Positions 1 to 64,000 of a stretch of DNA of 64,000 bases are shown here, one piece after another. The stretch spans positions 1,302,001-1,366,000 of the forward strand of contig NEEC01000010.1 in the NCBI GenBank assembly GCA_002189035.1. Reading direction: 5' to 3'. Positions within the stretch are counted from its first letter, which is position 1. Every line of letters begins with the position of its first letter. The stretch is from Utricularia gibba. Lineage: Eukaryota > Plantae > Magnoliophyta. The position numbers were made by a program, and so were the translations under genes. Under the pieces are notes generated by a model, which saw only the letters and a program-made list of their open reading frames with translations, was not told the origin of the DNA and made no database searches.

Positions 1-1655
1 TATTGAAGAAATAATATACAAATGACCATTTTTATAAATGACCCGTATAGAATTATCAATCATTTTTTATTCGAATTTTGGAAAATTCGATTTTCTGGTC
101 ATGTTTTAATGTTAATAATTTTTTTTTAACAGTAATTTTTTAAAATAAAAAAAACCCAAAAACTTACTGGAAGTTTTAGGATGTGGAATTAGATGAAGTG
201 TTAAATACATCACTTAATGAACCAAAGATATAGAGTATGATAATTTGATTCAAGATACTTAAGATACATGAATATGGTAATGGGTTCTACACTAGTGATG
301 ACTTGGTAACATGTAGCCACACATTATTTTTATTTTATTAGAGTAAATTAGTATTATTTTAACTTAAAAAAATAATTAAAACCAATCCCAAACATCAATA
401 TATTTGATATTCACAAATCTATGGACACGAATATGTATATTAATTTAAATGATTAATTAAATTTTAAAATAAAAAATAGTTCATAAACAATTAGACAGTA
501 TTTAGCAATTATGTTTAAAATCTTTGAACTTTATACCCACATATTACTTTCATATATAAATATATGTATACCTAAGAGGTGGGGATATGAATATTTTTAT
601 ACCAATATATTTGGATTTGTCTATATTCAAATAATTTAAACTCATGAAAATCTAAATTCACTAACCAAAGAAAGCCAAAGGTGTATTTGAATTATTATTA
701 TTATTATTATCAAGTATTTATAAAAATAATTAAACTGCCTCCTCAAATTATTTTTGTTTCGCCTCTGAAATATGGGCTTTTTCCCTCCTTATATATAGCC
801 CATATACCAGAAAGCCCAAACACGGTAACTCTATCCAGGCCCATTATTACATTGTACACGACACAAGGGCTTTCTGCCCCGTGGCCCAACCCAACTCTGG
901 GCCCACGAGCGATGATTTCTTTTCTCTTTCAACTATGTTTCCTTGTTGGACAGTGCTACGTGTTTGAAGATGGATCATATTTCTTCTTAGAATTTACTAT
1001 TTTATTAACTTAATATTTTTATGTTTTAAGTTAATTCTTGTTTTACATACTAATATATTTTAATTTAATAAATCCTTACATCTAAACATCGGATGAATTA
1101 GAAATTTAGCCGTGTCAGAATTGTGTGAGAAAAATAATTAATTATAATATAAATATTTTAACTTAGTGTGTGTAAGAGAATACATGGATGATCACTTTTC
1201 TAAATGACTCCAAATCCGTGTACAATTGTACATCAGAGCTCAATTGAGGGAAAAAATAAATATGAATAACAATAATTTAAAATTTTAATTATAAAGTATT
1301 ATAAAAAAAAAAGGGTATTAGAAGTTAGGTTCTTGTTCAAAGTCATCATAGTTTGACTGAACACTGTGACCACACAATATGGAATCTTTATGAAGGAATC
1401 CATTGATACATGATTTATTCATAATTCAAAATGAAAGTTACATCTTTATCTACTTCCCATTTGCATTTTTTCGTAATACAGCATGAAAAAATGAAATTTG
1501 AGATGTTCAATGAAAAAATTCGGATTTCGGATTTGAACTTATTATAGAGGAAATCCGAAACTTCGCCGAAATTGAAAACATTGATTTAATTTAACAACTT
1601 ATGTTTCAAAGAAAGCGCTTGGATTTCAAAGGGACTGCCTGGTTCGGTTCATAAA

Positions 1656-2203
1656 TCACTTGCTGCTCCAAAGCTCCGCCCTCTTCACCTTGGTCAGGCT
1701 CTCGACGACGCCGGACGGCGACACGTGTCCCCACACGATTACCCTCTTGCACTCCAGATCGATGCTGAAGGAGGTCACCCCTTCAAACACACTCACATTT
1801 TTAGGGTTTCAAATTGAATGCCACTGTGTTGCTGCGCATAATATAGATAGCATTTGCACCTTCCATTTTCGAGAGGTGCTTCTTCACTTTCCCTGCGCAG
1901 CCTTGGCAATGAATCGAGACCTTCATCACGACCATCTGCAGAGGCAACCCAAGGAACCATAACTTTTGAAACAAACTCAGCATATAAAGAAATGCATACC
2001 GCGACCTGGAATCTAAGAGGGCCAGCTCTCGCCATTGAAGTGGCTTCTCCCAACGCCTTCAATCCCTCGTTTTTCTTGGTTGCCGCGCGAACCACGCTCC
2101 TCCGACCGACCGGCCACCGGTCGCCCACCCGGACGTACTTCCGGCGGCTGACATGGCCAATGCAGACCGCCGTGGAGGCTGAAGTGTGGCACGCAAACCC
2201 CAT
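1656..2203 (-). CDS. Heavy-metal-associated (HMA) domain protein, NaKR/copper-chaperone-like; 3 exons (2006-2203, 1860-1935, 1656-1780). True start may be 2247 (see findings).
   Basis: Spliced translation with GT-AG introns 1936-2005 and 1781-1859 gives MGFACHTSASTAVC...RFQ|MVVMKVSIHCQGCAGKVKKHLSKMEG|VTSFSIDLECKRVIVWGHVSPSGVVESLTKVKRAELWSSK*. It has a CxxC metal motif in a C-terminal HMA domain and no CaaX tail. Confidence 0.9.
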
Positions 2204-2591
2204 AGGTGATAGGCCTCTCCCCTCTTGGCCTTGGCCATTCCATTCATGTGTGTGTGTGTATATATGAGAGAGTACAGAGGTAGTTAAAAGCGGTTGGGCG
2301 ATCCGCCCCCCGTTTTGAATAGTTGGTTCGGGGTGTCTGTCTACTTTCTAGTCAAAAAGTTTTCATTTCCTGCCGCGACAAATTCTGCAATAAGCATCGG
2401 GGGGGTTACTGCCAACATGCCCCAACTAATACCACGCATGATTGGTACGGACGAAACCCAAATCATCAAATATGTCAACTGTTTCAGGTCCGCATTTAAA
2501 CCTTTCATCCCTAACAAATTTATTACACGACTCGGGCGCCATGAATTTGTTTACTCTCCTGACTTCTGCTTATCCACAACAGTGTCTATGC

Positions 2592-2925
2592 AATGTTTCG
2601 GATTTCGGATATTTTTTGAAGTTATCCATTTTCAAGATTTAAGTAATGTTCTGGAAAATTTTTAAAACTTATTTCTACTTTTCAAAAGTAAAAATAATTT
2701 TTTTTAGAACAATTTTAATTGTAAAAGTAATTTTATCAAAAATATTTTTAAAATTATAATTACAAAAATTATTTTTGAAAAAGTAATGAATTGTTTACTT
2801 TTACTTTTCAAAATTATTTTTGAAAATTAAAAACAGGTTTCAAAAATTTTTCAGAATACTACTATAATCATTTTATCTGAAATTTTATTTTTTGGATCGA
2901 ATTTGAAATCCGAAATTCGAACATT
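2592..2925. mobile_element. AT-rich foldback/MITE-like element with nested inverted repeats
   Basis: Inner IR of about 48 bp: 2642 agtaatgttctggaaaatttttaaaac... versus the reverse complement of ...caaaaatttttcagaatactact 2863. Outer IR: aatgtttcggatttcggat (2592) versus atccgaaattcgaacatt (2908-2925). No clean TSD. Confidence 0.55.
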
Positions 2926-4232
2926 TATCATATGAAAGCATTAGCAAACTCTCTTGTTTGTTTTGGTGATTTCAATAATGAAAAAAAAAAGAATTTGACT
3001 AAGAGTAAGTTGATAAATAATTTTATATCATTTTAAAAAATGTTTTTTTATCACTTTTTAGTATCATTTTTAAATACTTTATAATTCAATTTTTTTACAT
3101 TAATTTGATCTAGTGAAGAGAAATTGTATTTTATATATCATAAGTTCACATAATGATTTGAATAAACTCATCTTTATCAATCATTTATAGATATATTTTG
3201 ACCATTTTTCTCTTTATTTTTATATTTTCATGGCATATACGTTCGAGCATTTACTAGATACAGATATGCGATGAAATCGTACATGCACAAGTCATTGCAT
3301 GTAAAAATGTTTTAATATATTTTTTAACATTTAATTTGATATTTTGATCTTGTTTCCCATAAGTATTCCTTCTTAACGTACTCTTAATACTGTTCAACTC
3401 GAAAAGTATGTAAGAATATTTAAGATTGACTTCAAACACTTAAAGAAAATAATTTAATCGAATATCATTGTACAATTGACCTAACATACTTATAAGAGTT
3501 ATCATTAGAGTTGAATAAAATTTAGTATATAAGTTTTATTCGATTTTATTTTTACTTGTCGATTCACTCAAATCCAATGTAAATCTAATCAATGGGGGAG
3601 GTCGATTTATGTAAACTCATGTCTATATTTCCGAATTTATCCTTTCAATAATAATGTTTTATTATTAAAGGTAGTTCAACATTGAAAAAATTCCTTCAAT
3701 CAAAAATCCAAATAATGCAAGGTTATAACAGTAAATTTGTACATACAACGACCTAAATGTTTCGTTTCATACCTTCAAACCAAATACGGAATAAAAATGA
3801 ATTCAAATAATATATACATCTTAAGGTGTAGTCTCCATTACTTGTTTTGTAACTAATTACATTTATATTTGGTGTGGTTATTTTTTTTTCATTAAAATTC
3901 ATTTTTTTATCCTTACAAATTTGGAATATGAAACTCGTTCAATGATAACTATTCCTTGTAATTGTTTCTATTCATCCATATTTTTTTTTATAAATTTAGA
4001 GAGAATAAAAGTAAGCATTTTTAAATATTTTCTGATAATAAATAATATAATCACGTTCCAATTTACAGGTACCATAAATTGGGAGAGATTTAAAAGCCGA
4101 ACCTGGTTCAGTTGTGAGGGATGCCGGGCAACCACCGACTTCATCGTAGAAAATCGTTTGGTGATCGATCTCCTTTTGCAGTTGCAAGGTTTAACGCCAT
4201 GAAATGGTGACGGCGATGACACGTGGAGTCGG

Positions 4233-5879
4233 ATGATGCGCTGCGCCGTGGAATTGGTTGGGCGAGCGCTGCTCGCCGCCACGGACTCCGCGCTGCATCA
4301 TCGGGCATGGAACCCGTCGCTGGAACAGACTCTTCACAAACTTAAGCTCCGAGATTTTTTGACTCCGCCGCTCGTCGCGCGAGTCATCGACTCCTATCTC
4401 CTCAACTATCACTCCCTCGCCTATGGATTCTTCACCTGGGCGTCGCAGCAACCTGGTTTTTCACACACTTCCGACACTTGCGAATCCCTCTTTAAATCGC
4501 TCTCCGCTTCACGGCAATTCCATTTAGTGGATAAGGTGTTCAAGCAGGTACGCCTTGAGAGGATTGTTCTGCAACCATCGGTTTATCGTTTTATTCTTGG
4601 TTCCCTCGTTGCTGGGAGGAGAACTCAGATGGCGTTCTCTGTGTTTTGTGATTTGGGGCCGGTGATTGGCCTTATTGGGTTTCAGGTTTGCAATTCTCTT
4701 CTCGCCGTGTTGGCTTCTGAAGGTTCGATCGTCAATGCTCGCAAGGTGCTTGATGAAATGGTTAATAGAGGTGTCAGGCTGACTACTCTTGGTTTGGGGG
4801 TCTTTGTGTGGGAGGCAAGCAGGAGCATGACTTTGACTGAAATATTTGATGTCCTGGATGCTGTAAGAAGGTCAAATTTTTCAGGAATTGATGGATCAAT
4901 CATTGCACTTCTGATGATCCATGGGCTGTGCTCAGAATCCAGAGTTAAGGATGCTGTTTATGCTTTAGGAGAGTTGAGGAAAAAAGAGTGTAAGCCTGAC
5001 TTCATGGCCTACAGAATTGTGGCTGAGAAATTGCGTGAGATGGGTTTTGTTGTTGATGTAGAAATGATTCTGAAGATGAAACGGAAGTTAGGTGTGGCAC
5101 CAAGGGCCAATGATTATAAACAGTTTATCCTGGAGTTAGTCTCCCTGAAGTTAACGCACCAAGCTAAGGAACTTGGCCAGGTGATCATCAGTGGAAACTT
5201 CACAATCGAAGACGATGTTCTCAATGTCCTGATTGGATCAGTATCTGGGGTTGATACTTGCGTTGCTGTGTCCTTCTTGATGTTTATGATTGACAAGGAT
5301 AGATTCCCAACTCTACTGACTTTGATCAACTTGAGTGAAAACCTTTGTAAACTTGGAAAGGCAGATGACTTGGTACATGTTTTCCAAATTCTGTCAGCTA
5401 AAGATTACTTCAAGAACCTGGATAGCTACAACGTAATGATCCGTTTTCTTTGCAAAGCTGGAAGAGTAAAAGAGGGTTACAAGGTCCTTGAGGAGATTAA
5501 GAAAAAAGGCCTTGTCCCGGATGTTGCATGCTACAATTCTCTTCTAGATGGTTGCTGTCAGCAAGATCTGTTACGCCCTGCGAAACGCCTCTGGGACGAG
5601 ATGTTTGCGAGCGGTTGCAGGGGAAATATGGAGAGCTACCGCATTCTTATAAGGAAATTTTCCGAAGTGGGTGACATGGAAGATGCATGTCATCTCCTCA
5701 AGCACATGACTGACAGAGGCATGGAACCTGATGAAATGATATACAAATCCCTTCTTCAAGGCGCTTCCCAAGCCAAGAATACTGAATTGGCTGCTCAAAT
5801 TAACAAATCTATCCAACACGACCCAGAGCTTGCAAAAAGCCTCAGCCGGTTTTCGCCTCTGCATCTGCAGCCAGAATGA
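4233..5879 (+). CDS. P-class pentatricopeptide repeat protein, At5g14080-like, single exon, 548 aa
   Basis: N-terminus WNPSLEQTLHKLKLRDFLTPPLVARVIDSYLLNYHSLAYGFFTWASQQPGFSH and later KRKLGVAPRANDY match my recollection of At5g14080. Clear PPR repeats, e.g. SYNVMIRFLCKAGRVKEGYKVLEEIKKKGLVPD. Confidence 0.93.
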   Translation: MMRCAVELVGRALLAATDSALHHRAWNPSLEQTLHKLKLRDFLTPPLVARVIDSYLLNYHSLAYGFFTWASQQPGFSHTSDTCESLFKSLSASRQFHLVDKVFKQVRLERIVLQPSVYRFILGSLVAGRRTQMAFSVFCDLGPVIGLIGFQVCNSLLAVLASEGSIVNARKVLDEMVNRGVRLTTLGLGVFVWEASRSMTLTEIFDVLDAVRRSNFSGIDGSIIALLMIHGLCSESRVKDAVYALGELRKKECKPDFMAYRIVAEKLREMGFVVDVEMILKMKRKLGVAPRANDYKQFILELVSLKLTHQAKELGQVIISGNFTIEDDVLNVLIGSVSGVDTCVAVSFLMFMIDKDRFPTLLTLINLSENLCKLGKADDLVHVFQILSAKDYFKNLDSYNVMIRFLCKAGRVKEGYKVLEEIKKKGLVPDVACYNSLLDGCCQQDLLRPAKRLWDEMFASGCRGNMESYRILIRKFSEVGDMEDACHLLKHMTDRGMEPDEMIYKSLLQGASQAKNTELAAQINKSIQHDPELAKSLSRFSPLHLQPE

Positions 5880-6272
5880 AGTGTCAACTCCCCTACTCCA
5901 CAGTTGGTGGAGCCACTCCGGTCAGCAACTAATCCCACCTTTGAAAAAAAATTCAATTTTTCTGGCATAATATTAGTGTGACGACTGGGCTGGTTTTAAC
6001 TTAAATAAGTGCTGCATTGATACCATGTATCAGAAGACATTAGAATTCATGGGAAAATGTGATGTTCTACGAATGACACAAGAAAACAATAAATTCAATG
6101 TGCCGGCACCCTACTACAAAGACTAACACTACCCGCTTCCTTCAGCAGGTTTTTCCGGTGCCATACAGGCCATGAATCTACATTGTATTCAGCCACGAGA
6201 TTCCCCAACACCATTCACTCCGCTGGCTCAGGAGTATAAATTTGACCAGTAAAGGTAAGATTTCTGGACTTC

Positions 6273-9200
6273 CTATCCGATTATCCCAAGTTCTACTTTC
6301 TTGCGTATTGCCTTCTGACCATGGTATAAGACTGCATCAACTATTCCAGCCACTGTGAATATGCCTGAAGAATATGAAACGGGAGGTTAGACGATGGATG
6401 CAGTACACCTCGGAGTTGAGGAAAATGCAAATTCACCTCCAACTATGGCGCAGATGTGCGTAAGGAAGTGGAAGAATGGTGTATGCTGCTCCCTGAAGTT
6501 GACCTGTCATGCAACAACCAAAATGCGGTTAAATGACACCATCCGAACTAGGTGCTATCTTCTGCATAATATATTCACCATATTTGTGCATGTCACTTAA
6601 CAGAACACACGTTTCATACGAGGTTTATTTGTATCCAAATCTGATAACTGCCTCAAGATCATATGCACAACCAAAAGGTTCTCAAGTTCAGTTGTGTGAA
6701 AAAACAGTGATTAGTTTGCAATGACGAATACCTGAATGGGGGAGAAATCATAGTAGAAGTAAACGCCAGCGGAGGATCTGAAATGATCCTCTTCGGGACT
6801 CTTGTAGTGCTTAGTCACTGAGAACTGCAAAAATACGTAAATGAGGCAATGAACTTAACTGGCACCTTTTTCCAGTGTTAAAATACCTGATTTGATTTAA
6901 CAGTGTGCCCTCGAATGCTAGTATATGTGGTTGGAACTACCTAGAAACATCAAATAGAAAATCCGCTAAGAATGCTTGTTTCAACCGTTGCCATGTTCCA
7001 AGACATCAAGAGCATTTTCTTAGAAAAGCAGATTAACTGGCATTACATCGAACAATGTGATCCGTGTTCAAAAAACTGAAATACGTGGGTTTTTACCAGT
7101 GGAAAACTGTTTTCGAGAACCATGTATCACACCAGATTCTATAGATCATGGACGATAAAAAGGCTGACCTTGATAAAATATTGGTAGATGCCATTAGGCT
7201 GTTCTTGCATCCATTGCACCCTGAATATGAACAGGCCACAAAAAAGAGGTATTGTTAAAATAACCAACACAACATCAAATTTTGGGGATCATACCATTCC
7301 GCACAAGTGCCAAAATATTGAGGCACCATTAAGAATCATAAAAGATGCAAAAATACCACCATTAAGCTACTAGGTATGCTGCATAAAATAGACTTCAAGA
7401 TGCAACGATTGCCCTAGTTCGCGCATTTGGAGAAGACATAAACTTACCCATCTAGTGGGTTCACAACACCAGGGATATAATCTCCAAAGGATAACTTATG
7501 GATCTTGTGGCTTATCTGGAAGTGCATGACAAAAAAAAAAAGATCAATACCCTGCTGAGCATAGAGATAAAAGGTTATTCATTCTACACAAATCGAAAGC
7601 AATAGAACGAAAAGTGAAAACAGGGAGCTTGCATAGAAAATTCTAATTCGAGCATTGGCACTTACATTGTAACTTTGAATGTGATTCATTAATAACTCAA
7701 AAAGAAAGGTGCCTGGATTCTGCAAGCTTCTACCAGTGGCTAAATGAAAATTGCCAGCCACTTTGCTGACCTCCAAAGATCCATGAATGTTGCATCCTTC
7801 ACCTTTTTCTTCCTTGACCTTTTGAACAAAGCCTTCCCTCTTGCACTATAGGAGGGAAGTCACATTTAGTAAATTATAAGAATTAAAAAAACAGCAACCC
7901 TAGTCAAAATTAATATCAAAATTAAGCATAGTCTGTAAAAGAGAAAGGCATCATTTTGGCTCAATATCAGAGCTATCCTCCACCAAACTGAATGGCGTGG
8001 TTTCTCAATTGGCTGCAGAACCCACTCATACCTATTTCTCTTGATAGGACTTAAAACATAAAGCTACGGACTATATTTTATATGTCTTCACCGGGTTAAC
8101 CATCTATGTCTATTAAATGGGTATACTAAGAGGAAATAACCCATTAAATGGAGCAAATTTCTGGGTTTTGTACAATCCTAAATTGACAAAAAAACTTCAT
8201 GGTGTAGTGTTAGGTTGGGCACTTCACCTTCCTTGTTAAAAACAAGGAAAAAGCGTGCATATAAGACATTCAGGGATGCACCTGATCAATTAAATCATCT
8301 GGAAAACTCCAGCCCTTGTTTCGATATGCTTCACGCACTTCATCACATGAATTACAGCATTGATCGTCACTCTGAAGGAGAAAAGAAAAAAGATGGCTGG
8401 TGGAAGACGAAAATTTCAAGATGAACCATTCAGGCAACTGACGATGCAAGACAAAAACAAAACGTCCAGGAGACACTAAAAATCATAGTGATTCAACTTT
8501 GTAAAACGGAAACATAACAAAGAAACCATACTGTTTCTGCACCAAAGCATGAACCACAGTACTTCTCATTGTGCTGAAGCAACCCACCATGCCTCTGTAA
8601 CGGTTTCCCAATCTGAAGCGAAATTTCAAAACAGGCCTTTGAGCGAAGAGTGCAACACCATGCAGTATATCAGGATAAATATAAAATCTTCTGCATGCTA
8701 ATAGTGTTCTGACTCTTCTCACAAGAATATAATCATTAGTATCACTGCTGATTTTCTTGAACTCGATATGATCAAGTTCACATAACATACAGAATGACAA
8801 ATCTTTCCACTGAATTTTAAGGCAACTTAACCCCATGAAAAAACCACGCCGAAAAAATAATTGGTAATGCCCACACACCTCAGGTGCGCCAATACCATCT
8901 CGCCTTACTTCCTTAACATTTCCATGAGCATCGATTCTCTCCTTTATTATATCATGTCTCTGCAAGTCAGAACAGGATTTATAAGACAATTGAGATCCGA
9001 TACACGAGAAATTGGTTTCAAGCGATCAGGGAGAATGCCCAATTTTATTAAAAAACGGCAGTGAGTTGACGTAGGAGAATAATTCATAGAAACCAACAAA
9101 AGTATAACATAATGCATAACGTACTATGTCAAGATGTCGCTCACCGCTGATGTCCATAGCATCAAGACTAAGTAGCGTACATGGGACATCAGGAAAGCTG

Positions 9201-9630
9201 ACATTAAACTGCAAGAAAGTGTAGCGCATCACAGCCCCTTAGCATTCATCTAAGTGCACTTCAATGGATAACCAATCAATATTCAATACTCAAGACAAAA
9301 GCAACAAAATTTCGAGTGCACGAAGACCAAGGTACTACATTGATTCGCAATTTGCCTCCTCGAGATGTATCGACTACCAGCATCGTCTCCGTAACGGTGT
9401 GGAGAAATAACTCTGAAACATAAGAAGAAAGCAAACAGTAAAATCCACGAATTCATCCAAATCTTATAAACAAGGCAAAAAAACATACTCAGCTCCGAGG
9501 TGACCAGAAACAGAATGACGATGGATGTCACGAGCGTGATAACGCCTCCGGAGAATGTTCGGCGGTAGAAATCCTCATTGACCTTTGGGTAGGCATCCAG
9601 ATTCCGCAGCTTGCCAAAAGCTTTGTCCAT
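6273..9630 (-). CDS. ERGIC3: ER-Golgi intermediate compartment protein 3 (Erv41/Erv46 family), about 13 exons
   Basis: Exons read with GT-AG borders: MDKAFGKLRNLDAYPKVNEDFYRRTFSGG; RLFLHTVTETMLVVDTSRGGKLRIN; FNVSFPDVPCTLLSLDAMDISGERHLDI; QRHGG...YCGSCFGAE; CCNSCDEVREAYRNKGW; GCNIHGSLEVSKVAGNFH; GIYQYFIK; AGVYFYYDFSPIQ; last exon GIFTVAGIVDAVLYHGQKAIRKKVELGIIG* with stop at 6273-6275. Confidence 0.95.
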
Positions 9631-10507
9631 TAATTATAAATATTGAGAGAAATCAGCGTCAGAATGCAGCTATTTAGAGTTCGCCGGTCACCGGAAAAGA
9701 CGCATAACCAGCGGGTTTGACTTGGACAGAATTTTGATTGCTGCTTCTTTCTTTCTTCCTCGAATCCCTCTGTCTTCAATTTGATGAGGAGCATCACGTC
9801 CGGGTCACCTAGGATCCGAAGTACATAAAAAACCCGCCCCGAGTTACATCACTCCATACTTGTAATTAGAGGTGAGTATCTCAAAATATCGACTTTGAAA
9901 TTCGTATAAAATTCATTATCATTTTTTATTCGATATTGTTCTCAAAATATTGAAATAAATTATAATTTTACAATCTAAAATGAAATAAAAACAAAAAAAT
10001 ATCAAAATCATTACTTCAATCTAAATGTTGCATTGTTGATAAAAAAAAAAAACAAATGTTGTAGTACACATAAATTCATGGTGTGTAATCATGATATGGA
10101 TTAAAATATATTGATTAATACATAATATTTTTGATAATGTGACTATAATCCACATGATTAAGATTTTTAGATTGATTATTGAAGTAAACAACTAGAAGAA
10201 CAAGATGCAAAAGACATTGAATAATGAAGACTTAAATTAGCATTCGACATCATACATCTCCGACCTAAATGTTAAAATATAAGGAAATTATTCAATGAAA
10301 ATTGCTATAAAAGTTGGTAAAAAAGTAAATCCAAAATATCAAATTTTGGTACGATGGTAAAATGCATAATTCGACTGTTTTTATGCACTTGTATATTTAC
10401 CATCATAAATCATCCAATTTCCTAAATATGTATGTTATTTTTTGTTTGGACATGAAACCATGATTTATTTCAAGTAAAGGTGTTTAGTGCTTTGGAGATG
10501 GGAGTTT

Positions 10508-11537
10508 CTAGAGAGAATTGGCGGTGGGCCAATCGGCCCAGTTAGCCTCGCTGCCGACCCGGGGAATGCTGTTCATCCTTGCGTACATATCCACCTTGAA
10601 ATCCGCTCCCCGCATGAGGCCCTCGCTGTCCACCCTCGGCATCGCCCTCATCTTGTTCATCGGGTGCTCGAAGCTCATCAGCCCTCCCTCGCTGTGGAAC
10701 ACGCACCCTGCACACCACACCCAGATACAGTGCTCAAACCAGTTCAATACAATTACCCTCTCTCTGTTAACGGAGTTGGATCAAGGTACCTGGCGGGAAT
10801 GGGGCGTATGAGCTCCCGCAAGCCCCCTTGACGACTTGTTTGTCGTCGGAGATGACGACGGAGCCATCCTCTCCGACACCCCAGTACAGCTCCAGCGCAC
10901 CATCCGATCCCTGAGGAATGCATACAAGATATGGATGTAAAAGTGTCGCGCAGGCTGAATGCGCTATTTTGGGAGACTTACGAGTGCGAGGAAGATGGAT
11001 GGGGATTTGGCGTCGTAGAGGACGAAGGCGAAGGTGCCGTCGAAGTCCCGGATGACCTGGTCGACGGGGTACGGCCCGCGGTCCCTGAGCGTCCGGTAGG
11101 CTTCGATCACCACCATCGCCTCGTTCGCGTTCTTCGCCAGGCCGTACTGCTTCATCTGGCCGCAAAGGTTGTTCAAACTCCCAATGAAAATACAATACAT
11201 ATCATCGTACCCACAGAATAACCTTAACAAAAGTAAAGAGACGACACTTATTTATTCATACAATTTCAAGGAACAGAAACTGTAAGAAACCAAGCTCTGA
11301 ATCTCGTTTCTTTGTGTACCTCGGCGTGAAAGAGTGGGGAGGAGTCGCCGTTGAGTAGGCAAGGAAAGCCGTGTTGGCAGGCTTCACGGCGAAGGAGCTT
11401 CTGGGGTTCGAAGTTAAGAACTTTCGGAGGGTTTCTTCTGGAAGCAGCTTGGGTTTCTTACCGCCATCATCGGCTGCCGGGCTTCTCAGTTCCGCAGGCG
11501 GATGCGCCACGGCTTCTTCAAATATCGCCAGCATCAT
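10508..11537 (-). CDS. Stem-specific protein TSJT1-like / DUF3700 (Wali7, Ntn-hydrolase-like; YGL and LRDR motifs), 4 exons
   Basis: MMLAIFEEAVAHPPAELRSP...|RLFCGYDDMYCIFIGSLNNL..QYGLAK..VIEAYRTLRDRGPYP..|GSDGALELYWG..SYAPFPPG|CVFHSEGGLMSFEHP..PRVDSEG..IPRVGSEANW. Resembles At4g27450 from memory. Confidence 0.93.
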
Positions 11538-12501
11538 CTTCTCCTTTCTTCTTCTTCTTTCTTAATACACAAACCAAAATCCGACAGATGATCTGTGAGA
11601 AGGCAAGCCCTCGGGTGATATATACACAGACAAAGAGAAATTGTTGGGAGACGAAAAAAGAGGATAGAACTTGGTTTCCGGATAAGCTTTTGCATATGTA
11701 TGTATTCCCAGGATGGATACACGTCACCTTTGAGCGACGCCAAATTCTATTTTGGGCAAACAACGAGCAAAGAAAGCAAGAAATACGATGAAATTCATTA
11801 TTACAGCCCACAGTGTCGAGTAGCCGCCGGAAAGTCGCCATTTTTTTTAATTAATTACGTGGAAAAAGAATAGTGATGCTGGCTGTAGATAATGTTTATC
11901 CGAAGTGTATTTTTATTAACTTTGGATGCGTTTCGGATTCCAACGACGACCACTTTCTTTTTTCTAATTTTTTTTAACCATCTCCAATTTTCATTTGTCT
12001 CCAGTATAGTGGAATGGTAATTTAATTAATAACATATTTAAATTATTTATTTTATATGATTATAATTAAAAATATAGTTTAATATAAATATTTTCGAATA
12101 TATATATTTAAAATATTATTACAATATTATCATGTTTTGTGACAAATGGAAATAAATTCATCACGGGGATCATTTAGAAAAATGACTATCAATTTAGAAA
12201 AATCTTTAAACAAAATTAAAAAAGATCACTTTAGCTTAATGGTAACCAATGTGAGATTCATATTATAACGAAGAATACATCATATACCATTATGTTGTTA
12301 TATACGATATTTTGGAAAACACATTTGAAAAATGTTTCACCTCCTTATCTTAAAGGTAGATTATTATATATAAATATATTAAACCCTTTTAATTAAATTG
12401 AATAAGATATGATTTTCTTAAAAAAAATAGTATTTTTTGCAAAAATTTCACCCTTAACAATTGGGGTCCGGCCTACGACTGCTATAGGCAATCGATTACT
12501 C

Positions 12502-12609
12502 CACGTGGCCAAACTTCGTAGACCGCCCAAAGACATGGGCTCTTTGCTTCTTCTGGCCCAAATCAGCATATTTTATCTTCGCATGTGGCATGCGCAAACA
12601 TAAGGCCCA
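12502..12609 (+). promoter_or_regulatory. G-box plus three site II (TGGGCY) motifs in the CLP1 proximal promoter
   Basis: CACGTG 12502-12507; TGGGCT 12536; GGCCCA 12555 and 12604. They sit just upstream of a CT-rich leader. Motif match only. Confidence 0.5.
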
Positions 12610-13181
12610 GAAGTCTAATTTACGAATTTCATTTTCCAGTTCTCCATTCGTCTCCATCGGCGCCCTCTGCTGTCTGCAGTGTTGTTCTTCATCCTACTCC
12701 CCCGACAGCCAGGCAAGCTTGGTTGCTTCTTGTTTTGTATTCCTTCTCTGTATTTACTTTTTGGTGATTTTTCAAGATTGTTGTTAGGTTTTTTTGAAGA
12801 GTGTATGGTTGTGTATTGTGGCAACACCTCTTATTACGGCATTAAGCTTGTTAGATTTCATTGTTTTCGGTTTGATTGGAGGTTTTTTTTTTCTCTGAGG
12901 AAATCTTTTGGAAATTGAAAATACTTGAAGGTTTCATTATTGGTGTGTCCTTTCACTCCCTGTCTCTCCCTAATAGTTTTGGCCAATGCTTTTCTGCCCA
13001 GTTCTGCTCTGCTCGGTTGTGCGTTGCTTCTGAACGCGATTTTTTTCATTGGCTGCTCTACGTGAATCACTAGTTCAATTTCTTGTGGTTGAATGATGGT
13101 ATTCATTTCTATATTGCTGTCAAAACTGATGCAGCGATTGTAAGCTTGGTGTAGCTGGACGTAAAGTGAACCTGCTTTGGG

Positions 13182-15658
13182 ATGTCTTATGGTGGACTTG
13201 CAGTGGCTCCGGCTGCATCAACTGCAGGTGGGCCTGCAGCCAGGCAGGTGAAGTTGGATAAAGAATGTGAGCTGAGGGTAGAAGTGGGTCCTGATTCTCC
13301 TCTTCGCCTCCGCTTGATCAATGGGACTGCAGAGATTTTCGGTACCGAACTTCCGCTGGAAATTTGGTTGACTTTCCCCCCGCACCTCAAATTCGCTGTA
13401 GGTTTTGTAAATCCCAGGGTTTTGCCATGTATTATCTAAGCCTTTTAGTTATTTTAACTTCCACTTGGCACCAGACATCTTTTTTCTGTCGATGATGAGT
13501 GACTATGAATCGAATTTATAGATTAGGCAAGGCAGTGAAAGTGTTTCAATAAAACCAAGGGCATGTTTGAACAGGTATGGGTTTGATCAATTTGATGGTC
13601 TTCGCAAAACATTTTGTTTTATACATGTAGGTTTTTACCTGGTATGGTGCTACAGTTGAAATGGAAGGCTCAACGGAAACAGATTACACAGTAGATGAGG
13701 TCTTTTATCATTCTGGATCATCATATTTGGGAACCTTCACCAGTTTATATGTGTTTCCAGCCTTTTTCCATGCAATTGTACTTACTCTAATTCTAATTAC
13801 CCTTTAGACACCCATGATCAGCTATGTAAACGTGCATGCTGTGCTGGATGCTCGAAGGCATCGAGCAAAAGCTTCAATTGCTGAATCTGATGTCTCTCAG
13901 GTAATTATGTGTGGAGTCTTTTGATTTCTTTTTGTACGTGCTGTACTTCTCAATGTTTTGCGACCCCAGATAAGGATCCATTGAGAAAGTTTTTCATTTA
14001 GTTCTTATATTGCATGATCCACTTTCAAAAATTAATTGTAGGGACCAAGGGTCATCATTGTTGGACCAACTGATTCAGGAAAGAGCACATTATCGAGAAT
14101 GCTACTTAGTTGGGCTGCTAAGCAGGGCTGGAAGCCTACTTTTGTAGATTTAGACATTGGTCAAGGATCAATAACAATACCTGGATGCATAGCCGCAACA
14201 CCAGTTGAATTACCTGTTGATCCAGTGGAGGGAATTCCTCTTGACATGCCCTTGGTGTATTTCCATGGGCATGCGACTCCCAGGTATCATTACATGAGTC
14301 TATTTCATGTAGGGGCTATATCCCTTAATCCTAGCATCTTCCTCTCGCCCACATTTTTCCTTAATTTTATTTTTTTCATTTGGTGTCTTAAGTGCCAATG
14401 TAGAACATTACAAGGTATTGGTGTGGGAGCTCGCCCAGGTTTTAGAGAGGCAGTTTGCAGGGAGCACTGAATCTAGAGCCGCAGGCATGGTGATTAACAC
14501 AATGGGATGGGTCGAAGGTGTTGGTTATGAGGTATTCATTGTTGTTTGTTGGATGTCAACTTCTGTGGTTGCTTCTTTATGTCTTATTTCTTTACATGAT
14601 ATTTGCAGCTGCTGCTTCATGCAATTGATACATTCAGTGCATCAGTAGTCCTTGTACTGGGTCAGGTATCTGGTTAGCTTACAAAAATGAAACATGACAT
14701 CTGCTATTGATGGGATATTAAGCACATGATGAGAGTCTGATCATTTGCTTGCCTACAATGTGCGAACTTTGTAATCCTGTCTGTGCTTTTCAGCATGTCT
14801 GTTGCATAGATTCACTTGGCTTTGTCTTTTGGCATGCTTTATATATGAATTATTTCTAATTTTCTGCAGGAAAAGCTATGGAGTATGCTTAAAGATGTCC
14901 TGAAAAATAAAGATAATGTCGATGTAGTAAAGCTTCAGAAGTCTGGTGGTGTTGTTTCTAGAAGCATGAAAGTCCGTCAGAAAGCCCGGGCCTTTAAAAT
15001 ACGTGTAATGCTCCTACTTCTTGCTTGTTTCCCGTATTCGTTTTTGATAAATTTCTTTTTAATTTTAAAGCTTTTTTTGTATACAGGAGTACTTCTATGG
15101 CATCTCCAACGATCTATCACCTCATTCAAACATCGCGAATTTCAGTGATTTGTGCATATATCGAGTTGGTGGTGGACCACAAGCCCCACGGTCTGCTCTC
15201 CCTGTTGGGGCAGAACCTGCTGCAGATCCCACAAGGCTGATTCCAGTTAGTGTTAACCGGGACTTGCTGCATCTAGTTCTAGCAGTCTCATTTGCCCAGG
15301 AGCCTGAAAGTATCGTGTCTAGGTATTAACACAGACATTCTTACAGTCTCACAGAACACCCCCAAAAAATAGTATGACTTGCTTTTTCCCTAAATGAGAA
15401 GCTAGAGTTAAATTCTTCATTGTGGTTTTCATGACAGCAATGTTGCTGGGTTCATCTGGATCACCGACATCAACCTTGAAAGGTACTAATGCTTTCGATT
15501 TGCTGGTTGTTTTCTCCAAGTATATGAAGTGTGCTGTTTCATATCCTACCTATTTCTGCAACTTACGCAGCCAGAAAGTCACTTACCTCTCACCCTCTGC
15601 TGGAAACCTCCCCGGCAAATATCTGATCGTCGGTGGTATCACTTGGTATGAACCCTGA
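13182..15658 (+). CDS. CLP1: CLP1 homolog (polynucleotide 5'-kinase, pre-mRNA 3'-processing; CLPS3-like), 10 exons
   Basis: VKLDKECELRVEVG..GTAEIFGTEL; Walker A GPTDSGKST; DLDIGQGSITIPG; INTMGW; QKSGGVVSR; EYFYG..LSPH; last exon TYLSPSAGNLPGKYLIVGGITWYEP*. All junctions I checked are GT-AG and in phase. Confidence 0.95.
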
Positions 15659-17160
15659 ACCATTTCACGGTGGGCTCCTGCGCCATCCGAAGCTACATTA
15701 GAATTTGTGATCATTAGCTTTGTTGTAAACATGAAAAGTCCTCCTCTTGGTCTGTAGCGGCTGTTTGTTCACAATCCTGAAGTAGATTACATTGATCATT
15801 AACTTAGAACCCTTGCCATGTACACTTCCTTCAGCTTTTTTAAGATCTCAAACAAGCTTCATTTATGCATTGAACAAGTATATTTTAATGATCGGACAAT
15901 AAACATGATTGACAAGAACTTGTCACGGACATGCTGCACTATATATGAACAACAGAGTTTCCAACTGTCCTTTGATTCATTCCTTTTTGGGTTCAGAAGA
16001 TCGTGCCTGAGAAAGTCAAGATTGAGTTCTAATACTCAATCTACACAAGGATAAAAAAGATTGAGTTGGTAAAATACATATTTTAAGGAATATGAGTTAG
16101 TAAAATGTCTCAAGTAAAAAAAAAAAATATTAATAAAATATGTGTGTTTTTGTAAAATATAAATTGTAAATTGATTGTCTTGATTGTGTAAGATTTCATT
16201 GTTATTTTAGTGAATGAGTTGTAAAATTAATTCATTTTCCCTTTCCCCATTGATATATATACCTCATTTATTAATTCCACTGCTATTCTATTGAATGAAT
16301 TGTAAAATTAATTTCTTTTTCATCCTCATCAGATTATATACTTTACTTTATTCTTCATATTTTAGATTTTACCTCAAGAGTGATCTTGTGATTCCTTCTC
16401 TTTGGTTTTATTTGTTTTCTCAATGTTCAATCCAAACTTTGTATTCAGCTACCTGATTCTCAAATCAATGACCAAAGTTATAATGAAATTTTATGTCAAA
16501 GGGTCGATATTGAGTAATTCATCGATCTATTATATGTATGTTTTATAATCGATGAAAATCTTAACAGTAAAACGTACACATTTTTTAGAACAAATTATTA
16601 AAAACTATTAAAATTAAATTAAGAATCATAATGAATTATGATAATATTTGATTATGTGTCAAGTTCTACAATATCAATTCTTGCACTACAACTTACATTA
16701 ATATTAGTAATTTAATAGATTTTTCTTTCATTATGGACTATAACAATTCTGATAAATCTGGTACAAAATGTGTATTTTACAAATAATTTCTAACATTGGG
16801 TATTTTATCAATGATTTTTTCTAAAATATATATTTTGCCAATTTTCTCTAAAAAAGAATAAATAAATAAAGTTGATTAGAGCAATAAGTAGACTGACCAT
16901 ATTAAGTTGGAATGTGTTACATTACCTAATGAGCCATGTAATGTAAGTTAAGGGATATAGACTTATTGGAGAAATGAAAAATATTTAAGGGAAAGAAATC
17001 AATGATGAGGAATCTTGATTAAATTAACAGATTATATTCAAATCAAAGTTCAATATTTTAGGAAATACTTTAGAGTCAAGAATTAACTTGAACCATTTTT
17101 TGTTATTTAAATTTTATCTTGGTACTCTTTTGATATAGTTTGAAGAATCCAATTACATTA

Positions 17161-18112
17161 GGGCGCGTTTGGTTGGTGGGTTTGGTCTAAACTCAGGTTT
17201 AGTTTATTTGAGTTTAGATAACCGGATTTCATGGGTTTAAAGGGTGTAATCCGTGTTTGGTTGACGGGTTTAGATTATTTGGGTTTAAGATGAATACACA
17301 TTTGGTACGTGAGTTTAAAATTAGGTTTGTGATGATTTTTCATATGAAATTACTAATATACCCTTTAGTTAATTAAAATAAATTATCATATATTTTATTT
17401 TTCTATATTATTTTATAAGTTCAATCGAGCATCGCATAACATAAATTACGGTGCTTAGTTGAAACTTTATTTTATAACAAGCACTGAGTAATAATAGACA
17501 CGATGCTCGTCTTTAAAACAAAAATTCATATTTTACAGCAAGCACCGGATAATAATATACGCAGTGCTTGTCTTCAAAACAAAAACTCACATTCAATACA
17601 AAAAATGAAAACCCACAATATTGGACATAATATTATTACTTTATCTTTATTTTTTTCTTTGTCTTCATCTTTATTTTATTCTTCTTATTCTTCTTCTTCT
17701 TCCTCTTCTTCTTCTTCATTTTATTCTTCTTCCTTTTCTTCTTCTTCTTCTTATTCTTCTTCAATAGATTTGAACAGATTTAAACAAATCTGTTACAGAT
17801 CTGAATAAATATGCTATAGATTTATAGGAATTTTAAATTTCAAAAAAATTGGTAAACAGATCTATACATTTGGTTTCTGGCAAATCTGCGTTCAAATATG
17901 GTTCACGCGAGGACAAAAGTGGAAGCACCAAGCTGGGTTTAGCTAAATCGACCTCCCCCCTTGGGTTTAGCTAAACCCAGTTCCACGAATTCCCGCTCGG
18001 TTTATGGTCAACAAGTGTGTTTATTTTTAATCAATTGAAACCTAGGAATCAAACGTGATTTATATCTAAACCCATATCACAACTCATCTAAACCCAGCAA
18101 CCAAAAGCACAC
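17161..18112. mobile_element. Non-autonomous PIF/Harbinger (Tourist-like) element, 952 bp
   Basis: TTA at 17158-17160 and at 18113-18115 (TSD). Terminal IR GGGCGCGTTTGGTTGG versus GCAACCAAAAGCACAC (12/16). Subterminal GGGTTT/AAACCC arrays at both ends, an internal 61-bp tandem duplication (17478, 17539) and a TTC tract. No transposase ORF. Confidence 0.8.
17679..17762. repeat. Imperfect (TTC)n microsatellite inside the Harbinger element
   Basis: Directly visible. It explains the poly-Ser spurious ORF 17503-17808. Confidence 0.9.
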
Positions 18113-18527
18113 TTAGTGTGAGATTGCCATCCACCTTCTTCCTACTGTAACCCAGGGAACGCTGAGCGACATCGGGCACTGGTCGTAGCCACCAGGGAGA
18201 CCGATGATTTTAAGGAGCATAACGAACCGAAGCAACACACGTTTTCTTCATGGAGTTGACATCACTAGAACAAGCGATTATGTAACACTTATTTAAATAG
18301 TGCAACAGGCACGGATCTACAAAACTCAGGCAGGCAGGCACCAAAGCAAGAGTGGAAAAAAAAAAATTACAGCGCTGCGGAGGTGATTGTGAAATAGAAA
18401 AAGGGGAGATTGAGATTAGGAGTCAGACACATTCCCTGACTCAGAGGACGCTGGATCCTCGACCTTAACTGGAGAGCTCAGGCATGGCCATGAATCTACG
18501 ATCAAAAAGCGAGGTTGGAGATGTTCA

Positions 18528-21434
18528 TTAGGTTGTATTAATGGTCATAAGTTTGCCACATCGTCTGCATTGAGAACGTACCGTGCCTGAGAGATTCAAA
18601 GGTAAGGTGCTATGGCGGCGGACAACAGGAGGGGATGATTTAGGAGGCCTGTGGAAAAGCAGATGCGCTACTGACCGATCGACTGGATTTGTATCCCTTT
18701 CAATGTTTATGAGGCAGCTGCATTGGCAAAAGAAATGCATCAGAAGCTTGGTAGTAAGGGTGGGGACGATGTAAGCCAGTCATGGAATTCAAGAACAAAA
18801 TCACATGCCTAGTTGTTTCATCAGAGATGACGGAAGTGCTTGTGCCATTGTCATCGCCATGATGGCTGTTTGATTTTGCATAATTATTCCTCTGTTCAGC
18901 ACTGTAGGCCAGGCGATATAGGCTATCTCTAATGCATAACTTCGTCCTCACGTCCAACTGATACAGGAGAGGCAACAGCAATGAGCATAGACAAATCAAG
19001 GCTGCTGATATATTTTTTTAAATAAAAAAAACTTCAAAACGTGGTTCACAGGCACAAATGAAGTTGATGTCCCAAATGATGCTTCATTCGATTCACTAAA
19101 ACTAGATGTATGCAAGAAAGTTTATTTCACAGGTCCCATCAGACAATGCAATACTAGCTCGCACCAAAAATTTTTGGAATAACTCCAAAAATCATATAAC
19201 AGGGGCATCCAAGTCCAATTATTGCAAAGGTGTTACTTTACCGTATCCATAACGCGTTGAAGCTGGTGAAAACTAGAAGCATCAAAAGAGATATTATCGA
19301 CAGCAGGAGATGACGACAAGCCCTGCCGTGAATTTGAGGAAGAGCCTGTTTCTGGATAGTAGCATGGTCGACACCTATTTTATCAGTGTGATTCTCACAT
19401 TTTATTCCAGAATATAGATTTTGCTTCCCATTCAAGCCAATGTAAACTTCTGTCCTCAACTTTTCACCTGCACACTTCGTAAAATTAGTTACGAAAAATG
19501 GCTGCCTTGACACTAACTTTTCACTTTTCTTACCGCCTGAGAGATCATAACAACGAGGGACATGGGAGGTTTCTTTTTTTCGAGATAGAATGGATGCAGG
19601 AGAAGAATCAATTGGTGAACAGGGATTGACGCCATGATTCCCAGATCCCACATCAGCTTTTGTTGGATCTATTTCAGCTTCACTAGAGATAGGAATCTTG
19701 TCTGATCCAGAAAATGAGACGGAGTTCAGAAAATAATGACATGGTGATGGAGCAGAAGCTTCATCTGGATTCTGGTTAACGGAAACTGGAAATTGCTGAC
19801 AATACGGTGCATTACAAGCTTGTCCAGTGTTACCATTGGGTAGGCCATTCGCATATCTAGGATCATTTTTGACTTCATGATCTTTTCCTGTTACCATAGT
19901 GTGCTTCTTCGGATTGCATTCCTTTCCTTGCTCATTTATCTGCAACTAAACATAATTTTTTTTAAGCTTAATCAGAATAAAAGCTTAATCATCTACGTCT
20001 TCTCTAAAGCTTCACAAACTTTAAAGACGCATGCTTCCACGACTTATTGCAGGCATCCCCTATAGGGACAGTTTTCGTGAGGCGTGGATCCTTGGAAGCA
20101 AAATTAAGCATTGATTCATTGACATAGCAATATTCGAGAATTACTTAACTAAAACACTATGCAAAACCATATCATTAAACATGCAACAGGAAATAAGAAT
20201 TGCGAGCAAGGTACCTGTTCAATGGGTAGAAAATCATCTGCAGCATCCATAACAAGCCGATCGACAACACATCTAAATGAATCAGATTTGTCTACCGTCC
20301 AGGTACTGTCTCTGGTTTCAACAAGTACATTTCTCAAAGGATTGCCATTTACAGAATCACTCTTTAAAGAGTGATGGTTTACTAAAACATCATCTGCTAT
20401 GTTGGATTCAGGAAATAGAGACTCCAAACCTGACTTCATTAACTCCTCTGATCCAATGAGATTACAAATTGTTGGAAACAAATCTGCCTCAACTTCTGTG
20501 CTGAGTCCAACACCAAATGTTGAATCACAACTTCTTGAATATAGAACATACTGTATAAGGACAAAAACAACATAAAAATATTCATGAACTTTTGAGAAAA
20601 TCACGTTACCTAAACATCTTGTCGGCATCCTCAAAATCTCCTATTTCAGGCCATCCATAAGACAAAAGATCACTTGCATCTTTGCACCCAATCTCAAAAA
20701 ATCCAATATTATCAACTGCGTCATTTATGTCATCAAGGTAACTGAAAGAGTCATTATGAACTGCAGTGCCTTTGTCATCAAGAATGCTCTTCTCATTTGC
20801 ACAAAAGTCATTACCACCTTTTTCCAAATCACAACTTTCAAATGCACGAGGCGAAGGTGAAGAATTATCAGAAGATAAAGTTGCGGTTCTGTTACTATCA
20901 GCTGAAGAAGGAAGCAATTTACTCTGCATATGAGTCCACGAATGTTTTTCAGACATTACATTCCTTCTTTTACCCAGGGTTAGAATGCCCCATTCATCCT
21001 CGTCGTCCTCATTACTATTACAACTATTTTTCCTTTGTTGATGCCAACGCTTCTTTAGGTTATTATGGCCACGAATAAGATGATCATCAGTGCTTTGGGC
21101 ATCAGTGAAGTAGAAATCATCCCAATCTGTCTCTTCAAACTGTAAGAACAGTTTAAGAGTTTTGAAAACAACAAGGGAGATAAAGAACGTCTAAAGTTTA
21201 TGAAACTAGTTCCAACTCGAACGCATAAAGCCTGTGACTAAACCGATGACAAAATATGAACATTATTATCTCCTTAAACAAATAATGTCTGACTCTCTGA
21301 ATAAAACCTTGATCGAGAGCCATTTAGGCTACTAGTGAAGTAATCGCATAATCTTCATTATCACATATACTCAGACAATCATCCTGGAATAGAGTTTGCA
21401 GATGACTTACATGATTAAGGCGAAAATCTGTCAT
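18528..21434 (-). CDS. LNK1: LNK1-like clock co-activator (NIGHT LIGHT-INDUCIBLE AND CLOCK-REGULATED); apparent 1-nt frame break near 19354
   Basis: 24-nt first exon MTDFRLNH (21411-21434) spliced to FEETDWDDF. Conserved LNK blocks: DLLSYGWPEIGDFEDADKMFR|SCDSTFG; DNISFDASSFHQLQRVMDT|LDVRTKLCIRDSLYRLA; TNPVDRSVAHLLFHRP. Confidence 0.88.
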
Positions 21435-21919
21435 TCCTGGAAGTATTCAATCAGGACTGAAAGCGTATAAAGTTTCCATCAGATGAATATGCAAAAACAG
21501 CCGTTCACCTCCATCCACCAAAGCAACACGTCATGAACAAAGATATTAGGGATCATAATGGAATCGTCAACATAGCAAAACCCAATCAGCGAAAAAAGAT
21601 AATGATCTATACAACTAGACGTTTAAACTGACCGAAGAAAAATGAAAAGGGGGCCAGCGGATAAACAAAAAACCAAACAAGGCTAGCTTATGATCTCCGA
21701 AAACTCACCGTAAAAGCATTAAAATTTCCGAAACAAGAAAAGCAATTCCGAACTAAAACCAGGAACTTCCAGAGATTGCTTCAAACACAACGCGACGATC
21801 CAAATCTGAAGGTTTCGGGGACGGCGAAACGAGACAGTCCAAGGAGCAAGTGGAGAATCTTTTTTTCTTTTCTGGTTGGGAGGAGGAAAAGCAAAAAACG
21901 ACGAGCCCTTTGATCGCTC

Positions 21920-21929
21920 GCCACGTGGC
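21920..21929. promoter_or_regulatory. Palindromic G-box GCCACGTGGC upstream of LNK1
   Basis: Perfect 10-bp palindrome about 490 bp upstream of the LNK1 ATG. G-boxes are typical of light/clock-regulated promoters. Confidence 0.55.
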
Positions 21930-22871
21930 AAAGAGATCAGGATTGAGTTAGTGGTGGGCCCGCAGGGACACCAAACTCGTGGTGGAGAAGCCCGGTGGCT
22001 CGGATACGATCTGTTTAAGCCGAGTCATTCGTCCACGTATTTCCGGATCGGACCTCTTTCCAGGTCGAATTAAGAAAATAAAATTTAAATAATTATTTTA
22101 TTTTTTTTATAATTTATTGTAAAAATAATTAAATCTAAAATCATAAGTAAATCTAATAACATATTGAATCAGATAATTAATATAAATGTGTAAAATAAAT
22201 ACCAAATAATAAGAAAGTGTTTTATACTGTAGTATAAAAGATTTATACTCAAATTTACGTATAAATCATTGTTTTGATTAATTAGTATACAATATATCAT
22301 ACTTATATGACTATAACATTTACATATTCATTTTTAAATATTTATGTGATATACACAAATAGAGGAGGGGGGATTAATTATCTTTATATCATTTACATAC
22401 TTAAATTTTTATTTCCGTATATCAAACTTTATATAGAATTGAGTATATACATATCAAATTACAATATAATTAAATATACTAATATATTAATATCATGTTT
22501 AATAATAATAATAATAATAAATGATTATTTAAAAAAATCTTATAAATATGAGTTGATATAAATGGAAAGGCGGCAAGAAGCATCAGTTTGAAAATAGCGC
22601 AGAATGTGGGATTTGTGGGCTATTGCCGTTGGAAGGAGGGTTCCGGATCGTAGTCGTGGCCATTGCGAATCCTTCATGTCTTCCATTTCTTACCATCCAT
22701 CCCGTTCAAGGTTCTGCGAAATTTATGGTTTCCTGTTTGCAGTTTTTGCATCACAAAATTCGATCTTCTTCAACGAAGGAAAAAAAAAAAAAATCTTGCT
22801 GAAGCGGTGGCGCCTGTGGTGCAAGGGCTTGAGCCGCCAAGGCAAAGAGGGGTGTATCAGTTTCGATACGG

Positions 22872-24153
22872 ATGGCTCGATGCTTCAGTTTCACCGGATC
22901 AGCGGATTTCCTGTACCGGAGCTTCTTTTCGTATTCCGGTCTCAGGTCTATACGGACGGATTTTTCCGATGGGACGACGATGCATTGTTGGGCACCTAAA
23001 TCGCACAAGCCCTCGAAGCCGAATCTGATTTTGGTACACGGATTTGGATCCAACGCGATGTGGCAATACGGGGAATTGCTCCACCATCTGATGCCGCGTT
23101 TCAATATCTACGTCCCCGATCTTTTATTTTTTGGCGATTCATCGACCCCGAGGCCGGAGCGGAGCGAGGAGTTCCAGGCTCAGTGCGTGATGAGAATGAT
23201 GGCGGAGCAAAACATTCAGAGGATGAGCCTTGTTGGGATAAGTTACGGCGGTTTTGTTGGGTATAGTATGGCGGCGCAGTTCCCGGATGCTGTGGAAAAG
23301 GTGGTTCTATGCTGCACCGGGGTTTGCCTCGAGGAGAACGATCTAAAATCCGGATTCTTCGAGGTTTCGGATCTCAATGAAGTTGCCGATATTCTAATGC
23401 CACAGACGCCGGAGAAATTGAGGGAATTGATGAAATTCGCGTTTTTTCGGCCGGTGAAGGGCGTTCCTTCTTGCTTCCTCTCCGATTACATTGACGTAAA
23501 TTCCTTTTTTTTTTCCCATCTTTCAGCTATCTTAAACTATTATCATCATTAAATTTTGATCTATTTGATTTGTTGTTCGCCAAGCCCAGGTTTTTTGCAC
23601 AGATCACATATCACAAAAGAAAGAGCTAATCCAAGCTTTAACCCGTGACAGACAACTCTCAAGGATTCCCAGAATACAACAGGTTTTTTTAAGTCCTTTC
23701 TGAATTTCATTCTCCTAAGCTTGTAATCAAATTCATGATTAGTAAATAAAAGGTCTTTGTTTTACAGCCATCATTGATAATATGGGGCGAGCATGACAGG
23801 ATATTTCCACTTGAGTTGGGATATCGTCTACAAAGGTTAGGATCATATAATTCCTTATGAGCATTGTGAAGAGAATAGTAAATTTGGTGCATTACGAATT
23901 TCTTTCTGGAATTCCATGTTGCGGAACGGGTCTATATACTGCTAGTGTTGTTTACGAAGAGTGAAAGTGCAGGCACATAGGGGACCATGCGAAAATCGTG
24001 GTGATAAAAAATGCGGGGCATGCTGTGAATGTGGAGAAGCCAAGGGAATTCGCAAAGCATCTGAAATCATTTCTTATTGGTTCTGAATCTCTAACTCCTC
24101 AGAGGCCCAAGGCTCTCTTCTGGAGTGCCTCCACATCCTCAGAATCCCATTAA
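22872..24153 (+). CDS. Alpha/beta hydrolase fold protein (ABHD6-like, At5g09430-type), 4 exons
   Basis: HGFG oxyanion motif, nucleophile elbow GISYG, acid in WGEHD, His in NAGHAVN. Exons join in phase; stop TAA 24151-24153. Confidence 0.93.
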
Positions 24154-24714
24154 GACCTCCAATCCCCCTTTTGTAGATAAAATTTTCCACTCTAACTTAT
24201 TCTCTGTCATTCTTTTCGATTTAGAGATATTTATGAAGTTTCTATACACGAACTCCCTTACATATTGCATCATGAAAAAGTAATATATTTCATGTGATTT
24301 TTTTTCTTTGTGGATTTTTTAACTATGCTTGTGGTACTGGCTTCGATGTATGTGCTTGTGACTGGAGATAAGATTATGTTTGGGAAATTGATAAATGAAC
24401 TATTCTCCTGCCCTGCTTCTTGGGAGGATCCTTGCATCGAGTTAAGCAGTTTCATTTGTCACTCAGCATTCTCTTTAGCTTTCCAGATGTAGATATGATC
24501 ATGCTTTGGTACGGAGATTAGGAGAAGGTTATTCCTATACTGATGCTATCACTTGAAATCGTGATCTTCTTTTTAGAAAATGGGTCAAAAGTTTACATGA
24601 CTGCAGATTATTAAGTATTGCGATGGTTGTCCAGCTGCACCAGCAAAAGAATTACAAGACCAATGCACATCATTGTTCAAAGCATCATTGAATGCTCAAC
24701 AACATGAACTTCAT

Positions 24715-26328
24715 CTATAGAGTGAATCTTTTGGAGTAAACATCGAACTTCTCAGACGAAGACAATTGGGGATCCTGCAAAATGTGACTCTTGGTGTCAG
24801 AATTTGCTCAGGTGGCCTTCATGATTTAAATTTAGATCAGACATCGCCGTATGATAACATATAGCTTGATTCTATCACGTTTATTCAGAATGATATATCA
24901 GTCAATTGTGTAACACTGAAAACTGCTACCTGTGGTAACGCTTTATGGATTACATTCTTTAGGAATGACCCCATGGGACCATTTGGAAAACGTCTTGTTT
25001 TGGCATCTCGAATGGTGTTGCCCATAGCATTTAGCAAGCGACCATATGTGATTCGGGACTCGTTTTGTGCTGCTTGGATGAAGCTGTATGTAAGTGCACC
25101 TGTTGAAGCATTCCCAGAAAATGCCTGCATATTCTCATCTAGCATCATAAGAATGCTTACATATGGGAAGGGTGTGAAGATAGTAACAAGAAATTTTGAT
25201 TATCATACACTAGAAAAGTTGCGTTTTCTATTTCCTTACCGTGGTATCAAATGAAACCTGATGATCATCGCAAGCACTTAAAGATATGGCTAGTCCACCA
25301 CTCGTCCCCTTGTAGGTGCTTGATTGACGGCCATGATCTTCCCAAGTATAGTATCCACCACTGAGGGTAAGAAAAAGGTAAGGACCAATCAACAATGGAA
25401 TGGAAGTTCTTTAGTGAAAATTTCCACCTTTTCATTCTGCATACATATTGTAGATCAAGAATAGTTCCACTATGGCATGTGTCTATTATTGCATGCAGTA
25501 TGACTCCTCTAGTTAGTGGTCTCACAATGGTTGCATTGATCTCATCATCCAATATTATGCCAGCAGTTTGGTGATCTACTGGCCATAGCACTTCATCGTA
25601 ACCATCAAGTTCATCTCCGTTGTAGTCTCGTTGTTGTGATCCATGACCGGAGAAGTGAAAAACGAGTGAGTCTCCAGATTTGCAGCCTTCAACAAGCCAT
25701 TTCAAAGCATTTCTAATGTTTTGCTTTGTTGGGATCTGGTAAGGACTCGACTCTTCTTCTGCACACAAATTACACACATGGTTTAGCTTGTTATTGAAAG
25801 AAAAAGCTTGATACTACAGCATAGAGATCTCCTATATCTTTAAGTTCTTGAATTTTCAACTTATTTCTTTACTTTACCAGAAAGAACGAGTATGGAGCCA
25901 CTGGGAAAGCCATGGATCTTCTCCAGAAAATATCTCATACAGTTGACATCATTGAGAGTTCCATTAAGCCTATGCCTCTGGCCATAGTAGCTCACTCCAC
26001 ATAACACCGCTCGCTTCTGTCCATGAGCCGAAGCAGGCGATAATGGCAACAATGGTTTTACCTTTCGTGGACTGAAGACAGATGAGCTTGAGCCGTATGT
26101 GTTGTTTGATCCAAGTAACCTTTTGATCTTTCCAGATGTTGTATCCAGAAGATCATGAAGACCATTAGCTGAATGACTAATGGCATTTTGCGCAAGATCA
26201 GGCGTATCGTTTGCTTCAACATGGGTAAGGTTGTTACATTTCACACACTGAACAAAATAAACATTTGATGGAAACACCATATAGGTGCCACAAATGCTGC
26301 ATTTCACTCCCTTCCCTGACCTTTCCAT
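24715..26328 (-). CDS. Type I metacaspase (MC1/MC3-like), copy A, 5 exons
   Basis: Prodomain zinc finger CSIC..CVKC; HGQKRAVLCGVSY; catalytic FSGHG and DTCHSG; SACDDHQ; GALTYSFIQA; last exon DPQLSSSEKFDVYSKRFTL*. Confidence 0.93.
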
Positions 26329-26951
26329 CTTTTCTGTTGTGTTGAAATAAAAACTTCCTGATGCGTTTAAGATGTAAGATTGTTGTTAATATATATATTG
26401 TCTTATGAAACAAAGAAGATTGCTAGGAATGTGATTCCTTTCTTTTTAGCTTCTTTTTGACTCATACGCCACCTTTCATGACGAACTTAATTCCTCAGAA
26501 TATATTGCTTTAAATATCTTGGATTCTAGATAAGATTTCACTTTCGCATTGAACATAAGCCATTGTGAAAAATGAGCGAAAAACACGAATGATGAAGTAT
26601 ACTTCTCATATTTGTTGTGACAAATGGAATTTGATGTCTTTTTTTTTTTTCAAGTTTTGAGTCTTGGAAACGGTATTTGCATCTTTGGACACTACGGCTT
26701 TATTCCATGTGCTATGTAACGTTATTCTAAAAATGTCTAGCGAAATTTTTTGACTTCATTCTCTGGTTCATGAGAAGATTTGTGTTTGTAAAAGGTCTCG
26801 GATACTGATAGCATGAAACTATTGGAGAATACATTGTTCTAATAACCTGCTTATTTTTCTGATAGATCGCCATGTTTCGACTGTGTAGCTCTTTCACTTA
26901 AATCACACAGAGGAGAAACCTTAGGATGGATGGATGAGATTGCTGCAAGGC

Positions 26952-28280
26952 TTAGAGGTTGAAATACATACTGCTGATGTCGAACTTCTCTGAAGAGGAG
27001 AGCACCGGTTCCTACAATCAATCAAACACACATGTTTTACAACTAGCTGCAACTGATCTATCCTTAAGAGAAGTGGACTACGTCGGCTTTTGCCATCAAT
27101 CTGTACCTGTGACATCCTGGGGTCATTGTTTCTTAACCCAACCTTTCTGCGTGCTCCTGTTATCATGTGCCCAATTGTGGAAAGCAGATGTTCATATGTT
27201 AATCTTGGTTGCTGTTCCAAAGCTTTGATGAAGCAGTAAGTCAAGACACCCATGGGAACACCTGCAAAAACCTGTAGAAAACGAAAAGGAAATCGCAGTT
27301 GGATACATCTCTACTTCATTCTGATACCTCAGCTGGGAAAGCAAGCATACTGTCGAATCCCCGGAGTTCTGGTGATCATCACAAGCACTGATCGAGATTG
27401 CATGTCCTCCATTGGTACCTTTGTACACATGTGAACGGTGATCCTCCCATCTGAAGTATCCACTTCTGTGCAACAGCTGAAAGCGTCATGAGCTTACTGG
27501 TGCAAATGGGTTGTGAGTCAAGAGATGAAAATCCAACCTGGTTATCCTACAGACGTTTGGGAGGTCTAATAAGGTTCCACAGAAGCAAGAGTCTATGACG
27601 GAGTGAAGTTTTGCTCCTCTGGGAAGAGGCCTGACTATGGTTGCATTGATCTCATCGTCCAGTATCCTTCCCTCCGTCTGATAATCGACCGGAAGTATGG
27701 ATTCGTCGTACCCATCGGCCTCGTCGAAGTCCTGGTCTCGAACACGGGAGCCATGCCCCGAGTAATGAAACACCATGGAGTCCCCAGGCCGACATCCCTG
27801 AACAAGCCAACCCAAGGCTGCTCTGATATTCTTCTTCGTTGGGACGTAATGATAACTTCCCTCTTCTGCAAAACCATGAAACAGGTATCTTTCAATTCTT
27901 CGCCCCACCAATACTGTACTGGGTTATCACTGAATATGGATGCTACCTGTCAGGACAAGAACGGAGGACTCCGGGAACCCGAACCTGTCGACGAGCACTT
28001 TCTTCATCGACATTACATCGTTGATGCTGCCGTCCAACGGCTGGTCGTGGCCTTTGTATGAAATCCCACACAGCAGCGCCCGTTTCCGGCCATGCGCTGC
28101 CGGCGGACTGGGTGAATAATGGAGACCCTGAGCTCCAGACCTTTGATCCTCATGGCCGAAATAGCTGTTGGGGTAGGAGCCATACCCTTGACAGGCGCGG
28201 CAGAAGAACACCCGTCCCTGGACATGAACCAGATACGGCATCCCGCACCACCTGCAGCAGTTGGATCTCCAACTGGCCAT
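26952..28280 (-). CDS. Type I metacaspase, copy B (tandem paralog), 5 exons
   Basis: MASWRSNCCRWC..CRAC; HGRKRALLCGISY; YSGHG; DSCFCG; SACDDHQ; GVLTYCFIKA; last exon EPVLSSSEKFDISSMYFNL*. Same intron positions as copy A. Confidence 0.92.
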
Positions 28281-29316
28281 GGATCTATCCGAACCTGCTT
28301 CCTGTGAACTGGATTGGATGCCACACGCACACTTGCATGCGTATTTATACTGCAAGACGACGAAACGTTCTTTGAATTAGAACAGGGAATTGGATTCCGC
28401 CATTGCCATGAACATCGCAACCCAATTCCAAGAGGAGAAGAACCTGTGTTGATGAAGTTATCTACCGTCAAACTTCTTCGCCTCTTTGGACCACGTAGCT
28501 GCTCAGGTGATTCAGCACAGCACATTCCCGGTTCTGCATCCTTATCATTGGGCATGCAGAGAGAGATGATAAAGCAAATATTGATATTATTCCTGGTGCC
28601 ATTTATTTGTTTCTTTTATCCAATCCTTATGTAGTGTTTGAATGTTGAGTGATTCTTCTTATCTTTACCAGTTTTGCTTTCTTTTTTTGGTATTTCTTAT
28701 CCTTTAAGAAATAAAAATAAGCATTTTACATTTAATCACCGAAGATATTTTTGCATGTAAAATGAGTTGGTATTAAATAATCTTCAACAGAACTACTCGA
28801 AAAAATACAATTTATTTACTATCCATGAATACGAATACAAGAAATTAGTGTTCTTCGTGAACTAAGTTGACATGATTGGATAACTAATTCATTACATGTT
28901 TTTAAACATTATATAAGGTACGTTTATTATTAAATTTTGTAACTATAATTAGATATATCTAGGAGTTTTATTTAGATTGTAATATGTATGTCTTATTTTA
29001 TAATTTATAACTTAAAGTAAAATTAAAAGTAAATATTTTATATTCTAAAACTTAATTTTTACTTTTACTTCTATTTATTCTTAATTTATTTCAATTTAAT
29101 TAATTTATCTAATTATCACACAAGTTTATAAAATATGACTTATTCAATAAACAAGTTATTTAATTTAAAATAGACTTATTCTACTTATTTTGGATCTAAT
29201 TGTATTATAACTTCTACTTATAATTGTATCTAATTAAGTAGAAGTTATTGATTAGTAAATTAATTATCCAAAAAATAGTCTTTTGTAAAAATGGCCATTG
29301 TCTCGTTCCCTTATTA

Positions 29317-29521
29317 GAGCATCTTTATTGATTTCCGAGAATACTGATATGTATTTTCGGAAATGATTACATGATTTTCTGGAAATAATTTTTATTTTTA
29401 CGTAAATCACTTTTATTTTGAGTTATATACTGCAGAAATCATTTTGAAGAAATTCAATTTACTCATTGAATTTAGGAAACGGAAGTCACATCATCGTTTC
29501 CGGAAACGAGTAAACATGTTC
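29317..29521. mobile_element. Tourist-like MITE, 205 bp, 30 bp downstream of the UGT stop codon
   Basis: TTA 29314-29316 and TTA 29522-29524 (TSD). TIR GAGCATCTTTAT versus GAACATGTTTAC (reverse complement of the right end; 9/12). Subterminal ttccg/cggaa repeats. Confidence 0.65.
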
Positions 29522-29550
29522 TTACAAAAAACATGTAGTGGCGACCTTGT

Positions 29551-31117
29551 CTAATTCTTGAGAAGAATTTCAGTGATCACATGCTCCAGATTAACGAGCG
29601 ATGAGCCACCCACCTCCACTGCCGATCTCGCCTTCTCCTTCCACTCCAGCGCTTTCTCTCTCATCCTCCGACCCTCCTCCTCCTCCTCCTCCATCACCAA
29701 CCTCACCAGCTTCTCTACCTTCCGCCGCTCAACGGTCCCCTCCAGCTCGGCGCCGACGCCCCAATCCCCACAAGCGTACCTGCAATTCGTCTGCTGCTCC
29801 GCGAAGAACGGCCAGCAAATCATCGGGACCCCCTCCGCGATCGCTTCGATTGTAGAATTCCAACCGCAGTGAGTCAAGAAGGCGCCCACGGCGCTGTGCG
29901 CCAGCACTTGCTCCTGCGAGCACCAGCTCACCATCAGACCGCGCTCAGCCACCTCCGCCGTGTACTCATCGGGCAAAACGGCGGATTCCCCGCTCACCAA
30001 ATCGGGTCGGATTATCCATAAGAAGTAATGGCCACTATCCGCTAGTCCCCATGCGAACTCCCGGAGTTGGGCCGGCGTCACCACCGCGATGCTGCCGAAG
30101 TTCACATAGAAGACTGAATTGGGAGGTTTGGTGCTCAGCCACGCGATGCAGGCGTCCTCTTGTTTCCACAGGCTGTGTCCGATGGCCTTCACGGCGGTGT
30201 CCTCGGGTGGAGGTGGAGGGGCCCGATGGTGGAGATGAGGTTGAATTTCTCCCGGAGGGCGACAAGGACCTCGTTTTCCAGTTGGTCGAATGTGTTGAGT
30301 ATCACGGATCTTGCTCTTGATGCGTTCTTCGTCTGCAGAATGTTATAGTGGACCATGATCTCGTCTGGATTCGTTGACCTGATGAAGGATGGGAAATCTC
30401 GGAGCCTCATGTTCTTCATCCCTGGCACCCAATCCACCTCTGTTTCCAAGAACCCGTTGGTCAGTTGCTCTGCATCTGAAGACGAAGGTGTTAAACAGCA
30501 ACAACAGTAAGAAGAATTCACAATGAACACAGCAATAGCAACATACTGGATGCCCACTGCCCAGAGTAGTCATGACGATTTCCTGGAAATTCAAGCGTGG
30601 AAAGCTTACCTTTCAGAGGAAACAAACCCCGATTCACAAGCTCTATATACTGACAATACGCCATGAACCCGCAAGCGCTGGTGGTAAAAAACACAACCTC
30701 CGGGATCCCCATCTCCTCCGCCGCGTCGAGCGTGAAGCTCATCACGCCGTCGGAGACGATACAGGTGACAGCCGGGCAATCCCCCGAACCATTCAACCTC
30801 TTAATCAGCTCCAGAAACGGGGCTAACCCGTTCCTTGTGAGAGAACTACAGAGCTGGGGTATATCTTGTGTTGCATCCACCTCCGATGGGGGCAGCCCAT
30901 CCGGAATCGCCGTGAATCGAAAGTCCTTTACTCCGGCCACCGACTCCGCCCCCCGCGCTCGGATTAGGCGGTTGTGGTTGAACTCGGTGTTTACGAAAGT
31001 GATGTAGAAGCCTCTAGAATGAAGAAGCTTAGCGAGCCTTAGGACGGGGGCTATGTGGCCTTGTGCAGGATAAGGAATCACCACGGCATGGGGCTTCCCT
31101 TCTCCTCGTGCCGCCAT
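29551..31117 (-). CDS. UDP-glycosyltransferase UGT85A-like (7-deoxyloganetin glucosyltransferase-like), 2 exons, with a 1-nt frame break near 30205
   Basis: [15 protein letters not shown] (catalytic His), [13 protein letters not shown], intron 30476-30609 at the usual UGT85 position, [11 protein letters not shown], full PSPG box [44 protein letters not shown]. The PSPG half is in a different frame from the N-terminal half. Confidence 0.9.
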
Positions 31118-34100
31118 GGAAATCGATGGCTGAAGAAAACACTAGTAACGGCACCGATATGGCCTCGGGAATTTATTTTCCACTTTTTTTTTTTGCAAGT
31201 ATTTGTTATATATCTTATTCATACTCCTAACACCATGTGGCATGCTACTTCCAAGTATACGAATGTTACTGTCCGAACTCCCAAGGGACGGCCCGATGAA
31301 CATGTCGGGTTTCTACTCGATTTAGTATCCATTATTCTGCATAAGTAATTACTATATTTGAAATAATCAGTATTAGTAGTTTCCAATTATTTACAAATTC
31401 TAATAAAATTAGTACTCAACTAATCATGATTATTTTATTAAATATTGAGAACCAATTATGTCAGATATTCAAATAGTAAAAAATCAAAAAAATTTAAAAT
31501 ACAAAAATTTGAATTCTAATTATACTAATACATCAAATGTTGTTGAATACTAAATATGCTATATATGTGAAAATTTAATAATCAATTTTATTAGTCCTCT
31601 ATATTAAGATCAAAATTTTATACATAGGATGTGTATTTTTTTCATACACGGTAATAGGATGGTTACTTTTCAAAATCATCTAGTTTTTTAATGTAATTTT
31701 CGCTTTTTAGTTTAAATTCATGATTTTTTTTTAGGTTTGATTCAGTAATGTTTATAAAAACTGAAATTTAGAAATATTAAATTTAGATAATTCTTTTTTT
31801 TTATTTATAAAACTATAATTTATTAAAAAAAAAGTAAACCAAAGCTATAAGTAAATAATAAAATACATTCAAGTTAATTTTAAAATATTGATGTAATGAA
31901 TATGGTAGGGGCGAGTGGAGGGGCGGGATGTGGTGAAGGTGCATGCATGCCAGTCGTTGCCTGACGATTGGTCCCCCATCTCCCAACGGCTCCATGTTGG
32001 GACCCCCACTCTCTCCCTGTTTCTTTCACGTTCAGAGTACCCAAAGGACTCAGGCCGGCATTTACATAAGTATATGGATGGGTTCATTATTTAATTCGTA
32101 TTTGGTATGGATGTTATATCCACCTACACTTTTACCCACATGTGTTGAATATATCACTTGGGTAATTTCATTTTAGTATGTATGTTATATCAACATCGCA
32201 AATGCAATTATCGTGCTTTTTACGTGGCTTTCACTTTAATGTTTGCATTAAAAACTCTATATTTATATGATATTGTATGTTTCGAATACTCAATTTTTAT
32301 GATTTTATATTTTTCCATTTTAGTGAAAATGTTTCATACAACATTAGTATAATTTACCTATTTAAATATTTTTTCTCCTAGTTTCGTAATTAATGTAAGA
32401 TATTATTATAAGACCTCTTATCTTACATTATTATCCTCTTTGATACTCATCATTCTTGTTGAATGCCTCATCATTCCACCATTGACATGAGGTTGAATGT
32501 GGATCTGATATCAAATGTAATGTTTTATCTTTTCTTTACATGATATTATCTATTTTTAACATCTAACTCTCATGATTTTATATTATCCACTTTGGAAAAA
32601 AATGTCTCAATAAAATTAAGAGGATTACTTCATTTAAACACATTACTTCCCCATCTATAACCAATAAAGTAACAAGTATAATGAGAACAAAGACAATTTG
32701 ATGTTTGCATGAAAGGGAAGGCAAGCTGTCGGATCCCTACAAAATGTGACTTTCGGGACCGCGCTTAGGAATTGAACTTAGGACAAGTGTTGGTGTTAAT
32801 CTATGGGATTGCACAAGTCTATGGTTTATCAAAGGATGTTAAGCACATAGTAACTATATCTTCTTATGTATTTGAGTTTCACATAAAATCCTTCCAATTC
32901 TGTATTTCAACACAACTCTGGATTCTAATACTTACAATTTGGAACCGCATACCTACAAAGTAGTGTGATAAAAAGTCTCCCATTGTATAGCGGTCCACGT
33001 CTTAATAGGCAACTCCCGTTATGTGGCGTGTATGTGATGTTGACATAATGCACGATGAGATTCACGAAATTTAGAAGTATCAATATTTAAGATATAAAAA
33101 ATATAAAGTTAATAATAAGCAAATTAAATGTGTGAATCACGAATCATGATCAAAATATATTAATTTTATAATGAATTGAATTGTAAGTATCAAAATAATT
33201 GACAATATTTTTTAAATTAAAAAGTATTGATAAATTAAGTAAAAAGGAAAACTTAATAAATTTTAATAGAAATAATAAAAATCAACTAACAATTGGTTTA
33301 ATATATATATATATATATTTTTAAAATAAGAATACGCTTAATCCCTATATTCAATACTTGAAATTTAATTGAATAATTAAATCCGAGCAATGCGGGGTGC
33401 TATGCCCAATCCATAGTCAACCCCCATACTTATTACTAGTAAATACTAACCCCGTGGCTAACCCCACTCTATCTTGTCCACCAAACCTCTGCCTCCCGCT
33501 CCATTCCCAGACAAGTCAACTTTTTTTGGATTGGTATCCCACACCACCAGCTTAATTAATAATACATAGCTAATATTAACAAAATTAAAAAATATATATT
33601 ATATTATTTCTATTGTTTTCATAATCTTACAATTGGATGCTATTCTTTTCAAATAATAATTATCAATTATCAATTATCAATAATAATAAATTTTAAATAA
33701 ACATATTATATCCATATCCTAATAGGATATTTGTAATTTTATCGTATGTATATATATATATATATGAATTACACATCCGTCCCTGTGCTTTGTAGATCAA
33801 AACTCTTTTATTATACAAGTTTTTTTAAAATTAATAACGTTTTAATTATATAAAGTTATTATATATAAAGTTTTTTTTAGTTATGACCATATAAGGTGTA
33901 AAATTTAAATACGCTATTAGTTAAATTATTCTATCAAACAAAATTTTAATTATAAGTATATAATAATAAGTTTAATAAATTAATTTAATAATAATATATT
34001 TAAATTATTTATATTTATGTATTAATCTTATCCACAGTTTAAGTAAGCTCTATCTAAAGCCAACAGCTACTCGAGGTGATGGTGATTATTGGAAAGAGAG

Positions 34101-34281
34101 CGAAGCCATTACCATGCGCACAGCACTCCAGGCAACTAGGCGGCTAGTAGTAGTACTTGCAATATCCTTTATTCTAGAACACGCAGCTGCACAAGACACT
34201 GGTAAAGGTAGCAAACACTGTACACAAACCTGAGAAGCTTTCATCTCTGGCGTTGGAGGAGCCCCAGTTTGCAGCCATTTT

Positions 34282-35615
34282 TCACATCTCAACTCCAATT
34301 CTTTGGACAACCTGAAACAAGGAAGGGAGGATCAGTGTACTGTGGTTGGGATTCTGAATTCTTGGTGTTTGGAGTGTCTACCTCTTTGAATGACTTCACG
34401 TCACTCCCCCAAAGCCAGGCATCGCAGCCGGCGTCCCTAGCGCCCCAGACATCGTTTCTTCGATCATCACCCACGTGCACAGTATCCTCTGGATGCACCC
34501 CCAAGAACTCGCATGCTTTCAGAAATATCACGGGGTTTGGTTTCTCGGCTGCAACCTGGTTGGGGAAGGAGGGACTTGGATGAGTAATGGCTTTGGGTTG
34601 GGTTGTTTTGGAAATTATCCACTTACTTCAGCTGAAACGACTACAGCATCGAACCAGTGATCACATTTCAGAGCACTCAGCAATGGTCTCAGCCTCGTGT
34701 CGAAGTTTGACACTACAGCTACTTTGACACCAGCTTTTTTAAGGGTCTCAAAAGCATTTCCAGCATCTGGATCGCAGAGGTGCCACGCCTGAGGAAGTGA
34801 ACGTACACAGTTAGCATTTCCCTAGAATTATGAAGTGTATTCAGTGACTTCTGTTGAACAAACGAGCCTTATCCGTCATGTAATAGTTATAGAGCTCTTC
34901 AAAGTACTCGGGATCGGAGCATCCGGTCGAGGAACTCACTATGTGTTGCCAAAACGGTCTTCCATCGTTCACATATCTGCACTTACCGTATGCATAACAT
35001 AAGTACCTACTCTGACCATTTTTGACAACCGCAAGAACAGAAAACAAACCAAAAACAAGAAGAGACATGGGATTTTCTCCAGATTTGCATCCGGAGTATG
35101 TAAGTAATACCTGCGGTAAGATCTGCCCCATGGTTGAGCATAAGCTGATCTGTATCTGCTCAATATCTCACTTTCAGAGTAGTTTACTCCATATTTTTCA
35201 CCAAGCTTACGGTATATCTACAGAAGCAGAACATCAGAATCAGTGGATCCATCAAGTGAACAAATCCTCATATTACTGATTATGCTGATTTTCCATATAT
35301 GGAGAGCACCCAATAATTCCCACGGCAGAGCAAGGCATGAAACGAAGGTTTTCAGGAAAAAATGGTTATAAGGTGTACCTGAGCCATGGGCTCTGAGGGA
35401 ACAAGGAGAGTACCGGCGACATCGACAAGAAGAGCTTTATGCGTGAGGCCACCGCACACTCGCCTGCGATACTCTTCGTAGTCTTGGATCAAACCCGGCA
35501 TTGGTGACTCACTGAGCACCTGGGCCGCGGAGGACGACAATCTTTTGAACCCAAAGCGCTGTAATCTGGAGGAAGGTGAGAGTTTGGCGATGAGGGATCT
35601 CCCCGAAGAACCCAT
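34282..35615 (-). CDS. HAD-like hydrolase, HDHD3/REG-2-like, 6 exons
   Basis: KALLVDVAGTLLVPSEPMAQ|IYRKLGEKYG..QPWGRS..R|YVNDGRPFWQ..FEELYNYY..|AWHLCDP..AVVSNFDTRLR..VSAE|VAAEKPNP..HVGDDRRNDVWGARDAGCDAWLWG..|VVQRIGVEM*. Confidence 0.93.
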
Positions 35616-37591
35616 CCTTTTGATACTCCTAGCCGTATATGCTTCTGCAACACATCCACTTCACTGGAAACTGTAGAACACGGGTGGAAGGACAGATTTG
35701 ATGAAGTGTATTGCCCTCGGCTCAGGGGAATCCATTCCAATCCAAACGCTTTAAATCAAATTGAAGGTGGCGTGAGACCCTTATAGGGAAATCGACTACA
35801 TTTGTGGACGCGCAATCCGTTTGGGAATACCAACCACATGACTTTTGATGGGCACTCGTTGCCACCAGTTTCGCTTTGACCCCATTGTCGACCTGGAGCC
35901 ATGCATCTTTTCCATGGCCCAACCCGCGTCATCATTATGGATTTGATTCCACTCCAAGCATCTGCGATAGCAACCTCATTCCCATCCATCTTCTTCTCAG
36001 ATGGAGAATATCGGTATGGACCTGCTAGAAACCGACCCGAACTTCGCTCCGTTCTTCAAATGATGAATATCGGGAAAAATTTATCCATTAACATTTGTTT
36101 AATTAGAGGTTTTTTCATATTTAGAAAGTTTTATATTATGAAGAATTAAATAAAATCTTATTTAAAAGTTTATGATCACAAATTGTAATATCTTAATATA
36201 TTTTTCTATTAAAGTAAGTAATATATTTCCATTCCAATCTTCTTATTTATCTTTAGTTTCGTCAAAATTAAAATTAAAAATATATTAAAATGATGGCCAC
36301 AACAATGATTATAGGGATAAAGGGGTGGCACACCGTACGATAGAGTTGTTTTAATGAACAAACAACTCATGTTTAAATTTAAAGTGTATTCTATTTGATT
36401 AAGATTATTGTAAATAAATAAGCATAAGCACAACGCATGTTCAATTAATTTAATAAATAAATATAAACGAGATATATGTTTGATTTTGCTCGTTTTCACA
36501 TTGAAAATATTATATTTATGTTAAATAATATTAAGTTTTAATATTCATTATTTTATTTGATATATATTTTATCAAAAACCTATTAACATAAAATTTTTGT
36601 ATTTAAATTTGAATTATATAAATACATTATATTTTTATCAATTAATTTCAAGTACAAATAACCATAATAATTAATAAACATATATGTTCATTAATATTTG
36701 TGAGTAATCTTGAATTTTAAATAAACAAATATGAATAAAATTTTTATTCGATTAATTTAAATAGATGAATATGAACAAATTTTTCGTTTGATAAAATTAA
36801 ATAAACGAATAATGTTCATGTTACACATAACAACCCAAGTATGCTCGACATGTTATAATTTTGAAAACGACTGATATTTCTGATGATAATCATCACTACT
36901 TCTAAATTGGAAAATATTTCTAATTTTGAATTTTGTTTTTTCCCGAAAATAGATAATTCATGCTAAATGCGCTTTCCTCTCTATTTTGTAGTGACGGCAG
37001 GAGAGGACAGGAGGGTTCGCCGTGAGGGGCTTCGGAGGACCAGCGTCGTCATGCACTACCAGCACCACCACTGCGGCTGCCCCATGTGAAATTATACACA
37101 TCTCATTTTCTGACACTTACCAATAATCAGCATTAAATAATTGTACTGTGCGCACAGCTTACCTTATTCCGAAGTGATGCGCATCTTCCTGCTTCTTGAA
37201 TTCCTAGTGAAAGGGTCCTAAATTTGTGTGCTTTTGGTTTTGTAGAAATTGTGATGGGTGAGCTGAGAATGCTTGCTTGGTGAACAATGCCGTTTGAGGG
37301 AAGGCTTGCTTGGGATGTGGCTACATACAAGCGTCTTCTCCAGTAGATTTGGATTCTAAATCAAGCTAGCTTTATCTTCTTCGTTCGTGGCGTTTCGGTC
37401 TGTCGATCTGTAACTACAGTAGATAGCCATCGCCTTTATGCATTGGCATTAAATATCGGTTCTTCCGCCTTTACCCTCCGAGCCCGCCATGGACAACTCG
37501 CGGATTATCCGGAGATGCTTTTGAGTTGAAGAAAGTGGATTTTAGAGGAGAACGGTGTGTTGTCTTTTGTGGGTTTTGATTTCGATTCATA

Positions 37592-38755
37592 ATGGGCTGT
37601 TCTGCTTCTCGTTCTGCTGATTTTATTGCTCAGCATCAGAACCCCAATTGGAATGCTTCTCCTTCACACTGGAATTCGGTGTTACAGTCACCCTTCAACT
37701 CGTTTTCGGAAGCGAATTCGACTCCGGCTTCGAGGACTCGTTCTCTGCCGACCCCTTTAGTGCACCACCCACCTGTGAGAAAAGGGGATTCGAATCACTT
37801 TGTTGCTCTCACTTCCACAACCTATGGCTCGCTTCTGCTGCTGAGTCCATCTAACCCTAGTCCCAGTTTCCGGAGCCGGGGAGATGAGATGACGGAAGTT
37901 GAAGAAATTGGGGTTTCGGAGAAATGTGCGTCCCCTGATTCTGTTGTCAACACATGGGAGCTCATGGAAGGCCTTGACGAGAACGAATGCGCCTTCCAAA
38001 TAGTCGATTGCCCTAAAGGGAATCCGAAAAGTGAGATAGATGTAACTGAAATGGAGAAATCTGACGAGTCTGCTGAGCATCCCGTTTCCAAGCCTTTGTG
38101 GGAACATTTATCTGAAGAATCTCTCCTGGCTGGAATGGATGACAATGTGGCCTCCAGTTACAGAAAGGCATTAATGGGAAAACAAGTTGGATATGGAAAG
38201 CCAATGGAAGTTCCAAAACACCTAAAGAATGATGAGCCTCTTTCTTCACCAAATGCTCTGAAATTGAAAGATAGCGATGAATCTTGTTGTTTGTTGGGTG
38301 CTGAGGATAGAATTGTGTTTTATTATACAACTCTGAGGGGCATAAGGAAAACATATGAAGATTGTTGTGCGGTTCGGGTTATTTTGAGGGGATTCAGAGT
38401 ATGTGTTGATGAAAAGGATATATCTATGGACAGATCTTATAGAGTTGAGTTGCAGCAAGCTCTGAAATCAGAATCAGTGAGCTTGCCTCAAGTATTTATA
38501 AGAGGGAGGTACATTGGTGGCGCTGAGGATATCAAGCAGCTTAACGAGGCTGGAGATTTAGCCAAGCTACTAGAAGGTTTTCCACTCACTGATGTAGGAT
38601 TTGGTTGTGATGTTTGCGGTGATGCTCGCTTCGTCCCATGTCCGAACTGTAATGGAAGTCGAAAAGTTTACGAACAAGAAAATGGGTCGCTGAAGAGATG
38701 CGCAGAGTGCAATGAGAACGGATTGGTTCGATGCTTCTGTTGCTGCCCTCAATGA
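37592..38755 (+). CDS. Glutaredoxin-like Cys-rich protein (GRXCR/At5g39865-type), single exon, 387 aa
   Basis: N-terminal MGCSAS; NTWELMEGLDE; IVFYYTTLRGIRKTYEDC..VR.IL; DISMD; LPQVFIRGRYIGGAEDI; C-terminal CxxC repeats (CDVC, CPNC, CAEC). Confidence 0.93.
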   Translation: MGCSASRSADFIAQHQNPNWNASPSHWNSVLQSPFNSFSEANSTPASRTRSLPTPLVHHPPVRKGDSNHFVALTSTTYGSLLLLSPSNPSPSFRSRGDEMTEVEEIGVSEKCASPDSVVNTWELMEGLDENECAFQIVDCPKGNPKSEIDVTEMEKSDESAEHPVSKPLWEHLSEESLLAGMDDNVASSYRKALMGKQVGYGKPMEVPKHLKNDEPLSSPNALKLKDSDESCCLLGAEDRIVFYYTTLRGIRKTYEDCCAVRVILRGFRVCVDEKDISMDRSYRVELQQALKSESVSLPQVFIRGRYIGGAEDIKQLNEAGDLAKLLEGFPLTDVGFGCDVCGDARFVPCPNCNGSRKVYEQENGSLKRCAECNENGLVRCFCCCPQ

Positions 38756-39021
38756 AGAAGCACTTCAGTGCTCCCTTTTAATAACGATGGCCGTCTCTTA
38801 TGTTTAGTGATAGCTCCCTGTATCCGAGTTTCTGTAATGCCCCTGATTTCCTTTGTCTAACCAAAGCCAGCAATGGTTTGTGGGGATTCTTCAGTGCAGT
38901 TTCCTATGCGCATTCATATGCAAAGTGGAAAAAGGGGTTTCTAAATTTCATCAGCAAATGGCGGAATCCATATGCAAAATGGAAAAAGACATGATCTTTT
39001 GCATACTTTGATTCTTCGCCT

Positions 39022-39612
39022 GAGCTAATGGATCAAACGAGCACGCCCAGTTCAATACTCCCTAGCTTCGGATAATATGTACATCAGCACTGCATCTTGA
39101 TACAAAATTGAATCCAGCTTACTGTACTCTAAACTAGTAGGACTTGTGTATTAACGAAGAGAACATGCTTCAAAAACTTGCATCACTGCGTCCATGCGTT
39201 GAAGTTAGAGATATTCTGGTAGCTGGTCTTGATGGAAGGCTTGACTATACTACAGGGGGAGTGCTCTGTAATGCAGGGGCTGAATGGAGGCATGCTATGA
39301 ATGGTGCCACTTTCAAAACTGAAGATAACTATGGCGGATTCCTTCTTGGGAATGGAGATGGATTCATTTGGGTTCATGGGGCAGACACCCCAGAACTTAG
39401 CAGACACTTCGAAGAGACTTGCTGGGGAGCAACTACATCTCTGCTTTCCAGCATCCGAGACGAGCTACTTGGATTGCCATGTCCAAGGAGGACCAACCAA
39501 CCAACTCATTTTCTCCCACTTTTTAGAGTTACAGAAGGTACGCGAAGCTTCTGAACGTCTTCTGAGCAAACATGGAGGAGGATACCATATCCCAGGGGTG
39601 ACATCCAAATAA
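39022..39612 (+). pseudogene. 5'-truncated, frameshifted, deletion-riddled copy of the downstream TIGR01589 gene
   Basis: GAGCTAATGGATCAAACGAG matches 41245 GAGCTGATGGATCAAATGAG. CINEEN..LASLRPCVEVRDILVAGLDG..RHAMNGATFKTEDNYGG matches SINEGN..MTSLQPCVQVGATLAAGPGG..RHGMNGTIIKTEDGYSG. MDSFGFMGQ matches MNSFGFLGQ; DLLGSNY matches DLLGNY. It has an in-frame TAA, frame changes and no TIGR01589 domain exons. Confidence 0.8.
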
Positions 39613-40525
39613 GGAGCACAATTTAGTCGAAATACAGAATAGTATCTGTGACTCAAATATGTATAAAGTTACGAGCTTTATCAAAATAATATGTAGAAAA
39701 AACACATGCTAAGGAGTTACGGAATTTTTATTTCTGATTTTGAAAAAAAAAAAGTGTGTTATGGGGTGCATCATGGTGCATATAATTGGTGATGGGACAG
39801 TTGCGGCGGCACTGGTATGGGAATCAGAAACCTGTCTATTATTGCAGAAAAAGAACACAAAATATATTCTTTAGCTTGCTTTCACCTTTCTCCTGAGCAT
39901 AAAACGTTTATACAAATGAAGAATGCTTCTTCGACTCTGTTGTGACTGACTGCAAAATTAGGGCTTCCATTCGGAACCCACAACGCATTTCATCTCCCCG
40001 TGAGGGGAAACTTGTCCTCATCTTTCGTCATGGCTCTTTCAAGAAGACCCATATCGTCTTATTGAACCTGGAGCTGTGATTTTCGGTATGAGCTTTGGCT
40101 TTGGTTTCCTGAGGATTTGTTTTTCTGGGTTTTTGATATCCAGAGGTGGGTTCAAAGAACACCCGGCTTACATGTTGAGAATTTTGCCATTTTATTTGTG
40201 ATTAATTTGGTTCTCGTATGGTAAGGCATTGAACGGGATCTGTGTTGGCACTGTGAGATCTATAGAAGAGATAGTACCCTGTGGGTGTGGCCTACAGCTT
40301 TTTTTACCAGCTTTAGCTGTGTCTCTTTTTAATGATTCTAGGTATCTTTATCGGTATGGGTTGTGCTATTGCTATCTTTTTTTTTACAATTCTTTCTCTT
40401 CAGGTTGGAATGTATTTTCGGATTTACGTGAGCTCCTGGTCTAAAGTATGTTCCGGTCTTTACATGTGAAATGGTTTCCTGGCATTCTCAAATCATAGTT
40501 GTTCTTGTTGACAAGGTTGAAAAGA

Positions 40526-42211
40526 ATGTCTAATGGTGAACCTAGAAAAGCCTCTTTACAAGATGTACAAACGGTAGGTCTCCTGCACAAATTCATTTCT
40601 CTCATCTGTAGAAAGTTTGGATTTTTCTTAGTTGAAGCTATATCAGTATGCATGCTTTCTGTATGTCTGATTGGATTGCTGTCATGGCAAACGTGAAACA
40701 CTAGTTACATTTGAGCGGAGGGAATGAGGATCACTAGTACTCTATGCAAATTGATCCAACTTCCATATTCTGATAGTTTGTAAATAATGGTTGCAGCCTA
40801 GATCATAAAGTAGAAGCATGGTCATACACTTGTCGTCTGTTGTTGTCTTGTGTTTATGAACACTTTTTTTTTTTTATAACTGGATTGTATCAGGGTGAAC
40901 TTTGTTTTCTGATACAGGTTCGGAGTCTCATTGAAAGGTGCCTTCAACTTTACATGAGCCAGAGAGAAGTGGTTAATACCTTGTTTCAACAGGCCAAGAT
41001 TGAACCTAGTTTCACTGAGTTTGGTAATTAAATTGTTTTGTTTTTTTCATAGTGAAGACATCTTTTCTTACATTCTTCTTATTTTTATTTTTGAAATATT
41101 TGACATCACTAAATCAAGTTGCACAACCTTTCAGTGTGGCAGATACTAGAAGCTGAAAATCAGGACTTCTTCAGAGCATATAATATGAGACTGATTGTAA
41201 AAGACCAGATTTTTAAGTTCAATCAGTTACTTGAGAAACAGGTTGAGCTGATGGATCAAATGAGTAAGGGCAATGTTGTTCCTCTTCCTCCACAGAATGG
41301 GTCCGAGGTACACCCAAGTAAGCACCTCCTTTTAGGCTGCTGCTCATTTTCTTCGAAATTTGCTCGTTTGAACAAGGTTTCTGCATTCTTCTTCCTCTTT
41401 TCCTGATAATACGTAACACCGCCATTATATTTTGGCAGAACTTGAAATCCCAGCTTACCATGCTCCACAATTATCAGGACTGTCTATTAATGAAGGGAAT
41501 TTTGTGCCAAAAAATTCTGGGATGCCTAATGTTTGCGGCAGCATGACATCCTTGCAGCCATGTGTCCAGGTTGGAGCTACTCTAGCAGCTGGTCCTGGTG
41601 GAAGCTATGATAGTCCTGGAAACGTTATGTTGTCTCAGGGTTTGAATGGTGGAGTGAGGCATGGTATGAACGGTACCATCATCAAAACCGAAGATGGCTA
41701 TTCTGGAAATCCAACAGCATTTGGAATTGATAGCAATCCTGTAGGACATCAGAATGTTGTTGAAGCATCGATTTCACCCTTCAATGGGGGAGAATCCCAT
41801 AGCCAGGCAGTTACTGATTCTTTGTTGGATCTTCAGATGAACTCTTTTGGATTCTTGGGTCAAATAGCTCGGAACTTCAATGTGTCCTACCTGAACACCG
41901 ATTTTCCTAATAGTGCCGGTGAGAATCCTCAATTTTCCATTCATCCGCTTCCCCAAAACTAAAGTGATAACTGTTGGCTGAATCTATAATCAGACCTACT
42001 CGGGAACTATTCCAGATCTCCTTTCCTGCCACCAGAGCCAAACTTTATGGATTCCCAGATACCGGGGGAACAAGGTAAGCAACACCCCACCTTCACTTAT
42101 TCTCTGATGCATACGGAGAGTCTCTGAATCTGCAAACTCTGCGCAGACCTTAAGAAGCTTGGCAATATCTCAGAGGGGTTTGGTTGCGAAGATTTTGGAA
42201 GCGATTTGTAG
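40526..42211 (+). CDS. Plant-specific TIGR01589 (A_thal_3526) domain protein, 6 coding exons
   Basis: MSNGEPRKASLQDVQT|VRSLIERCLQLYMSQREVVNTL..AKIEPSFTEF|VWQILEAENQDFFRAYNMRLIVKDQI..FN.LLEKQ..|..FGFLGQIARNF..|DLLGNYSRSPFL..|DLKKLGNISEGFGCEDFGSDL*. Confidence 0.9.
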
Positions 42212-43223
42212 CCGGTACATTCCTTAGGATTCTGCCCTTTTTTTTTCTGAAAATCCATCATGACATCATATGTTGCTGCCGACGCGATTCCTGGTAATTT
42301 TCTCGCAAATAGACTGGAAGGTTGCTGCGACAGGGACGACTCATCCGCCTTGGGCAATCCCACCAAGCCGAGTATGAGGAACATGGTCTGAGTTTTCGCA
42401 CTCCGCCGATTCGCTTCCCCTTTCAACATGATGTAAAAAAGTAATTTTCCGGTTCCTGGTGTGTTTGGGTGAGTTGTACAGGAAACTCCAGTATTGGCTG
42501 TATTGTACGGAAATGTGTTATTTTAAGACATGAACAAATTCATAGCACGGTGACTTTTTTTACACATTACATCAGCAACGATAAGATTTGTAATACATCC
42601 TGCATGTAAATAAGTATAAAGCAGTAAACTTGATCTACAATTAATATTTATATATTTAGAAGGTTTTTTTAATATTTATCATTGTTAAAAATGGATTTAT
42701 TAAAGTAGGATACAACTTAAATGTTATTTTTAGTTTTTAACATGTGTTTCATGTATGATTTTAATATTCTGCTTGTAAAATTGTATTAATTAATTAATTA
42801 AAAAGATTTTTTATCCTGAAACTTTAGATGATATGCATAAATCCTAATGATAGTTTCATGTTCCAAATTGTAATGACAAAGATGAATTTTAGAAACATGC
42901 CAAGTGTAAATTGTAATTAAGATATATTTAGTTTGAAAGTAAGTAATTAAATAATAAATTTAGAGATATTATTATTATATGTGTACTGAATGACCAAAAC
43001 TCATGCAACATATGCTCAGCTCAGGAAGAGATCCCATAAAAGTGCTTAGACAAAAGGTCGGTTAAACAGAGCTTGGACAAAATATTTATTTCTGAACAAG
43101 ACTTGGGCAGTGCATTGTTCGGACAGACATTCCGACCCAAATTTCTAGTGCTTGAAAAAACATTACTCGTGGAGACGAAACTTGAATACTATAAAAATAA
43201 CCTCACATATGAAGCCTCGATAA

Positions 43224-43703
43224 TGTTAAAATTCAGTATCCGATGGGTCGGTACATAAGAAACGTGGATCATAATATAAAAGATTAAGCTCAACCAATTA
43301 CTTATGATCTATAGTTTATTATATATTAGATTATTCCATTTTCATTTTCCGATATGGAATTGTGCATTCTAACACCGGTACTCCAGTCGAATTGGTCTGT
43401 GATCCAATGATGACTTGGTCCTTTTTTTATGATTATAAATAGTGCTTAGGTCATAGGTCGATCTATACTAATACGAAACTCATCTTGGTCACCCAAGCCG
43501 TGCCGCAAGGCAAACGCTCTGATACCATGTTGAAATTCAAGATCCGATGGGTCGGCCGTGTGCACACGTGAAGCCCAAGTACACAAGAAACGTGATTCAC
43601 AATAAAAAAAGATTAGACTCAATCGATTATTTATGATTTGTAGTTTATTATATACTAGACTATTTTACTTTTATTTTTCGATGTGAGATTGTGTATTCTA
43701 ATA
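43224..43703 (-). mobile_element. Complete TRIM (terminal-repeat retrotransposon in miniature), 480 bp
   Basis: 5' LTR 43528-43703 and 3' LTR 43224-43374 (the latter has an approx. 25-bp deletion); TGTT...AACA/AATA ends. tRNA-iMet PBS TGGTATCAGAGC at 43527-43516 abuts the 5' LTR. 153-bp non-coding interior. Exact 5-bp TSD GATAA (43219-43223, 43704-43708). PPT is weak. Confidence 0.9.
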
Positions 43704-43736
43704 GATAAAACTTGAGAAGTCAAAGGTTTTGAAAAT

Positions 43737-43908
43737 TATTGAAATTAAAGATGTAATAGATCAAATGAACATACGCGAAGTTCAAGTATATAATAAACAT
43801 GAATCATGTTAAAATAATTAAGTTCAATAAATTACTAGTAATTTATAATGTCTTTCATAATTGATTATTTCATTTTCAAATATTAATATGAGATTGTTTA
43901 TTCTAATA
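43737..43908 (-). mobile_element. Old, degenerate solo LTR of the same TRIM family
   Basis: tattgaaattaaag...gagattgtttattctaata is colinear with the TRIM LTR and about the same length. Flanks AAAAT/AAAAA. Confidence 0.6.
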
Positions 43909-44554
43909 AAAAATAGAAGGGAAATGGTGAAGCAAGGCTCTCTTGAGTACATTCATCCAAGTAGGTCTAGTGCTGAATGTTGGAGGGCTAATTAGAAGAA
44001 GAGGACCCGACCCGGACACTATACAATGGGACATACTCCCAAGAATGAATGTCCGATGAGGGGGCATCGGCTCTCACTCAGTAAGTTGGATCTGATTGCA
44101 GAGGACCACTCTTACAAAAGATTTGAGAAGCCCGACAAGGATCACTAGACAGCCGGACAAGTAGCTAGGAACCAATAATCTCTATAGAAATATTTTTTTT
44201 CCTTTAAGATAAGATATACACAGTTTTTTTTCTATATGATATATTATCTTTCAATTAGAAATCTAATTTTGCATCAGATAATATGTGAAAAAAATGATCA
44301 TCTTATATATATATTTGTTTAATTAATTTAGAGAAAATATGGAGGTGTTTATTTTTCTAAATGTGTAAAATGACATTAAGACCATGTTTGGTTTGTAGAT
44401 TGGAGTGTAATATGAGTATGAATTATTTGAGTATCTTTAAATTCATATCTATGAGTTTTGTGTAGAAAAATGTGTTTAATTACAAGGTTAATGTTATTGA
44501 GGTTTATTGTGTTTACTTTTCTAAATAATTAGATGTGTAGAATGACATTAAATC

Positions 44555-44727
44555 TGTTGAAATTCAGGATCCGATGAATCGGGCGATTACACGTGAAGTT
44601 CAAATATATAAGAAATATAGATCACAATAGAAAAAATTAAATTTAATCGATTATTAATAATCTGTAATTTCTTATATATTCGATTAAGTTACTTTCAAAT
44701 CACGATATGGGATTGTATATTTTAACA
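44555..44727 (-). mobile_element. Solo LTR of the same TRIM family, 173 bp
   Basis: TGTTGAAATTCAGGATCCGATG...GGGATTGTATATTTTAACA is colinear with LTR 43528-43703. Flanks AAATC/AAATG (4/5 TSD). No PBS adjacent. Confidence 0.8.
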
Positions 44728-47025
44728 AAATGCATTGATTTAAACGACCTTCAACCCAGCTTTAATACCATCGCACACTCCAAAATTTCCAACACAGATC
44801 ATCCCAACCACAAGCATCTCCTTCTAGTAAGTATCATTGCCATCAGATACAACCGACAAGCTTTGTATCTCTCCAACTACCCTTTTCATTATTAATAGAT
44901 TTTTCTTTCTAGTGTGAACAAAAGCATCTTTGGTTTTTTTTTCGTTTCCCGGCTCACCAATCTTCATATTCTTCCTAAAAATTTGATTGATTGTAAAATA
45001 GATTTTACACATACCCCTCACGTTTTTGGATTGGGGGAAACCCTTTTGACGGTGTCTGGTTTGGAGGTACTCACTGGATTAAAGATGATTTTAGGTCATA
45101 TTTGGTAAGTTTGTTTACAGATTTAAATAATTGCGTTTGTTTAGTAGACGGATCTTTCAACTTATAAAAGATTTCCATAACACTTAATCACGTATGTTTT
45201 TTTAATCAAATGAGTTTTAATTTATTGCTCTTCAACCATTGAGTTCTTAAGTATCCATCTTTCGTTCCGACCTCAAGATTTAATCTTTATTAGATTAACA
45301 CACGTATCAAATAGTTTTTTTAATTTTAACCACTCATTTATATAGACATAAATAATTTAATTAAATGAACACAACACATGTTGCTTAACTTTATTTAATA
45401 AATTTGGAAAGGGACAGATGGGCGTCCACGGGTAGATGAAGGAGACAGAATGTTATCATTCTGAAGAGCATATCCATCTCGTGGATGGGGCTGAGTCGCG
45501 GCAAGGCAATCCATCCCCAACCCTATCCCTATCCAGATTCCAAAGTAGACCCCATTCCCATGTGGACGCCTTCAAATGCCTGCAAATGATTCCATTCCGA
45601 CGGCCGCCGTGCGGACACCTCTCTCTCTCTCCCTCCACCCGAATTTCCAGGTTGTCGTCCACTCAACTCCCCGGCCCGGCACCCCCCATTCCAATTTTGT
45701 CTCTTTCTTGCACAAATAGCTGAGTTGCGCTGTGCCCTCCTCAACTTGACCTTTTTTTTTTAAGGAGGGCTGCGTTGGTGAGTATCCCACTTCAAACACT
45801 ATTTTTTTTTCCTTCTTTCTAATGATTCCTATTAGAATATGAAAGTATTAGAACAAAAAATCCCACATCATCGGAATTTAAAAGTAAAATACTTAATTAT
45901 AAATCAGTAGTAATCGATTGAATCTAATTTTTTTTGAATATTTGAACTTCATATATATTTGTTCAATCCATAGTATACTAACATAACTTGAGTGTTCAAG
46001 ATGGGTTTCATAATTGGTCTCTATTATATTGTGGAATTATAATTGATTTAATTTCATTTGTGAGATTTGAAGCATTTTATTTTTATTTTGTTATTTTATT
46101 GTTATGACTGTAACTATGAACATAATTTTACATTTGACTTATGAAGTTAGTTTAATTTTCTTTAAGATGAGTGGTTAGATTTTATTGTGATACTTTACGA
46201 GTAGAATGAATGTGTGTTTGGTTGGTATAAAAAATGAAACTTGAAGTTGTTGAGTTAATTTTTTTAATATTTAAGATAGATCTAGAAGGAAAAAAATAAA
46301 AAATAACTATTTAAAAACTCAATTTAAAATTAGATCAAAGGATTTGAATATAGTGCATAAGTAGATTTTCTTAGGAAAAGATTAATAATATTGAATAGAT
46401 CTAGTCTTATTTATTTTATTAAATGATATAACTAAATATATAATAGTCTAGAAAAATCTAAAAAAATCACAAAAATTGCTTGAGATACACCTAGATATTT
46501 TAGAATAAAAATAATATCTTAGCATTTTGATATAAAAAATTGTGGCAACACATCCATTGAACTCTTTGTTACATACATATTTTAATTCTGTTAAAGTAAG
46601 GTTTAGTATTTACTATATTGTTTTTTAATTTCATACCATTACTATTAACTTTTTATTAATCTTAATTAAGAAACATATTATCGATTCTGATAATCAAAAT
46701 ACATAAAATTTCACACCATAACCACAATTTTCTTGTGCTCAACTCCAAAACCAATATTATATGTTTTTTGGACTTGTGATTTGTATTAATCAGAAATATA
46801 AGTTTTATTTTATATGAAATTTCTATAAAAGGAAAAAAAGAAAATATTTAAAAAACAAATTTGTATTGAACGGCGTTTAACAAATTTGGACATTTTGCTA
46901 AATGGCTATTCGTTAGAATCGTCTTCCAAATAAACGAAGTTGATTATCAGGACCTACCCAGTGACCCACATCAATCATTTTTCACATGGGACCTTCTGGT
47001 CTCCATCAGATGTGAGTGTACTTGT

Positions 47026-47793
47026 ATGCCTGCAGGCTGCAGCAGCGATGATCGAAGGATCCAAAAGCTGCAGACCGGAGAGATGGGGCATTGCACTGCT
47101 CTTCGTGTTATTCAGGGGAGGCCGAGGGAGGGCTTCCAACAGCTCTCCCCCATCGGCGTCGGCGGCGGCGATAGGAGCCCCTCGCCTCCCAGTTTCAGAA
47201 ATCCCAACAGAATCCATCTTTTACTCCGCTTTCTGTATTCCATCCTCCCCACGTGCGGATCTTTCATCGTGCCGGCGGAAACCTCGTTCTTGTGGTTTCC
47301 AAGGCCGGAAGTGACCGGAACACTATTCGGACGGCGGCGCGGCCGGGTCTCATTCGCTGTGCAAAGTGACACCAAATTGGCGCCGGTTCTGTTGATCGAG
47401 CTTCCGGCGTCGACCACCACGTTGGTGAGAGAAATGTCGTCGGGAATGGTGAGAATCACGCTCGAGTTAGACAAATCGCAGCCGCAGGGAGTCTGGAGGA
47501 TGTACTGCAATGGGAAGAATATGGGATACGCTGTGTCGCGGCCGTGGACGGAGTCGGATTCTAGGTTTCTGAGCACCGTGCAGAGGGTATCCATCGGCGC
47601 CGGAGTGATTCCCGTGGCAGACGACGGCTGGAAGAGTGGCGCGTCGGCGGCGGACAGGGGAAAGGAGGAGTTACTGTACATGAGGGCCCGGTTCGAGCGA
47701 GTTGTTGGGAGTCGTGACTCAGAGGCATTTTACATGTTGAATCCGGAGGGGAATTCTGGCCCCGAATTAAGTATTTTTCTTATAAGAATTTAA
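47026..47793 (+). CDS. MIZ1: MIZU-KUSSEI 1 (DUF617) hydrotropism protein, single exon; start could be 47026 or 47083
   Basis: VTGTLFGRRRGRVSFAVQ..PVLLIELPASTTTLVREMSSGMVRITLE..WRMYCNGK..GYAVSR..VSIGAGVIP..ELLYMRARFERVVGSRDSEAFYMLNP..GPELSIFLIRI. The LLR..PTC segment is typical of the MIZ1 clade. Confidence 0.9.
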   Translation: MPAGCSSDDRRIQKLQTGEMGHCTALRVIQGRPREGFQQLSPIGVGGGDRSPSPPSFRNPNRIHLLLRFLYSILPTCGSFIVPAETSFLWFPRPEVTGTLFGRRRGRVSFAVQSDTKLAPVLLIELPASTTTLVREMSSGMVRITLELDKSQPQGVWRMYCNGKNMGYAVSRPWTESDSRFLSTVQRVSIGAGVIPVADDGWKSGASAADRGKEELLYMRARFERVVGSRDSEAFYMLNPEGNSGPELSIFLIRI

Positions 47794-48132
47794 ATTAAAT
47801 GCCTCCCATTTCTTCTACACCCACTTGTACTTCCACTTGGTTTGTGACACAAAATAGTGCATTTCACTCCTTTTTCATATACCCATGAAAATGAATTTAA
47901 TCAGTTTGGATTTACAGGTTTTGGCTATTTTGAGTTGCAGATGTACATTTTCATCTAAACTTGTGTGCTCCATTTGTGCAATCTGAACCCATTCTGCAGC
48001 TTTCGAGATATCATGCCTTTTGGAACCTCGTATTCCTTGAGTTCAGATTGGCTGTTCTTTGTTCTTCTGATTCTGGCTCTCTTTCCTTTTCTTTGTTTAC
48101 CTTTGGTTCTCTGACTGGAAGAATCTGGGCAG

Positions 48133-51100
48133 TCAATAGCATCTCGGTGCTGCTGCTAAAGTCTTCTTATTTAAAGATTCTGCACAAGGGGAATCATAAC
48201 TCTTGCGAAAAGCACAAATTCTGTTACAATGAGGTTACCTAAGCATTCTCTTATGGCAGCAGCGGTTTCAGCTCCACCCCTCGTCTGGGAAAACAACAAC
48301 AGTTTGTCGTACATCTGGGCTGATGGGTGTCCAGCATCCTCCATCCAATGCAACACCTGCATCAAGCATCCTCTTGTTCATAGAACAGAACAAATTGATC
48401 TGCACCGGAGTTTTACTGCAGGCCCTCGGTGAGAGCTTGTTGTATTCACTTCGAAATATTTAATATCGATTCTCATGTTTCCACTGATTCTGATGAGACT
48501 ACTGAGGACTTACCTCAATGTACTTCCTCCAATTTCCGGCATCTAAGAGATTCTTCAATAAAACAGAGTATGTGGTCGAGCTAATTTCGGTGCCTGTTGC
48601 AACGACCTTCAGGAAGAACTGCAACATGATAACAGGAAGAATTAAAAAACATAGGCCGCAGTAAAGCTTTCAGTGTGTGTTCAGAAACAAGGACCCGGAT
48701 ACCTTCAACATAGTCTCCGTTCTTCCAACTTTTCCGAATGAATGAAGGACATTATTCAAGGTCCCAGTCGAGAGACAATCAAGAGATGTCTCCATCATTT
48801 GAACAATGTTGTTCAGTGTTTTCCAGTCCCGTAAGCTTCAAAAGTAAAAGACAAAAGAACCAGCAATGAGAAAAGAATATCTAAACCATGAAAGGCGTTA
48901 CTTATATGGAATTGTAAATGGATCAGCACGTTGAAAGACATGGTGACCATTGGTAATGGAATTTATGAAAAACAAACTTACATAGTACACGCCGAAATCA
49001 TTTCAATGAACATGGAATCAGTAAAATGGATTTTTTTGTCTCTCATGGACTCAGCAAAGAGCAGGACCTTTCCAGGCTGACATCCTCGATTAAAACTTTT
49101 CATAAGAGATAAACAAACAACTGAATCTGGTTGAACACCAGCCTTCTCCATGTCTTGAAAGACTTCAAAGGCCTTCTCCCAGTTACCTGAATATTTCGGC
49201 AAGATCAGGATGTTCTCGGATTGTACAGTGGAAAACAAAGATGTAGAACTAGCTCACCAGCTGTACCGTACGCCTGCAGCAAAGCAGTATAAGCAATGAC
49301 ATCTGGATACAAACCATCATTTTTCATCAATTTGAACATTGATTCAGCCTCAGCAAGCTGCCCCTGATCAACAAAATAAAATAAAAAAAAAGCGTCAAAA
49401 AAGAAAAAGGAATGAGGCAATTAAGTTATACAGCGTATAATACGTGCTTGCCTGATTGCTGTAAACACAAATTGCCGAAGAGTAAACTTCCTTCGACATA
49501 GGAATCTTCAAACTCCTCATTTCAGCAAGAAAATCTATGGCTACGCTGTACTTCAATGACTTGCAACAACCGCTTATCAGAATATTGTAAGTAATGGCAT
49601 CAGGTTTAACTTTCTTTTGCCTCATGCGCTGATATAAAGATAAGGCTCTTTCATATTCTCCAACGTTCATGTAACTTCCAATAGCAGAATTGTATGCAAC
49701 GGTATTTAATTCTATATCCCGCATTTCAGCAGCTCTCAGTAAAGAGTCCAACTTCACCTTCTGATGGCATCTACCGCAAGCTGCAAACAAGGAACTAAAT
49801 GAAACCGCATTTGGCAGTATACCTTGTTGCTCCATTTCACGTAGTAATTCAACAGCTTCAGCAAGAAAGCTATTAGATCCATATGCATCAATCAGTGCAT
49901 TGTACGTAACCAAATTTGGTTTACAACTGTTTCTTCTCATCAAATCAAATACCCCCTTGGCTTTATGTGGCTGCTGCGATCTTCCAAAAGCATTCAGTAA
50001 GGAAGTATAAGATACAACATCTGGACGCATTCCTCTCTGCCTCATCTCATCAAAAACCGACGAGGCTAATTCACTAAGGCCAAGTGAGGCATATGCACCA
50101 AGCAATGTATTGTATGCAACGATATTAGGTTCCAGACCCTCTGCAATTAGTGTGTCAAAAATGGCACGACAGTTTTCAACTTGACTACAAATTGAATACA
50201 TATGCATGACACTTGTGTAGGTCACAATATCAGGACGACAATCTGACCTTCTAGCTCTCATTGTATTGAAAACATTCATTGCTTCATCATATCTTCCAAG
50301 CTTAATCAAGCAATCTAGCACAATGTTAAAAGTAGTTGTATCTGGACGGATAATAGTACCCTTCAACAGCTCAAAATAGGAGAGTGCTCTTGCATATTCT
50401 GATCCAGCTTTGAAAGCTGAGAGAATGATGTTGTGAGTCACCAGATCAGGTCCAACTCCATTATCTGTCATGCTCTTACAAATTTTCAGAGCCTCCCTCC
50501 AATTGCCTCTTGAACCACATGCATTAATTAAATTGTTATAAGTTGATCTACTTGGAGGAATCTGCAGCAAATGAGAAGTCAACTGGATTCCACCTTAAAC
50601 AGCATAAAAAATGCATGGAAATGAAAAAGGATGACAGGCCCATGACGACCTAGATTTTCAGGAGCATTCCATGAACAAGTAGTTCATGCCATGGAAATTA
50701 AAATGTAAGAATGAATTTAGATGACTGAAGCTCAAACTACCATAGATCTAAATGAATTCCCAATTCCACCAATACACCAATTTTCTAACCTGAACTCATT
50801 CGGAAAGTGATAAGAGTGTTTACTAACTTAAAATTAACAAGTTTAATCCCTTCAATTCATTGGGAAAATCACAAAAACCAACCAAATAGGCGTAAAATAG
50901 TAACTGCCAATATACAAAAATTTAATACTCACTGCTGCACGGAGCATGTCGTTCATTATGTTCAATCCCCAACGCCATTGACCAGCCCTCCCGTGTGCAC
51001 TGATAAGAGCATTGTAGGTGTCCACATTAGGCTTGCACCTAGAATAAATACAAGAATGAAGTCATTAGAGAAAGCACAATTAGCTGATGCTCAAACTTCT

Positions 51101-51988
51101 TGTCAGTGGGAACAAGAATTCTTTTTCATAATCCATGGGAAATCCTGAAGCTCAAGGTTAGATACTAGCAACAAAGGGACTACAGAATCTTGAGCAATAA
51201 AACTGCATTCATAGGGCATTGTTATACCTCAATCTTTGCATCTCACAAAATAAACCCCGAGCCTGGTCAACACGATTATGTCTAGCATGTAACCTTATCA
51301 TCATATTGTAAATGTCTTCTCTTGCAGAATAATTCTTTTGATTCTTCATCCAACTGAAAACTTGATTGCTATGATCTATATATCCCATTTTCGATATTTC
51401 CTGCCATCACAAGAGTTGGCTTAAAGCATTCACACATCGACGATAAATTGAGGCTCCCTAGCATTGAAAAATATATGTAACCATAACAGCCGTCGGAAAT
51501 CGGTGTAACTGGAAGTGAACCATAAGGAGTTCTGCAAGTTCTCCCAAAAATTGAATTACAAAGTACTATGGTTTTCCCACTTTTAAGACATCCCCAAACC
51601 GCAATAAGCAGAGTCAATCATCGAGGTTCACCTGAATAAGAATAGGGAAATTCTTGCGTGAGAAACGCCCAGCCCATCTGTTGAGTACACCCTCGACGTC
51701 CTCCCAACGATTAAGCTGAATTATCCTCTCCACCACTTCTGAAACAGTCCAGTCTCTCTGAAAACTATCCCCCTCAACCCTCAAACGGTTTCGAGTGGGC
51801 AGGTCGGACTTCATGACCCCTGGAATTACAGTGAAAACCTTGTGAGTTCCCGCATCGTAATCCACGCGAGCGACCTTTCTCTTCTTGAATGCGTCTGGAT
51901 TGACGGGCTTCACACATCGTATTCCATCGGGGGGCCGCCGTTCCGATGAAGGTCCGGCGAGAAAAGGAGGGTGGCGCAAGGTGGTCAT
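48133..51988 (-). CDS. EMB2654: Plastid-type P-class PPR protein, At2g41720/EMB2654-like, about 10 exons
   Basis: RVEGDSFQRDWTVSEVV..LNRWEDVEGVLNRWAGRFSRKNFPILI; VFSWMKNQKNY..IYNMMIRLHARHNRVDQARGLF; AHGRAGQWRW; IPPSRSTYNNLINACGS.GNWREAL..MTDNGVGPDLVTHNI. One GC-AG intron; last exon ESLNKKTLAAAPRCY*. Confidence 0.92.
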
Positions 51989-53095
51989 TCGGGCGATGAG
52001 GACAACGTTGCCGGGAGTTCATTTGCCAGTAGTTCCGGGAGAAAATATGGGCGGGTATATGTATGTATATCTATCTAATTTTTTGAGTGGGCCGGGATTT
52101 TTGTACATTATTTGGTCTATTTCCGGCCTGGCCGGTTCAGTCCTTGCAGTTGACATTTCTCGACAGTTTAGTGCCGTGGCGGTTCATTTCCGGGTTACAA
52201 ATGATCCTGCGCCGGAGGCCCGTTACACGAAGTCTAAAGATTGATGCTACCAGTTGTTGTGGGTGCTGAGAGTCCTCGTTGCACGTGTGCAAATATTTCA
52301 TTGTTTTGATGACAATTTAGTTGCTAAATGTTGTATGGTGTGACCGCAGTTCTGAATTTGCACTGTATTAGAACTTATAAACTGATATTAACAAAATATT
52401 ATATTTTAATTTTAATTTCGTAAAATACCACATTTTCTTGAAAGAAGTTAGCAAAATACACTCTACTTTGATAGTTTGTTTTTAAGATTATTTACAATTA
52501 ATATATATTAATATAACAAATAAAAATATTATAAAAAATTATATAAGTAATTTAAAATTTTATTATTATTTATTTACAATCTACTTCTATAATTTAAATT
52601 CTACTTATTACTAACTTCTATATATTAATCATTTCAAATAGATTAATTTTATTTATTCTATATCTACTTATACAATAATTTCTACTCATCAGTTAAATAA
52701 AAATTATTGATTAAATCACAAAAACTACATTCTAATTGAATAGTAACTTACTTTTATTATAAAATAATATTTAAAATGCATAGGATATTAGCTCTCGATT
52801 ATCTCAGTTTTCTAACACACCTTTTTTCTTCCTGAGGCACCAACACAGACAACAAGTTTCAGGAATGACAATTAAAATTGTCCCAGCAATAAAAGGAAAT
52901 GGAAAACACATCCACCTGTGAAGCAAAAATGTCGTGCACCATAAATTTTCCTTCCCCATTTTTATTTATTATGAATTAGTCGCGTACTGTAGGCTGGTCC
53001 ATGAAAATGCAAAAAAATATATATTAAATGAATAATTGGCGGCTTACTTCACGCCAACATGTCACCAAAACCAGCTATAATCCTATTTTACTCTC

Positions 53096-56000
53096 TCACC
53101 TGGATCTTGAAGAAGCTCTTTTGTTATTCCTAGCAGCTTCACCATTCTTCTTTGCAGGCGCGGAAGCTCTCCTGTGATTCTTTCCTTGAGTATTTGGGGT
53201 GCTTTTGCTCACTCTTGCAGTCCTTTCTCGTCCCACTGCATTTACATTTTCCAAATTTTTCTTCCTGAAGCCATTCCCAGATTTGTGTTTCTTAGCTGTG
53301 CGTTCTTGCTGGACTGATGACTTTGATTTGTGGGGAACTTTGTCTCGTTTCCGCTTGTGGTGCCTAGAACACAGAGAGATCAATTAGATTCAAGAATAAC
53401 ATCGAATGGAGGACATTAGGGTCTCAGACCGCTGAAGAGACGAGTCAGGCTGTTCTGGTTCTGGCTTAGGACCCGTGCTTCCGGCTTCTTTGGGACTCGA
53501 CTTTGTGCCACGACGGTTCTGCAGAGGCAACAGAAAAGTAGCCTAAAAAACTGAATCATTTCTTTTTGATAATCTTGTGCCACGGATTTTCATCTCGTAT
53601 TCCATCACTCATCCGATGTTCATATCCATATAACCAATCAATTGGGTGGCAAAAAAAAGCTGCTGCAACATAAACAAAACGAATAAGTAAAAGCGGAAGT
53701 GTAGTAACATACGCTTGCTACTTCCAGAACAAAATCCATGTGTTGTTGAGGAGTTGCTGCCTTCACTGTAGCAGTGCCGCACTTCCTAATCATGATCTCC
53801 AAAATCACGACCACCTGCAGTGTGTAATGCAGAAAATGCTAAACTAGTAATCTCTTGACAAAAAATTTTGTTTTCCATATAGCATGAGGATGCAGTAGAT
53901 AAGTAAGAACAAGTGGAGCATAACCTTTGATCCAATATGACGATATGTGATAGACGACCACCGAAGAATTCCATCCAGAATGTCTGGAAGAAAATGCTGG
54001 ATATCATCTGAATGAAGTCCCGAGACCAATACCTTCACGAAACCTAAAACTGCCTGTTGAATCCAAATCAGATTGTTCATCAATGCAAAGAACAAACTCA
54101 TACACTTCAGCATGAAAAGCCTTGATGATCTCACCTTTATGATCTCAATAGATTTGCTGTGAAGTAAGTTCATCACGGAGTGGAAGACATCAGGCATCGT
54201 GACACAGAGTCTAGGATCACTGTAAACTAGCAGAGAGACTGCAGAGACCACCCCACTCTGTATACGGGGAGATGATACAGAAAGATAGCCTGAAATCTGG
54301 GTACAAAAACAATGTATGAAAATGTATTTATGCAGTATGACAGGAATTATTGGTTTTTTCAGACACGAGGCAACTCAATGAAGAAACCACTTGTTCAAAC
54401 AACAGAACACAAACATACCATGGAAATGAATTTCTGATAGAGACCAGCATAAGAAGAATCTGATGAGTTTCGTAATTTGCAACTTATCGCATTGAGAGTA
54501 TCATAAGACACCTTCCTACCTTCTTCATCAGACTGAAATCAAAATATCAGAGCATTACTGGAAACTAAGGAATGATGGTCCTAATTTATAATGCATAGCA
54601 TCAAATGCTGTGATACACATAATACTATTATGTGAAGCTATATGCATATATATTTGAGCTCAGAGCAACAAAAACATGTTGGTGCGAATCATAAAATAGC
54701 CCAGAAGGATACTGATGCAGTGTTGTTAGAAACAAGATATGAATCATCAAAGCCATTTGCAATATTTAGCTACAAAGGGAAATAAAGGGAAGGGATAAAA
54801 GTGATAAAATTGAATGATCAGTTTCAAAAAAACTAACGCTTACATCTTTTAATGTGCTAATAAACTCGTTTAGAATGAGAAAAACCCTTGTCCCATCCTC
54901 ATCTACGTTTTCCTGCATAATAGGAAAAATTGCCAGGACATCAGTTCACAGAATCGATAATAATTGAAGCATGATTAATAATTTTATGTTCACTTAGTTA
55001 ACTTACCTTCAATTGAAAAATTAACAAGGTTTGCAAGCAAGCAAAATGGTGTGGCAGCAGTGCTATATTAACAGAAGACTTCATCTTCGTTAACAAATCA
55101 ATCACTTCATCAAATTTTGAAATGCGAACGCAAGAATGCGCCTGCATGTAAGGCATCCCTTCATAAATTAAGGTGCATCGAAAGTAAAAGAAATGCAACA
55201 AATGAACAACTGAGCACCTCAAGCAGTCCATTGAGAATTTGATACGCCTCAACATGAGCGAATTCATTGCTATCCTAGAAACAAGAAACGCAATACCTTA
55301 GAAGCAGTAGATCTTTCTTTATATGGAAAACCAAATTAATGGGTGGGTAGGAGCAGACCTGCAAAGAGTGCTTCACAACAGAAAAAAGTAGATTAACCAA
55401 ATCTTCATCAGATCCTTCAACAAAACAAGAAGCAAAATCCAGCAGCAGGAGCCTTCAGAATGGTAGGAAATGAAATGTCAAGATGTCAAAAAGACAGTGT
55501 TCATATATACATTTTTCCAGAAATAATAAGAATGAGCACATAAATTGCACTGTATAAAGGAATAGCACAGCGATCATATAGAACCACCTTTTGACCTCTA
55601 CTCCTGAAGAATTATGTGTGCTCTCCTCATCATTAGCAGCTGATTCAACATTCGAATTGAAGTTTGCATCTTGCGTTATGTCCTCTAGTAACTGAAACTT
55701 CTCGGCTGATGCGATAAACAATTTTTTAGCTTCAGAAGCATCACATATAGACACCATGGACCGAAGAACGCCCTGAAATATGAAAGATAATGATCAAGTA
55801 TAATAATGTATCTTCCATGAAGGGCAAAAAATAACCTGTAAATGATCTTCAAATTTACAAAAGGAAATACAGAGATTACGATTAGCATATGCCAACTGAT
55901 GTTGACAATACAAAAATGCATAACAAGCATGGTTAACTGCAAACCAAATTTGAGAAGCTTTTCCAACAAGAAGCAAATATATGGCGTCAACCTTCAGGAT

Positions 56001-59000
56001 CTTTTGATGTTCAGGATCACACTGAAAGAAGGCATTAGTGAAAGCCTGAAGGAACTCTTTACAACTTGAAGCTATTGCCTTAATATTTTTTCTAGCAGTC
56101 TTGGTTGAGTAGACACGATTTGCATCAAGTTTTACTGAAAGTGCACCGGGAATTTTATCACTTTCAGCTTCCATGGATTCTACAGATCGTTGACCGCTAA
56201 GTATAATTTTATTCTCATGAATTAACTCCTACCAGAAAAAACCAAATAATAATTGAATTAATGTGAAAAAAAAAATCAATGAAATCGCATTCTTGAAAAA
56301 GTACCTGCAGACCAGTAGCAACTTTTTCCATAAAGAAAAAGTCCCTCTGGATTAATGGTATTAGAACTCTAGATAAATCCCCAAAACTTTGATATGTATC
56401 AATCGGCTGACGACAGAAGGCTGGGAATAATGCCCAGCATGCCCGGAAGTGTGCCTTCAAATCTTGCCCAATTACTGAATTTTTAACTGGAAACAGAAAG
56501 TTCAGATTTCATCGATAGGGGAAGGCAGTCAAGAGAAACATTAGATTATACAAAACATGTCATCAGCATTTGACATTGATGAAAATACACATCAAGAATT
56601 TTACCTCCAGACGAATAAAAATTAGCCAAAATTGACGATGCAGAGAAAAAAATCAAAAAACTGCATGCGAAATTGACAACAGCATGTTGCATTCGTATCC
56701 TGATGTGTGGCCACATTTTTCCAAATTTGACAATAAGAATAAGAAATCTAAGTTAAGATCCAACTATATCTATAAAAAATTACGGATGAAATATCTTATT
56801 GTAAAGTTTCAATATGATACTATATCTATATCTTAGGTCTGGAGTACCTGATGGAAAAAAAAAAACAGTGGAAGTGGTCACATCCAGTCAAAAATATTTT
56901 ATCTTAATCATTACCTTTGCAGGATCCCTTGTCGAAGGATTTCGCTAGGGGCACAATATGCTCAATAAAGAACCGTAGAGATGATCCAGAAACATTTTTC
57001 TCCAAAATAGGTATCAACCAAACATTGGAATAGGACAAATCTTTGATGCTGAACGACAGTGGAAGCAATGCAAGTAAACCTTCAGGTCCCATGGCAGAAA
57101 CAGCGCATCCAAAGAATTCTTGAAGCTGCAAAAGGGGGCAAAGGTGAAGCAACCAAATAAGGCATATTGAAGCAATGGTTCATTTCGTTGATTCTCACAT
57201 GTAGAGTTTTTGAAGAATCAGTGGCGGCATTCATCATGTCAGCAAATTTAAGGAGTACGTGCTCCATAAAAATGCCAGACATCCTGCCTGAAGATTAAAG
57301 ATAACCATGTTAAAACATAACCTGGAATACAAAACCTAATTTAATGTGAGAACTTGCGAAGCCACTAAAGTCATGGTATGCAACATAGGAAAGTGCCGAT
57401 CATCTGTGGAACATATTAGATAGAGTAACAAGTACAGCTGAAAGTTTAAATTCCCTTTCGCCTATGGCATAGGTGAAAGTACAAAGAATCACATGACCTT
57501 CCAAAGAATTCAATTAACCTTTTCAGTTTAAAATTACTTATCATGTAGCATGGCTAATCCAATGAAGGTATAATGGCAAAAACTTATTGAAAAAAACGGT
57601 TGTTTCTCATAGATGACATAAAAAATAATGGTTATGTGGCCACTATACATTCACACTATGAAAATGCCAGATTTGAATATAAGTACAAGCAATCAAGGCA
57701 TATTTCCAGAAATATAGACACCAGCCCTTACTTTCTACTTACCCAGATTTTGAAGAAAACGACATGCTATATTAATCACGTGTTCATTTGGAATTCCAGA
57801 TGAAACTATCAAAAGATTGTAAAACATGTCGCATATTCTCTTGACTGTCTTGTACTCTGGATCATTATTTGTAGGCAGATTTTCCTGCTTTTGACTTTCA
57901 AATCTTAAGAGCCTTTTCTTATCAAAATGGTAATCTATTAGCCGTCCAAGAATGTTAGAGACCTTGCCAGCAGCTTTATTATCGCAGTATAAGTATGCTG
58001 ACACAAAACGCAAATGCGAATTTCAGAATTAAACAAAAAAAAGTCATATAAGCACCTGTAAGTTGACCTAATAAAAAAGACTTTGAACATGGTCTATCCA
58101 TATTAGTTTACGCGAGAAAAACTTTATACATAACAGTTTCCCTACCTGCTATAGCTTCAATTATCATGGGAAGATGAATCGCCCATTCTATTGTATCAGC
58201 GTATGGAAGTTTAGAAAGAGCTGTTTCAGATAATGTTGCAGCCAGCAATACAGTATCAACTGGATTCTTTTCTGCAGGTGACATATAAGAAACCAAAGAA
58301 CTGAAAAATTTTGCAGCATTAGGCATTATAACTTCAGCCCCTGAAATCTCAACTACTGCAGAGATAACTTCAAAGACATGTGATGTTACTGCTACAAACT
58401 GGCGACTCACCATCTTCAACAATATTGGAATCAATTTAATGTGGGATTTCGGTGACATATATGTAACAGAATGCTTCATCATATTCAATAAATGAATAAC
58501 ATCTAGATGCTCGGGCAGCGTCGCCCCAGGCCCATCACCAATTTCAGAGCACTTGAATTTAGAAGCTGCCACTATGTGATCATTAAGCAGCCTATATATT
58601 GATTTGCTAGCTCTTTTAAACAGCATGGAAGATTGAAACGACTTGAGAATCATCGTTAGGCTGTCTTGAGCAGATTTCCTTACCTAAGAAAATTAAAGTC
58701 CAAAGAAAGAAAGTTTTTGACGTTCTCCAGAGAGAAAATCATAGAGTCTAAAGCATGAATTGTACGCTTCATTTTCTGAGTACCTTTGGGCGCCTGTCCA
58801 TTGAAAGTCTTACAAGCCATTCAAACCCCACGGAAACTGATTCCCAGTCGTCCAAACTACAAAAAGTGGCAACCAAAATGCCCACACTCTTCACCGCAGC
58901 TCTAACCCCCGAGGTACCCAACTTAACTCCACACTCCTCCACGGTTCTCACCAATACCCTGACACCCTCCTCCGCCTTCTCGGGCTTTATTTCGGCTTCC

Positions 59001-59280
59001 CCAACCAAGGGAAGGACAATTGCGAGAAAAGACGTCAACGAATCAAGGGCACTCGAGTCTAGAGTATTGGCATTAGCAAGAGAAGTAACTGCAGCGGCGA
59101 AGTAAGACACCGGTTTTAGGTCCAACGAAGATGCTTCGATGATGGAACGCGCGGCGGCAGCCGCCGCACATAGGTGGCGGTGCTGCTCGGCTGAGGACCT
59201 CGAGTAACGGGCCAAAATCTGTTGGCATATGTCATCACTTGCGAGGAAGCCCCCGATGCTTCCACTCCATCGACATCCAT
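53096..59280 (-). CDS. RRP12: RRP12-like ARM/HEAT ribosome-biogenesis protein (At4g23540-type), multi-exon; 1-nt frame break near 59250
   Basis: DICQQILARYSRSSAEQHRHLCA..SII..PVSYFAAAV..DRRPKVRK; later LQEFFGCAVSAMGPE.LL.LLP..SNVWLIPILEKNVSGSSLRFF..HIVPLA; CWALFPAFCRQP.DT; QAVLGFVKVLVS; basic C-terminal tail ending at 53096. Not every internal junction was checked. Confidence 0.87.
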
Positions 59281-59328
59281 GCCGTCGACGAACGGCGGAA
59301 ACGGCTAGAGCTGTAGAAGAGCGTCGAC

Positions 59329-59350
59329 CAGGGTTTAAAAGGTTTGGGCC
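59329..59350 (-). promoter_or_regulatory. Telo-box-like motif plus site II upstream of RRP12
   Basis: AAACCCTG on the minus strand (one mismatch to AAACCCTA) at 59329-59336 and TGGGCC at 59345-59350. This pairing is known from ribosome-biogenesis promoters. Confidence 0.45.
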
Positions 59351-60039
59351 TAAATAGCGTAACCGCTTCGGAAGTTGGGAGGTACATAATTTAATTGAAA
59401 TCAAATATTATCTTTAATGTTTAACGTAGATTTTATATTATATTTTAATTTATAATTAATAGAAGTGGTTTATTATAAATTTAAAAACAATTTCACATCT
59501 CCTCAAAACCACAAGCACATATGATTATAAATCATATCAATTATAATAAAGAATTACATTAATATAAAAATATTTTTTAAAAAAAACCTCAAACATAAAT
59601 TGTAAATTAAACTGATTTCACATGGACTTAAGATAAGTGGTTAACTAATTTGTAGGTATTATTATCAATATATATTCATTTTTAAATAAAATAACTTATC
59701 ATCTTACTTTTATTTATTTTTAAATAAAACAACTTAAGATGAATTTTAATCCCTGAACTGGAAAGGAGTCAGATTTTGGAAAACTTTAGAGCATGTCCAT
59801 TGAAACCTGGTCCATGAGGAACATTTGCATGACAAATTCCCACAAGTTAGATAAATTACATCCAACAAGAACTGATGTTCAATTAACCTTTTTATAAGAC
59901 ATCCTTGATGAGCTAACAAAATGTAATTCTTTCTATATCACGTACTAAAATTAATTTTTTACACATGCGATGATTATTTTTTTCACACATTAAAATGATA
60001 ATGATTATTTTTCTAATACATCCTAAGAAGGATTTATGT

Positions 60040-60450
60040 ATTGACAAGCTAGAAGCCGTAATAAACTAAGATAACTAAGTTAAAGTGAGATAATAAAACT
60101 TACTATTAGATATTAGATGCTTATTTCATATTTAATATCGAGTGTTTCATCAATATTTAAATAAATAATATAACCAACCAAATCCCTCTACAAAATGCCT
60201 ATAAATAGAGAATATGATCATTAGATTTAGAAAGAACTTTTTTCATGAATAGAATCCTTTTCAAAAAAAATTTATCTTTATCCTCACATTCATTTTAATT
60301 TTAATAAATTTTCCTAAAGAGTTTTCTTTTGGCACTAATCTTCTCCACCTCTGGTAGCAAATTATTATATTTTTCACTACTCCCTAATCATACAAATTTA
60401 AACCTTGAAATTGGTTGAAGTGGATTCTTCAAGGTGAGATTTTGACAACA
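60040..60450 (+). mobile_element. Possible decayed Gypsy-type LTR remnant
   Basis: LTR-like CCTATAAATAG at about 60197, a pyrimidine-rich U5-like stretch, and an end ...GACAACA followed by a degenerate PBS-like ttagttgacgtcg. No partner LTR, TSD or coding region seen. Confidence 0.3.
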
Positions 60451-62745
60451 TTAGTTGACGTCGAGATGGCCTCTAATCATCCAATGAGATTCTATAATGA
60501 TTGAGTTACGAGAGAAAAATGATCTACAACGTCATTCCTTCCATCATGTCACCTAGGCCCGCGACCCATCTGCGCAGCCGGGTGGGTAAACTCAAGGAAA
60601 ATATTGTGTGATAAGTGATGGTACAAGTGCTTGCTGCTCAAACACTTTGTAGACATGGAACAACTCTAGCATGGTCAGTCACCCAGTGAAGACAATATAA
60701 CAATATTATCAATATATATATTGAAACATTATGAATCTAAAATAAGATATACATAATACAAGTATCCTTTCATATGAAAAGTGTTCAATATAATCTCCAT
60801 AAATAAAAAGATATAATAAAAGCAAGCAAGTTTAACACTCATTGTCTCCTTTTTCTAAATACTAACTTTTTTTATATGATACTTCAAATAATAAGTGTTT
60901 AACAAATCAAATCTTAAATTCAAAAGAAATAATACTTCAGAAAAATAAGAAGTTGGTACTCAAATAACAAATATATTTGCAATCCAAATTATAAAAAATG
61001 ATGTCATACTCATAGAACAAAAAAAGAAATGAAAGTGATGAACCACTAAACATCACAAACAAAGTTGATAAATATAAAGTTTTACAAGAACTCAAGAAAA
61101 TAACAATATTCTTAAAATACATAACAACAAGAATCGTTCTTAAAAAAGAGCGATACCCTTCTTATATAGATATAATATTTGATATATTCAAAAGAAAAAT
61201 AAAAATAATGTACATGAGATTGATTGGCCTTCTTAAGTTGATTCACTTTAAGCAGATTAAATTTAATGTCAAATACTTTATTGTTTTGTTGATTAACTCA
61301 TAATACTTTAAACAACTTTTGACTCCTTCTTGATGTTGATTTAGTAATTGATACAAATGAAATCAGTGTAGGATTATTAACTTTTTTACTTCATCTTCAT
61401 TATGATCATTTTTAATATTCATGATCTTATCACTTTTGGCAATGTAAGAAACAAGTTATTCCAACTAAAAATTATATTATTAATTGAATTAAACACTTAC
61501 ACTAAAGCAAAAGTTGAAAATTCATGTAATGGATCCATAGATTTGAGTGTTAGAAACATATTTTCATGAATTTGGCACTTAATATGAAATAATGAGTATT
61601 GCATAATTTTTTCAAGAAAAGTAATATTTTCTTTATTGATGTTGATGTTAACTCTATTCAAAGAATATAATACAATAACATATTGTTATCCTTATAGTCA
61701 ACATTAGACATGATGATCGAAAACTAATGGCATTTGCATAAACGGTTGTCACATCATGATCTGAATCTCAATAATTTGATCCGAGCAATAAATTGTTTAC
61801 CTTGAGGCAATTATCATGAAGACATAATTCTTATTGAATATTTATTTATTTGTGTTACATTGCAAATAATGATATTATTCATCTAACTATCAAAATAAAG
61901 ACGATCCAAAAATATATAATGTTTCATTCATTCTCTAGGTATTGTAGCACATATCTCATATATCAGATAGGGTTAGATAGAGTCTTGTCCCTACCTTATT
62001 TCTTAAAAATGATTAATAATATTTTTAATTATTTATTTTAAAATACCTTATTTTGGTCTTCCCATCATTTTTGATCATGTTACGCTACTGCCCTATATTT
62101 AGATATTATGTAATAATTAATTTGCATATTTTTGTATTATATAACTTGTTCTTTACGGTAATAGTCAAAGTCAATGAAATGTGTTATTCAATATTTATGT
62201 AAATGATGAAGAACAATGTCTTCCATGAGTAAAAAAATAAAAAAAAAAAACAATAAATTAGATGACAAACAAAAATAGTGAAAAAAAAAAACGAGCAATG
62301 CATGCTTTGGAAGTGGAGTTCAAAAGCTGGATGCAGCATGAATTTTATGATTGAAGTCAGAATCATGCAGTCGAATAAGGATAAAATTATTGTTAGGGAT
62401 TTTCACAAGTTTAAAATTCGAGAATGAAATAATAAATTATTAAAAAAATGATGTAATTTTGTAATTTAAGATAAAATTGTAGCAAAATGAACTATTACTA
62501 CATGACAAATTTCCAAACCAAGAAATAAATATGGAAAGTAATGCATTTTTCCCTCAAAAAATTAAAAAAAATGAGAAAAAAATTCATTATATTTTATAAA
62601 CACAGCAGCATTGCTTTGTGGTAGTGAGATGGGATACATGTACCACATAAAATTCACAAACACAATATCAAATGCTCCTCCCTCAGGTTCACAGACTCTG
62701 AACCAGGAATCTGTTTGGCCCACTCTCACCCGCCTGTGAATAAAC

Positions 62746-62915
62746 AAAAATCTAAGCTTTATCCCTTCGATTCCCCGCTTCTCCAATTGCATGAGATGTT
62801 GAAATCTAAGCCAGCCAATCAGAGCTCGAGGAGCTTTCTCACAAGATAAAACAGCTATTCTTCGCATGCCAAGGAAGCATAGCCTCTCAGTGGTGTTAAC
62901 CCCTTTCGACACGTG
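62746..62915 (+). promoter_or_regulatory. Light/clock motif cluster upstream of CHLH
   Basis: AAAAATCT (CCA1-binding site) 62746-62753; CCAAT 62783 and 62815; G-box CACGTG 62910-62915. Motif match only. Confidence 0.5.
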
Positions 62916-63133
62916 TCTCTCTTCCTCTCCACTAACGAGTGGAGCCAACTTTGCTGCTTCACTTCATTTCCATTGCACCCCATCTGAGGAATATAAGTGA
63001 AAACTGGGAGCACTTCTCCGTTGAAAGCTTCGTGTTGAAGCACCACGAATTTTGCTAACCCAGATTCTTGGGTTGTGTTTGATCCTATTGTTTTAGGATT
63101 TATTCAGACCTTGCTTGTTTTTTTTTTTGAGCT

Positions 63134-64000
63134 ATGGCTTCCTTGGTTTCATCACCATTTACTCTTTCAAACCCAAAAGTTGAGCATCTTTCATCGCTTT
63201 CTCAGAAGCATTACTTTCTGCACTCGTTTCTTCCCAAGAAATTCGGTGGAAACATCAAGCAAGCATCCCAAAGCTTCAAATGTGCTGCAATTGGAAATGG
63301 TTTGTTCACTCAAACCTCGCCGGAAGTTCGGAGAATATTACCGGAGAAATCAAGGGGACTCCCCACTGTGAAGGTTGTGTATGTTGTACTGGAAGCACAG
63401 TATCAGTCCTCACTCACAGCTGCAGTTCAGTCCCTCAACAGCAAAGGGGAGTTTGCGTCGTTTGAAGTTGTGGGCTATTTAGTTGAGGAGCTTAGAGATG
63501 AAAATACCTATAAAGCTTTCTGTAAAGATCTTGAAGATGCCAATATCTTTATTGGGTCATTGATTTTTGTGGAGGAATTAGCCTTGAAAATAAAGGCAGC
63601 TGTGGAGAAAGAAAGGGAGAGGCTTAACGCAGTTCTTGTTTTCCCATCAATGCCTGAGGTGATGAGGCTTAACAAATTGGGTTCTTTTAGTATGGCTCAG
63701 CTCGGACAGTCAAAGAGCCCATTTTTCCAGATGTTCAAGAAGAAGAACAAGTCATCTGCTGGTTTTGCTGACAGCATGCTAAAGCTTGTAAGAACTCTCC
63801 CTAAGGTTTTGAAGTATTTGCCAAGTGATAAGGCTCAAGATGCCAGATTGTATATCCTCAGCTTGCAGTTTTGGCTCGGAGGCTCGCCGGATAATCTTAC
63901 CAACTTCCTGAAGATGATTTCGGGGAATTATGTTCCTGCATTGAAATCAACGAAAGTTGAGTATTCCGATCCAGTTTTGTACTTGGATACAGGAATTTGG
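63134..64000 (+). CDS. CHLH: Magnesium chelatase subunit H, 5' part; runs off the window and is absent from the ORF track
   Basis: Uninterrupted frame from ATG 63134: [122 protein letters not shown]. Confidence 0.98.

Follow-up and report, generated by a model that had tools for sequence, protein, structure and literature searches.

LTRs of a TRIM family and their USE-TATA layout

Positions 43219 to 46005 of the analysed stretch of Utricularia gibba DNA (64,000 nucleotides, here called the window) contain one complete TRIM of 480 bp and three further LTRs, solo or decayed, all of one family. The complete element, which is shorter than 1 kb and without coding capacity, consists of two LTRs with an initiator tRNA-Met PBS and carries a 5-bp target-site duplication, TTATC, on either flank. 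Its LTRs measure 176 nt (LTR B) and 151 nt (LTR C) and have ends of the type TGTT...AACA, the 5′ end of LTR B reading TATT from a G>A change. The features detected were:

44555..44727, minus strand: LTR A, solo, having TGTT...AACA ends, no PBS behind it and near-matching flanks CATTT/GATTT
44703..44713, minus strand: USE-like ATCCCATATCG of LTR A, one mismatch (C>T)
44672..44678, minus strand: TATATAA of LTR A, 24 nt 3′ of the USE
44631..44636, minus strand: T6 run of LTR A, beginning 42 nt past the TATA start
43737..43908, minus strand: LTR D, solo and decayed, whose end lies 32 nt upstream of LTR B
43704..43708, minus strand: TTATC, the target-site duplication flanking the complete TRIM on its 5′ side
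43528..43703, minus strand: LTR B (176 nt), the 5′ repeat of the complete element
43679..43689, minus strand: USE-like ATCTCACATCG of LTR B, one mismatch (C>T)
43648..43654, minus strand: TATATAA of LTR B, 24 nt 3′ of the USE
43604..43610, minus strand: T7 run in LTR B, located some 13 nt past a start predicted as USE + 55 nt
43516..43527, minus strand: PBS TGGTATCAGAGC of the initiator tRNA-Met type, directly behind LTR B
43375..43515, minus strand: internal domain of about 140 nt, non-coding, with no run of T4 or longer
43224..43374, minus strand: LTR C (151 nt), the 3′ repeat of the complete element, which shows a 24-nt deletion when compared with LTR B
43350..43360, minus strand: USE-like ATTCCATATCG of LTR C, two mismatches (both C>T)
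43319..43325, minus strand: TATATAA of LTR C, 24 nt 3′ of the USE
43219..43223, minus strand: TTATC, the target-site duplication flanking the complete TRIM on its 3′ side
45844..46005, plus strand: LTR E, an inverted decayed copy with a T8 run

The polypurine tract before LTR C is represented by a weak purine stretch only (GACTGGAG...), whereas a second family considered below (family 2) has a clear one (GAGGGGGG). LTR D retains a USE relic (ATCTCATATTA) and the 24-nt gap, its TATA having decayed to TATGAA, and LTR E shows ATCCCACATC with a 3-nt insertion (ATC) and a 12-nt deletion that took out the TATATAA. Across the five LTR copies, the USE departs from ATCCCACATCG by transitions only (C>T or G>A). 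In the window the copies are old and decayed and do not represent active promoters; when the RNA of the window LTR was folded for the part 3′ of the TATA, the z-scores were close to 0.

The original prediction had placed three USE-like 11-mers on the minus strand, each followed by exactly 24 nt and then by TATATAA(G/T), and had cautioned that every copy departs from the USE at one or two positions. The 11-mers were found where they had been placed, the spacing is true of LTRs A, B and C, and the mismatches number one, one and two, respectively. The observation of a USE-like 11-mer, a 24-nt spacer and a TATA in the TRIM LTRs is thus confirmed; in this family the TATA starts at LTR position 50. 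A composite pattern (USE + 24 N + TATAWA, with at most two mismatches) was matched three times in the window against a shuffle mean of 0.04, and none of 100 shuffles reached three matches. As these copies are related, the matches in LTRs A, B and C count as one event. The USE alone, with at most two mismatches, is expected by chance about 18 times per 64 kb.

Recurrence of the layout in other plant LTR families

A set of 120 plant contigs was retrieved by means of an anchor composed of the LTR end and the PBS, of which the motif was not part; these are metagenome loci whose host plants are perhaps only one or a few. The same anchor gave no match when scanned against viral contigs. Among 121 LTR ends, a USE with at most two mismatches was present in 23 and a perfect one in 8. 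At least four LTR groups bear a perfect or near-perfect GTCCCACATCG followed by 24-26 nt and a TATA, and these cannot be aligned with the window family since the HMM cross-searches were empty (no match of the window-LTR HMM in the 120 plant loci, none of the family-2 HMM in the window). USE and TATA are combined at a distance of 23-26 nt in 15 of the 19 members of family 2, in the L007 group and in L013, L021 and L078; the combination is absent from LTR groups of 38, 16, 7 and 4 members obtained with the same anchor, which also retrieved a USE-less TRIM family with a 79-nt LTR that serves as a control.

In all five TRIM families the gap between USE and TATA is 24-26 nt, while the spacer sequences vary from family to family and the USE is located 14-40 nt into the LTR. 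An alignment of six sequences from five LTR families (A2, 46% mean identity) has the LTR ends, the USE, the TATA and the T-run as its invariant columns. Over 824 kb of plant loci, the distances between a USE-like site and the TATA that follows it show maxima at 24 nt (9 sites) and 26 nt (26 sites), and the reversed-sequence control is flat. The concern that equal spacing in copies of shared ancestry is not independent evidence is answered by the presence of the same module in families that cannot be aligned. The expectation of stronger conservation in the USE than elsewhere in the LTR failed within family 2, and the comparisons show an apparent constraint on the USE between families only. The family-2 spacer shares 13 of 24 positions with that of AtU6-26, including a 9-nt run (shuffle P 2.5e-4, a post hoc comparison), and the family is abundant, with 221-1142 matching contigs per DNA run.

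Two larger elements bear on the spacing. L050 is a larger relative with 411-nt LTRs, a gag-like remnant and the same USE at a 33-nt gap, which is Pol II-type spacing. In L007 the module precedes at least 2 kb of internal sequence, in which T-runs occur together with a gag-like remnant, itself faint (Pfam E 0.017). The Pfam scores of the remnants of both L007 and L050 fell below threshold, and they are therefore termed gag-like only.

T-runs, proposed mechanism and alternative explanations

The T-run past the TATA, which had been raised as a possible early stop for Pol III, is real. It comprises T6, T7, T4, T4 and T8 in LTRs A to E and, in the window copies, begins 42-45 nt past the initial T of the TATA. 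A conserved run of T4-T8 is found 6-16 nt past the predicted start in every family, and 13-16 nt past it for the T6-T8 runs of the window; it may act as the R/U5 terminator of the LTR element or may block transcripts of any kind. Four Ts are the minimal Pol III terminator and six or more the maximal one, as cited in a passage of bioRxiv 10.1101/2022.07.06.498962, and the T6-T8 runs of three window copies should produce full termination. Depletion of runs of T4 or longer in the predicted transcript body was not significant (0 observed vs 1.5 expected, P 0.18), and the T-run density of LTRs with Pol III spacing is not below that of the Pol II-spaced L050. In family 2, a hairpin with a few compensatory changes covers the predicted start and the T4 alike, suggesting that the functional RNA reaches past both. 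No LTR matches were detected in the single RNA-labelled run, which consists of assembled contigs of unconfirmed RNA origin. Regarding the claim of a U6/U3-type Pol III promoter, the layout is upheld and extends across families; the Pol III step is partly supported, with a T-run 6-16 nt past the predicted start and a T-run depletion short of significance standing against it.

The sequence data strongly support the presence in these LTRs of a plant snRNA-type USE/TATA module with U6/U3-type spacing, and its occurrence in unrelated TRIM families suggests that it is probably a real, undescribed promoter type. That the module is a real USE/TATA promoter maintained by selection is considered quite likely. 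The explanation favored here, to which a probability of about 0.5 is assigned, is that an ancestral snRNA-type module acts as the TRIM's own promoter. The U3 part of the LTR would be built round the promoter module of an snRNA gene (RTCCCACATCG, 24-26 bp and a TATA box), which would be ancestral and would have been retained across a wider group of TRIM LTRs by selection on propagation of the element. SNAPc would bind the USE and TBP the TATA, with transcription starting about 55 nt past the USE, and each cycle of retrotransposition would restore the external promoter, borne in U3, to the 5′ LTR. Because the U3 promoter is recopied to the 5′ LTR, an LTR element can carry an external promoter and a SINE cannot. 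The anatomy, an occurrence beyond chance and the conservation of motif and spacing from family to family are established; that SNAPc binds, that the module is active as a promoter, that it is specific to Pol III and what the T-run does are inferred.

Whether Pol III uses the module is evenly balanced, and it is somewhat doubtful that Pol III makes the full-length template RNA. The T-run in the 3′ LTR may form the RNA 3′ end, giving a short R. Transcripts would have to read through the T-run in the 5′ LTR; with a T4, as in the other families, this is plausible, and with the T6-T8 of the window it is implausible. More tentatively still, a weak T4 terminator close behind the start might set an R of about 10 nt, and one helical turn of spacer might pick the polymerase that copies the retroelement, as the comparison with L050 would indicate.

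The module could alternatively be an LTR promoter for RNA polymerase II with SNAPc as activator, the TRIM RNA being a conventional Pol II transcript and the T-rich stretch a normal component of the start region, the 5′ leader or a U-rich 3′-end signal. This reading is rather unlikely but has several facts on its side: TRIMs other than Cassandra are assumed to be driven by Pol II on account of their TATA box (PMC10853983), a T-run near the predicted start together with a hairpin spanning it fits an RNA that is not terminated there, L050 carries the same USE at a Pol II-type gap of 33 nt, and L007 has a long internal region with T-runs behind an LTR with a 24-nt gap. It is opposed by the 24-26 nt gap of all five TRIM families, equal to that of AtU6-26 and one helical turn below the Pol II snRNA spacing, a difference reported to determine the choice of polymerase, and by the lack of an evident poly(A) signal in the short LTRs, the same having been noted in the SMART paper for its TRIM. 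It is improbable that the Pol III machinery is recruited and yields only very short, terminated RNAs, the benefit being indirect, for instance by keeping the LTR open or unsilenced or by drawing Pol III-targeting integrases to insert. The T6-T8 runs 13-16 nt past the predicted start in the window would agree with this, as would the five LTR copies, separate insertions within 2.8 kb and one of them 32 nt from another, and the yeast elements Ty1 and Ty3 are reported to have their integration tethered to Pol III genes. Nevertheless, the proposal is speculative, Pol III-tethered integration lacks support for plant Copia-type elements, and the clustering could equally arise from local recombination or from a regional bias of insertion or retention.

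Little probability is likewise given to conservation of the 11-mer for a reason unrelated to snRNA genes, such as binding of another DNA-binding factor or a cis signal in reverse transcription or integration, with the likeness to the USE being coincidental. Its position 14-40 nt into the LTR is one where signals for integration or plus-strand transfer could sit, but all 11 positions match the USE, the ATCG tail included, the distance to the LTR end varies while that to the TATA is fixed at 24-26 nt, and the gaps in the 824 kb cluster solely at two canonical snRNA spacings. A chance match of a short degenerate motif in AT-rich repeats of shared ancestry could be entertained from the one or two mismatches of each window copy and from the roughly 18 USE matches expected per 64 kb; the composite count (3 observed vs 0.04 expected) speaks against it, and it is effectively refuted by perfect 11-mers at the same spacing in unalignable families that were retrieved without the motif.

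Cassandra aside, TRIMs are taken to use Pol II on account of a TATA box, yet no poly(A) signal is present in LTRs of this tiny size (PMC3281118, PMC10853983). If the favored explanation, that of a promoter of snRNA type belonging to the TRIM itself, is correct, the USE/TATA module would be a concrete and readily testable answer to how TRIMs are transcribed, and an external type-3 promoter would join the TRIMp3 concept, which so far includes internal promoters derived from 5S and tRNA only. Mobile sites for the binding of SNAPc/TBP would then lie near plant genes in numbers of hundreds to thousands, LTR matches to USE + TATA in searches for type-3 Pol III genes would be either false positives or new transcription units, and these elements would be of relevance to small-RNA biogenesis. 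The naturally diverse promoter cores of about 65 bp may be of use for guide-RNA expression, and L050, in which the spacing is of Pol II type, points to a natural experiment on the rule that relates spacing to polymerase.

Comparison with known TRIMs and type-3 promoters

Scans with Rfam (gathering and E-value thresholds) and ARAGORN detected no 5S, tRNA, U6 or 7SL bodies in the window TRIMs or in L097, L013, L021 and L117. As the LTRs contain no 5S, tRNA or snRNA segment, identity of the window TRIM with Cassandra, Helenus or Ajax was ruled out. Cassandra, which belongs to the TRIMp3 concept (PMC10886601; PMC10853983), resembles the window family: it too is a non-autonomous TRIM, has a PBS and short LTRs, and bears a promoter layout of Pol III type in the LTR, and a T-run terminator within each LTR poses the same difficulty for both. 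However, the promoter of Cassandra is gene-internal (type 1) and accompanied by a 5S-like RNA body, whereas that of the window family would be external, with USE and TATA (type 3). For Helenus and Ajax a Pol III promoter was also proposed from sequence alone, and the element length is within the Pol III range, but their promoters are internal A/B-box or 5S promoters originating from insertions of SINEs or small RNAs. No external type-3 promoter is named by Kojima (2024; PMC10886601), the sole further possibility mentioned being a 7SL-derived TRIM.

With canonical TRIMs (Katydid, Br1-4, SMART, Wukong and the Cassandra-like element of Asteraceae) the window family shares the size, the TGTT...AACA ends, the initiator tRNA-Met PBS, the 5-bp duplication and the tandem and solo derivatives. 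In a Cassandra-like TRIM the TATA is reported to lie 48 nt in from the 5′ end of the LTR (PMC10853983), and the SMART LTR has a TATA and no recognisable poly(A) or termination signal. In contrast to the window family, the canonical elements are assumed to be driven by Pol II, and a USE is unreported for them in the literature examined. The statement that no TRIM with an external SNAPc-type promoter is known agrees with the accessible literature, in which no link between USE and TRIMs was found.

The rule on spacing and the USE consensus RTCCCACATCG are those of plant snRNA genes (PMC9845283; bioRxiv 10.1101/2022.07.06.498962), a type-3 promoter would be expected to start transcription about 54-55 bp past the USE, and the core promoter of Arabidopsis U6-26 consists of the USE, 24 nt and TTTATATA (bioRxiv 10.1101/2024.02.11.579803). 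The TRIM LTRs present two elements of a plant type-3 promoter, namely a USE (with one or two transition mismatches in the window and perfect in 8 LTR ends elsewhere) and a gap of 24-26 nt, and are like AtU6-26 in USE consensus, TATA box and spacer, the latter being 24 nt to TTTATA and 26 nt to the first TATA. They differ from U6 and U3 genes in that no snRNA stands behind the module, which is mobile and present in hundreds of copies, and in that the T-run comes 6-16 nt past the predicted start rather than after a gene of about 100 nt.

A parallel in the use of the module is offered by the interface-induced MIRNA loci of Cuscuta campestris, in which the snRNA USE at Pol III spacing has been co-opted by a large non-snRNA family (bioRxiv 10.1101/2022.07.06.498962). 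Those loci are hairpin miRNA genes and not retroelements, with mapped starts, a test of USE dependence and T-runs located behind the hairpin; the inference made for them likewise began from sequence geometry and downstream T-runs.

The TRIM cluster and its USE/TATA module

Exactly five LTR copies of one TRIM family, A to E, were detected in the 64-kb window with an HMM built from LTR copies, and B and C delimit a complete TRIM with TTATC at both flanks.

LTR copies and complete TRIM in the window (coordinates, strand, feature)
43708-43219, minus: complete TRIM (5' LTR, PBS, internal domain, 3' LTR, flanking TTATC)
43703-43528, minus: LTR B, 5' LTR of the complete TRIM, 176 nt
43527-43516, minus: PBS of the complete TRIM, TGGTATCAGAGC
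Between PBS and LTR C, minus: internal domain of the complete TRIM, about 140 nt, non-coding
43374-43224, minus: LTR C, 3' LTR of the complete TRIM, 151 nt
44727-44555, minus: LTR A, solo LTR (HMM of LTR copies)
43908-43737, minus: LTR D, decayed solo LTR (HMM), ending 32 nt upstream of B
45844-46005, plus: LTR E, decayed, inverted copy (HMM of LTR copies)

These copies are old relics. At least four separate insertion events gave the five LTRs within 2.8 kb (43219-46005), a clustering that could stem from local recombination, from regional retention or from a preference for inserting beside copies already present. Intact single-exon ORFs near the cluster, at 4233-5879 (+), 37592-38755 (+), 47026-47793 (+) and 49395-50582 (-), encode two PPR proteins, one glutaredoxin-domain protein and one DUF617 protein, consistent with TRIMs placed in gene-rich DNA. 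RNA genes were not found in the 64-kb window (Rfam, ARAGORN), and an E-value scan of the TRIM region gave no weak signal of 5S, tRNA or snRNA.

The three 11-mers that the original prediction had likened to the upstream sequence element (USE) of plant snRNA genes were recovered in place, each followed by exactly 24 nt and TATATAA. This composite pattern (USE, 24 nt, TATA) has three matches in the window against 0.04 expected, which count as one event because the three LTR copies are related; the observation stands, and chance does not explain it. In copy D the USE and TATA have both decayed but remain in the 24-nt register, and copy E keeps ATCCCACATC but carries an insertion and no longer has the TATA. 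All departures from ATCCCACATCG in the five copies are C>T or G>A transitions, the usual decay of methylated repeats, which points to a perfect USE as the most likely state of the ancestral LTR of this family.

Contigs of three DNA runs were placed on the window LTRs at 80% likeness, 221-1142 contigs per run, and the family is therefore abundant. Along the LTRs the contig maximum falls on the stretch from TATA to the T-run; upstream of TATA many paralogs fall under 80% identity to the window LTRs, and the loose-end consensuses there contain ATATTG or ATTCCATATCA at 24-25 nt from TATA, motifs that read as transition-decayed USEs in register. One long contig of run X6 on 43862-44553, with 82 differences, nearly all C>T, looks as if it came from a library treated with bisulfite or from a paralog with heavy deamination.

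Recurrence and spacing of the module in other LTR families

An anchor composed of the LTR 3' end and PBS (TTYAACATGGTATCAGAGC), with neither USE nor TATA, was scanned against metagenome contigs and gave 120 plant loci (824 kb in total). The window-LTR HMM had no match in these loci even at E = 10, and the HMM of family 2, a USE-bearing group among them, had none in the window. Of 121 LTR ends, 23 have a USE with 2 mismatches at most, and in eight of these the motif is a perfect GTCCCACATCG. After clustering of the LTR ends into 34 groups, USE plus TATA at 23-26 nt was found in family 2 (15/19 members), the L007 group, L013 (with relatives L040 and L047), L021 and L078, and was absent from a 38-member group (LTRs of about 160 nt, internal regions of 1-4.5 kb), a 16-member TRIM group (79-nt LTRs) and the remaining groups. 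Thus, the caveat that equal spacing among copies of shared ancestry is not independent evidence is answered by recurrence of the module in LTRs without an HMM match to the window family. In family 2 the TRIM measures 331 bp, its LTRs being about 125 nt and its internal domain about 81 nt long; its PPT is GAGGGGGG. The USE-less TRIM family with 79-nt LTRs, which start with TGTTAGAGAATAATATAAATCATATC (L012, L026, L041, L045, L052, L118, and L119; internal domains of about 80-195 nt, often tandem), serves as control.

The first TATA lies 24 nt from the USE in window copies A to D, L013 and L007, and 26 nt from it in family 2 and L021. In the core promoter of Arabidopsis U6-26 the USE is followed by 24 nt and TTTATATA, with the first TATA at 26 nt (bioRxiv 10.1101/2024.02.11.579803). 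Over all loci, the gap between a USE-like site (2 mismatches or fewer) and the TATA that follows it showed sharp peaks at 24 (9 sites) and 26 (26 sites) and a smaller one at 33 (4 sites); in controls with reversed sequences the distribution was flat. The USE consensus RTCCCACATCG is located near -70 and the TATA near -30, the USE of U6/U3 genes being one helical turn nearer than in Pol II snRNA genes (PMC9845283); USE-to-start distances of 54-55 bp lead to Pol III and of 66-67 bp to Pol II (bioRxiv 10.1101/2022.07.06.498962). By USE-TATA distance the TRIM geometry is the published Pol III one, in agreement with the original prediction. Two family-2 LTRs, in L001 (5058+) and L067 (7921+), have lost 12 nt between two GATAAGA repeats, which cuts the gap to about 12-14 nt, and are natural spacing mutants.

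How far the USE stands from the LTR 5' end varies by family (14 to 40 nt), and spacer sequences are unrelated. An alignment of six LTR sequences from five families has 46% mean column identity, its invariant columns being the LTR ends, USE, TATA and T-run. Within family 2, a column comparison did not bear out the proposal that the USE would surpass the remaining LTR in conservation; constraint on the USE shows up in comparisons between families alone, a pattern to be expected when inserted copies decay neutrally.

Polymerase assignment and larger relatives

The T-run anticipated downstream of TATA is present (T6, T7, T4, T4, and T8 in copies A to E), starting 42-45 nt past the TATA start in A-D and 30 nt past the displaced TATA in E. 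It is kept between families (T4 in family 2, L013, L021, and L007; T4-T8 in the window), and the predicted start (USE + 55 nt) precedes it by 6-16 nt. An LTR element copied by Pol III needs a terminator inside the LTR past the start, and this creates R, as in Cassandra. A weak T4 could be a compromise that lets the polymerase pass in the 5' LTR and stops it in the 3' LTR, a proposal that the T6-T8 runs of the window do not fit unless they lengthened after insertion; in Pol III terminators four Ts are minimal and six or more maximal (bioRxiv 10.1101/2022.07.06.498962). Depletion of T-runs in the predicted transcript body was not significant, T-run density in the Pol III-spaced LTRs is no lower than in L050, a larger USE-bearing relative, and both the predicted start and the T4 of family 2 fall within a 12-bp hairpin that shows a few compensatory pairs, a sign that a functional family-2 RNA may run past both. 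These three points weaken the Pol III reading. In a group of TRIM LTRs the module is ancestral and was selected, and it is probably (about 0.8) a genuine promoter. Its geometry predicts Pol III; use by Pol III is an evenly balanced call, made from sequence and kept at that level by the T-run problem.

The hairpin, e.g., at L011:9107-9246 (+), is formed by CTCA-CCTTACAA / TTGTAAGG-A-TGAG, with compensatory changes from TA to CG in three sequences and CG to AT in one. A significant RNA fold was not found in the window LTR. At 43620-43627 in LTR B, the start predicted from USE + 55 nt, lies the perfect palindrome AATCGATT, which LTRs A and E share at the matching position; in C it has decayed to AATTGGTT.

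Two larger relatives are single cases. L050, 1.5 kb long and bounded by 411-nt LTRs, has an iMet-like PBS interrupted by one inserted base and an ORF of 80 aa likened by eye to a gag remnant (Pfam not significant); it carries GTCCCACATTG or GTCCCACATCA, 33 nt, then TATATATT, a Pol II-type spacing.

L050:5449-5872, minus: L050 LTR, second LTR about 1.1 kb downstream

In L007 the 24-nt module precedes an internal sequence of 2 kb or more, which has a faint match to Copia gag (E 0.017). L057 contains (around 5300-5500, +) a roughly 131-bp tandem repeat with the unit ATCCCACATTG, 33 nt, TATATATA, possibly a satellite that arose from a USE-bearing LTR. The spacers of family 2 and AtU6-26 agree at 13/24 positions, with the 9-nt run TAGATAAGA at equal offset (shuffle P 2.5e-4, post hoc comparison), a likeness that hints at capture of the family-2 U3 from a U6-type gene.

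Relation to known TRIMs

The name TRIMp3 covers Cassandra, Helenus and Ajax, TRIMs whose Pol III promoters are internal and derived from small RNAs (PMC10886601). The present elements differ from these in having no 5S or tRNA segment (Rfam, ARAGORN, E-value scans), which sets them apart from TRIMp3 with an internal promoter. In recent work non-Cassandra TRIMs are all still treated as Pol II elements because of their TATA box, which in a Cassandra-like TRIM lies 48 nt from the LTR start (PMC10853983). For SMART a TATA was noted and no poly(A) or termination signal (PMC3281118), and a 2026 survey of LTR acquisitions reports only rDNA- and tRNA-derived ones (PMC13570524). A link between the USE and a retrotransposon or LTR was not found in full-text searches of the literature; older papers may depict the motif without interpreting it. 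[quoted passage not shown] Judged by their promoter layout, the present elements would belong among the TRIMs with Pol III-type promoters and would extend the TRIMp3 idea to an external type-3 promoter.
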